Source: an uncultured Actinomycetes bacterium | GTDB taxonomy: Bacteria > Actinomycetota > Actinomycetes > S36-B12 > CAIYMF01 | Assembly: GCA_963843975.1 (NCBI GenBank) | Contig: CAWJMG010000003.1 | Location: 1,950,001-1,982,000 of the forward strand | Length of the DNA stretch: 32,000 nt | Reading direction: 5' to 3' | In this document: in pieces, positions 1 to 32,000 of the stretch | Numbering within the stretch: the first letter of the stretch is position 1 | How the letters are laid out: each line of letters opens with the position of its first letter | The notes under the pieces: generated by a model | What the model was told of the DNA's origin: nothing | What the model saw: only the letters and a program-made list of their open reading frames with translations | The model's database searches: none | Position numbers and translations under genes: made by a program

Positions 1-2
1 GC

Positions 3-731
3 GGCTGGATCCTCCTGCTCGCGTTCCTCTTCGCGGTGCAGGACGTCGACGCGGTGACTGCCGGCGGTGGCGGCGTGGCCGTCATCTTCGGGCAGGCGCT
101 CTCCGGCAACATGGCCGGCACGGTCCTGCTCATCTCGGCGCTCGGCCAGCTCTTCTGCACCGTCGCGTGCATGACCAGCGCCACCCGCATGCTCTACGCG
201 TTCAGCCGTGACGGCGCCGTCCCCGGTGCCCGTCTGTGGGCGAAGCTGAGCCCGACCAAGGTGCCCGTCAACGGCGTGTACCTCACCGTGCTCATCGCGC
301 TCGCGATCACGTGGCCGGCCCTCATCGAGGTCGACATCAACGGCGCCCCCGTGCCGATCGCGTTCTTCGCGGTCGTCACGATCGGCGTCATCGGCCTCTA
401 CCTGGCGTTCGCCATCCCGATCTACCTCCGCTGGCGGGCGGGCGACAGCTTCCCCGCCGGCAGCTGGACGCTCGGGAGCAAGTACAAGTGGATGGCACCG
501 ATCGCCCTCATCGAGATCGCGGTCACCTCGGTGTTCGCACTCATGCCTGGCTCGCCGTTCGCCGTCCCGTGGAACGACGAGTTCGAGCTGAAGTACCTGA
601 ACTACACCCCGGTCGTGCTGGGCATCTCGCTCATCGCGCTGTGGATCTTCTGGCACGTCTCGGCCAAGAAGTGGTTCACCGGCCCGAAGACGACGATCGA
701 CCAGCCCGACGCCGCAGCCGCGGCGGAGTAG
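3..731 (+). CDS. APC-superfamily amino-acid permease, C-terminal portion (5' end lies upstream of the window)
   Basis: The frame is open from nt 3 (GWILLLAFLFAV...) to TAG 729-731. The translation is a series of hydrophobic helices (GVYLTVLIALAITWPAL, IAFFAVVTIGVIGLYLAFAIPIYL, VVLGISLIALWIFW) typical of the last TM segments of APC permeases. The ORF-track start at 36 is an internal GTG. Confidence 0.7.
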   Translation, partial: GWILLLAFLFAVQDVDAVTAGGGGVAVIFGQALSGNMAGTVLLISALGQLFCTVACMTSATRMLYAFSRDGAVPGARLWAKLSPTKVPVNGVYLTVLIALAITWPALIEVDINGAPVPIAFFAVVTIGVIGLYLAFAIPIYLRWRAGDSFPAGSWTLGSKYKWMAPIALIEIAVTSVFALMPGSPFAVPWNDEFELKYLNYTPVVLGISLIALWIFWHVSAKKWFTGPKTTIDQPDAAAAAE

Positions 732-783
732 CGCTCGACCGTGCCGGCGGGCGCGACCCCTCGCACCCGCCGGTACGACCACC

Positions 784-799
784 GCACACGTTCGTGTGC
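784..799. promoter_or_regulatory. 16-bp palindrome GCACACG-TT-CGTGTGC between the permease stop and the GntR start
   Basis: Read directly: 7-bp perfect inverted arms with a 2-bp centre, 53 nt after the permease stop and about 95 nt before ATG 895. It could be an operator or a small 6-bp/4-nt-loop hairpin. Confidence 0.3.
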
Positions 800-894
800 A
801 TCACGGCCAGGAGGGGAGGTCGGCGGCCAGGAGCACGTGGCTGCCGCCCTCCCCTCTCGTCGTGACCAGCACCGACCGACCGGGGGCCCGCACG

Positions 895-1683
895 ATGAGC
901 ACAGACCTCCCACTCGCGCCGCTCGTGGTCGATCGGGCCGCCAGCGCGCCCGTCCACGTGCAGATCGCCACATGGCTCAGTGGCGCTATCACCCGCGGCG
1001 AGCTGCTCCCGGGCCAGCGGCTGCCCGGCGAGCGCGACCTCGCCGGCATCCTCGGCGTCAGCCGGATGACCCTGCGCCAGTCCCTCGCCGAGCTCGAGTC
1101 GTCCGGCGACCTCGTGCGCGTCTCCGGCCGGGCCGGTGGCGCGTTCGTCGCCGAGCCGCGCGTGGAGGTCGACCTCACCCATCTCACGGGGCTCACCGAC
1201 CAGGTGCGCCGCGCAGGGCGCCGCGCCGGGGCCCGTGTCCTCAGCGCCCGCCGCCTCGTGCCGGATGCGGCCGTCGCGGCGGCTCTCGGCCTCGCGCCCC
1301 GCGCCCAGGCCTACGAGGTCGTGCGCGTGCGCTCCGCGAACGGCGTACCCCTGGCGCTGGAGAGCTCGTGGTTCCCCGCCCGGCTGTTCCCCGGCCTCAC
1401 CGACCACTCGCTCGCGGGCTCGATGTACGGCGTGCTGCGCACCCGCTACGGCCGCCCGCCGGTCTCGGCCGACGAGCACCTCTCCCCCGCCCTCGCCGAC
1501 GACGTGTGCGCCGCGGAGCTGGGCGTGGAGGCGGGCACCCCGCTCATGCTGGTGCAGCGCACGGCGCGCGATGCCGACGGCGTCGCCGTCGAGCACGCGC
1601 GCGACCTCTTCCGACCCGACCGTGTGAGCTTCCTCGTCCGGCGTACACCCGACGCTCCCACCACCCTGCGCGCCGTCACCTGA
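895..1683 (+). CDS. GntR-family transcriptional regulator, HutC subfamily (winged helix plus UTRA-like effector domain)
   Basis: GntR wHTH signature GQRLPGERDLAGILGVSRMTLRQSLAELESSGDLVRVSGRAGGAFV, followed by a roughly 150-aa C-terminal domain of UTRA type. I chose in-frame ATG 895 (MSTDLPLAPL...) because the ORF-track extension from 796 is Pro/Ser/Thr-rich with no motif. Confidence 0.85.
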   Translation: MSTDLPLAPLVVDRAASAPVHVQIATWLSGAITRGELLPGQRLPGERDLAGILGVSRMTLRQSLAELESSGDLVRVSGRAGGAFVAEPRVEVDLTHLTGLTDQVRRAGRRAGARVLSARRLVPDAAVAAALGLAPRAQAYEVVRVRSANGVPLALESSWFPARLFPGLTDHSLAGSMYGVLRTRYGRPPVSADEHLSPALADDVCAAELGVEAGTPLMLVQRTARDADGVAVEHARDLFRPDRVSFLVRRTPDAPTTLRAVT

Positions 1684-1704
1684 CCGGCGCCGGACGCGTG
1701 CTGG

Positions 1705-4206
1705 TCAGGCTCGGACGCGCTCGGACCTCGCGTCGTAGAGGGGGTCGGTGCGGACGGTGGCGCCGACCCACTCGCCGAAGATGCCGACCTCGAGCCTCGT
1801 CCCGTCGGCAGTGAGGTCCGCACCGCCGTCACGGCCCACGGGCAGGTAGGCGAACGCGATGGATGCCTCGAGCGAGTAACCGAGGCCGCCGCTGGTCACC
1901 CGGCTCAGCACCTCGCCGTCGGGCAGCCGCACCGGCTCGTTGCCGAGCGCGACGGCCCTCGTGCCGTCGAGCACGAGGCACACGAGCCGGCGGGCGACAC
2001 CCGCCTCCTTCTGCGCGACGAGCGCCTCGCGCCCGAGGAAACCACCCTCCTTGCCGAGCCGCACGCAGAAGCCGAGACCCGCCTCGTACGGCGAGTGCGC
2101 GGGGTCGATGTCGGCGCCCCAGACGCGGTAGCCCTTCTCGAGCCGCAGCGAGTCGATGGCCCGGTAGCCGCCGGCGACGATGCCGTGCTCCTGCCCTGCC
2201 TGCCACACCGTGCGCCACAGGTTGGCGCCGTACTCCGCGGGGCAGTAGAGCTCCCATCCGAGCTCGCCCACGAAGGTCACCCGGACCATCCGCACCGGCA
2301 CGTCGCCGACCGTGGTCTCGCGCATGGCGAGGAACGGGAAGTCGTCGTTCGACAGGCTCTGCGGCGTCAGCGACGCGAGCACGTCGCGGGTCCTCGGCCC
2401 CCAGATGCCGACGCAGGCCCAGGCACCTGTGACGTCGGTGATGCGGACGTCGGCGTCCAGAGCCCGTGCCTGCGTGCGGATCCAGGCGGCGTCGTGGTTC
2501 GCGAACGCCGTGCCGGTCACGATCAGGAACACCTGGGCGTCGAGCTGGGTCACGGTGAAGTCGCACTCGATGCCGCCGGAGGCGTTGAGCGCCTGCGTGT
2601 ACGTGACCGATCCCGGCCCGCGCGCTACGTCGTTGTCGCAGACCCACTGCAGGAGACGCGACGCGTCCGGCCCGCTCACCTCGATCTTGGCGAACGACGA
2701 CTCGTCGAACATCACGACGCCGTCGCGCGTCGCGCGGTGCTCGGCCACGACCGCGGGCGACCAGTGACGGCCGGCCCAGCCGTCGGGGCGCCACTGCTCG
2801 TCGGCCTCGACCGCGTTGGTGTCGTAGTGGTTCACCCGCTCCCAGCCGGACTTCTCGCCGAACGAGGCGCCGTTCTCCGCGTGCCACGTGTACGCCGGCG
2901 ACGTGCGCAACGGCCGCCCGGCCGCGCGCTCGTGCGCCGGGTAGCGGATGTCGTAGTAGCTCTCGTAGTTCTCGACCGTGCGGGCGAGGGTGTACGACGG
3001 CGAGCGGTACGACTGGCCGAAGCGGCGTACGTCCATGTGCCAGAGGTCCATCGGCGGGGCGCCCTCGAGCACCCACTCGGCCATGACCTTGCCGATCCCG
3101 CCCGCACCGGCGATGCCGTGCGCGCAGAAGCCGGCCGCGACGAAGAACCCGCCGACGTCCGTGGGCCCGAGGCAGAACTCGTTGTCGGGCGTGAAGCCCT
3201 CGGGCCCGTTGATGAAGGTGCGGATGCCGACGTCGGCGATCGCCGGCACGCGGATCGCGGCGTTCTCGCTGATCTCGACGAACCGGTCGTGGTCGGGCGA
3301 GAGCAGACGGCCGTTGAAGTCGGCGGGGATCCGGTCGTGCGACGACGAGGACGCCGTCCACGGCAGCGACTGCCGCTCGTAGCCGCCCATGACGAGGCCG
3401 TCGACCTCCTGGCGGTAGTACACGAGCAGGTCGGGGTCGCGCAGCGAGGGCAGCGGCGTCTCGCGGTGCTCGAACATCGCCTCGGTGACGACGTACTGGT
3501 GGCTCATCGGCACGATCGGCACGCGCACGCCGACCATGCGGGCGATCTCCGCGGCGAACATGCCGCCGCAGTCGACCACGAGCTCGCACTCGACGTCGCC
3601 CTTGTCCGTGCGCACGCGCGTCACGCGGCGGCGAAGACCCTCGCCCTCGGTGTCGATGCCGAGCACGCGCGTGTGGGTGTGGAACTGGACGCCCATCGCC
3701 CGGGCGCCCGCGGCCAGCGAGTAGGTGAGCTGCGACGGGTCGACCTGGCCGTCCGTCGGGAGGTAGGCCGCGCCCACGACGCCGTCGGTGACCATCAGCG
3801 GGAAGAGCTCCTGGGCCTCGGCCGCCGAGATCTGCTGGAGCTCGAGGCCGGACGTCGCCGCCCACCCCGCCTGCCGCGAGATCTCCTCCCAGCGCTCCGT
3901 CGACGAGGCGAGACGGATCGACCCGCACTCGACCCAGCCGGGCGGGTTGTCGCCCGCCTGCAGCGAGCGGTACAGCTCGACGCTGTAGCGGTTCATCGCG
4001 GTCAGCGTGGGGTCGCTGCGCAGCTGGCCGACGAGGCCGGCCGAGTGGAACGTCGACCCGCTCGTCAGCTCGTCGCGGTCGAGGACGACGACGTCGCGCT
4101 CCCCGGCGAGGGCGAGGTGGTAGGCCACCGAGCTGCCCCCGACACCTCCCCCGATGACGACGATGCGGGCGCGGGACGGAAGGGCGCGGGACACCGGCTC
4201 GGTCAC
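1705..4206 (-). CDS. FAD-dependent oxidoreductase fused to a GcvT-type folate-binding domain (dimethylglycine/sarcosine dehydrogenase-oxidase family)
   Basis: 833 aa. N-terminal dinucleotide-binding motif RIVVIGGGVGGSSVAYHLA, then STFHSAGLV and a DAO-type body. The C-terminal ~400 aa is aminomethyltransferase-like (GYRAIDSLRLEKGYRVWGADI..., GNEPV). GTG start at 4206. The overlapping 838-aa and 777-aa ORFs are Arg/Pro-rich artefacts. Confidence 0.85.
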   Translation of the reverse strand: MTEPVSRALPSRARIVVIGGGVGGSSVAYHLALAGERDVVVLDRDELTSGSTFHSAGLVGQLRSDPTLTAMNRYSVELYRSLQAGDNPPGWVECGSIRLASSTERWEEISRQAGWAATSGLELQQISAAEAQELFPLMVTDGVVGAAYLPTDGQVDPSQLTYSLAAGARAMGVQFHTHTRVLGIDTEGEGLRRRVTRVRTDKGDVECELVVDCGGMFAAEIARMVGVRVPIVPMSHQYVVTEAMFEHRETPLPSLRDPDLLVYYRQEVDGLVMGGYERQSLPWTASSSSHDRIPADFNGRLLSPDHDRFVEISENAAIRVPAIADVGIRTFINGPEGFTPDNEFCLGPTDVGGFFVAAGFCAHGIAGAGGIGKVMAEWVLEGAPPMDLWHMDVRRFGQSYRSPSYTLARTVENYESYYDIRYPAHERAAGRPLRTSPAYTWHAENGASFGEKSGWERVNHYDTNAVEADEQWRPDGWAGRHWSPAVVAEHRATRDGVVMFDESSFAKIEVSGPDASRLLQWVCDNDVARGPGSVTYTQALNASGGIECDFTVTQLDAQVFLIVTGTAFANHDAAWIRTQARALDADVRITDVTGAWACVGIWGPRTRDVLASLTPQSLSNDDFPFLAMRETTVGDVPVRMVRVTFVGELGWELYCPAEYGANLWRTVWQAGQEHGIVAGGYRAIDSLRLEKGYRVWGADIDPAHSPYEAGLGFCVRLGKEGGFLGREALVAQKEAGVARRLVCLVLDGTRAVALGNEPVRLPDGEVLSRVTSGGLGYSLEASIAFAYLPVGRDGGADLTADGTRLEVGIFGEWVGATVRTDPLYDARSERVRA

Positions 4207-4245
4207 GAGCGAAACCGTACCGGGGGCACGCCCACGAGGGGAGCA

Positions 4246-4261
4246 AATGGTCTAGACCGTA
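4246..4261. promoter_or_regulatory. HutC/DasR-type operator-like palindrome AAATGGTCTAGACCGT (perfect core GGTCTAGACC 4249-4258)
   Basis: A perfect 10-bp palindrome containing GT-C-TA-G-AC lies 43-52 nt upstream of the GTG (4206) of the DAO-GcvT gene. A TACGGT -10-like hexamer (4214-4219 on the minus strand) sits 7 nt before that GTG. Confidence 0.55.
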
Positions 4262-4274
4262 TTGACGGCGCGCC

Positions 4275-5207
4275 TCAACGCAGCAGGTGCGACCAGGCCT
4301 CGGCCACGAGCACCGGCTGCTCGATCTGCGAGACGTGCCCGGCATGGGGCAGCACGAGCACCCGGACGTCCGGGAATGCCTTGGTGTGGGCGTGGATCGG
4401 GTCGACGAGCTTGTCGCGGCGGCCGTAGACCAGCAGCGTCGGGCAGGTGATCCCCTCGGCCAGCTTCCACGGCCGCTCCGGCGACCGGTCGAGGTAGGTC
4501 GCCAGCAGCCCGCGCAACGACTGCAGGAACGCGTCCGCGACGTACGGCAGCTGGTCGCGCCGCTTGACCTCCTCGACGGCCTCGAGCATCCGCTGCTCCG
4601 GCACGGACGCAGGGTCGGCGAAGCAGACGTCGACGGTGGCCCGCGCCCGACGGTGCGGGTCGAGCTCGAGGTAGCGGTTCATGAGCCGCGTGCCGATGCC
4701 GGGCACCGCGATCACGGGCAGGTGCGCGTTGGACCGGCGTACACCGGTCTTCGGGAGCGCCGGGCTCACGAGGGTGAGCGTCCGCACGAGCTCCGGGTGC
4801 CGGGCCGCGAGCTGGACGGTGACCGCGCCGCCCATCGAGTTGCCGAACAGGTGCACGGGGCGCCCGTCGAAGCGCATCTGGATCAGCTCGGCGAGCGACT
4901 CCGCGCTGCGCCGCGGCGACCAGTCGCCGTCGCGCGGCGGCGGCGACCACCCGAACCCGGGCAGCTCGACCGCGACTCCGTCGACGCGGTCGCGCAGGAG
5001 CGCCATGAGATCGGTCCAGTTGGTGGCGCTGCCGCCGAGACCGTGCACGAACAGCGCCGGCTCGGCGGTGGACGGGTCGACCGGAGGCGCCTCGCGTACC
5101 GAGAACGTGCCGTTGGACAGGACCACGTCGCTGCGCGGCCACGGCGGCAGCAGGGCGGCGAGCAGGTCGTCGGTGGTGCGGGGCAGGTCGGCGGGCGTCC
5201 CGGTCAT
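4275..5207 (-). CDS. alpha/beta-fold hydrolase
   Basis: Oxyanion region LFVHGLGGSATNW, nucleophile elbow HLFGNSMGGAV (G-x-S-x-G) and C-terminal LPHAGHVSQIEQP histidine region. ATG at 5207 overlaps the TGA of the upstream gene (ATGA, 5204-5207). The ORF-track start at 5336 would run into that gene. Confidence 0.85.
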   Translation of the reverse strand: MTGTPADLPRTTDDLLAALLPPWPRSDVVLSNGTFSVREAPPVDPSTAEPALFVHGLGGSATNWTDLMALLRDRVDGVAVELPGFGWSPPPRDGDWSPRRSAESLAELIQMRFDGRPVHLFGNSMGGAVTVQLAARHPELVRTLTLVSPALPKTGVRRSNAHLPVIAVPGIGTRLMNRYLELDPHRRARATVDVCFADPASVPEQRMLEAVEEVKRRDQLPYVADAFLQSLRGLLATYLDRSPERPWKLAEGITCPTLLVYGRRDKLVDPIHAHTKAFPDVRVLVLPHAGHVSQIEQPVLVAEAWSHLLR

Positions 5208-6151
5208 GGACCGAGCGTAAGCAACGGGAGCCGCCGGTTCACCGCGTCCAGGGTCGCGCGCACCACGGCGCGGTGGACGTCGTCCCGCACCTCGGAGGCG
5301 CCCGTGAGCCGTTCGGACCCGATGTGCCGGCAGCACTCGACCTGCACGACGGCGACCTCAGCCTCGCCGACGTGCGGCACCGACACCGCCGTGACGGAGA
5401 ACGACTCCTCGCAGATGTGCAGAGTGGCGACCGCGCGCAGCGTTGCCAGCGCCACCGCCTCGAGCACGGCGGAGTCCGCGCTGCCGGACTCGGCGGAACC
5501 GCGCACCAGGCCGTCGGGGCCGTTCAGCGTGACGGTGGCCTGGGCACGGCGGTGGTCGAGCACGATCGACAGCCGAGCGATCGAGAGCCGGACCTCAGCG
5601 ACGTCCGCCTCGTCAGGAACAGTGCCGCGCGGCTCGGGGATGACGGTGGCGCCCGCCGGGTGGCGTACGGCGGCGGCGAGCACGTCGGCGTCGAACGAGC
5701 GGCCCGAGCGCCGGTCGAGCTCGGAGAGCAGGTCGTCGATCTGGACGCCGAGGTCGAACGCCTCGGACGGGCCGACGGCCTCGCCGCGGACCGATCGCAG
5801 CGGGCTGACGGCGGCATCGGTGATGTCCATGACGAGCTCGACGCCGTCGTCGTCGAGCCCGACGCCGTACTGCAGCTGCAGCATGCGGTGGACGGCGTAC
5901 GCGACCGCCGCCTCGTCGCCGTCGTCGGCGAGCACGAGGCGCACCTCGGTGCCGGTGTCCTCCGCCTCGCCGACCGACACCGTGGCCTCGAGGACGCCGG
6001 GCACGACGCGCAGGGCCTGCTCGACCTCGAGGGCCGGCGAGCCGCGACGGGCGTCCTTGTGCACGTCCTTCACGGTAGGGAGACGCGCGGATCGTTGCGC
6101 GGCGACACCCGGCAGTTGAGCGAGAAGACACACGAACGACCGGTCCCTCAC
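5204..6151 (-). CDS. conserved hypothetical protein (acidic, Ala/Val-rich; no family recognised)
   Basis: A 315-codon ORF with ordinary composition, unlike the Arg/Pro-rich alternative frames. Its stop overlaps the hydrolase start. The start is uncertain (GTG 6151 or GTG 6073) and neither has a clear SD. Confidence 0.6.
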   Translation of the reverse strand: MRDRSFVCLLAQLPGVAAQRSARLPTVKDVHKDARRGSPALEVEQALRVVPGVLEATVSVGEAEDTGTEVRLVLADDGDEAAVAYAVHRMLQLQYGVGLDDDGVELVMDITDAAVSPLRSVRGEAVGPSEAFDLGVQIDDLLSELDRRSGRSFDADVLAAAVRHPAGATVIPEPRGTVPDEADVAEVRLSIARLSIVLDHRRAQATVTLNGPDGLVRGSAESGSADSAVLEAVALATLRAVATLHICEESFSVTAVSVPHVGEAEVAVVQVECCRHIGSERLTGASEVRDDVHRAVVRATLDAVNRRLPLLTLGP

Positions 6152-6264
6152 CGGCGGTTCACCGCGTTCCGGTCACCGAGCGCTCACGACCGGTCGCCGA
6201 TCGGTGAGCGCCAACGTGCGCGGCGCCCGCCCCTCCGGGATTACCGCTCGGTAGGATCCCCCGC

Positions 6265-6900
6265 ATGTCAGTCGTGTCCGACGGCCGGGCCTCGTCCCGG
6301 GGTCAGCGCCTGCCGCGCCGCGAGCGCCGCGCGCAGCTGCTCGACGCCGCCCGCGAGGTCTTCGTCGCCCAGGGGTACCACTCGGCCGCGATGGACGACA
6401 TCGCCGAGGCTGCGGGGGTCAGCAAGCCGGTGCTGTACCAGCACTTCCCCGGCAAGCTCGACCTCTACCTCGCGCTCCTCGACCAGTCGAGCGACGCGCT
6501 CCTGGCATCCCTCGACTCCGCCCTCGCCTCCATCAGCGACAACAAGCTCCGCGTGTCGGCGACGGTCGAGGCCTACTTCGACTTCGTCGACGACCCGGGC
6601 GGCGCGTTCCGGCTGATCTTCGAGTCCGACCTCACCAACGAGCCGGGTGTCCGCACCCGTGTCGACCGCGCCAACGACGCGTGCGCCGCGTCCCTGTCCA
6701 AGGTCATCGCCGAGGACACCGGCCTCACCGACGCCGAGGCCACGCTGCTCGCCGCGGGCCTGCTCGGCATGGCCCAGACGGCCGCCCGCCACTGGCTGCG
6801 CGAGACCGGCCGCATCCCCAAGTCCGAGGCGGCGCGGCTCGTGGCCAGCCTCGGCTGGCGCGGCATCTCGAACTTCCCGCTCTCGCACCCCCCGGCCTGA
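6265..6900 (+). CDS. TetR/AcrR-family transcriptional regulator
   Basis: N-terminal TetR HTH RRAQLLDAAREVFVAQGYHSAAMDDIAEAAGVSKPVLYQHFPGKLDLY, 211 aa, ATG 6265. It is divergent from the hypothetical gene. Confidence 0.9.
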   Translation: MSVVSDGRASSRGQRLPRRERRAQLLDAAREVFVAQGYHSAAMDDIAEAAGVSKPVLYQHFPGKLDLYLALLDQSSDALLASLDSALASISDNKLRVSATVEAYFDFVDDPGGAFRLIFESDLTNEPGVRTRVDRANDACAASLSKVIAEDTGLTDAEATLLAAGLLGMAQTAARHWLRETGRIPKSEAARLVASLGWRGISNFPLSHPPA

Positions 6901-7029
6901 TCGGCGGCGTGGCGGCGCCTGCCGCTACGCCTACGGCGTACGCGGGCACCCTGGGGAAGCAGCAGGCGGCCCCGCCCGGTTAGGGTCGCGACAAGCAGTC
7001 ACGGTACGAACGAGCCAGGAGGCACCTCG

Positions 7030-7254
7030 GTGGAGGTCAAGATCGGCGTCCAGCAGGCCGCCCGCGAGGTCACGCTCGAGAGCGCGCAGACCCAGGACGA
7101 GGTCGTCGCCCTCGTGTCCGCCGCGATCGACAAGGGCACCCCACTGACCCTGTCGGACGAGAAGGGCCGCACGGTCGTCGTGCCCGGCGACAAGATCGCC
7201 TACGCCGAGATCGGCGCCACCGAGCGCGGTCGCATCGGCTTCGGCAACGTCTGA
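7030..7254 (+). CDS. DUF3107-family small protein (TB9.4-like)
   Basis: 74 aa, MEVKIGVQQAAREVTLES...EKGRTVVVPGDKIAYAEIG matches my recollection of the DUF3107 family. GTG 7030 is preceded by AGGAGG (7017-7022) with a 7-nt spacer. It follows a TetR gene, as in mycobacteria. Confidence 0.75.
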   Translation: MEVKIGVQQAAREVTLESAQTQDEVVALVSAAIDKGTPLTLSDEKGRTVVVPGDKIAYAEIGATERGRIGFGNV

Positions 7255-7269
7255 CCCTGCCCCCGGGCG

Positions 7270-8028
7270 TCAGGCCTGGAGGCCGAGGGTGCTCATCCTG
7301 ACGGTGTGCGCCTCGGTCAGCCGCTCGAACATCTCGCCGAGGCCGGCCAGGCCGAGCCCCTCGCGGTCGACGTCGCCGAGCAGCAGGGACGACAGCCCGT
7401 CGCGCTCTGCTGCCACCCGCTGCGCCTGCTGCATCGCCTCGCCGACCAGGCGGCGTCCCCACAGCGCGAGCCGTCCGGACAGCCTCGGGTCGGCCACGAT
7501 CGCGGCCCGCACGGTCGCGACGGCGAAGTTCGCGTGGCCCGTGTCGCTGCACACCTCGAGCACCAGGTCGCGGCTGCCGGCATCGAGCAGCGCCGCGACC
7601 TCGCGGTAGAAGTCGGTCGCGATGCCGTCGCCGACGTACGCCTTGACCAGGCTCTCGAGCCAGTCGCTCGGGGCGGTCTGGGCGTGGAACTCGGCCAGCG
7701 GCTCCTGGAAAGGCTCCATCGCCTCCCACGGGTCGACGCCGAGGTCGCTGAGGCGCTCGACGAGCCGCGTGAAGTGCCGGATCTCGGCCGTCGCCATGAA
7801 CGCGAGCGCAGCCTCGTCCGAGATGGACGGCGCGAGCGCGGCGTCGGCCGCGAGCCGCTCGAACGCCACGAGCTCGGTGTAGGCGAGCACGCCGAGGAGG
7901 TCGACGACCCCGGCGCGGTACGACGCGTCGTCCTCCAGCGCGGACGCCGGGATCGAGGCGATATCGGCCGTGCCGGCACCGCCCGGGTGCTCGTCGCTGC
8001 CGACCAGGTGCAGGTTCTCGTCGCTCAC
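7270..8028 (-). CDS. ferritin-like-fold protein (Rv3210c-like)
   Basis: 252 aa, helical with Glu/His-rich repeats (YTELVAFERLA..., ATAEIRHFTRLVERL, DFYREVAALL, EVCSDTGHANFA) as in ferritin-like/MiaE-like proteins. GTG start at 8028. Confidence 0.65.
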   Translation of the reverse strand: MSDENLHLVGSDEHPGGAGTADIASIPASALEDDASYRAGVVDLLGVLAYTELVAFERLAADAALAPSISDEAALAFMATAEIRHFTRLVERLSDLGVDPWEAMEPFQEPLAEFHAQTAPSDWLESLVKAYVGDGIATDFYREVAALLDAGSRDLVLEVCSDTGHANFAVATVRAAIVADPRLSGRLALWGRRLVGEAMQQAQRVAAERDGLSSLLLGDVDREGLGLAGLGEMFERLTEAHTVRMSTLGLQA

Positions 8029-8119
8029 GGGCGGAGCGTACGCCGCCGCGGACGCCCCCGCCGGGCTCCTCCGCCCGGCGGTTCGGCCGCCTGCGGTCGG
8101 TTCCGGGCGTCGTCAGCGG

Positions 8120-8125
8120 TAGACT
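8120..8125 (+). promoter_or_regulatory. candidate -10 hexamer TAGACT for the DEAD-box helicase gene
   Basis: This is the only good TAnnnT hexamer I see in the 307-nt divergent spacer. No convincing -35 was found. It would give a leader of about 200 nt. Confidence 0.25.
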
Positions 8126-8335
8126 GAGGCGTCCTTACCGGTCACGGCCGTTGCCTTCACTCCATCCGTGACCAGCCCGCCGACGGCCTCCTCGTCACCG
8201 AGGAGCGTGCGGCAGGGCCTCGCGAAGAGTCGCGCGCACGCTGCCGACCCGCTGGGCCCTCCACTCGCCGGGCGCGCGTCGCAGCCCGCGACCTGTGCCC
8301 CGCCGCGGCCCGATCACGAGAGTCCGCGACCGCAC

Positions 8336-10135
8336 ATGACCCTGAGCAGCATCGAGCCCGACGCCCCCGCGGACGTCGAGGCCCACGCCCCCGCAGAGCC
8401 CAAGACCTTCGCCGAGCTCGGCGTCCACCCCGCGACCGTCGAGGCCCTGGCTGCCGACGGCATCATCACGGCGTTCCCCATCCAGGAGCTCACGCTCCCC
8501 ATGGCCCTCGCCGGCACCGACATCATCGGCCAGGCCAAGACCGGCACCGGCAAGACCCTCGGCTTCGGCATCCCGGCCCTGCAGCGCCTCGTCGCGCCGG
8601 CCGACGAGGCCTTCGACGCCCAGGACGACAAGGTCAAGGGCAAGCCCCAGGCCCTCGTCATCGTCCCCACCCGCGAGCTCGGCATCCAGGTCGCGAGCGA
8701 CCTGCAGAAGGCCGGACGCATGCGCGGCGTGCGCGTCCTCTGCGTGTACGGCGGCCGTTCGTACGAGCCGCAGGTCGAGGCTCTGCAGAACGGCATCGAG
8801 GTCGTCGTCGGCACCCCCGGTCGCCTCATCGACCTCATGAAGCAGGGCCACCTGAAGCTCGGCCAGGTCAAGACCCTCGTGCTCGACGAGGCCGACGAGA
8901 TGCTCGACATGGGCTTCCTGCCCGACGTCGAGCGACTGGTCGCGCAGGTCTCGCCGGTGCGCCAGACGATGCTCTTCTCGGCCACCATGCCGGGCTCGAT
9001 CATCGCCCTCGCCCGCCGCTACATGAGCCAGCCCACGCACATCCGCGCGATCAACCCGGACGACGAGAACTCCACCGTCGACGCGATCGAGCAGCACGTG
9101 TGGCGCGCGCACAACCTCGACAAGCCCGAACTGCTCGGCCGCATCCTGCAGGCCGACGGCCGCGGCCTGACCATGATCTTCTGCCGCACCAAGCGCAACG
9201 CCCAGCGTGTGGCCGACGACCTCGTCGAGCGCGGCTTCGCCGCCGCCGCGGTGCACGGCGACCTCGGCCAGGGTGCGCGCGAGCAGGCGCTGCGCGCGTT
9301 CCGCAACGGCAAGGTCGACGTCCTCGTGGCCACCGACGTCGCCGCCCGCGGCATCGACGTCGCCGACGTCACCCACGTGATCAACTGGGAGTGCCCGGAG
9401 GACGAGAAGATGTACCTCCACCGCATCGGGCGCACCGGCCGCGCGGGCAACTCCGGCGTGGCCATCACGATGGTCGACTGGGACGACCTGCACCGCTGGA
9501 AGATGATCGCCCAGGCGCTCGGCCTCCCGTTCGAGGAGCCCATCGAGACCTACTCCTCCAGCCCGCACCTCTACACCGGCCTCGGCATCCCCGAGGGCAC
9601 CAAGGGCCGCCTGCCCAAGTCGGCGCGCACCCGCGAGGGCCTCGACGCCGAGGTGATCGAGGACCTCGGCGAGACCGGCGCCTCGGCCGGACGTCGCAAC
9701 AAGTCCGGCCCCAAGGGCCGGGACGACAAGCACGGCAAGGGTGGTCGCGACGGCCACAAGGACGGCAAGGACCGCTCGGACCGCGACAAGCCCAAGGCCG
9801 ACCGCGACCCGAGCCCCGAGGGCGCGGGCACGTCGGACGGCGACGCCGGCGAGGCCCGCGAGCCGCGTGCCCCGCGTCAGCGCCGCGAGCGCACCCGCAC
9901 CCGCGGCGGCTCGACCGGCGAGGGCTCGAGCGACGCCCCGAAGGCCGACCGCCCGCCGAAGGCCGACAAGCCCGCCGCGTCCGAGGGCGCGCCGTCGTCC
10001 GAGGCGAGCGACGCCGACAGCGGTGCCGAGGGCGGCGCCCCGCGCCGTCGCCGTCGCCGCGGTGGCCGCGGCCGCGGCAAGGCCGAAGGCGCCTCGACCG
10101 AGGGCGTGCCGAGCGAGACCGCGTCCGCCGAGTAG
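8336..10135 (+). CDS. DEAD-box ATP-dependent RNA helicase with a long basic low-complexity C-terminal tail
   Basis: Q-motif region FAELGV...GIITAFPIQE, motif I AKTGTGKT, Ia PTRELG, II DEAD (VLDEADEMLD), III SAT, V/VI ARGIDV and HRIGRTGRAG. I chose ATG 8336 (MTLSSIEPD...) because the ORF-track extension from 8168 is Pro/Ser-rich. The last ~190 aa are K/R/D/G/P-rich. Confidence 0.95.
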   Translation: MTLSSIEPDAPADVEAHAPAEPKTFAELGVHPATVEALAADGIITAFPIQELTLPMALAGTDIIGQAKTGTGKTLGFGIPALQRLVAPADEAFDAQDDKVKGKPQALVIVPTRELGIQVASDLQKAGRMRGVRVLCVYGGRSYEPQVEALQNGIEVVVGTPGRLIDLMKQGHLKLGQVKTLVLDEADEMLDMGFLPDVERLVAQVSPVRQTMLFSATMPGSIIALARRYMSQPTHIRAINPDDENSTVDAIEQHVWRAHNLDKPELLGRILQADGRGLTMIFCRTKRNAQRVADDLVERGFAAAAVHGDLGQGAREQALRAFRNGKVDVLVATDVAARGIDVADVTHVINWECPEDEKMYLHRIGRTGRAGNSGVAITMVDWDDLHRWKMIAQALGLPFEEPIETYSSSPHLYTGLGIPEGTKGRLPKSARTREGLDAEVIEDLGETGASAGRRNKSGPKGRDDKHGKGGRDGHKDGKDRSDRDKPKADRDPSPEGAGTSDGDAGEAREPRAPRQRRERTRTRGGSTGEGSSDAPKADRPPKADKPAASEGAPSSEASDADSGAEGGAPRRRRRRGGRGRGKAEGASTEGVPSETASAE

Positions 10136-10147
10136 TCATCCGTACGT

Positions 10148-10180
10148 CGAAGGCCCCCTCCCACCGGGAGGGGGCCTTCG
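10148..10180. terminator. bidirectional stem-loop between the convergent helicase and parA-like genes
   Basis: CGAAGGCCCCCTCCC-acc-GGGAGGGGGCCTTCG forms a perfect 15-bp GC-rich stem, 13 nt after the helicase TAG and 27 nt after the ParA stop. It is followed by TTCGTTCG on the plus strand. Confidence 0.7.
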
Positions 10181-10206
10181 TTCGTCCGGGTGGGCGGGCC
10201 GGCGAG

Positions 10207-10971
10207 TCAGCGAGTCAGATCGGCGTGCATGCGGGCGGCGTGGAGGCGGTAGGCCTCGGAGCCGCGCAGGTGCGGGGACGTCGCGAGCACCGACCGGCCC
10301 AGCGCCGGCGCCTCGGCGAAGCGGACCGACCGCGGCACCGGCGGCTCGAGAACGGGTACGTCGTACCGCGCGACGACGTCCGCGAGGACCGCGCGGGCGT
10401 GGCCGGTGCGGCCGTCGTACATCGTCGGGAGGATGCCGCTGATCCGCAGCCGCGGGTTGGTCGTGCGCATGACGTCGCGGACGGTCTCGACGAGCTGGCC
10501 CACGCCTCGGTGCGCGAGGGTCTCGCACTGCAGGGGCACGATCACCTCGTCGGCCGCGGTGAGTGCGTTGACCGTGAGGATGCCGAGGGTCGGCGGGCAG
10601 TCGAGCAGGATCCAGTCGTAGTGGCCGCGCAGCTCGGCGAGCGCGTCGTCGAGCGTGTGCTCGCGACGCCCGGTCGTGAGCAGCGTGGCCTCCGTGCGCG
10701 CGAGCTCGATCGTCGCGGGCAGCAGGTCGACGCCGTCCTCGGTGGCCGTGACGACCTCTCGCGCCCGCACCGTGCCGGCGAGCACGTCGTGGATCGACAG
10801 CGTGAGATCCTCCGGGTCGATGCCGAGGGAGAAGGTCAGGCAGGCCTGCGGGTCGAGGTCGACGAGCAGCACCTCGTCACCGAGGTCGGAGAGGGCGACG
10901 CCCAGGGACGCGACGGTCGTCGTCTTGCCGACGCCACCCTTCTGGCTCGCCACCGCGACGGTGCGTGTCAT
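10207..10971 (-). CDS. ParA/Soj-family ATPase (orphan, no adjacent parB)
   Basis: MTRTVAVASQKGGVGKTT deviant Walker A directly after ATG 10971, then VLLVDLDPQA and ILLDCPP (Walker B-like). The purine-rich SD GGAGGGAGGGG ends a few nt upstream. The ORF-track start at 11070 is an unsupported extension. Confidence 0.9.
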   Translation of the reverse strand: MTRTVAVASQKGGVGKTTTVASLGVALSDLGDEVLLVDLDPQACLTFSLGIDPEDLTLSIHDVLAGTVRAREVVTATEDGVDLLPATIELARTEATLLTTGRREHTLDDALAELRGHYDWILLDCPPTLGILTVNALTAADEVIVPLQCETLAHRGVGQLVETVRDVMRTTNPRLRISGILPTMYDGRTGHARAVLADVVARYDVPVLEPPVPRSVRFAEAPALGRSVLATSPHLRGSEAYRLHAARMHADLTR

Positions 10972-11060
10972 GTCCCCTCCCTCCGTCGATCCCCTGCGCC
11001 TCGCGGCGCTCGCGTGCCCGGTCGGTGCTGGGTCCGCTGTCGGACCGTAGTCTGCCGCCT

Positions 11061-11933
11061 GTGAGCACACCGCCGTTCCTCGACCTGCCGCAGTCGGCCC
11101 GCAGGCTCGAGCTGCCGACCAGCCGCGGCCCGCTGACGGGGTGGCGCATCGACCCCGAGCCGGGCGCCGCCCACCGCGGCACCGTGCTCCTCGTCCCGGG
11201 CTTCACGGGCTCGAAGGAGGACTTCGTCGCCGTCCTCGAGCCTCTCGCGCACCACGGCTGGGCCGTCGTCAGCTACGACCAGCGTGGCCAGTACGAGTCG
11301 GCCGGCCCGGACGACGAGGCGGCGTACACCCTCACCTCGCTCGCCCAGGACCTGCTCGAGGTCGTGCAGGGGCTCGAGGAGCCGGTGCACCTCGTGGGGC
11401 ACTCCTTCGGCGGGCTCGTCTCTCGCGAGGCCGTGCTGGCCTCGGGCGGCGGGCCGTTCAGCTCGCTCACCCTGCTCTGCTCGGGGCCGTCCGGTCTCCC
11501 CCCGCAGCACCACGACGGCCTCGGCGCCCTGCACGCGGCGCTGCCGCACGTGCCGCTGTCGGTGATCTTCGACGTCCGCGAGTCGCAGGACCGCGAGGCA
11601 GGCATCCCCGCTCCACCGCCGGACGTCGCCGAGTTCCTGCGCCAGCGCTTCGTCGCGAACAACCCGTACCAGCTGCGGGCGGCCGCCGGCATCCTGCTCG
11701 ACACCCCGGACCGCACCGACGAGCTCGCGGCGCTCGCGCGCGACGGCCACCTGAAGGTCGCGGTCGTCTACGGACCGGACGACGACGCCTGGAGCACCGA
11801 TGAGCAGGAGCGCGTCGCCGCAGCTGTCGGCGCCCGGGTCGTCGTGGTGCCCGACACCGGCCACTCGCCCGCCGCCGAGGCTCCGCACGAGACGGCCGCC
11901 GCCCTCGACGCCCTGCTCAGCGACCTGGCCTAG
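11061..11933 (+). CDS. alpha/beta-fold hydrolase
   Basis: VLLVPGFTGSKEDF, nucleophile elbow HLVGHSFGGLV and C-terminal VPDTGHSPAAE. I chose GTG 11061 (VSTPPFLDLP...) because the ORF-track start at 10965 would overlap the parA-like start region. Confidence 0.8.
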   Translation: MSTPPFLDLPQSARRLELPTSRGPLTGWRIDPEPGAAHRGTVLLVPGFTGSKEDFVAVLEPLAHHGWAVVSYDQRGQYESAGPDDEAAYTLTSLAQDLLEVVQGLEEPVHLVGHSFGGLVSREAVLASGGGPFSSLTLLCSGPSGLPPQHHDGLGALHAALPHVPLSVIFDVRESQDREAGIPAPPPDVAEFLRQRFVANNPYQLRAAAGILLDTPDRTDELAALARDGHLKVAVVYGPDDDAWSTDEQERVAAAVGARVVVVPDTGHSPAAEAPHETAAALDALLSDLA

Positions 11934-11945
11934 ACCGGGTCTCGC

Positions 11946-12848
11946 CTAGTCGGAGTCGGCGAGGCCAGACCAGGGCGCGACCTCGGCCGACGCGTCGCGG
12001 CCGCTCGGGCACCAGCGGCGGTAGTCGCACCAGGAGCACGACGGGCCCGGGTTCGGCGGGAAGTGCGCGTCGATCGCCTCGACCGCATCGGCGTCGCCGG
12101 CCGCGGCGTCCTCGGCCCGCGATGCGAGGCGGTCCTTCCACACGGACTCTGCGGCGCTCGCCTCGACCGCGATCTCGCTCGCGCGGGTCAGGTGGCGCTC
12201 GATCGACTCCGGCGTGTGGTCGTGCGCCGCAACGGTTCCCGTCGGCAGGTGGTGCAGCTCGACCCGGCGCGACCGCCGTCGCAGGGTCCGGCTCGCGCCC
12301 ACGACGTACACCGCGAGCGCGAGCGAGGAGCGGGCGTCGTCGTCGGTGAGCGGGCGGCGTCCGGTCTTGTAGTCGACGATCACGAGCTCGTCGCCGCCGT
12401 CGTCGCTCGCACGCCGGTCGATGCGGTCGACGCGGCCCGACAGCGCCATGCCGTGCGTCGTCGTCGAGACGGTCCGCTCGACCCCCGCGGGCTCGTCCTC
12501 CGGATCGAGGTGGGCGACGTACGCCTCGGTCATCGCCGCGGCGCGAGCCCTCCACTCGCCGATCTGGGCGTCGTCGCGGAAGCCGTCGGTGAGGAAGTTG
12601 CGGGTGACGAGATCGGTCGCCGCTCCCGTCGTACGGCGCTCCACGGGCAGCAGCCACCAGTCGCGCAGCGCGTTGTGCACCGACGACCCGACGCTGTTGT
12701 GCGCCCACGGCAGGCCCTTGGGCTTGCGGTCGAGATAGGTGAAGCGGAAGCGGCGCGGGCAGCCGAGCCAGGTGTCGAGCTTGGTCGGGGTGCACGACCA
12801 CAACCGCGTGGGCATGCCGTCGAAGGTCAGCGCACCGTCGTCGCTCAT
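11946..12848 (-). CDS. PD-(D/E)XK nuclease, RecB/Cas4-like, with a Cys4 (Fe-S type) arrangement
   Basis: 300 aa. Catalytic-type motifs GRVDRIDRR...LVIVDYKTGR (D...D/E-x-K). N-terminal Cys (WSCTP, LGCP) plus C-terminal C-x2-C-x5-C (CSWCDYRRWC), as in AddB/Cas4 nucleases. The start is 13 nt downstream of the marC stop. Confidence 0.8.
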   Translation of the reverse strand: MSDDGALTFDGMPTRLWSCTPTKLDTWLGCPRRFRFTYLDRKPKGLPWAHNSVGSSVHNALRDWWLLPVERRTTGAATDLVTRNFLTDGFRDDAQIGEWRARAAAMTEAYVAHLDPEDEPAGVERTVSTTTHGMALSGRVDRIDRRASDDGGDELVIVDYKTGRRPLTDDDARSSLALAVYVVGASRTLRRRSRRVELHHLPTGTVAAHDHTPESIERHLTRASEIAVEASAAESVWKDRLASRAEDAAAGDADAVEAIDAHFPPNPGPSCSWCDYRRWCPSGRDASAEVAPWSGLADSD

Positions 12849-12861
12849 GCGCAGCGCTCGC

Positions 12862-13482
12862 TCATGACCCGTGGGCCGCGATGAAGCCGAACACGCCGTC
12901 GGCGATCAGCTGCACGGCGATGGCCGCGACGAGCAGGCCCGCGATGCGGGTGAGCACGAGGATTCCCGTCGGCTTCAGGATGCGGGCCAGCACGACGGAG
13001 TAGCGCATGAACAGGTAGATGGTCACGTGGATCGCGACGATGCCGAGGATGAGCGCGACCACCTCGGCGGTGGTGTCGGACTGCCGCACGAACAGGATCG
13101 TCGCGACGATCGCGCCCGGGCCTGCGAGCAGCGGCGTGCCCAGCGGCACCATCGCGACGTTGACGTCGTCGACCTCGGTGGGCTCGTCCGTCTTACCCGT
13201 CAGCAGCTCCAGGGCGATGATCAGGAGCAGGAGGCCGCCGGAGGCCTGCAGCGCCGGCAGCGAGATCCCGAGGAACGACAGGATCCGCTCGCCGAAGAGC
13301 GCGAAGAGGGTGATGACGCCGAACGCGGTGAGCGCTGCCTGCGCGGCGAGCTTGGCCATCGCGGCCTTGCCGCGTCGTGCGGTGAGCGCCAGGAAGATCG
13401 GGATGATTCCGGGCGGGTCCATGATCACGAACAGCGTGAGATAGACCGAGCCCAGCAACCTCAGGTCCAACCACGACGACAC
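12862..13482 (-). CDS. MarC-family (UPF0056) integral membrane protein
   Basis: 206 aa with six hydrophobic segments and the family-typical N-terminus LTLFVIMDPPGIIPIFLALT. GTG start at 13482. Confidence 0.85.
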   Translation of the reverse strand: MSSWLDLRLLGSVYLTLFVIMDPPGIIPIFLALTARRGKAAMAKLAAQAALTAFGVITLFALFGERILSFLGISLPALQASGGLLLLIIALELLTGKTDEPTEVDDVNVAMVPLGTPLLAGPGAIVATILFVRQSDTTAEVVALILGIVAIHVTIYLFMRYSVVLARILKPTGILVLTRIAGLLVAAIAVQLIADGVFGFIAAHGS

Positions 13483-13488
13483 CCGGCA

Positions 13489-13494
13489 ACTCTA
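13489..13494 (-). promoter_or_regulatory. candidate -10 hexamer TAGAGT, 6 nt upstream of the marC GTG (leaderless-type)
   Basis: The minus strand reads TAGAGT-TGCCGG-GTG with no SD. The IS30 left end begins 12 nt further upstream. Confidence 0.3.
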
Positions 13495-13506
13495 GGACCA
13501 CCCCTT

Positions 13507-13529
13507 CGCTCGAACTGATCAATCCGTCG
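13507..13529 (+). repeat. IS30 left terminal inverted repeat
   Basis: See the element entry. The core ACTGATCAATCCGTCG is at 13514-13529. Confidence 0.7.
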
Positions 13530-13601
13530 CTACCCGGCGCGGGAAACGTCGGCGTTCTCAACTGGTAGTTGCACGTGGTCTTGTGCAGCTTGGAGGTTGG
13601 G

Positions 13602-14648
13602 ATGCCTGGAGCGAGGTTGACCGAGCACGACCGTGGGGTGATCGAGCGGGCCATGCGGCAGGGGTTGTCTGTGCCGCAGATCGCCGAACTGGTGGGCAAG
13701 CACCGCACCACCGTGGCGCGTGAGTTGTCGCAAGGCTCTGGGTCGCGCCCCAATCGCAGGCCCAAGCATCCGGCGGGGTCGGCGCGCCGCGGGACCCGAG
13801 GACGCTCTGCGGTCTATCACGCCTGGGTCGCTCAGGCCCGGGCCACGGAGTCGGCTCGGCGGCCGAAGGGTTTCAAGCTCGCCGGGGACCTGGGGCTGGT
13901 GGTGTCGGGGCTGCTTCAGGCGAACTGGTCCCCGCAGCAGATTGCCCAGCGGTTGCCCGAGCTCTATCCCGACCAGGACGGTATGAGGGTGAGCCACGAG
14001 ACGATCTATCGGTCACTGTTCGTGCAGGCTCGCGGCGAGCTTCGCCGCGAGCTGGCCAAGCATCTGCGCACCGGGCGGACCAGCCGCAAGCCGCAGGGAC
14101 GTAAGGAGACCCGCGGCAAGCTGGTCGGCACCATCCCGATCAGCGCTCGGCCGGCTGAGGCCGCTGACCGTGCCGTTCCGGGCCATTGGGAGGGCGACCT
14201 GCTGATGGGCGGGATCGGCAAGGGCGCTGTGATCACTCTGGTCGAGCGGTCGACCAGGTTCGTGCTGCTCGCTCCGCTGCCCGACACCCACAAGGCGATC
14301 GACCTCCAAGAGGTCCTCACCCCGCTGATCGCCTCACTGCCCGACCAGATCCGCAAGACCCTGACCTGGGACCGGGGCAAGGAGATGGCCCAGCACGCGG
14401 CGATCGCCATCGAAGCGGACATCGACATCTACTTCGCCGACCCGCACTCACCCTGGCAACGAGGCAGCAACGAGAACACCAACGGGCTGCTGCGTCAGTA
14501 CTGGCCCAAGGGCGCCGACATGCGCGGACTGACCCAGGCCGACTGCGACGCCGTCGCCCCCAGCCTCAACACCCGACCGCGCATGACCCTGGACTGGAAG
14601 ACTCCCCGCGAGGCCCTCACCGAGGTCCTCGGTGCAACAGCCGCTTGA
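13602..14648 (+). CDS. IS30-family DDE transposase
   Basis: 348 aa. N-terminal HTH (LSVPQIAELVGKHRTTVAREL) and catalytic region HWEGDLL...TWDRGKEM...WQRGSNENTNGLLRQYWPKG (D, D, E) characteristic of IS30. ATG 13602 is preceded by GGAGG (13592-13596). Confidence 0.92.
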   Translation: MPGARLTEHDRGVIERAMRQGLSVPQIAELVGKHRTTVARELSQGSGSRPNRRPKHPAGSARRGTRGRSAVYHAWVAQARATESARRPKGFKLAGDLGLVVSGLLQANWSPQQIAQRLPELYPDQDGMRVSHETIYRSLFVQARGELRRELAKHLRTGRTSRKPQGRKETRGKLVGTIPISARPAEAADRAVPGHWEGDLLMGGIGKGAVITLVERSTRFVLLAPLPDTHKAIDLQEVLTPLIASLPDQIRKTLTWDRGKEMAQHAAIAIEADIDIYFADPHSPWQRGSNENTNGLLRQYWPKGADMRGLTQADCDAVAPSLNTRPRMTLDWKTPREALTEVLGATAA

Positions 14649-14654
14649 GACCGC

Positions 14655-14677
14655 CGACGGATTCATCAGTGTCAGCG
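14655..14677 (-). repeat. IS30 right terminal inverted repeat
   Basis: See the element entry. It ends 6 nt from the stop codon (14684-14686) of the neighbouring minus-strand gene. Confidence 0.7.
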
Positions 14678-14683
14678 TGGCGG

Positions 14684-15310
14684 CTACAAGGTGAGGCGCG
14701 GGGTCAGGGCGCTCACGGGCACCTCGCCGAGGCGGGTGCGCACGTCGACGACACGCAGGTCGTGCAGCGCCAGGTTGTCGTGCACGACCATCCACTCGGT
14801 CACGGGCCACGTGATGATCCAGAGCCAGCAGCCGTAGGCCTCGCCGACGTACGCCGACCGGTCGGACACGGGCAGCGCCCACAGCGACGTCGGGTGGCCG
14901 CCCGCGGTCACCGAGGTGTCGCGCGGGATGCCGGTGATCTCCGGGCCCGGGTCGGTGCCGTCGATGCCGGCGTACTGCGCTCCGAGGCCGACACCGGGCT
15001 CCTCGGCCACGATCACCATCTCGGCCGTGCGGGCAGCGAGCCCAGGGCCGGCGTACGACACCGCGACCGCGCGCGCCTGCCCGGTGCCGCCGGTGCGGCG
15101 TACGCCGGAGACCGACCACCCGCTAGGCAGCGGGAGCGGAAGCCACACGGGCACGGCGGACGACGAGGCGACGTCGGACAGGTGGTAGTGCTCGGCTGGG
15201 AGCGGTGCATGCAGCGGCTCGACCGAGCCGTGGGTGGGGCAGTGCCAGGTGGGGATGTCGACGGTCAGCCCCACCGGGCCGCCGCACCTCACGCAGACGG
15301 GTTCGGGCAT
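14684..15310 (-). CDS. conserved hypothetical protein with an N-terminal zinc-ribbon-like C-x2-C...C-x2-H motif
   Basis: 208 aa of normal composition, starting MPEPVCVRCGGPVGLTVDIPTWHCPTHG. The remainder is Trp/Gly-rich (GCWLWIITWPVTEW). I could not name a family with certainty. Confidence 0.65.
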   Translation of the reverse strand: MPEPVCVRCGGPVGLTVDIPTWHCPTHGSVEPLHAPLPAEHYHLSDVASSSAVPVWLPLPLPSGWSVSGVRRTGGTGQARAVAVSYAGPGLAARTAEMVIVAEEPGVGLGAQYAGIDGTDPGPEITGIPRDTSVTAGGHPTSLWALPVSDRSAYVGEAYGCWLWIITWPVTEWMVVHDNLALHDLRVVDVRTRLGEVPVSALTPRLTL

Positions 15311-15403
15311 CGACGCCCCTTCCGCACGGCCGCCGACCGGGCACCGACGGCCTCCTGCGCAGCACGGTGGCCCCGTCGTCGCCCGGAGTCAACCGCCACA
15401 CTG

Positions 15404-15850
15404 GTGCTCGTGACCGACGAGACAGCACGGATCCCCTGCGTGGGCGGGGTCGTCGTCCACGGCGGCCGCATCCTGCTCGTGCAGCGCGGCCAGCAGCCGA
15501 GCATCGGGCTGTGGTCCATCCCGGGCGGTCGGCTCGAGAGCGGTGAGACGCCCGAGGACGGGTGCGCGCGCGAGGTGCTCGAGGAGACGGGGCTCGAGGT
15601 CGCAGTCGTCGCGTTCGTCGGGCGCGTCGAGAGGGATGCGCCGGCCGGCGGCGTCTACGTGATCGACGACTACCTGTGCGCGCCCGCGGACGGCGACGAC
15701 CCGCTGCCTGCTGTCACCGCAGGGGACGACGCCGCCGACGCCCGCTGGTTCAGCCGTTGCGAGCTCGAGGTGCACGACGCCGCTGGGCTCGTCGCACCCG
15801 GCGTGCTGCACGTGCTGCGCGAGTGGCACGTGGTCGACGCCCTGACCTGA
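15404..15850 (+). CDS. Nudix hydrolase
   Basis: Nudix box GGRLESGETPEDGCAREVLEETGLEV (G-x5-E-x7-R-E-U-x-E-E-x-G-U). Only the last ~148 codons of the 554-aa ORF-track entry are plausible. The start is ambiguous (GTG 15404 or 15410) with no clear SD. Confidence 0.8.
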   Translation: MLVTDETARIPCVGGVVVHGGRILLVQRGQQPSIGLWSIPGGRLESGETPEDGCAREVLEETGLEVAVVAFVGRVERDAPAGGVYVIDDYLCAPADGDDPLPAVTAGDDAADARWFSRCELEVHDAAGLVAPGVLHVLREWHVVDALT

Positions 15851-15854
15851 GCAG

Positions 15855-17000
15855 TCAGAGGGCGGCGAGCGTGGTCGCGGCCGGGGGCTGCCAGACGACG
15901 GGGAGTCCGTGGGGCGGCGTGTCGGCGAGGACGGTGGGCGCGCCCGCCGCCAGCCCGGCGAGCGGACCGGACGGTGGCGCCGGCCACCAGCGCGTGATGA
16001 CGGCGAAGGACATGCCGAGGAGGTCGCCGAGGTGCTCGCGCGCGACGTGCACCACCGGAGCCGCGGGAGTGGCCGTCGAGGCGAGGGCCTGGAACGCCAC
16101 CTCGGCGCGGGCCCGCTCAGCTGCGTCGAGGTAGATCCAGGTCACCGAGTGGAACACCACGAGTGTCGTACCCGGTTGCGGCACAAGGGATTCCAGATGG
16201 TCGACAAGATCGCTGCGGACCAGCTCGACCGGCACCTCGCCGGCCAGCTCGTACGACGCCCGCAGCCGCTCGAACCGCTCTGTCTGGTCGGGCCACACGT
16301 ACGACGTCAGGTGCAGGCGGCCCTCGGTGGTCGTGACGTCGACGGGGGCGAGGTCGACGGCGACCCGCTCGACGACCTCGACCGCAGCGGCGGGCGGCAG
16401 CGGCTCGCCCTCCCACGCGTCCTCGAGGACGAGCGGTGATCCCCCGGGCCCGGTCTCGCCGCCGAGCCACGTGATCCGGGCACGGTCGGCCAGCAGGTTG
16501 AGCCCGGCCGACGCCCCGAGCTCGTGCACCCGCACCGGCAGCCCGTACGCCGCGGCCACGTGCGCGAGGACGCCGGCCAGGGAGGCCGCCCGTCCGGGGT
16601 CGTTGGTCTGCGGCGGCGACGCTAGCAGCGCCGGGAGGCGGTCGGCCTCCCCCGTCACGGCGTCGACCCACGCCTCGAAGCAGGCAGTGCGGCCAGCAGC
16701 GTCGACTGGCGCGGTGCCGCCGACCGACGGGAACCACAGAGCGAGTGCGGGCGCCCGCCGCTCGAGCACCGCGCGATGGGCGGCGCCGAGGACGCGCAGG
16801 GGGATGAGGTCGCCGTCGCGCGCATCGGCCCACCGCTCGAGAACCTGGGTGAGTGCACCGCCAGCGGCGAGGTGCAGCGAGGCCGCCCGGCAGATCTCGC
16901 CGTACAGCGGCGAGCCGTTCTCGCGGCACGCGCGCGACTGGCGCGCGAACTGCGCCGCGAGGCCGCTGCGGTCCTCGTAGCCCGCCGCGTCGTCGCTCAT
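15855..17000 (-). CDS. DUF2332-family protein
   Basis: 381 aa starting at ATG 17000 (MSDDAAGYEDRSGLAAQFARQSRACRENGSPLYGEICR...). This matches my recollection of the DUF2332 N-terminus (F..q......SPLY). The ORF-track 585-aa version runs through the upstream gene in another frame. Confidence 0.7.
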   Translation of the reverse strand: MSDDAAGYEDRSGLAAQFARQSRACRENGSPLYGEICRAASLHLAAGGALTQVLERWADARDGDLIPLRVLGAAHRAVLERRAPALALWFPSVGGTAPVDAAGRTACFEAWVDAVTGEADRLPALLASPPQTNDPGRAASLAGVLAHVAAAYGLPVRVHELGASAGLNLLADRARITWLGGETGPGGSPLVLEDAWEGEPLPPAAAVEVVERVAVDLAPVDVTTTEGRLHLTSYVWPDQTERFERLRASYELAGEVPVELVRSDLVDHLESLVPQPGTTLVVFHSVTWIYLDAAERARAEVAFQALASTATPAAPVVHVAREHLGDLLGMSFAVITRWWPAPPSGPLAGLAAGAPTVLADTPPHGLPVVWQPPAATTLAAL

Positions 17001-17011
17001 CGCGGTGGGGC

Positions 17012-17563
17012 TCAGCCCTGCTGGTCGGATGCGGGAGAAGCGTCGGCGGCGGCCGGCGCCTCCTCGGGCAGCGCCGGCGGCCACGTGGGCGCAAGGCCCA
17101 GGATCCTGCGGGCGTCGACCAGCACGTCCTGCGCGCACAGCACGTCGTAACGCGCGGCCTGCAGCTGCTGGCGGGAGACGAAGTCGCGCTTCCCGCCGGT
17201 GAAGGCGTACGACACCATGCCGAACACGATCCCCGCGGCCGCGCCGTAGAGCACGCCGAGGCCGAACAGCCGGAGCACGTCGCCGTTCGATGTGCCGAAC
17301 AGCGCGATGAACAGGCCGATGAGGCCGCCGAACCAGGCGCCGGAGAACAGGCCCGAGGTCGCAGCGCGTCCCCACGACATGCGGCCGAGGACCGACTCGA
17401 CGATGCGGACGTCGACGCCCACGATCGCGACGTTCTGCACGGGGAAACCGTTGTCGGACAGCGTGTCGACAGCCTTCTGCGCGTCGAGGTAGTCCTCGTA
17501 CGTCGCCAGCACGGGACGCTTGGTGACGTCGACGCCGATGGGTGCTCGAGAGGTTCCGCTCAT
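17012..17563 (-). CDS. membrane protein with an N-terminal YflT/general-stress-17M-like domain
   Basis: 183 aa. VLATYEDYLDAQKAVDTLSDNGFPVQNVAIVGVDVR is followed by two Gly-rich TM segments (GLFSGAWFGGLIGLFIALFG, LGVLYGAAAGIVFGMVSYAF). The stop is 11 nt before the DUF2332 start. Confidence 0.65.
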   Translation of the reverse strand: MSGTSRAPIGVDVTKRPVLATYEDYLDAQKAVDTLSDNGFPVQNVAIVGVDVRIVESVLGRMSWGRAATSGLFSGAWFGGLIGLFIALFGTSNGDVLRLFGLGVLYGAAAGIVFGMVSYAFTGGKRDFVSRQQLQAARYDVLCAQDVLVDARRILGLAPTWPPALPEEAPAAADASPASDQQG

Positions 17564-17569
17564 GCCTCG

Positions 17570-17575
17570 ACCCTA
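17570..17575 (-). promoter_or_regulatory. candidate -10 hexamer TAGGGT, 6 nt upstream of ATG 17563 (leaderless-type)
   Basis: The minus strand reads GACG-TAGGGT-CGAGGC-ATG, directly downstream of the ACAD terminator hairpin. Confidence 0.3.
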
Positions 17576-17594
17576 CGTCCCCACCGGGAAACCA

Positions 17595-17626
17595 GCGGGC
17601 CCGGACCGACAACGGTCCGGGCCCGC
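17595..17626 (-). terminator. stem-loop downstream of the acyl-CoA dehydrogenase gene
   Basis: GCGGGCCCGGACCG-acaa-CGGTCCGGGCCCGC forms a perfect 14-bp stem, 16 nt after the ACAD stop. It is followed on the minus strand by TGGTTTCCC. Confidence 0.7.
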
Positions 17627-17642
17627 AGGCGATGAGATGCGT

Positions 17643-18845
17643 CTAGGCGCGCTTGTAGTCCTCGAGGAGGCGGCGGCCGATGATCATGCGCTGGATGTCG
17701 GCGGTGCCCTCGCCGATGAGCAGCATCGGGGCCTCGCGGTAGAGGCGCTCGATCTCGTACTCCTTGGCGTAGCCGTAGCCGCCGTGGATGCGGAACGAGT
17801 CCTCGACGACCTCCTTGGCGGTCTCGGACGCGAGGTACTTGGCCATGCCGGCCTCGAGGTCGTTGCGCTCGCCGGAGTCCTTCTTGCGGGCGGCGGCGAC
17901 CATCATCTTGTGCGCGGCCTCGACCTTGACGGCCATGTCGGCGAGGCGGAAGAGCACGGCCTGGTGGTCGGCGATCTGCTTGCCGAAGGTCTGGCGCTGC
18001 TGGGCGTAGTCGATGCCGAGCTCGAACGCGCGGATCGCGATTCCGCAGCCGCGGGCGGCGACGTTGACGCGGCCCACCTCGACGCCGTCCATCATCTGGT
18101 AGAAGCCGCGACCCGGTGCCCCGCCCAGGATCGCGGTCTCGGGCAGGCGCAGGCCGTCCATGATCAGCTCGGTCGTGTCGACGCCCTTGTAGCCCATCTT
18201 GTCGATCTTCCCGGGGATGGTGAGCCCGGGGCGCACCTCGCCGAAGCCCGCGGGCTTCTCGACCAGGAACGTCGTCATCTTCTTGTAGACGCTCGAGCCC
18301 TCCTCGGCTTCGCCGTCGGTGCGCACCAGCACCGCCGTCAGCGTGGAGGAGCCGCCGTTCGTCAGCCACATCTTCTGGCCGGTGAGCACGAACTCGTCGC
18401 CGTCGCGGACCGCCTTCGAGCGGATCGCCGCGACGTCGGACCCGCAGTGCGGCTCCGACATCGAGAACGAGCCCCGCACCTCACCGGTCGCCATCCGCGG
18501 CAGGTAGTGCGCCTTCTGCTCCTCGGTGCCGTGCTGCATCACCATGTACGCGACGATGAAGTGCGTGTTGATGATCCCGCTGACCGACATCCAGCCGCGC
18601 GCGATCTCCTCCACGCACAGCGCATACGTCAGCAGCGACTCGCCCAGGCCGCCGTACTCCTCCGGGATCATCAGCCCGAAGATCCCCATCTCCTTCATCT
18701 GCTCGACGATGGCGGTGGGGTACTCGTCCGCGTGCTCGAGCTCCTGCGCGACCGGGATGATCTCCTTGTCCACGAACTCGCGGACGGCGGTCAGGATCTC
18801 CGACTGGATCTCGGTCAGGTCCTCGGTCTGGGCCAGGCGGGCCAT
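17643..18845 (-). CDS. acyl-CoA dehydrogenase
   Basis: 400 aa with a typical ACAD layout: EYGGLG, GSFSMSEPHCGSDVAAI, KMWLTNGG and C-terminal RIHGGYGYAKEYEIERLYREAPMLLIGEGTADIQ. ATG 18845 lies 1 nt after the TGA of the upstream CitE-like gene, with GGAGG inside that gene's 3' end. Confidence 0.92.
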   Translation of the reverse strand: MARLAQTEDLTEIQSEILTAVREFVDKEIIPVAQELEHADEYPTAIVEQMKEMGIFGLMIPEEYGGLGESLLTYALCVEEIARGWMSVSGIINTHFIVAYMVMQHGTEEQKAHYLPRMATGEVRGSFSMSEPHCGSDVAAIRSKAVRDGDEFVLTGQKMWLTNGGSSTLTAVLVRTDGEAEEGSSVYKKMTTFLVEKPAGFGEVRPGLTIPGKIDKMGYKGVDTTELIMDGLRLPETAILGGAPGRGFYQMMDGVEVGRVNVAARGCGIAIRAFELGIDYAQQRQTFGKQIADHQAVLFRLADMAVKVEAAHKMMVAAARKKDSGERNDLEAGMAKYLASETAKEVVEDSFRIHGGYGYAKEYEIERLYREAPMLLIGEGTADIQRMIIGRRLLEDYKRA

Positions 18846-18846
18846 C

Positions 18847-19825
18847 TCACGCCTCCGGTGCTTCGAACGACTTCGTGCGGGCCATGCCGGCCGCGCGACC
18901 CTTGGCCGAGATCACGAGCGCCATCTTGCGGCTGGCCTCGTCGATCATCTCGTCGCCGAGCATGACCGCACCTCGGGCGCCGCCCTCGGCGGAGGTGTAG
19001 TAGTCGTACGCGTCGAGGATCAGCTCGGCGTGGTCGTAGTCCTCCTGCCGCGGCGAGTAGACCTCGTTGGCGGCGTCGACCTGGCCGGGGTGCAGCACCC
19101 ACTTGCCGTCGAAGCCCAGTGCCGCGGACCGGCCCGCCACGCGCTTGTAGCCCTCGACGTCCTTGATCTGCAGGTACGGCCCGTCGATCGCCAGCTTGTC
19201 GTACGCGCGGGCCGCCATGAGGATCTGCATCAGGATGTAGTGGTACGCGTCGCCGACGTCGTAGCCCTGCGGCTGCTCGCCGACCACCAGCGACTTCATG
19301 TTGATGCTCGCCATGAAGTCGGCCGGGCCGAAGATGATCGTCTCGACCCGCGTGCGAGGCCGCGGCGATCGCGTTGACGTTGGTGAGGCCGAGGGCGTTC
19401 TCGATCTGCGCCTCGATGCCGATGCGGCCGACCTCGAAGCCCATCGTCTTCTCGATCTGCGTCAGCAGCAGGTCCAGCGCGACGACCTGCTCGGCCGTCT
19501 GCACCTTCGGCAGCATGATGCAGTCGAGGTTCTGGCCGGCGTTCTCCACGACCTCGACGACGTCGCGGTAGGTCCAGTGCGTCGTCCAGTCGTTCACGCG
19601 GACCGTGCGCACCTTGCCGTCGTACCCGCCCTCGTTCAGCGCGGCCACGATGTTCTTGCGCGCGTCGGGCTTGGCGAGGGGCGCGACGGCGTCCTCGATG
19701 TCCATGAAGACCTGGTCCGCAGGCAGGCCCTTGGCCTTCTCCAGCATCTTCGGCGAGGAACCGGGCACGGCCAGGTTCGAGCGGCGGGATCGCAGAACGC
19801 GGGCGGGGTAGCTCATGGAGGCCAC
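18847..19825 (-). pseudogene. CitE/HpcH-family (malyl-CoA-lyase-like) gene interrupted by a +1-nt frameshift at about 19346-19354
   Basis: The N-terminal 158 codons (frame of ATG 19825: ...RSNLAVPGSSPKMLEKA...DIEDAV...IEAQIENALGLTNVNAIAAAS) and the C-terminal part (frame of stop 18847: RVETIIFGPADFMASINMK...GFDGKWVLHPGQV...) are both CitE-like but offset by one nucleotide. The total span of 979 nt equals 3n+1. Deleting one C of CCC 19347-19349, or T19353, restores a 325-aa ORF. Confidence 0.8.
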
Positions 19826-19876
19826 GCTACGAGCGGGATGTACCTCCGCGCGCGACGGGGGTGAGTGATCGGTAAC

Positions 19877-20806
19877 TCAGATCGGGGGCGACTCGACCGG
19901 GACGCGGCGGTCGCCTGCGCGGATGACGAGCACGAGCCCCGCGAAGAGCAGGACGAGCGCCGGGAGGATCGCCAGCGGAGGCACCTGGCCGAGCCAGACG
20001 GCCGCGATGAGGGTCGCGCCCGGCATCTCGAACAGGATCGCGAGGCTCGTCACGGTCGCCGACGTGGTGCGCAGCACCCGGTTGATGAGCGTGTGCCCGA
20101 GCAGCTGGGCGCCGGCGGTGAGCGCGAGGATCAACCACCAGTCGTTGGCCGAGTAGCCCCAGAGCGCCGAGCCGAAGAGCAGGCAGAGCGGCAGCAGGCC
20201 CGCTGCCGAGGTGCCGTAGGCGAGCGAGGTGTAGACCGGCGTCGACACCGTCTGCCGCGCCTTCTCCCCAGTCGTCACGTACGCCGCCGCCAGCACAGCA
20301 CCCGCGAGCGCGAGGACGTCGCCGATCAGGTTGCGCGGGTCGAGCGAGAAGTCGATGCCCGTCAGCACGAGGACGCCGACCAGCGAGATCGCGATGCCGA
20401 CCCACACCCGGCGGTCGACGTACGCCCCCTGGGCCCTGGCCATGAGGGCGGCCCACACCGGCTGGGTGGCCACGAGGGCCGTGGACGCCGCGACCGAGGT
20501 GAAGCGCAGGCTCGGCACCCAGGTGGCGAAGTGCGCGGCGAGGAAGAGACCGGCCGTGATGGTCCAGCGCCACTCCTGGCGGCTCAGCCCGCGCAGCTCG
20601 GCGCGGTGACGGGCCCCGACCCAGAGCAGCGTGACGCCGCCTCCGAGCACGCAGCGCCACAGCGCGATGGCGAGTGCGGGGGCTGCGATCGCCGCGATGA
20701 TCGGGCCCGACGTCGAGATCGCGACGACGGCGACGGCCATGAGCGCGAGGTCGCCGGCCGGGGGCCGGGAGATCGCGTTCGCGCGCACGTCGGCGGCCTC
20801 GGTCAT
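19877..20806 (-). CDS. EamA/DMT-superfamily transporter
   Basis: About 309 aa with ten hydrophobic segments in two repeats, matching the pattern typical of EamA-domain permeases. I preferred ATG 20806 (MTEAADV...) over the TTG at 20818. Confidence 0.8.
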   Translation of the reverse strand: MTEAADVRANAISRPPAGDLALMAVAVVAISTSGPIIAAIAAPALAIALWRCVLGGGVTLLWVGARHRAELRGLSRQEWRWTITAGLFLAAHFATWVPSLRFTSVAASTALVATQPVWAALMARAQGAYVDRRVWVGIAISLVGVLVLTGIDFSLDPRNLIGDVLALAGAVLAAAYVTTGEKARQTVSTPVYTSLAYGTSAAGLLPLCLLFGSALWGYSANDWWLILALTAGAQLLGHTLINRVLRTTSATVTSLAILFEMPGATLIAAVWLGQVPPLAILPALVLLFAGLVLVIRAGDRRVPVESPPI

Positions 20807-20880
20807 GCGCACATCCAACCGCTCGCGCGTCGCGCGGTTACGAGGAGGGTGGAGCGCGCCGCGGCAGATACCCTGCGGAC

Positions 20881-22164
20881 ATGAGCGGAGCGCCGACGAG
20901 GGTCTTCATCGCCCGCCTCGCCGGCATCGCGGTCTTCGACCCCCGCGGGGACCAGGTCGGCAAGGTGCGCGACGTCGTCGTCACGCTCCGGCACGGCAGC
21001 AACGCCCCCCGCGTGCTCGGCCTCGTCGTCGAGGTGCAGCCCCGCCGCCGAATCTTCTGCCCGATGACCCGCGTCACGAACATCAGCGAGGGCGCCGTCG
21101 TCACGACCGGCCTGCTCAACATGCGCCGGTTCGAGCAGCGGCCGTCCGAGACCCTCGTGCTGTCCGAGCTGTTCGACAAGCGGGTGACGCTCCTCGAGAC
21201 CGGCGAGCAGGTCACGGTGCAGGACGTCGGGATCCGCCAGGAGCGCACCCGCGACTGGTCGGTCGAGAAGATCTTCGTCCGCAAGGGCGGCAGCGGCTTC
21301 CGTCGTCGCGGCGAGACCGTCGTCGTCGAGTGGGACGCCGTCTCCGGCCTGACGCTGCCCGATCCCGAGCAGGGTGTCGTCAGCCTGCTCGCGACGGTCG
21401 AGAAGCTCCGCGCGGCCGACCTCGCCAACGTCATGCAGGAGCTGACGCCCAAGCGCCGCATCGAGCTCGCCGCCGCCCTCGACGACGAGAAGCTGGCCGA
21501 CGTCCTCGAGGAGCTGCCCGAGGACGACCGCGTCGAGATCGTCGCCGCGCTCGAGGGCGAGCGCGCCGCCGACGTCCTCGAGGAGATGGACCCGGCCGAC
21601 GCCGCCGACCTGCTGTCCGAGCTGCCGCCCGAGACGGCCGAGGCGATCCTGTCGCTCGTCGAGCCCGAGGACGCCGAGGACCTGCGCCGCCTGCTCAGCT
21701 ACGACGACTACACCGCCGGCGGCATGATGACGCCGGAGCCGGTGATCCTGCCGCCCGACTCCACCGTCGCCGAGGCGCTCGCGCGCGTGCGCGACCAGGA
21801 CCTCTCCCCCGCGCTGGCCGCACAGGTGTACGTCGTTCGGGCGCCGTTCGAGACGCCGACCGGCAAGTACCTCGGGGTCGCGCACTTCCAGCGCCTGCTC
21901 CGCGAGCCTCCGTCGAGCCTCGTGTCCGCCGTCCTCGACGACGCCCTGGAGCCCATCGGCCCCGAGGCGCCGCTGAGCCAGGTGACCCGCTACTTCGCGA
22001 CGTACAACCTCGTCGCGATCCCGGTGGTCGACGAGAACGACCACCTGCTCGGAGCGATCACGGTCGACGACGTCATCGACCACATGCTCCCCGAGAACTG
22101 GCGCGACGCCGACAACGACCCGGACGCCACGCACGACGAGGAGGAGGTGACCCATGGCGCGTGA
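20881..22164 (+). CDS. soluble MgtE-like sensor protein: PRC-barrel-like N-terminus, MgtE N-domain and CBS pair, with no membrane domain
   Basis: 427 aa. An acidic helical repeat (LRAADLANVMQELTPKRRIELAAALDDEKLADVLEELPEDDRVEIVAAL...AADLLSELPPETAEAIL) resembles the MgtE N-domain. It is followed by two CBS-like units (MTPEPVILPPDSTVAEAL...; LVAIPVVDENDHLLGAITVDDVIDHM). No TM segment is present. Confidence 0.8.
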   Translation: MSGAPTRVFIARLAGIAVFDPRGDQVGKVRDVVVTLRHGSNAPRVLGLVVEVQPRRRIFCPMTRVTNISEGAVVTTGLLNMRRFEQRPSETLVLSELFDKRVTLLETGEQVTVQDVGIRQERTRDWSVEKIFVRKGGSGFRRRGETVVVEWDAVSGLTLPDPEQGVVSLLATVEKLRAADLANVMQELTPKRRIELAAALDDEKLADVLEELPEDDRVEIVAALEGERAADVLEEMDPADAADLLSELPPETAEAILSLVEPEDAEDLRRLLSYDDYTAGGMMTPEPVILPPDSTVAEALARVRDQDLSPALAAQVYVVRAPFETPTGKYLGVAHFQRLLREPPSSLVSAVLDDALEPIGPEAPLSQVTRYFATYNLVAIPVVDENDHLLGAITVDDVIDHMLPENWRDADNDPDATHDEEEVTHGA

Positions 22165-22720
22165 CCGCGACGAGCGCCGCGGGCCGCGCCTCGACCAGCC
22201 GTCCGAGCGCGGGGTCTCGCTGCGCCCGTCGGTCGACCCCGAGCGCGTGGGCCGCGTCAGCGAGCGCATCGCCCGCTTCCTCGGCTCCTGGCGCTTCATC
22301 GGCTACATGTCGGCGTTCATCATCATCTGGGTCGTCTACAACCTCGGGCCGTGGACCAAGCCCGACCCGTTCCCGTTCATCTTCCTCACGCTGCTGCTGT
22401 CGCTGCAGGCGTCGTACGCCGCGCCCCTGATCCTGCTCGCGCAGAACAGGCAGGCCGACCGCGACCGCATCCAGTACCAGGACGATCGCGCCCGGACCGA
22501 CCGGCTCATCGCGGACACCGAGTACCTCATGCGCGAGGTCGCGTCCCTGCGCGTGGCCCTCGGCGAGGTCGCCACCCGCGACTACATCCGCAGCGAGCTG
22601 CGCGACCTCCTCGACGACCTCGACGAGCGCGAGCACAAGCAGCGGGCCAAGAAGAAGAAGGCCGGCAAGCCCGAGCTCGGCGAGGCCACCGAGGCCGAGG
22701 CCGACCTCGACGTGGTGTGA
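22154..22720 (+). CDS. DUF1003-family membrane protein
   Basis: 188 aa. RFLGSWRFIGYMSAFIIIWVVYN...PFPFIFLTLLLSLQASYAAPLILLAQNRQADRD is the DUF1003 signature as I recall it, followed by a coiled-coil/basic tail. ATG 22154 overlaps the upstream gene by 11 nt and is preceded by GAGGAGG (22141-22147). Confidence 0.8.
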   Translation: MARDRDERRGPRLDQPSERGVSLRPSVDPERVGRVSERIARFLGSWRFIGYMSAFIIIWVVYNLGPWTKPDPFPFIFLTLLLSLQASYAAPLILLAQNRQADRDRIQYQDDRARTDRLIADTEYLMREVASLRVALGEVATRDYIRSELRDLLDDLDEREHKQRAKKKKAGKPELGEATEAEADLDVV

Positions 22721-22739
22721 CACGCACGACGTACCCCGC

Positions 22740-22758
22740 CCGGACGCTCAACGTCCGG
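22740..22758 (+). terminator. weak stem-loop after the DUF1003 gene
   Basis: CCGGACG-ctcaa-CGTCCGG forms a 7-bp stem 20 nt after the stop, with no U-tract. Confidence 0.3.
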
Positions 22759-22781
22759 CCAGAACTGCCGATGCCCTCTGA

Positions 22782-24464
22782 GTGAGCGTCCACCACCTGT
22801 CGGTCGAGCCGCCCCGGCGTCCCCGCCTGGGCGACGTCCTCCTGCGGCTCGGGATGCTCGACCACCCCGCCCTGGCGACCGCGCTCGAGGCGCGACTGGC
22901 CACCGGCGGCGGCACCCGGCTGGGCCGGGTCGTGCTCGACCTCGGCCTCGTGACCGAGGACGAGCTTGCCCGCGCCCTCGCCGTCCAGCTGGTGCTGCCC
23001 CTCGTCGACCTCGCCACGACGCCCCTCGACCCCGACGTGGCCCGGTCCGTCCCCCGGGACCTCGCCGAGCGCGAGCTGGTCGTGGCCTTCGCCCGGCGCG
23101 GCGGCCGGCTCGCCGTGGCCGCCGTCGACCCGTCCGACGGGGTGCTGCTGTCGGAGATCAGGGCCCGCGCCGGGGCCACGGCGCTCGAGGTGCACGTCGC
23201 CACCGAGAGCGGCGTGCGCGCAGCCCTGGCGAGCGTCTGGGACGGCGCAGCACCGGACCTGCCAGCAGCCTCCACGGACCTCCGGAGCCCGGACGACGCC
23301 GAGACGGTCCAGCTCGTCGACCGGCTCCTCATCGACGCCGTGCACGCGCGCGCGACCGAGCTGCTCGTGGACCCGCAGCGCGACGGCCTGCACGTGCGCC
23401 TCCGCGTCGACGGGGTCCTGCGGCACCACATGACCCTCCCTCTCACCGGGTCGAGCGCGATCGTCGACTGGCTCAAGGCCATGGCCCACCTCGACGTGGA
23501 CGAGGCCCGGCTCCCGCAGGAGGGCCGAGCGGTCGTGCTCGTGCAGGGCGACAGCGTCGGCCTGCGGGTCGCCACGATCCCCGGCTCCGCCGGCGAGCAG
23601 GTCGTCGTGCGCCTGCGCCCGGCCTCGACCAGCCTGCCGTCGCTGGACTCCCTCGGCCTCTCAGGCGCGCAGCAGCAGGTGGTGCTGGACGCGCTCGGCC
23701 GGCGCAACGGCATGGTGCTCGTCGTCGGCCCGGTCGGCGCCGGCCGTACCCACACGCTCCACGCCCTCGCCGCCGGTGGCCTCGAGCCCGGGCGCAGCCT
23801 CGTCGCGGTCGAGGACCCGGTCGAGGCCGCCGTGCCCGGCGCCACCCTGCTTCCCGTCGACACCACCGCAGGTGCGACGTACGCCGAAGCGCTCCACGAC
23901 GCTGTGGAGCGCCGGCCCGACGTCGTGCTCGTCGGCGACATCGGCGACCGCGACACCGCACCCGCCGCGGTGCACGCCGCCGCGGGCGACCAGCTGGTGC
24001 TCTCGACCATGCTGGCCGTCGACGCCGCCGATGCCCTGGTGCGCCTCGTGCGGCTCGGCGTCCCCGCGGCCCAGGTCGCGGAGACCGTCGGCGTCGTGCT
24101 CTCCCAGCGGCTCGTCCGCACGCCGTGCCGCGAGTGCGCGGCCGGCCACGACCCCGACCCGTACCTCCTCGCCACGCTGTGGGTCACCGACCCGCGCGGC
24201 ACCTGGGTCGAGGCGCACGGCTGCCTCGCCTGCTCCGGCACCGGCTACCGCGGCCGCACCGCCGTGGTCGAGCTGCTCGAGGTCGGCCCCGAGGTGCGAC
24301 AGGCCCTGGTCGAGACCGACGACGAGGCCGCGGTGCGCACGGCCGCACGGGCCGCGGGCACCCGCTCGATGCGCGAGCAGGCCGTCGAGCTCGCCCGTCG
24401 CGGCGGCACGACCCTCGAGGAGATCGTCCGCGCCGTCCCCGACGACCCCGACCACTCCTCCTAG
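22782..24464 (+). CDS. PilB/GspE/MshE-like protein: MshEN (T2SSE_N) domain plus a secretion-ATPase core with degenerate catalytic motifs
   Basis: 560 aa. The N-terminus has two 24-residue RLGxxhhxxGhhxxxxLxxxLxxQ repeats (RLGDVLLRLGMLDHPALATALEAR and RLGRVVLDLGLVTEDELARALAVQ). The core has the GspE layout (LIDAVHARATELLVDP..., LRVDGVL, EDPVE, tetracysteine CRECAAG...CLACSGTGYRGR). However, Walker A is GPVGAGRT, Walker B is DVVLVGDIGD, and the His-box is AGDQLVLSTMLA. Confidence 0.85.
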   Translation: MSVHHLSVEPPRRPRLGDVLLRLGMLDHPALATALEARLATGGGTRLGRVVLDLGLVTEDELARALAVQLVLPLVDLATTPLDPDVARSVPRDLAERELVVAFARRGGRLAVAAVDPSDGVLLSEIRARAGATALEVHVATESGVRAALASVWDGAAPDLPAASTDLRSPDDAETVQLVDRLLIDAVHARATELLVDPQRDGLHVRLRVDGVLRHHMTLPLTGSSAIVDWLKAMAHLDVDEARLPQEGRAVVLVQGDSVGLRVATIPGSAGEQVVVRLRPASTSLPSLDSLGLSGAQQQVVLDALGRRNGMVLVVGPVGAGRTHTLHALAAGGLEPGRSLVAVEDPVEAAVPGATLLPVDTTAGATYAEALHDAVERRPDVVLVGDIGDRDTAPAAVHAAAGDQLVLSTMLAVDAADALVRLVRLGVPAAQVAETVGVVLSQRLVRTPCRECAAGHDPDPYLLATLWVTDPRGTWVEAHGCLACSGTGYRGRTAVVELLEVGPEVRQALVETDDEAAVRTAARAAGTRSMREQAVELARRGGTTLEEIVRAVPDDPDHSS

Positions 24465-24470
24465 TCCTCC

Positions 24471-24530
24471 GAGTTACTGCCCACAGTGGGGCTCTCGGGC
24501 GTCCGATAGCCCCGCTTTGGGCAGTAACTC
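24471..24530. repeat. 60-nt near-perfect inverted repeat / long stem-loop between the gspE-like gene and mrp
   Basis: GAGTTACTGCCCA (24471-24483) is the exact reverse complement of TGGGCAGTAACTC (24518-24530). Inner pairing AGT/GCT and GGGGCT/AGCCCC extends the stem to about 22 bp around a 14-nt loop. It is locally AT-richer than its surroundings, and lies 6 nt after the TAG of the upstream gene and 60 nt before the mrp ATG. Confidence 0.7.
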
Positions 24531-24590
24531 ACGTCCTAGCGGGGCGGAGGCGGGTCTGCCGGGTGGGCAGTGCGCACGTAGCATCGGGGC

Positions 24591-25730
24591 ATGTCCCAGA
24601 CGCTGCTCGACCTGATCGACGCTGCCCTCGCGACCGTCGAGGACCCCGAGATCCACCGTCCGATCACCGACCTCAAGATGGTGAAGTCGCGCGAGGTCGT
24701 CGACGGCGTGGCCACGGTCGCGATCTGGCTCACGGTGTCCGGCTGCCCGATGCGCGACACGATCACGAACCGCGTGGTCGAGGCCGTCGGAGCCGTGCCC
24801 GGCGTCACCAGCGTGCAGGTCGAGCTCGACGTCATGGACGAGGAGCAGCGCAAGGAGCTGCGCGCCTCGCTGGTCGGCCACGACGAGCGCGAGATCATCT
24901 TCGCCAAGCCCGGCAACCTCACCCGGGTGTACGCCGTCGCCTCGGGCAAGGGCGGCGTCGGCAAGTCCTCGGTCACGGCCAACCTCGCGGTGTCGATGGC
25001 GATGCAGGGGCTCACCGTCGGCCTCGTCGACGCCGACATCTACGGACACTCGATCCCGCGCCTGCTCGGCGCCACGGACGCGCCGACCATGGTCGAGGGC
25101 ATGATCATGCCGCCTCAGGCGTACGGCGTCCGCGTCATCTCGATGCTGCCGTTCAAGCCGGGCGGCGTCTCGCAGCCGGTCGCCTTCCGCGGACCGATGC
25201 TGCACCGCGCGCTGCAGCAGTTCCTCGCCGACGTCTGGTGGGGCGACCTCGACGTCCTCCTCCTGGACCTCCCGCCCGGCACCGGCGACGTCGCCATCTC
25301 CACCGCGCAGCTGCTGCCGAAGGCCGAGCTGATCGTCGTGACGACGCCGCAGACCGCGGCCGCAGAGGTCGCGATCCGCGCGGGGATGCTCGCGCAGCAG
25401 ACCAACCAGCGCCTGGCAGGCGTCGTCGAGAACATGTCGTCGTTCCCCTGCCCCCACTGCGGTGAGCCGATGGACCTGTTCGGCACCGGCGGCGGCCAGA
25501 TGGTGTCGGAGACGCTCACCCGCGAGCTCGGCACCGACGTGCCGCTCCTCGGCCGCGTGCCGTTCGACGTGCGCCTGCGCGAGGGCGGCGACAACGGCAC
25601 GCCGCTCGTGGCGTCGGACCCCGACGCCCCCGCGTCCACCGTGCTCACCGAGATCGCGACCCGGCTCGGCACGCGGGCGCGCGGCCTCGCCGGCCTCTCG
25701 CTCGGAATCACCCCTGCAGCGCGCTTCTGA
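24591..25730 (+). CDS. mrp: Mrp/ApbC/NBP35-family Fe-S cluster carrier ATPase with an N-terminal DUF59 (MIP18-like) domain
   Basis: The N-terminus (ALATVEDPEIHRPITDLKMV...WLTVSGCPM) is DUF59-like. It is followed by the deviant Walker A VASGKGGVGKSSVTANLA, LVDADIYGHSIP, LLLDLPPGTGD and the CPHCG cluster-ligand motif. Confidence 0.92.
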   Translation: MSQTLLDLIDAALATVEDPEIHRPITDLKMVKSREVVDGVATVAIWLTVSGCPMRDTITNRVVEAVGAVPGVTSVQVELDVMDEEQRKELRASLVGHDEREIIFAKPGNLTRVYAVASGKGGVGKSSVTANLAVSMAMQGLTVGLVDADIYGHSIPRLLGATDAPTMVEGMIMPPQAYGVRVISMLPFKPGGVSQPVAFRGPMLHRALQQFLADVWWGDLDVLLLDLPPGTGDVAISTAQLLPKAELIVVTTPQTAAAEVAIRAGMLAQQTNQRLAGVVENMSSFPCPHCGEPMDLFGTGGGQMVSETLTRELGTDVPLLGRVPFDVRLREGGDNGTPLVASDPDAPASTVLTEIATRLGTRARGLAGLSLGITPAARF

Positions 25731-25748
25731 GTCGGGCAGGCTGGCTCG

Positions 25749-26753
25749 ATGAGCCAACCGACGCCGAGCCGCTGGACGTCGAGCGCCTGGCGTGAGGACG
25801 TCCTCGAGTGGGGCATGCGCGCCCTGTCGCCCCACGGGCTCGCGCTGCGCGCCTGGACCCAGCCGCACGCACGGCCGTGGTCGACGGTGCTGCGCCTCGA
25901 GACCGACGAGGGCCCGCTCTGGCTCAAGGCTCCGGGCGACGGCGCCCGCTTCGAGGTGCCGCTGCTCGCCCTCCTGGCGCGGCTCGACCTCCCCTCTGTG
26001 CCCCGACCGATCGCGTACGACGTCGACCGCGCCTACGTGCTGCTGCCCGACGGCGGCGACATCGCGCGCGTCTCGAACGGGGGCTCCACGCCGCCGGAGC
26101 GGATGGCCGAGCACCTCGCGCGGTACGGCGAGCTGCAGCGGCTCACCGAGCCGCACGTGCCGGAGATCTTGGCGCTCGGGCTCCCCGACCTGCGGCCCGA
26201 GCGCATGCCCGACCTGTTCGAGCGCACCATCGACGTCCTGGAGGCCGAGCTCCCGCCGGCCGGCCTCAGCGCTGGTGATGCCGCCCGGCTGCGGGCCGTG
26301 ATCCCGGCGTACGCCGAGGCCTGCGCCGAGCTCGCGGCGTCCGGAATCGCGCCGACGCTGCAGCACGACGACCTGCACGACGCCAACATCCTCGAGCACG
26401 GACCGGTGTTCATCGACTGGGGCGACGCCTGCGTGGGCCACCCCTTCGGCACGATGCTCGCCACGCTCAACTCGATCGCCTTCCACCACGGGCTGGCGCC
26501 CGACGACCCCGTCTTCCCCCGGGTCGTGGACGCCTACACCGAAGCCTGGACCGACGTGCACGACCGCCCCACGCTGCGCCATCTCGTCCAGCTCGCGCAG
26601 CGGGTAGGTCCTCTGACCCGGTCGCTGTCGTACCGCCAGGCGCTCACGAACGTCGACGAGGCCGCGTGGGAGGAGTACGCCGAGGCTCTGCCGGGCTGGT
26701 TGCTCGAGGTCTTCGAGCCCGAGCTGCCGACGCGGCCGCCGCTGTTCGCCTGA
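25749..26753 (+). CDS. aminoglycoside-phosphotransferase-fold (APH/choline-kinase-like) kinase
   Basis: 334 aa. Brenner/catalytic motif LQHDDLHDANIL and metal-binding FIDWGDACVGHPF. The start is 18 nt after the mrp stop. Confidence 0.75.
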   Translation: MSQPTPSRWTSSAWREDVLEWGMRALSPHGLALRAWTQPHARPWSTVLRLETDEGPLWLKAPGDGARFEVPLLALLARLDLPSVPRPIAYDVDRAYVLLPDGGDIARVSNGGSTPPERMAEHLARYGELQRLTEPHVPEILALGLPDLRPERMPDLFERTIDVLEAELPPAGLSAGDAARLRAVIPAYAEACAELAASGIAPTLQHDDLHDANILEHGPVFIDWGDACVGHPFGTMLATLNSIAFHHGLAPDDPVFPRVVDAYTEAWTDVHDRPTLRHLVQLAQRVGPLTRSLSYRQALTNVDEAAWEEYAEALPGWLLEVFEPELPTRPPLFA

Positions 26754-26756
26754 GCC

Positions 26757-27110
26757 TCAGTCGATCCCGAGGTCGTCCGGCGCGCGCATGCGCCACGCAT
26801 CGGTGACGAGCTCGCGGAGGCGACGTACTCCGACCTGCTCGAGCCGACACATCACCAGCGGCCAGCCGTCGTAGCCCGACGTGGTGAAGAAGAGGTCGGG
26901 CTCGCCGAGCAGGAGCGCCTGCTTCTCGGCCTCGTCGCCGACGTACAGCACAGCGACGTCGGTGCGGATGACGCGGCGGCCGCCCTCGCGGTCGGGGTAC
27001 GACCACACGAATCCCTTGCCGCCGACCCGGAAGTCGAAGCCGTCGCTGTCCATCTCCTCGACGTGGGCGAGCGACAGCGCGATGCGGCGCACGTCGTCAG
27101 CGTCGGCCAT
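26757..27110 (-). CDS. MmcQ/YjbR-like small protein
   Basis: 117 aa. RRIALSLAHVEE...FDFRVGGKGFVW and a C-terminal ...LRELVTDAWR pattern resemble the YjbR family. The assignment is from memory only. Confidence 0.5.
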   Translation of the reverse strand: MADADDVRRIALSLAHVEEMDSDGFDFRVGGKGFVWSYPDREGGRRVIRTDVAVLYVGDEAEKQALLLGEPDLFFTTSGYDGWPLVMCRLEQVGVRRLRELVTDAWRMRAPDDLGID

Positions 27111-27139
27111 GCCCGGAGTCTCGCAAGGGGGTGAGACGC

Positions 27140-27514
27140 TCAGGTGGCGTCGGGATCGAACGCGGTCTGCGTGGCCGGGGCGGCGGGGCCGGTGGCGCCG
27201 CGGACCGGTGCCGACGGCGCGGTCGGCTCAGCCGGTGCTGTCGAGGCGTCGACGTCGCTGAGGATCGAGGCGGCCAGGCGCCGGGGGTGCAGCTCGGCGA
27301 TGTCCTTGACCGACTGCTTGATCTCGTCGGTGATCGAGGGGTCGAGCTCGGCCGCGGCCACGATCTCGCGACGGGCGTTGGCCGCCTGGGTGCGCAGCAC
27401 GCGCGACCACTGGACGACCGAGGCGATGGCCTTGGGCAGCTTGTCCGGCCCCAGGATGAGCACGGCGATCACACCGATGACCAGCAGCTCCATCATGCCG
27501 ACGTCGCCGATCAC
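27140..27514 (-). CDS. tatB: Sec-independent (Tat) translocase component, TatB-like
   Basis: The N-terminus MIGDVGMMELLVIGVIAVLILGPDKLPKA is the TatA/B TM helix plus hinge (FGP/LGP-x-KLP), followed by an amphipathic helix. At 124 aa and downstream of htrA, it is positioned as in mycobacteria. GTG 27514 has GGAGG 7 nt upstream. Confidence 0.8.
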   Translation of the reverse strand: MIGDVGMMELLVIGVIAVLILGPDKLPKAIASVVQWSRVLRTQAANARREIVAAAELDPSITDEIKQSVKDIAELHPRRLAASILSDVDASTAPAEPTAPSAPVRGATGPAAPATQTAFDPDAT

Positions 27515-27536
27515 GTGCCCACCTCCATCCGGAACG

Positions 27537-27573
27537 CCTGAGGGCGCCGATCGTGATGATCGGCGCCCTCAGG
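27537..27573 (-). terminator. strong stem-loop between htrA and tatB
   Basis: CCTGAGGGCGCCGATC-gtgat-GATCGGCGCCCTCAGG forms a perfect 16-bp stem. On the minus strand it lies 11 nt after the htrA stop and 22 nt before the tatB start. There is no U-tract. Confidence 0.55.
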
Positions 27574-27584
27574 GTACGACCTGA

Positions 27585-28973
27585 TCAGCCGGACGAGGTG
27601 TCCGAGCCCAGCACGACGTCGACGTTGCGTACGCCGGTGCCGTCCTTGATGCCGATCGTGATGGTGTCGCCAGGCGCGTAGGTGCGGATGGCGACGATCA
27701 GCTCGGTGGAGTCCGAGACCGCGCGGCCGTTGACGTCGACGATGATGTCGCCCGTCTTGATGCCCGCCGCAGCCGCGGGGCCGCCCTCGGTGACGCCCGA
27801 GACCTGCGCGCCCTCGCCGGTGTACCGGCTGTCGACCTGGACGCCGATGACCGGGTGGGTCGAGGTGCCGCTGGAGATGATCTCCTCGGCGACGCGCTTG
27901 GCCTGGTTGATCGGGATGGCGAAGCCGAGGCCGATGGAGCCGGCCTGACCCGCACCCTGCGACAGGGAGGCGATGGCCGAGTTGACGCCGATGACCTTGC
28001 CCTCGGCGTCGAGCAGCGGGCCGCCCGAGTTTCCGGGGTTGATCGCGGCGTCGGTCTGGATCGCGTTGATGAACGAGTTCTCGCCCGAGCCGCCGGCGGT
28101 CACCGGGCGGTTCAGCGCGCTCACGATGCCCGCGGTCACGGTGCCCTCGAGGCCGAGCGGGGAGCCGACCGCGATGGTGGAGTCGCCGACGACGATGCCG
28201 TCGGAGTTGCCGAGGGTCGCGACCGGCAGGCCCGTCTTCTCGACCTTCACGACGGCGAGGTCGTACGACGTGTCGCGCCCGACGATCTTCGCGGGCACGG
28301 TCGTGCCGTCCTGGAAGCGGACCGTCAGGGTGCCGCCGGCCGCAGCGCCCTCGACCACGTGGTTGTTCGTGAGGATGTAGCCGTCCTGACGGATGATGAA
28401 GCCCGAGCCGGTGCCGCTTCCGCTGCTGCTCGTCTCCTCGATCTGGACGACGGTCGGCAGGACGGCGGCCGCCACCGAGGCGATCGATCCGCTCGGACGG
28501 GCCGACAGGTCGGCGTCGGTCTGCGGGATCGTCGCGCCGGCCGAGGTGAGCGAGCTGCTCGACCGGTTCTCGGCGATCGTGTAGCCGCCGACGCCGCCGA
28601 CGACGCCGGCGAGCAGGCCCGAGGCCACCGCGATGGCGACGACCTTGCCGGTGCCGCCGGTGCGCTGCTTGGTGCGGCCTGAGGGCGGTGCGTCCCAGGC
28701 CTCGGACGCGCCGAGGAGGGGCGGCTCGAAGCCGGGCACGGGCCCGGTGACGTAGGGGTCGTACCCGGTCGCTCCCGGGGCCGGCGGGCCGCTCACGCGC
28801 GCGGACGCGTCAGGGGCGGCGAACATCGTGGTGTCCTGCGCGTCGGCGGCGATGCCGCCCGACGGGACGACGACGGTGTCGGTGAGGTCGGTCGTGCCGG
28901 GCTGGTCGTGCACAGCCAGGGATCCGGTGCCCGGGGTGGGCTCGACCAGGTCCTGGGGTCGCTCGTCGCTCAT
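27585..28973 (-). CDS. htrA: membrane-anchored HtrA/DegP-family serine protease with a C-terminal PDZ domain
   Basis: Catalytic triad contexts ILTNNHVV (His), SYDLAVVKV (Asp) and INPGNSGGPLLD (Ser). TM helix VVAIAVASGLLAGVVGGVGGY. PDZ-like GAQVSGVTEGGPAAAAGIKTGDIIVDVNG. I preferred ATG 28973 (AGGAG 6 nt upstream), but ATG 29009 is an alternative. Confidence 0.92.
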   Translation of the reverse strand: MSDERPQDLVEPTPGTGSLAVHDQPGTTDLTDTVVVPSGGIAADAQDTTMFAAPDASARVSGPPAPGATGYDPYVTGPVPGFEPPLLGASEAWDAPPSGRTKQRTGGTGKVVAIAVASGLLAGVVGGVGGYTIAENRSSSSLTSAGATIPQTDADLSARPSGSIASVAAAVLPTVVQIEETSSSGSGTGSGFIIRQDGYILTNNHVVEGAAAGGTLTVRFQDGTTVPAKIVGRDTSYDLAVVKVEKTGLPVATLGNSDGIVVGDSTIAVGSPLGLEGTVTAGIVSALNRPVTAGGSGENSFINAIQTDAAINPGNSGGPLLDAEGKVIGVNSAIASLSQGAGQAGSIGLGFAIPINQAKRVAEEIISSGTSTHPVIGVQVDSRYTGEGAQVSGVTEGGPAAAAGIKTGDIIVDVNGRAVSDSTELIVAIRTYAPGDTITIGIKDGTGVRNVDVVLGSDTSSG

Positions 28974-29050
28974 GGGGTCTCCTGCGCGCTCGTCGTGGCG
29001 TGCATCCATCGTGTGTCTCTCTCCCGTGTGCGGACTGCGAGCAACCTGTG

Positions 29051-29077
29051 AACGTCCTGAGAAGGCTGGGTCTTCCC
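29051..29077 (-). promoter_or_regulatory. ECF (SigE-type) promoter candidate GGGAAG-N17-CGTT upstream of htrA
   Basis: The minus strand reads ACTGGGAAGACCCAGCCTTCTCAGGACGTTCACAGG. GGAAG is one mismatch from GGAAC, and a 17-nt spacer precedes CGTT. The site lies 42-104 nt upstream of the candidate htrA starts and just downstream of a hairpin. Confidence 0.5.
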
Positions 29078-29080
29078 AGT

Positions 29081-29105
29081 GTGCCGTCCGGTGCAGGGAC
29101 GGCAC
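29081..29105 (-). terminator. stem-loop after the LmeA-like gene
   Basis: GTGCCGTCC-ggtgcag-GGACGGCAC forms a 9-bp perfect stem 50 nt downstream of the stop at 29155. Confidence 0.45.
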
Positions 29106-29154
29106 GGCGGGCCGGCCGGTTGCGCTGCGGGCGCCGGACCCGTCGTGATGCCTG

Positions 29155-29818
29155 TCACTCGAGCGGCACGTCGGTGCCCGTCGCCGTCACCGTGACCCCA
29201 CCGGCGGTCACCGTCGCGGTCGACGGCGTGAGGCCGAAGGGCAGCTCGCCCACCGAACCGACCATGCGGTTCAGGGCCTCCTTCACGAAGTCCGGGACGC
29301 TGTCGCCCGACACCTCGACGCCGGCCAGTGCCAGCGTGCGGAGGTCCAGCGTGATCGCGCCGTCCGTCACGACGGGGGTCACCGTCGCCGAGATCGGGAG
29401 CGCTCCGGTGAACTCCGCCTTGAGCGCCTCGCCCTGTACCGACAGCTGCCAGCTGTCGCCGAGCTGGGCCTGCAGGGTCGAGAGGGGGACGTCGGCCGTG
29501 GCGCGGACCGTGCGCGCCGCACGGGGCGCCGAGGTCGAGACTCCGTACAGGTCGACGACGACCGAGTCGAGCGTGCCCTTCTCGGTGGGCACCTCCCGGG
29601 CCGTGACGGTCACGTGGTCGAGCGAGCCACCGACGACCTGGGTGAGCGCGGGGAAGCCCTCGATCGACGTGGTGACGTCGGTGGCGCCCGGGAAGCTCGG
29701 CCTGGACGCGCTCGGAGACCGTGCGCTCAGCGACGCCTACGGCCACGCGGTCGGCTACCACGGCCAGGCCGCCGAGCACGAGGAGGACGACGAGCGCGAT
29801 CACGCCGCCGCGCTTCAC
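29155..29818 (-). pseudogene. DUF2993/LmeA-family (phospholipid-binding) protein gene interrupted by a +1-nt frameshift in CCCGGG 29687-29692
   Basis: GTG 29818 opens VKRGGVIALVVLLVLGGLAVVADRVAVGVAERTVSERVQAELPG (TM anchor plus DUF2993 start). The family sequence continues one nucleotide out of frame (GATDVTTSIEGFPALTQVVGGSLDHVTVTAREVPTEKG...GGVTVTATGTDVPLE, stop 29155). The span of 664 nt equals 3n+1. The GTG overlaps the TGA of the upstream gene (GTGA 29815-29818). Confidence 0.75.
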
Positions 29819-30969
29819 GAGCCTCCCCCGGTGACGCGGTGCCAGCCCCGGGCCACGCGCCCGAAGAACGAGTCGTCGACAGACGCGACCGGCGGCGGCA
29901 GGGCCGAGAGCACAGACCGCGCAACGGTCATGGGGGCGAGCGCGTCGTCGGTGACGAGGGTGAGCACGGAGTCGTCGCACTCCCACACGACGGTGGCCGT
30001 GGAGGCCGGTGCCCGGCCGCCGCGCACCCAGGCTGCGAGGCCCGCGAGGTCGGTGAACGCGAACCCGCGAGCCTTGAGGCCCTCCGTGTCGCTGTCGGAC
30101 AGCGACCCCGGCAGCGTGAACAGCGAGGCGCTCACGAGCCCGTCCGAGAAGAGCTGGTGGATGACGGGGACGGCGCCGACCGAGCCGGCCGGCGCGCGAC
30201 GGGTCTCGACGAGCGTGAGGCCGCCGGGGAGGGAGTCGGGGCAGTCGCAGCCGGCCTGTCGGGCGGCCCGCAGGCCCGCGGCGTCGAGCTCGCCGCCCCA
30301 GGGGTCGTCAGCCTGCGTCGCCTCGGCACGGGCGACCGCGGCGGTGTCGGCCGACAGCACGATGGAGTCGAAGCCCGAGCGCACCCGGACGGCGCCCGTC
30401 GCATCGACGAGCTCCTTGCGCAGCAGCAGGCTCGTCGCGCTGTCGATCCAGTAGCGGGCAGCGGTCTCGCCGTCGGCCCCCACGGCCACGACCGCCTCCG
30501 CAGGGCGGCCGGCCACGGTGGCGTCCAGGTCGGCCTGACGGAGCACGCGGTAGTTGATGCGAAGGAGGTCGAGCTGGCGTCCCTCGTCGGCGAACGAGCC
30601 GCTGCGGCCGTCGGCCGCGAACACGGGCTGGCTCAGGGTGTCCGAGATGACGGTGGTCAGCGTCCCGCGGCCGGGCGCGTGCACGAGCGTGGTGCTCATG
30701 CGGCCGGCGCCGTCCTCGGCCGTCACCCGTCCTGAGTAGGCGACGGTGCTGGACGCCTTCGCGGAGCGCTGCAGCAGCTGGACGGCCACCTCGTCGTCGG
30801 GGGTCATCGCGTCCTTGTCGGACACCGACACGGCGTCGACGGAGCCGGTCCAGCCGGCCCAGCCGTCGCCGGTCGCCTGCACCTGCGAGCCGCCCACGGC
30901 GGACAGCGCGCAGAGCACGAGGACCGCCGTACCGGCAGCACCGGTCACGACGAGAAGGCGAACGCTCAC
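29815..30969 (-). CDS. MucB/RseB-like sigma-E regulatory protein (exported)
   Basis: 384 aa with an N-terminal signal/anchor (LLVVTGAAGTAVLVLCALSAVGG). It shows RseB-like blocks: LLQRSAKASSTVAYSGRV (compare E. coli LLQQMNLASQSLNYELSF), NYRVL...VAGRPAEAVVAVGADGETAARYWIDSATSLLLRKELVDATGAVRVRSGF (compare YYDFI...IADRLCEVIRVVARDGTRYSYIVWMDTESKLPMRVDLLDRDGETLEQF), and LPGGLTLVETRR...HQLFSDGLVSASLF (compare LPQGFSEVSSSRR...SRLYSDGLFSFSV). Confidence 0.75.
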   Translation of the reverse strand: MSVRLLVVTGAAGTAVLVLCALSAVGGSQVQATGDGWAGWTGSVDAVSVSDKDAMTPDDEVAVQLLQRSAKASSTVAYSGRVTAEDGAGRMSTTLVHAPGRGTLTTVISDTLSQPVFAADGRSGSFADEGRQLDLLRINYRVLRQADLDATVAGRPAEAVVAVGADGETAARYWIDSATSLLLRKELVDATGAVRVRSGFDSIVLSADTAAVARAEATQADDPWGGELDAAGLRAARQAGCDCPDSLPGGLTLVETRRAPAGSVGAVPVIHQLFSDGLVSASLFTLPGSLSDSDTEGLKARGFAFTDLAGLAAWVRGGRAPASTATVVWECDDSVLTLVTDDALAPMTVARSVLSALPPPVASVDDSFFGRVARGWHRVTGGGS

Positions 30970-30979
30970 GTCAGGGATC

Positions 30980-31591
30980 TCACGGCCGGTCGGACGAGCC
31001 GGACCCGCTGTCGTACGCCGCGGTGATGACGAGCGGCCCGGAGAACGGCATGCGCTGCGTGGAGGCCGAGTGCTCGTCGGCGAGGGCGTCGACGACGGGG
31101 GCGATCGAGGACGAGGCCGCAGGGGCCGGACCGCTCACGGCCGCGGGAGCGCCGCCGACCACGGCAGCCATCGCCAGAACGGCCACACCCGCAGCCGAGC
31201 CGACAGCGGTGCGGACGCGCCTGCGGCGGCTCGCGGGGCGGCTGGACGGCACCGGGGCGCCGGGTCGTACGCCGGCCGAGCCAGCGGGACGGGAAGCGCC
31301 CTGGACCGGCACGACGGGCGGGACGAACGGGCGCGCGGCCTCGGTCTCGGCGGCCGGGATGCCGAGCAGGCGGGCCATGAAGTCGTCAGACGGACCGGGC
31401 GCGGGCGTCTCGAGCGCGGCGGACGCAGCCCGCTCGGCGTCGAGCGCGACGCGGCAGCGGTCGCAGACGGCCACGTGCGCGAACGCCGTCTCGGTGTCCG
31501 CGGGCGAGAGCCGGCCGTCGGCGAGGTCGGCGACGCGGTCGCCGAGGCAGCCGCCGTTCGGGCGGCCAGGGAGGCCCGGGAGAACGGTCAC
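30980..31591 (-). CDS. rseA: zf-HC2 anti-sigma factor (RseA-like), single-pass membrane protein
   Basis: H-x3-C-x2-C motif ([11 protein letters not shown]) sits near the N-terminus, with a central TM segment ([18 protein letters not shown]). GTG 31591 overlaps the sigE TGA (GTGA 31588-31591). Confidence 0.8.
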
Positions 31592-32000
31592 GTCGTGCCC
31601 CCTGCGGCGTCGTGGCCGAGCGGGAAGCGGACGGCGGTCTTGGGGGTGCGGTGAGCCAGCGCCTGACGCAGCGCGGCCCGGCCGCGGTGGATGCGCGAGC
31701 GCACCGTGCCGAGCTTGATGCCGAGGAGGTCCGAGATCTCCTCGTACGTCATGCCCTCGACGTCGCACAGCACCACGGCCACCCGGAAGTCCGGGTGCAG
31801 GGCGTCGAGCGCGCTCTGCACGTCGGCGTCGTACGCGCGGTCGTCGAGCAGCTGCTGCGGCCCGACCTCGCGGGACGGGATGCGGTCGGCAGCGTCGTCG
31901 GGCAGCCCGTCGAACCGGATCCTGGCCTTGCGGCGGACCTGGTCGAGGAAGAGGTTGGTGGTGATGCGGTGCAGCCAGCCCTCGAAGCTTCCCGGGCGTG
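31588..32000 (-). CDS. sigE: ECF RNA polymerase sigma factor SigE, C-terminal ~137 aa (5' end beyond the window)
   Basis: The frame is open to the window edge. Region 2 is [24 protein letters not shown]. Region 4 is [44 protein letters not shown]. It is followed by the anti-sigma gene. Confidence 0.9.

What the first reader, a model, noticed from the sequence alone, without database searches (positions are those of the whole stretch)
22782..24464. Orphan MshEN-type c-di-GMP receptor domain fused to a PilB/GspE ATPase core whose catalytic motifs are all degenerate
Seen in the translation:
- The N-terminus carries two copies of the 24-residue MshEN motif RLGxx(L/V/I)(L/V/I)xxG(L/V/I)(L/V/I)xxxxLxxxLxxQ.
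- Copy 1 is RLGDVLLRLGMLDHPALATALEAR (nt 22824-22895; only the final Q is changed, to R).
- Copy 2 is RLGRVVLDLGLVTEDELARALAVQ (nt 22917-22988; a perfect match).
- The two copies are separated by a 7-residue Gly-rich linker.

This motif pair is the c-di-GMP-binding determinant described for Vibrio MshE and related type II/IV secretion ATPases.

The C-terminal core is clearly GspE-like: it has the EDPVE Asp-box and the C-x2-C...C-x2-C zinc motif. Every ATP-handling motif is altered, however:
- Walker A is GPVGAGRT. The invariant Lys is replaced by Arg (codon CGT 23745-23747).
- Walker B is DVVLVGDIGD, against the canonical D-I-I-M-V-G-E-I-R-D. The catalytic Glu is Asp and the Arg is Gly (23919-23948).
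- The His-box is AGDQLVLSTMLA, against T-G-H-L-V-L-S-T-L-H-T. Both His residues are lost.

No PilC/GspF platform, PilM/N/O, secretin or pilin genes are in the window. The gene sits between a DUF1003/MgtE-like pair and mrp.

Inference: this is a pseudo-ATPase retained as a c-di-GMP sensor or scaffold rather than a pilus or secretion motor. I do not know this architecture as a characterised system.
Basis: partly seen in the sequence, partly recalled or inferred. Interest (0 to 1): 0.75.

Follow-up and report, generated by a model that had tools for sequence, protein, structure and literature searches.

The report
Catalytically dead PilB-like ATPase relative
This gene encodes a pilus/secretion-motor-type ATPase that has lost every residue needed to burn ATP but is still kept intact by selection. 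It changed rapidly from a normal ATPase found at the same spot in a close relative, so it is probably a regulator rather than a motor.

Summary
ORF 22782-24464 is a real 560-aa MshEN + PilB/GspE-type protein, and profile, PDB and structural alignments fix the register. Walker A Lys is Arg, Walker B Glu is Asp and its Arg is Gly, and both His-box histidines are lost. The Asp box, arginine fingers and C4 zinc site are kept.

New findings:
- The losses are shared by about 10 metagenomic orthologues (70-94% identity) that evolve under purifying selection (dN/dS 0.13-0.35). This is a pseudo-ATPase, not a pseudogene.
- The orthologue at the same locus in Longivirga aurantiaca has fully canonical motifs but is only 57% identical, while its neighbours are 93-99% identical. 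Silent sites show no deep split, so the change was a fast burst concentrated in the ATPase core.
- Other close relatives lack the gene.
- The position (MgtE_N/CBS - DUF1003 - gene - mrp, no pilus genes) predates the degeneration and holds across distant Actinobacteria.
- c-di-GMP motif copy 2 is intact here but broken in most other members of the degenerate clade. The "c-di-GMP sensor" reading is therefore plausible for this protein but not a property of the clade.

Verdict: a new variant of a known kind, of moderate interest.

The parts
22782..24464 (+). Gene for a 560-aa MshEN + PilB/GspE-type pseudo-ATPase. The GTG start is conserved in orthologues.
22824..22988 (+). MshEN_N c-di-GMP motif pair (residues 15-69). 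Copy 1 is RLG...EAR, copy 2 is RLG...AVQ, and the spacer is the 7 residues LATGGGT.
   Evidence: The NF053729 hit is above its cutoff. The region aligns to MshE 5HTL and to Geobacter PilB, which show the same spacing. It was tested against the strict and relaxed motifs of PMC5013675.
22995..23234 (+). MshEN_C / GSPII subdomain (residues 72-151).
   Evidence: Pfam PF05157 hit; pLDDT 77-92.
23307..23651 (+). N2D domain (about residues 176-290), including the retained arginine-finger segment RLPQEGR (residues 243-249; canonical sequence RLPQDGR).
23727..23750 (+). Degenerate Walker A, GPVGAGRT (Lys322 replaced by Arg, Thr318 replaced by Val).
23808..23825 (+). Asp box VEDPVE, retained.
23919..23948 (+). 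Degenerate Walker B, DVVLVGDIGD (catalytic Glu386 replaced by Asp, Arg388 replaced by Gly).
23982..24017 (+). Degenerate His box, AGDQLVLSTMLA (His404 replaced by Gln, His411 replaced by Leu).
24126..24233 (+). Tetracysteine zinc motif (C449, C452, C481, C484). It lies within the C-terminal region (residues 446-555), which is the slowest-evolving part of the protein in the degenerate clade.
   Evidence: The four cysteines are invariant columns.
22771..22785 (+). Conserved 4-codon mini-ORF (ATG CCC TCT GAG TGA). Its TGA stop overlaps the GTG start as GTGA. No Shine-Dalgarno sequence is present.
   Evidence: The ATG, the length and the overlap are conserved in seven loci while the inner codons vary.
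24471..24530 (+). A 60-nt hairpin 7 nt after the stop codon, probably a terminator without a U tract. It separates this gene from mrp.
   Evidence: RNA minimum free energy -54.3 kcal/mol, z-score -7. The outer arms are conserved and the inner stem changes on both strands, which looks compensatory on inspection (not counted), across six loci.
24579..24584 (+). A -10-like TAGCAT hexamer 6 nt upstream of the mrp ATG, giving mrp its own, probably leaderless, promoter. It is also present in loci that lack the ATPase gene.
20881..22164 (+). Upstream neighbour: a cytosolic PRC/SH3 - MgtE_N - CBS protein.
   Evidence: conserved adjacency
22154..22720 (+). Upstream neighbour: a DUF1003 membrane protein that overlaps the MgtE_N gene by 11 nt.
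24591..25730 (+). Downstream neighbour: the Mrp/ApbC Fe-S cluster carrier ATPase.

Best explanation
The gene encodes a hydrolysis-dead descendant (pseudo-ATPase) of an actinobacterial MshEN-PilB/GspE-type ATPase, and selection keeps it intact. That ATPase has long sat on its own between DUF1003 and mrp.

Shown:
- The fold, zinc site, Asp box, P-loop glycines and threonine, and arginine fingers are kept.
- The Walker A Lys, the Walker B Glu and Arg, and both His-box histidines are replaced. About 30 other core positions that are conserved in canonical relatives are replaced as well.
- These changes are fixed in a small clade of uncultured Sporichthyaceae/Nanopelagicales-like bacteria close to Longivirga.
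- They arose in a short burst from a canonical orthologue, after which purifying selection resumed.

Inferred:
- The protein no longer powers anything. It acts as a ligand-binding regulator or scaffold.
- In this particular protein the N-terminal MshEN motif pair can probably still bind c-di-GMP. The crippled P-loop may still bind, but not hydrolyse, a nucleotide.
- Output probably goes through the strongly conserved C-terminal zinc domain, or through oligomer surfaces, to an unidentified partner. This would resemble the way hydrolysis-deficient Myxococcus PilB still signals to exopolysaccharide production.
For: Register and fold of the motifs are settled.

The losses are shared.
- All of P0001-P0009 carry GPVG[AS]GRTHT and VGD[ILV]G[DA] and lack both histidines.
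- P0010-P0026 carry GPTGSGKT, VGE[IV]RD and TGHLVLSTLHT.

Purifying selection acts within the degenerate clade.
- dN/dS is 0.13 (W vs L087), 0.16 (W vs L088), 0.26 (L089 vs L002) and 0.35 (W vs L002). The canonical pair gives 0.14.
- The five loci whose DNA was read have intact ORFs.

The clade has acquired new constraints.
- At 38 positions, canonical relatives are at least 88% conserved and the degenerate clade never keeps that residue. At 20 of these the clade is fixed on one new residue.
- 34 of the 38 lie in residues 188-436 and none lies in 446-555.
- The C-terminal region has dN 0.05-0.08 within the clade, against 0.158 in the canonical pair.

The change was accelerated and fast.
- Tajima relative-rate test: 113 unique changes against 23 (chi-squared 59.6). 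The canonical control gives 18 against 22.
- The stem branch has 92 non-synonymous and 50 synonymous changes (dN/dS 0.63), against 0.11-0.15 within the clade; Fisher p = 6e-7.
- The dN tree has a stem of 0.164, whereas the dS tree is star-like.
- At four-fold degenerate sites, the distance from degenerate alleles to Longivirga (0.32-0.41) is no greater than the distance among degenerate alleles (0.39-0.43).
- With Longivirga as reference, this is the only gene of 14 where the more distant genome L005 is more similar (83%) than the nearer ones (57-59%).

Precedent. M. xanthus PilB K327 and E391 are required for ATPase activity, yet the K327A variant still drives EPS signalling (PMC5544727).

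c-di-GMP motif. Both copies in this protein pass the relaxed motif of Wang et al. 2016, and copy 2 passes the strict one.
Against: - No biochemical data exist. Lys to Arg and Glu to Asp preserve charge, so residual nucleotide binding or slow hydrolysis cannot be excluded.
- c-di-GMP motif copy 2 is damaged in most other clade members. Ligand sensing through MshEN is therefore not the conserved function.
- The gene is dispensable. Two close relatives, L091 and L092, have DUF1003 followed directly by mrp.
- The faster rate could reflect partly relaxed constraint rather than a new function.
- No partner or output is identified.
- Silent sites are near saturation at GC3 of about 0.96, so the timing of the burst is only roughly bounded.
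Confidence: 0.62

Rival explanations
1. It is still a working, if deviant, ATPase motor. The conservative Lys-to-Arg and Glu-to-Asp changes would leave enough activity to drive a pilus or secretion machine encoded elsewhere in the genome.
For: - The P-loop glycines, Thr323, the Asp-box glutamates, the arginine fingers R243 and R249, and the zinc site are all invariant.
- The PilB fold is predicted with confidence.
- Canonical orthologues are equally isolated from pilus genes. A distant partner locus is therefore possible for the family as a whole.
Against: - Five catalytic residues are replaced together, and both His-box histidines go to non-equivalent residues (Gln, Leu).
- About 30 further core positions have shifted.
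- The Pfam T2SSE score falls to 273 bits, against 382-437 bits for canonical relatives of the same length.
- The Walker A Lys and Walker B Glu are required for PilB activity (PMC5544727).
- The ATPase core evolves 2-4 times faster than in canonical orthologues.
Confidence: 0.1
2. It is a gene on its way out. Function was lost, constraint relaxed, and the ORF simply has not been disrupted or deleted yet.
For: - Amino-acid evolution is about five times faster than in the canonical orthologue.
- Both the ATP motifs and c-di-GMP motif copy 2 are eroded in the clade.
- Close relatives have lost the gene entirely.
- Two other lineages degenerated independently: P0108 and P0187.
Against: - ORFs are intact in the five degenerate-clade loci read as DNA, which are separated by near-saturating silent divergence; further clade members are known only as called proteins.
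- dN/dS is 0.13-0.35 overall, and 0.11-0.15 on well-resolved codons.
- Twenty replaced positions are fixed on a single new residue.
- The C-terminal domain is more conserved than in canonical orthologues.
- The start codon, the upstream mini-ORF and the terminator hairpin are all conserved.
Confidence: 0.12
3. It is not an orphan. It works together with its two upstream neighbours, the MgtE_N-CBS protein and the DUF1003 membrane protein, as a three-gene module. The module might be a nucleotide- or Mg2+-responsive membrane complex in which DUF1003 replaces the usual platform protein.
For: - The order MgtE_N/CBS - DUF1003 - ATPase holds in every locus of at least 39% identity except L007. This includes distant lineages whose neighbours are only 59-73% identical.
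- It also holds in L004 and L009, where other genes separate the ATPase from mrp.
- The three genes share a strand and are closely spaced. A terminator hairpin follows only the ATPase gene.
Against: - The MgtE_N-DUF1003 pair occurs without the ATPase in close relatives L091 and L092.
- The ATPase (REC-fused form) occurs without the pair in L007.
- Divergence of DUF1003 and MgtE_N does not follow the canonical versus degenerate state of the ATPase.
- The adjacency can be explained by inherited gene order in a conserved core region.
Confidence: 0.2
4. It is a non-catalytic competitor or brake for an active PilB/PilT-type machine encoded elsewhere. It would occupy the platform or form mixed hexamers, possibly in response to c-di-GMP.
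For: - The oligomeric fold and the C-terminal domain are conserved.
- In this protein the c-di-GMP motifs are intact.
- As a general precedent, inactive Walker-box mutants of pilus ATPases still take part in machine function (review PMC11656802).
Against: - No pilus genes were seen in any of the loci examined.
- Genome-wide content could not be tested.
- The canonical ancestor has no known machine either.
Confidence: 0.15

Closest known systems
Vibrio cholerae MshE, and the PilB proteins of Geobacter, Myxococcus and Thermus (PilF): MshEN-domain type IV pilus extension ATPases
   Same: - Same domain order: MshEN_N motif pair, MshEN_C, N2D, a RecA-like CTD and a C4 zinc site.
- 30-34% identity in the alignments to solved PilB/PilF/GspE structures (Foldseek).
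- Structural match with TM 0.89.
- The motif pair fits the published c-di-GMP motif.
   Different: - All hydrolysis residues (Walker A Lys, Walker B Glu and Arg, both His-box histidines) are replaced.
- It scores far below the PilB and GspE equivalog cutoffs: 329 against 676 bits, and 321 against 630 bits.
- It is not encoded with pilC, pilM or pilin genes.
The canonical orthologue at the same locus: Longivirga aurantiaca GspE/PulE family protein (P0010, GCA_042660085.1) and its relatives P0011-P0026
   Same: - Same chromosomal position and gene order.
- Same start-codon context, upstream mini-ORF and terminator hairpin.
- Same overall length.
- Motif 1 ends in Arg in both.
   Different: - The canonical proteins keep GPTGSGKT, VGEIRD and TGHLVLSTLHT.
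- Identity is only 57%, although neighbouring genes are 93-99% identical.
- More distant members of this group carry C-terminal double-zinc-ribbon and/or receiver (REC) domains.
Myxococcus xanthus PilB acting as a signalling protein (PilB K327A, Walker A mutant)
   Same: A PilB that cannot hydrolyse ATP still has a biological output, namely regulation of EPS. It also carries c-di-GMP-binding MshEN motifs (PMC5544727, PMC6957770).
   Different: That is a laboratory mutant of a genuine pilus motor in a pil operon. Here the loss is natural, involves many sites and is fixed in a clade. The output is unknown.
Degenerate-enzyme c-di-GMP receptors such as FimX (degenerate GGDEF-EAL)
   Same: The concept is the same: a catalytic domain loses its activity and the protein is kept as a binding or regulatory module (review PMC11656802).
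   Different: The fold and the ligand site are different. Here the c-di-GMP site lies in a separate N-terminal domain, and it is not conserved across the clade.

Membership tests
PilB/GspE/MshE secretion-ATPase family (Pfam T2SSE PF00437) | Sequence and fold membership: N2D plus a RecA-like CTD. | tested here: met
   T2SSE 4e-81, 273 bits. Foldseek to PilF/PilB gives E about 1e-39 and TM 0.89.
PilB/GspE/MshE secretion-ATPase family | Walker A GxxGxGK[ST] with the invariant Lys. | tested here: not met
   The sequence is GPVGAGRT, with Arg322 aligned to the Lys of PilB and PilF.
PilB/GspE/MshE secretion-ATPase family | Atypical Walker B hhhhGE(I/V)RD with the catalytic Glu. | tested here: not met
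   The sequence is VVLVGDIGD: Glu386 is Asp and Arg388 is Gly.
PilB/GspE/MshE secretion-ATPase family | His box TGHLVLSTLHT with two histidines. | tested here: not met
   The sequence is GDQLVLSTMLA: His404 is Gln and His411 is Leu.
PilB/GspE/MshE secretion-ATPase family | Asp box (EDPxE) and tetracysteine zinc site. | tested here: met
   VEDPVE is present, and C449, C452, C481 and C484 are invariant.
Type IV-A PilB (TIGR02538) and T2SS GspE (TIGR02533) equivalogs | Score at or above the curated equivalog cutoff. | tested here: not met
   328.7 bits against 675.65, and 321.2 bits against 630.25.
Type IV pilus / T2SS motor (functional system) | Encoded with, or accompanied in the genome by, a PilC/GspF platform, PilM/GspL, and pilins or pseudopilins. 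| tested here: inconclusive
   None appear in the 32-kb window or within 6-10 kb on each side (less where a contig ends) in 12 homologous loci. Whole genomes could not be searched.
Type IV pilus / T2SS motor (functional system) | ATP hydrolysis. | not testable with these tools
   Needs an enzyme assay. The sequence predicts loss of activity.
MshEN c-di-GMP receptor domain | Domain-level match (Pfam MshEN, NCBIfam c-di-GMP_motif). | tested here: met
   PF05157 at 60.3 bits. NF053729 at 40.5 bits against a cutoff of 38. MshE 5HTL matches at E = 5e-13.
MshEN c-di-GMP receptor domain | Two tandem 24-residue motifs, RLGxx(L/V/I)(L/V/I)xxG(L/V/I)(L/V/I)xxxxLxxxLxxQ. | tested here: met
   Copy 2 matches the strict motif. 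Copy 1 matches the relaxed motif of PMC5013675, with the terminal Gln replaced by Arg. The spacer is 7 residues rather than 5, as in Geobacter PilB.
MshEN c-di-GMP receptor domain | Motif conserved among orthologues, which would imply a selected function. | tested here: not met
   Copy 2 reads RLS in L088, ends in Leu in P0003, P0004 and L089, and reads PLS or PLR with a terminal Leu in P0005-P0008. A substitution at the equivalent Gly of copy 1 (G11I) abolishes binding in MshE.
MshEN c-di-GMP receptor domain | Actual binding of c-di-GMP. | not testable with these tools
   Needs DRaCALA, ITC or DSF.
Pseudoenzyme (a member of an enzyme family that lacks catalytic motifs but is maintained) | Catalytic motifs lost together with evidence of purifying selection. 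| tested here: met

The most novel reading that the evidence does not exclude
A natural, clade-fixed, hydrolysis-dead PilB. It would have been produced by a short adaptive burst (stem dN/dS above 1) from a working orphan ATPase, and it would now act as a second-messenger- or nucleotide-responsive switch with no filament machine. The same locus exists in three states among near relatives: canonical, pseudo-ATPase and absent. If true, this would be the first natural pseudo-ATPase lineage in the PilB/GspE family. It would also show that the signalling role seen in Myxococcus PilB mutants can become the sole function of such a protein.
Probability: 0.3. Interest if true: 0.7.

Novelty: new variant of a known kind. 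Interest (0 to 1): 0.52.

Why it matters
PilB/GspE/MshE ATPases are normally thought of only as motors. Work on Myxococcus suggested that PilB also signals independently of hydrolysis, but that evidence rests on engineered mutants.

A naturally fixed, selection-maintained, hydrolysis-dead orthologue would provide a ready-made separation-of-function pair. Its canonical counterpart sits at the same locus in a cultured relative, Longivirga aurantiaca. The pair could be used to ask two questions: what the non-motor function is, and what the widespread "orphan" MshEN-PilB-like ATPases of Actinobacteria do at all.

It is also a clean example of how a pseudoenzyme is born. There is a fast burst confined to the catalytic core, followed by renewed constraint that shifts to another domain.

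There are practical consequences too. Annotation pipelines call these proteins "type IV pilus assembly protein PilB" or "GspE/PulE family protein". That name would wrongly imply piliation or secretion capacity in these freshwater Actinobacteria.

Tried and rejected
- The genome-contig scan with the protein returned only one irrelevant proteobacterial fragment.
It returned mostly generic PilB loci (37% identity or less) and missed the closest relatives. It was useful only as a negative control for the neighbour trio, plus four extra trio-clade loci (L007-L010).
- Rfam found no RNA family in the window.
- PADLOC found no defence-system match.
- The sigma-70 promoter scan found nothing, as expected for this GC content.
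- I first suspected an ancient allelic dimorphism or in-situ horizontal replacement, because the flanking-gene trees disagree with the ATPase tree. I rejected this. Silent-site distances between degenerate and canonical alleles are no larger than those within the degenerate clade.
- I suspected that NUDIX and DUF2332 were missing or pseudogenised at 15.3-17.0 kb. tblastn shows both are present; my GC filter had simply dropped them.
- Strict regex matching of the MshEN motif proved a poor classifier. Canonical relatives also fail it at a hydrophobic position. I therefore relied on the six key residues per copy instead.
- Literature searches for a described PilB/GspE pseudo-ATPase, for DUF1003 function and for Longivirga pili found nothing relevant.
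- Presence of pilus genes or GGDEF/EAL genes elsewhere in the genome could not be tested with the available tools.
Full report

Yes. Window 22782-24464(+) is one open frame of 560 codons with GC3 0.96, in a window of 72.6% GC. Family searches give:
- Pfam T2SSE at 4e-81 (residues 171-550) and MshEN at 1.9e-16 (residues 72-151).
- NCBIfam short c-di-GMP-motif domain NF053729 at residues 15-69, just above its cutoff (40.5 against 38 bits).

HMMER alignments to solved PilF, PilB and GspE structures settle the register:
- GPVGAGRT lies opposite GPTGSGKT.
- PDVVLVGDIGD lies opposite PDIIM(I/V)GEIRD.
- AGDQLVLSTMLA lies opposite LTGHLVLSTLHT.

The Walker A Lys, the Walker B Glu and Arg, and both His-box histidines are therefore truly replaced. 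The Asp box, the RLPQxGR arginine-finger segment and the four zinc cysteines are kept.

An AlphaFold2 model built from a 26-sequence alignment is confident (pLDDT 84.7). Only the N-terminal 11 residues and a linker at 156-170 are disordered. It superposes on PilF and PilB cores at TM 0.89 and 2.7-2.8 A.

The N-terminal 159 residues match PilB, PilF and MshE N-domains, including MshE 5HTL at E = 5e-13. Geobacter PilB shows the same 7-residue spacing between the two motif copies.

**2. Is it more than an oddity of one sequence?**

A search of 5.8 billion proteins found nine clusters at 70-94% identity (P0001-P0009, about 25 member sequences, all metagenomic). One is labelled a Candidatus Nanopelagicales MAG. 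All carry the same losses: GPVG[AS]GRTHT, VGD[ILV]G[DA], and no histidine at either His-box position.

The next relatives are canonical at every motif. These are P0010-P0016 (46-58% identity, including Longivirga aurantiaca) and P0017-P0026 (37-42%).

Among the 150 nearest representatives of a 1.84-billion-protein library, 142 keep Lys/Glu/His/His and none has the full set of losses. Two other lineages show partial, independent degeneration:
- P0108 is encoded next to a stand-alone receiver protein.
- P0187 is from another high-GC actinobacterium.

**3. Genomic setting**

The window carries no pilus or secretion partner gene. The local gene order is EamA(-), PRC/SH3-MgtE_N-CBS, DUF1003, this gene, mrp/apbC, APH, YjbR(-), TatB(-), HtrA(-), LmeA(-), RseB-like(-).

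This is a conserved actinobacterial core region. Every relative of at least 39% identity whose context could be read sits at the same place. That covers canonical Longivirga (L001), L005, a Nanopelagicales MAG (L003), REC-fused forms (L004, L007, L009), L008, L010, and the degenerate L002, L087, L088 and L089. The 76 generic PilB loci from the metagenome scan have no such neighbours.

The "orphan" position is therefore old and is shared by catalytically intact orthologues.

The link to the MgtE_N/DUF1003 pair looks positional rather than obligatory:
- L007 has the ATPase and mrp but not the pair.
- Two close relatives (DUF1003 84% and 79% identical) have MgtE_N-DUF1003-mrp with no ATPase gene and no remnant.

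Three states thus coexist at one locus among near relatives: canonical, degenerate and absent.

Transcription signals:
- A 60-nt hairpin (-54 kcal/mol, z = -7) follows the stop codon. Its inner stem changes on both strands in different loci, which looks compensatory.
- mrp has its own TAGCAT -10 element 6 nt before its ATG. The gene is therefore not co-transcribed with mrp.
- Upstream, a 4-codon mini-ORF whose TGA overlaps the GTG start is conserved in seven loci.

**4. Is it decaying or maintained?**

Pairwise NG86 dN/dS values are:

| Comparison | dN/dS |
|---|---|
| W vs L087 (degenerate clade) | 0.13 |
| W vs L088 (degenerate clade) | 0.16 |
| L087 vs L088 (degenerate clade) | 0.21 |
| L089 vs L002 (degenerate clade) | 0.26 |
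| W vs L002 (degenerate clade) | 0.35 |
| L001 vs L005 (canonical pair) | 0.14 |
| MgtE_N and Mrp (neighbours) | 0.03-0.17 |

Full-length ORFs with the conserved GTG start are intact in all five degenerate loci read as DNA.

At 38 alignment positions, canonical relatives are at least 88% conserved and the degenerate clade never keeps that residue. At 20 of these the clade is fixed on a single new residue (for example R188H, R204H, R230W, T318V, K322R, Y327H, E386D, R388G, H411L, D424R). Of the 38, 34 lie in N2D and the CTD core (188-436) and none lies in the C-terminal 446-555.

Per-domain rates show that constraint has moved:

| Region | dN, degenerate clade | dN, canonical pair |
|---|---|---|
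| ATPase core | 0.14-0.25 | 0.064 |
| MshEN_N | 0.14-0.23 | 0.079 |
| C-terminal zinc region | 0.05-0.08 | 0.158 |

This is the signature of a protein that changed its job, not of one that lost all function.

**5. How it arose**

I used Longivirga aurantiaca as the reference and compared 14 shared genes. Thirteen are as similar or more similar in the window, L002 and L089 than in the more distant L005. Examples are HpcH 99%, ACAD 99%, MgtE_N 96% and Mrp 93%. Only the ATPase inverts this pattern: 57-59% against 83%. It is as far from its degenerate neighbours as from the orthologue in a different family-level lineage (58%).

Supporting tests:
- Tajima's relative-rate test with P0017 as outgroup gives 113 lineage-specific changes in the window protein against 23 in Longivirga (chi-squared 59.6). 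The canonical-versus-canonical control gives 18 against 22.
- Parsimony-resolved codons give 92 non-synonymous and 50 synonymous changes on the stem (dN/dS 0.63), against 0.11-0.15 within the clade (Fisher p = 6e-7).
- The neighbour-joining tree from dN has a long degenerate-clade stem (0.164). The tree from dS is star-like and does not place Longivirga outside the degenerate alleles.
- At 186 four-fold sites in invariant-residue codons, degenerate-to-Longivirga distances (0.32-0.41) do not exceed distances within the degenerate clade (0.39-0.43). The difference is -0.033, 95% CI -0.077 to 0.013.

Silent sites are close to saturation at this GC3, so this only gives a bound. It does imply that the stem was short in time, and that amino-acid change on it ran several times faster than afterwards. 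Nominally this means stem dN/dS above 1, which needs a formal branch-site test. An ancient second allele or an in-situ horizontal replacement is not supported.

**6. What about c-di-GMP?**

Wang et al. 2016 (PMC5013675) define two 24-residue motifs with six key residues each. They also give a relaxed pattern, [RKPN]hGxxhhxx[GAS]hhxxxxhxxxhxx[QNKRYWST]. In that work G11I abolishes binding and L10A weakens it 36-fold.

In the window protein, copy 2 fits the strict motif. Copy 1 fits the relaxed one: its terminal Gln is Arg, which is also true of the canonical Longivirga group. Binding is therefore plausible here.

Across the degenerate clade, however, copy 2 erodes:
- RLS in L088, which is 92% identical to the window protein.
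- A terminal Leu in P0003, P0004 and L089.
- PLS or PLR plus a terminal Leu in P0005-P0008.

The closest canonical group (P0010-P0015) keeps all six key residues of copy 2; more distant canonical relatives (P0016-P0021) also lose its terminal Gln, so the changes specific to the degenerate clade are those at the Arg and Gly of RLG. c-di-GMP sensing is therefore not the property that selection holds constant in this clade.

**7. Most likely mechanism**

Shown: the protein has the PilB fold, lacks the hydrolysis residues, is under selection, and is derived from a canonical orthologue.

Inferred:
- It cannot act as a motor.
- It retains a P-loop pocket (glycines, Thr323, Asp-box glutamates, Arg243 and Arg249). 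That pocket may still bind nucleotide.
- In this particular sequence it probably binds c-di-GMP.
- It passes information on through the conserved C-terminal zinc domain or through oligomer surfaces.

The nearest precedent is M. xanthus PilB. There K327 and E391 are required for ATPase activity and piliation, yet the K327A protein still switches on EPS production. The nucleotide-free conformation was proposed as the signalling state (PMC5544727).

The partner here is unknown. Candidates are a machine encoded elsewhere, or, less likely, the MgtE_N-CBS/DUF1003 neighbours.

**8. Comparison with known systems, and novelty**

By fold and architecture it belongs to the PilB/GspE/MshE family. It fails three of that family's defining catalytic features and both equivalog cutoffs. 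It should therefore not be filed as a PilB or GspE motor.

The literature searches found no described natural pseudo-ATPase of this family and no study of this actinobacterial orphan clade. That is absence in the open-access library searched, not proof.

I rate it a new variant of a known kind.

Interest is moderate (0.52):
- In its favour, the evolutionary pattern is clean, and a cultured canonical counterpart makes it testable.
- Against it, the clade is small and uncultured, the function is unknown, the gene is dispensable in relatives, and the headline "c-di-GMP sensor" inference is only partly supported.

Noticed in passing
window 24471-24530: A 60-nt near-perfect hairpin lies 7 nt after the ATPase stop codon (RNA MFE -54.3 kcal/mol, z = -7). 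The outer arms are conserved, and the inner stem changes on both strands in a way that looks compensatory (judged by eye, not counted) across L087, L088, L002, L001 and L005. It has no U tract and is probably an actinobacterial-style terminator or an mRNA-stabilising element.
   Followed up: partly
window 22771-22785: A conserved 4-codon mini-ORF (ATG-N8-GTGA) whose TGA stop overlaps the GTG start of the ATPase gene. The ATG, the length and the overlap are kept in seven loci while the inner codons vary (MPSE, MLSE, MHPG, MLPE, MSPS, MPPR). No Shine-Dalgarno sequence is present. This may be termination-reinitiation coupling.
   Followed up: partly
window 24579-24593: A TAGCAT hexamer lies 6 nt upstream of the mrp ATG. 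It is conserved in all loci, including those that lack the ATPase gene (L091 has TAGCAT, L092 has TAGGAT). This suggests a leaderless mrp transcript.
   Followed up: partly
window 18850-19816 (-): The HpcH/HpaI (CitE-like) gene is split by a single frameshift near 19351. Both halves are 99.4% identical in protein to the intact 322-aa Longivirga aurantiaca gene. This is either a very recent pseudogene or an assembly error.
   Followed up: partly
window 13569-14648 (+): An ORF with HTH_38 and rve integrase domains, which looks like a transposase, lies between the MarC and DUF6758 genes. It is absent from the corresponding place in Longivirga (L001).
   Followed up: no
between YjbR and TatB: L001 14519-20512, L088 6382-12269, L089 14467-20455: A variable island carrying an ECF-type sigma factor, a small protein, a TPR-CHAT protein and an S8 peptidase is present in L001, L088 and L089. 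It is absent from the window and from L002. An MFS_3 transporter gene between EamA and MgtE_N is also present or absent among these genomes.
   Followed up: no
L009 12395-14473: In one distant relative, a bacteriorhodopsin-like gene and a beta-carotene dioxygenase (retinal synthesis) gene lie between the REC-fused ATPase gene and mrp.
   Followed up: no
P0108 locus (JGI 3300047160, no DNA available) and L090 666-2417 (P0187): Two independent, partly degenerate PilB-like proteins. P0108 has GPAGSGRT, VGDMRD and SGRLVLSTMHT, overlaps a stand-alone receiver gene by 4 nt, and sits beside a glycosyltransferase. P0187 has GPAGSGRS, an Asp box reading EDATG, and no histidines. Loss of catalysis seems to recur in orphan members of this family.
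   Followed up: partly
L004 8001-10322, L007 9959-12154, L009 9839-12259; also P0020, P0021, P0025: Canonical members of the same locus-linked clade carry C-terminal double-zinc-ribbon and/or response-regulator receiver domains. This hints that the ancestral orphan ATPase is itself under signalling control.
   Followed up: partly
window 20881-22720 and orthologues: Trees for DUF1003 and Mrp pair the window group with L005, and L002 with L001. Trees for MgtE_N pair L089 with L001. This incongruence among adjacent genes suggests recombination within this group of close relatives.
   Followed up: partly

Follow-up and report, generated by a model that had tools for sequence, protein, structure and literature searches.

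A SigE locus with an RseB/MucB homologue beside a ZAS-type anti-sigma factor: a candidate envelope-stress module in an actinomycete close to Longivirga

Gram-negative bacteria sense LPS and lipid signals through RseB and MucB, two textbook examples of such sensors. At the end of the window (the whole stretch of 32,000 nucleotides that was analysed), a protein that sequence profiles and a predicted fold identify as a genuine member of the RseB/MucB family, probably with both of its domains, is encoded directly behind sigE and its anti-sigma gene. With moderate confidence, we read this cluster as an envelope-stress module built around SigE that is intact in its organism, a high-GC actinomycete near Longivirga; in it, SigE would be held by a ZAS anti-sigma factor, kept there by an RseB-like shield and released by proteolysis. 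This reading draws on homology, gene order, predicted topology, a tail motif associated with RseB-like partners, and natural fusions of the anti-sigma factor with an RseB domain.

The initial annotation described six tightly packed genes on the minus strand, and the coding regions of tatB, htrA, the LmeA-like gene, the RseB-like gene, the anti-sigma gene and sigE are all present on that strand. The two GTGA overlaps, sigE with the anti-sigma gene (31588-31591) and the RseB-like with the LmeA-like gene (29815-29818), are in place, as are the 10 nt (30970-30979) between the anti-sigma and the RseB-like gene. Tight packing applies to these four genes but not to htrA and tatB. The LmeA-like stop is followed by approximately 145 nt up to the likely htrA ATG at 29009, containing a 9-bp hairpin (29081-29105) and a GGGAAG-N17-CGTT element that resembles an ECF-type promoter (29051-29077; the two together span 29051-29105, minus strand), and htrA and tatB lie about 70 nt apart. 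The twin-arginine translocase subunit gene tatB (27140-27514, minus strand) matches TatA_B_E with 24.8 bits (cut-off 21) and the tatB model TIGR01410 with 56.1 bits (cut-off 56.5). In the sequence as given, one extra base (discussed below) interrupts the reading frame of each of two genes, sigE and the LmeA-like gene.

The sigma factor gene (31588-32000, minus strand) runs past the window edge; its ATG lies about 269 nt outside, and the N-terminal part was read in locus L002. The NCBIfam SigE model NF007229 matches the 136 residues within the window with 1.5e-61 and 207.6 bits, the 265-bit cut-off being meant for the full-length protein, and Sigma70_r4_2 is found on the fragment with 3.4e-17. 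Of 120 genomes sampled evenly across the class, 84 carry a SigE orthologue (58-75% identity, one outlier at 50%). This orthology, the ZAS anti-sigma gene, htrA and tatB downstream, and the synteny with relatives place the protein in the SigE/ECF14 group, to which M. tuberculosis SigE has been assigned (PMC8999054). The adjacent anti-sigma factor (30980-31591, minus strand; 203 aa) was recognized by zf-HC2, its cysteine-histidine motif (C15...H39-x3-C43-x2-C46) and its position. It is predicted to cross the membrane once (residues 126-147) and to expose an extracytoplasmic tail of about 56 residues, an architecture that recurs in approximately 100 related loci. The zf-HC2 match (5e-4, 20.5 bits) is slightly below the cut-off of 22.2 bits and was the only one in the Pfam scan, which returned neither RseA_N nor RseA_C. 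Judged by its sequence, the protein is of the ZAS class I type and not a relative of RseA/MucA.

The third gene (29815-30969, minus strand) encodes a protein of 384 residues, for which the initial annotation had proposed RseB homology. The proposal holds up, including in the profile search suggested at the time: PF03888, the N domain of MucB_RseB, passes its cut-off of 22.3 with 28.9 bits (24.5 bits when the genome was scanned), and PF17188, the C domain, scores 19.8 bits, which is under its cut-off of 30.1. A phmmer alignment crosses the junction of the two domains, including the LP.G and SDGL motifs, and a profile of 17 homologues searched against the PDB retrieved MucB with 1.9e-10 (query residues 59-288) and RseB with 1.8e-9. 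When the AF2 model (pLDDT 77.9) was submitted to Foldseek, the top 15 matches were all RseB or MucB (E 7.7e-15, approximately 320 columns over both domains), and the lipid carriers LolA, LolB-like and LprG ranked next. The LolA-like N domain and the probable C domain are preceded by a hydrophobic signal or anchor (residues 5-27) with a basic residue in front, from which export to the extracytoplasmic side is predicted. The gene also occupies the place that marks the family, directly 3' of the anti-sigma gene of an ECF operon.

The tail of the anti-sigma factor contains a conserved motif (31034-31105, minus strand; residues ~163-186), which was aligned over 89 RseB-linked anti-sigma loci. A tail profile built from half of the RseB-linked loci recovered 44 of 45 held-out tails at 22 bits or more and gave at most 4.1 bits on 11 tails from loci without an RseB gene, an association drawn from related, non-independent genomes. 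In these alignments the motif is specific to RseB-paired anti-sigma factors and has no counterpart in the RseB-less ones. It is described here for the first time, and we propose it as a putative docking site for the RseB-like protein. Natural ZAS-TM-tail-RseB fusions, likewise new here, were seen in six to seven of the loci examined (L038 is doubtful, as its middle part seems out of frame), and at least 115 protein clusters combine PF13490 with PF03888. The RseB domain is located C-terminal to the transmembrane helix of the anti-sigma factor. NCBI names the fusions of Nocardioidaceae/Propionibacteriales 'sigma-E factor regulatory protein RseB domain-containing protein'. AF2 modelled the motif of one fusion (residues 111-140) with a pLDDT of 87-93 as a beta-bridge and helix flanked by disordered linkers, and the best fold match of the model is MucB crystallised with MucA(peri); the confidence values and the secondary structure suggest that the tail may touch the RseB domain. 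Together, the fusions and the short conserved motif offer ready-made constructs for experiments.

The linkage between RseB-like genes and sigE, which the initial annotation had asked to be compared across the phylum, is near-invariable. RseB-like genes were found in at least 44 of the 120 sampled genomes, and 40 of the 43 detected first directly follow sigE and the anti-sigma gene, 0.5-1.4 kb downstream and on the same strand, the other three being located on separate small contigs. Among the 80 RseB-anchored loci, each one whose sequence extends far enough upstream to include sigE has the order sigE, anti-sigma gene, RseB-like gene; 4-nt overlaps are frequent among such loci, and the identical order occurs in other classes of the phylum. 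A phylum-wide alignment search gave 27 of 401 genomes, a lower bound and clear under-count with four candidates scored per genome; the protein query in the class sample and direct inspection of sigE loci gave far higher rates. Anti-sigma factors span the membrane in most sampled actinomycetes, and about half have an RseB-like partner, whereas the M. tuberculosis-like arrangement (a soluble anti-sigma factor followed by htrA, without an RseB gene) was observed in a single family. The cluster cannot be called expanded relative to a mycobacterial norm, since the RseB order is present in about half of the sampled SigE genomes and in other classes. Of the two genes that had been regarded as extra, the RseB-like one is common, and only the LmeA-like one is a lineage-specific addition: 17 of the 80 RseB-anchored loci have it, and these 17 all belong to the closest clade (RseB identity of at least 38%), a confinement that is newly described here. 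Among actinobacteria, SigE loci with an RseB-like gene are thus widespread and probably old; the earlier remark that an envelope-lipid-sensing input to SigE is not established there agrees with our literature search, which found no study of such an RseB-like/SigE system, while the gene-neighbourhood tables of the ECF reclassification might list MucB_RseB. The M. tuberculosis version looks like a reduced form. Our results also suggest that the picture of SigE control by a soluble RseA is atypical of the phylum.

The protease encoded downstream (27585-29009, minus strand; 474 aa from the ATG at 29009, the longest ORF extending to 29105) has a predicted cytoplasmic N-terminus, a transmembrane segment (residues 123-145), a trypsin-like domain with the catalytic His, Asp and Ser motifs (TNNH, YDLA, GNSGGP) and one PDZ domain (Trypsin_2 3.7e-36, PDZ_2 1e-14), and thus the membrane anchor, triad and single PDZ domain of a DegS-type architecture. 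Its best matches are the general Do/HtrA subfamily and the NCBIfam model of mycobacterial HtrA (1.8e-80, under the equivalog cut-off). The DegS model TIGR02038 gives 163 bits against a cut-off of 423, and the protease is therefore filed under the HtrA family and not as DegS. Two M50 site-2 protease genes are present in the genome. Longivirga aurantiaca (L004) has an almost identical copy of the promoter-like element ahead of htrA, yet just 2 of the 50 loci compared retain it, and 46 of 100 shuffles of the window yield at least one match, so that the element is not significant alone and was set aside as an argument. Because htrA is missing from approximately 21 RseB-linked loci (about a quarter), in which the RseB-like gene still stands beside the sigma/anti-sigma pair, and is located here behind its own hairpin and promoter-like element, its product need not be the site-1 protease. 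The statement that the locus contains all the parts of a proteobacterial switch is accordingly best taken as an analogy.

The fourth protein (29155-29818, minus strand), with a TM anchor and a TULIP-type lipid-binding domain, had been attributed to the DUF2993/LmeA family. Read through on the genome, it matches Pfam LmeA (PF11209) with 80.4 bits (3.9e-22) over profile positions 25-217 of 217, compared with 46 bits for the downstream frame alone, which bears the attribution out, and the genome has no second DUF2993 gene. M. smegmatis LmeA binds phospholipids, is induced by stress and stabilises a mannosyltransferase (PMC7643837). It shares with the protein described here the Pfam family, the envelope location and a link to stress, whereas mycobacterial lmeA lies outside the sigE locus and has a known role in supporting lipomannan synthesis via MptA. 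The LmeA-like protein may provide a second input that handles lipids, or it may be an output expressed together with the rest.

In the proposed mechanism, the single-pass ZAS anti-sigma factor would hold SigE at the membrane, and the RseB/MucB homologue, on the outer face of the membrane, would bind the conserved juxtamembrane tail and thereby shield the anti-sigma factor from cleavage. By analogy to RseB and MucB, a hydrophobic envelope-derived ligand or a damage signal may release the shield, after which two successive cuts would free SigE, the first by a site-1 protease, with the neighbouring membrane-anchored single-PDZ HtrA as the obvious candidate, and the second by an M50 site-2 protease. 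The LmeA-like protein would be a lineage-specific extra. What is inferred in this scheme is that the two proteins bind, that the effect is protective, which protease cuts and what kind of ligand acts. Outside the cell the anti-sigma factor has no relationship to RseA/MucA, so that the crystal structures cannot serve as a guide to the docking mode. To our knowledge, the host organisms possess neither LPS nor an outer membrane, so the ligand must differ from the one in E. coli and P. aeruginosa, and lipid sensing by the RseB-like protein is suggested by analogy.

It would be very unlikely, in our estimation, that the locus is instead decaying in this strain, with real insertions, no SigE that can be made and a cluster that is a relic, but both frameshifts are present in the sequence as given and the genome is only 92.9% complete. 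The LmeA-like ORF reads sensibly for 44 codons from the GTG at 29818 and then turns into nonsense, the DUF2993 body resuming in another frame down to 29155. The +1 change maps to 29687-29697 (CTTCCCGGGCGCC, on the plus strand CCCGGGAAGCT), exactly where the relatives L003, L004 and L005 are one base shorter. In sigE an extra base at 31984-31996 on the minus strand (CCCGGGAAGCTTCG / CCCGGGAAGCTTC) splits region 2 from region 4 at a palindromic GAAGCTTC site, and the gene is one unbroken ORF in the same three relatives. The two breaks coincide with the only two GAAGCT loci within the cluster. Throughout the genome, +1 phase jumps occur at 85 of 1568 GAAGCT sites (5.4%) compared with 13 jumps of -1 (0.8%) and a background of approximately 1.3%, and at GGGAAGCT sites they reach 13.8%. 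A concentration at one hexamer is the mark of a systematic consensus error and not of independent mutations, and both halves of sigE and of the LmeA-like gene still read as well-conserved protein. Owing to this genome-wide excess, the extra bases in both genes are most likely assembly errors and the locus is probably intact in the organism. Programmed frameshifting and transcriptional slippage were considered for both genes and rejected: slippery runs are absent, and this jump recurs at one hexamer throughout the genome. A caution follows for this genome: consensus errors at GAAGCT sites probably account for many of its apparent pseudogenes.

Other readings accept an intact locus and differ in what the RseB-like protein does. 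It and the LmeA-like protein might both be outputs of SigE, that is, LolA-like and TULIP-like carriers or chaperones for lipids, lipoglycans or lipoproteins that are co-transcribed for stress and have no effect on the anti-sigma factor. Autoregulation is frequent among SigE operons, which would fit, as would the lipid carriers that rank next in the fold search and the stress-induced, mannosyltransferase-stabilising LmeA of M. smegmatis (PMC7643837). We regard this as rather unlikely for the pair, because it leaves unexplained the covalent fusions of RseB to the anti-sigma factor, the tail motif exclusive to RseB-linked anti-sigma factors, and the near-obligate place after the anti-sigma gene with its start/stop overlaps; for the LmeA-like gene alone, an output role is quite possible. 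The linkage, the fusions and the motif show partnership but not its direction, and a signal-bound RseB-like protein could expose or present the tail to the protease or stabilise an active state, in which case its loss would lower SigE activity. A domain in a fusion cannot diffuse away, so that a conformational switch is needed in any case. A positive role of this kind is decidedly unlikely, given that nothing in the data indicates a reversed sign and that both studied members, RseB and MucB, are negative regulators (PMC8671199). A structural or morphogenetic function apart from sigma-factor control has a precedent in B. subtilis SsdC, a ring-forming, membrane-anchored MucB/RseB-like protein of a monoderm that is involved in shaping the spore (PMC7769602), but its gene is not located with a sigma/anti-sigma pair, and, with the near-invariant sigE linkage and the existing fusions, we consider such a function extremely unlikely here. 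The shielding mechanism remains the reading we prefer.

The E. coli RpoE-RseA-RseB(-RseC)/DegS/RseP and P. aeruginosa AlgU-MucA-MucB/AlgW systems share with this locus the order of an ECF sigma factor, a single-pass anti-sigma factor and an exported RseB/MucB protein, here probably with both domains, and the two proteolytic steps have candidates here too, a membrane-anchored single-PDZ HtrA-family protease and M50 site-2 proteases. In contrast to both, the anti-sigma factor is of the ZAS (zf-HC2) type with a short tail of ~50 residues unrelated to RseA/MucA outside the cell, and in some actinobacterial lineages anti-sigma factor and RseB are a single polypeptide; compared with E. coli, rseC is absent and an HtrA that is not a DegS equivalog is encoded in cis. 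The fusions of Nocardioidaceae/Propionibacteriales have the position in the sigE locus, the tail motif and the RseB-like domain in common with the window, but are single polypeptides of ~490-500 residues in place of two genes 10 nt apart. B. subtilis SsdC likewise anchors an RseB-like domain in a cell without an outer membrane, but acts in sporulation without a link to a sigma/anti-sigma pair (PMC7769602). A conserved, SigE-wired RseB homologue in bacteria without LPS raises the question of what the sensor reads, with lipid II, lipoglycan and lipoprotein intermediates as candidates. The M. tuberculosis locus sigE (Rv1221)-rseA-htrA-tatB, the ECF14 model, has an orthologous SigE followed, as here, by a ZAS anti-sigma factor and then htrA and tatB, with an O-methyltransferase upstream and mrp nearby in both. 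Its RseA, however, is described as a soluble protein under redox control that is also degraded by ClpC1P2 in a phosphorylation-dependent manner (PMC8999054), whereas the anti-sigma factor in the window spans the membrane. Tentatively, as a possibility on which we would not yet rely, we suggest that RseB-type sensing of a hydrophobic envelope intermediate is the ancestral SigE input in Actinomycetota, with an RseB homologue on the ZAS tail (fused in some lineages) and an LmeA-type binder added in this clade gating the proteolytic release of SigE. If so, the way RseB works would depend neither on LPS nor on an outer membrane, and mycobacteria would have arrived later at a simpler form, the soluble RseA under redox and kinase control.

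The RseB-like protein encoded at 29815-30969 on the minus strand is best read as the extracytoplasmic partner of the zinc-binding (ZAS) anti-sigma factor encoded next to it (30980-31591, minus strand). Its homology to RseB, proposed in the initial annotation, was borne out by profile and fold searches. The protein passes the Pfam model of the MucB_RseB N-domain (28.9 bits, cut-off 22.3) and stays under the cut-off of the C-domain model (19.8 bits), and the NCBIfam RseB model and the E. coli RseB chains give weak but consistent matches. When a profile of 17 homologues (alignment A1) was run against the PDB, MucB (1.9e-10) and RseB (1.8e-9) were recovered. In a fold search with an AF2 model (pLDDT 77.9), the best 15 matches were all RseB or MucB (E to 7.7e-15, ~320 columns), followed by LolA-type lipid carriers. 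JGI annotates many database homologues as "sigma-E factor negative regulatory protein RseB", and such proteins are already visible in automatic annotation. A C-terminal basic helix (F..RV.RGWHR.TGG; residues 371-382, window 29824-29859), over which the AF2 model has low confidence, is conserved in RseB-like proteins. Many A1 homologues (e.g., P0023, P0033, P0042, and P0046) start with M-[ST]-R-R-x-hydrophobic, resembling a twin-arginine signal; tatB is a constant neighbor, and the N-terminus of the window's protein, MSVRLLVV, has one Arg only.

When 185,579 species genomes were scanned, 245 relatives were recovered, and the best 80 loci were kept. Longivirga aurantiaca (76% identity) is the closest named organism among these 80, and more distant relatives include Streptosporangium, Nonomuraea, Sporichthyaceae, Frankiales, and Nocardioidaceae. 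When the ORFs of these loci were searched with the window proteins, the order sigE, anti-sigma, RseB-like was found wherever the flank suffices; htrA was absent in ~21 of the loci searched, where tatB stands directly next. Within an even sample of 120 genomes from the same class, a SigE orthologue is present in 84 and an RseB-like gene in 43, every one of them SigE-bearing, and direct inspection revealed one more RseB-like case (genome G493). Of the 43 genes, 40 share the strand of sigE and lie 0.5-1.4 kb downstream of this gene; the remaining three are in fragmented assemblies. Locus L131 of the same class shows the full order. Nine loci from other classes of the phylum carry sigE, an anti-sigma-sized gap, and then the RseB-like gene, with the tail motif described below detectable in the gap in 6/9 and htrA and tatB following in 7/9; the phylum-wide count of 27/401 is a lower bound, few candidates having been scored per genome. 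The RseB-like component of the sigE locus is common and probably old.

In ~100 loci, sigE is followed by a gene for a protein with an H-x3-C-x2-C motif, a single TM helix, and a short extracytoplasmic tail, usually of 37-75 residues. RseB-linked anti-sigma factors have tails that can be aligned to a shared motif, approximately GG..P.P.V.P.VD.[FY]..[EQ]H....G..P, which spans 24 residues in the window's anti-sigma gene (31034-31105, minus strand). Half of the RseB-linked tails were used to build a profile, which gave 9-69 bits for the 45 held-out tails (≥22 bits in 44/45), and the 11 tails from RseB-less sigE loci all scored ≤4.1 bits. The motif goes with RseB, as an association among related genomes rather than as statistical proof. 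One form of RseB-less locus has longer, unrelated tails of up to ~170 residues. In L092, L094, L099, and L103, from 7.5-9.2-Mb genomes, the SigE-linked ZAS tails are 150-170 residues long and Ser/Gly/Thr/Pro-rich, and no RseB-like gene was found after the anti-sigma gene within the ~400-800 nt of flank; these long tails suggest a different outside sensor. In another form (L133, L134, and L135; a single family, genome size 5-7.5 Mb), the ZAS anti-sigma factor lacks a TM helix, is soluble and 128-157 aa long, and is followed by htrA and tatB. Among ~49 class-sample sigE loci inspected, the soluble form occurs in that family only, all others being membrane-spanning.

In six loci (L034, 5446-6939; L036, L081, L070, L077, and L088), anti-sigma factor and RseB-like protein are fused in one ORF whose start overlaps sigE by 4 nt; H-x3-C-x2-C at residue 27 is followed by a TM helix, then by the tail motif, and finally by the RseB-like domain. 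A database search with one fusion returned at least 115 clusters of ~490-500 aa with full coverage and both PF13490 and PF03888, mostly from Nocardioidaceae and Propionibacteriales MAGs. Linker residues V117, P119, A126, F128, L137, D139, and P140 vary little or not at all in this family. The AF2 model of the L034 fusion (65 sequences; pLDDT 83.7) has MucB crystallised with the MucA periplasmic domain as its top fold match. Its residues 111-140 (pLDDT 87-93) form a two-residue beta-bridge and a helix between disordered flanks (~40 for residues 71-90, 42-64 for residues 141-180), as a short segment docked on a folded domain would look in such a model. The fusion-family counterpart of the C-terminal basic helix is RLG.GL.R. 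At L038:5023-6951, a 642-aa ORF also links the N-terminal part of a ZAS protein with an RseB-like domain, the connecting stretch being seemingly out of frame; this apparent fusion may be spurious, the product of read-through by chance or of a sequencing error.

By homology, the RseB-like protein would shield the anti-sigma factor from site-1 cleavage until a hydrophobic ligand releases the shield, with HtrA and M50 proteases as possible cutters. HtrA (27585-29009, minus strand) has a TM anchor, three catalytic-triad motifs, and one PDZ domain; it scores far under the cut-off of the DegS equivalog model, and many relatives do without htrA in cis. The genome encodes two M50 proteases. The shielding direction, the ligand, and the identity of the protease are inferred; the lipid-sensing input to SigE put forward in the initial annotation is a reasonable hypothesis.

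That annotation had also described the sigE cluster as expanded by two genes, which fits the clade-specific LmeA-like gene (29155-29818, minus strand) and does not fit the common RseB-like gene. The LmeA assignment holds (Pfam LmeA/DUF2993, 80.4 bits; sole such gene in the genome), and among the ORFs of the best 80 loci the gene is limited to 17 loci of the closest clade, all within L003-L019. In M. smegmatis, LmeA is a stress-induced periplasmic phospholipid-binding protein of the TULIP type (PMC7643837). Here it may handle lipids as a second input or simply be a co-expressed output.

ORF listing and direct reading confirmed the two GTGA overlaps and the 10-nt gap reported for the cluster, whose described organization stands apart from two frame breaks and looser spacing around htrA. 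The window has 70-76% G+C; tatB lies at 27140-27514 (minus strand), mrp beyond it, and a divergent O-methyltransferase gene upstream of sigE, a layout shared with the M. tuberculosis Rv1220c-Rv1229c neighborhood. A likely ATG for htrA follows GGGAGAGAG, the longest ORF extending to 29105. The cluster is probably more than one transcription unit because the ~145 nt from the lmeA stop to htrA hold a 9-bp hairpin and a GGGAAG-N17-CGTT element. This element (29051-29077, minus strand) recurs nearly letter for letter in Longivirga aurantiaca (L004:7891-7917) and is mostly missing ahead of htrA elsewhere (present in 2/50 loci).

As assembled, lmeA and sigE (minus strand, 31588 to ~269 nt beyond the window edge, read in the same genome) are broken. 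The LmeA-like frame from GTG 29818 reads VKRGG...ERVQAELPG and then ATDVTTSIEGFPALTQ... in the +1 frame, and the sigE reading ...SLSQYTPG continues after one extra base. The 11-mer CCCGGGAAGCT is common to the two breaks, in opposite orientations (two window copies, 0.02 expected). When coding phase was called genome-wide from third-codon-position G+C on each side of every site, GAAGCT showed a +1 jump at 85/1568 sites (5.4%) versus a −1 jump at 13 (0.8%), the background being ~1.3-1.6% at random positions and control hexamers alike; GGGAAGCT sites gave +1 in 12/87 and −1 in none. Most of the shifted sites read GAAGCTC or GAAGCTTC. This +1 excess, the location of the breaks at the only GAAGCT sites in the 4.9-kb cluster (29692-29697; 31984-31991), and the single frames of both genes in L003, L004, and L005, where the lmeA site is one base shorter, argue that both genes are most likely intact in the organism. 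The three-contig assembly most likely carries a context-specific single-base insertion error at GAAGCT, so many apparent pseudogenes of this genome may be artefacts. The error is perhaps tied to a modified GAGCT(C) motif.

Literature searches returned no work on an RseB/MucB-like protein in actinobacteria. The main text of the ECF reclassification paper names RseB for ECF02 only (PMC7826278), and the one studied monoderm RseB-like protein, B. subtilis SsdC, has a role in spore shape (PMC7769602). M. tuberculosis SigE (ECF14) is described in reviews as being under the control of the soluble ZAS protein RseA (PMC8999054). The soluble anti-sigma factor, htrA, and tatB of the L133-L135 family form the M. 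tuberculosis arrangement. The actinobacterial SigE-RseB module represents an unstudied, testable variant of the textbook system.
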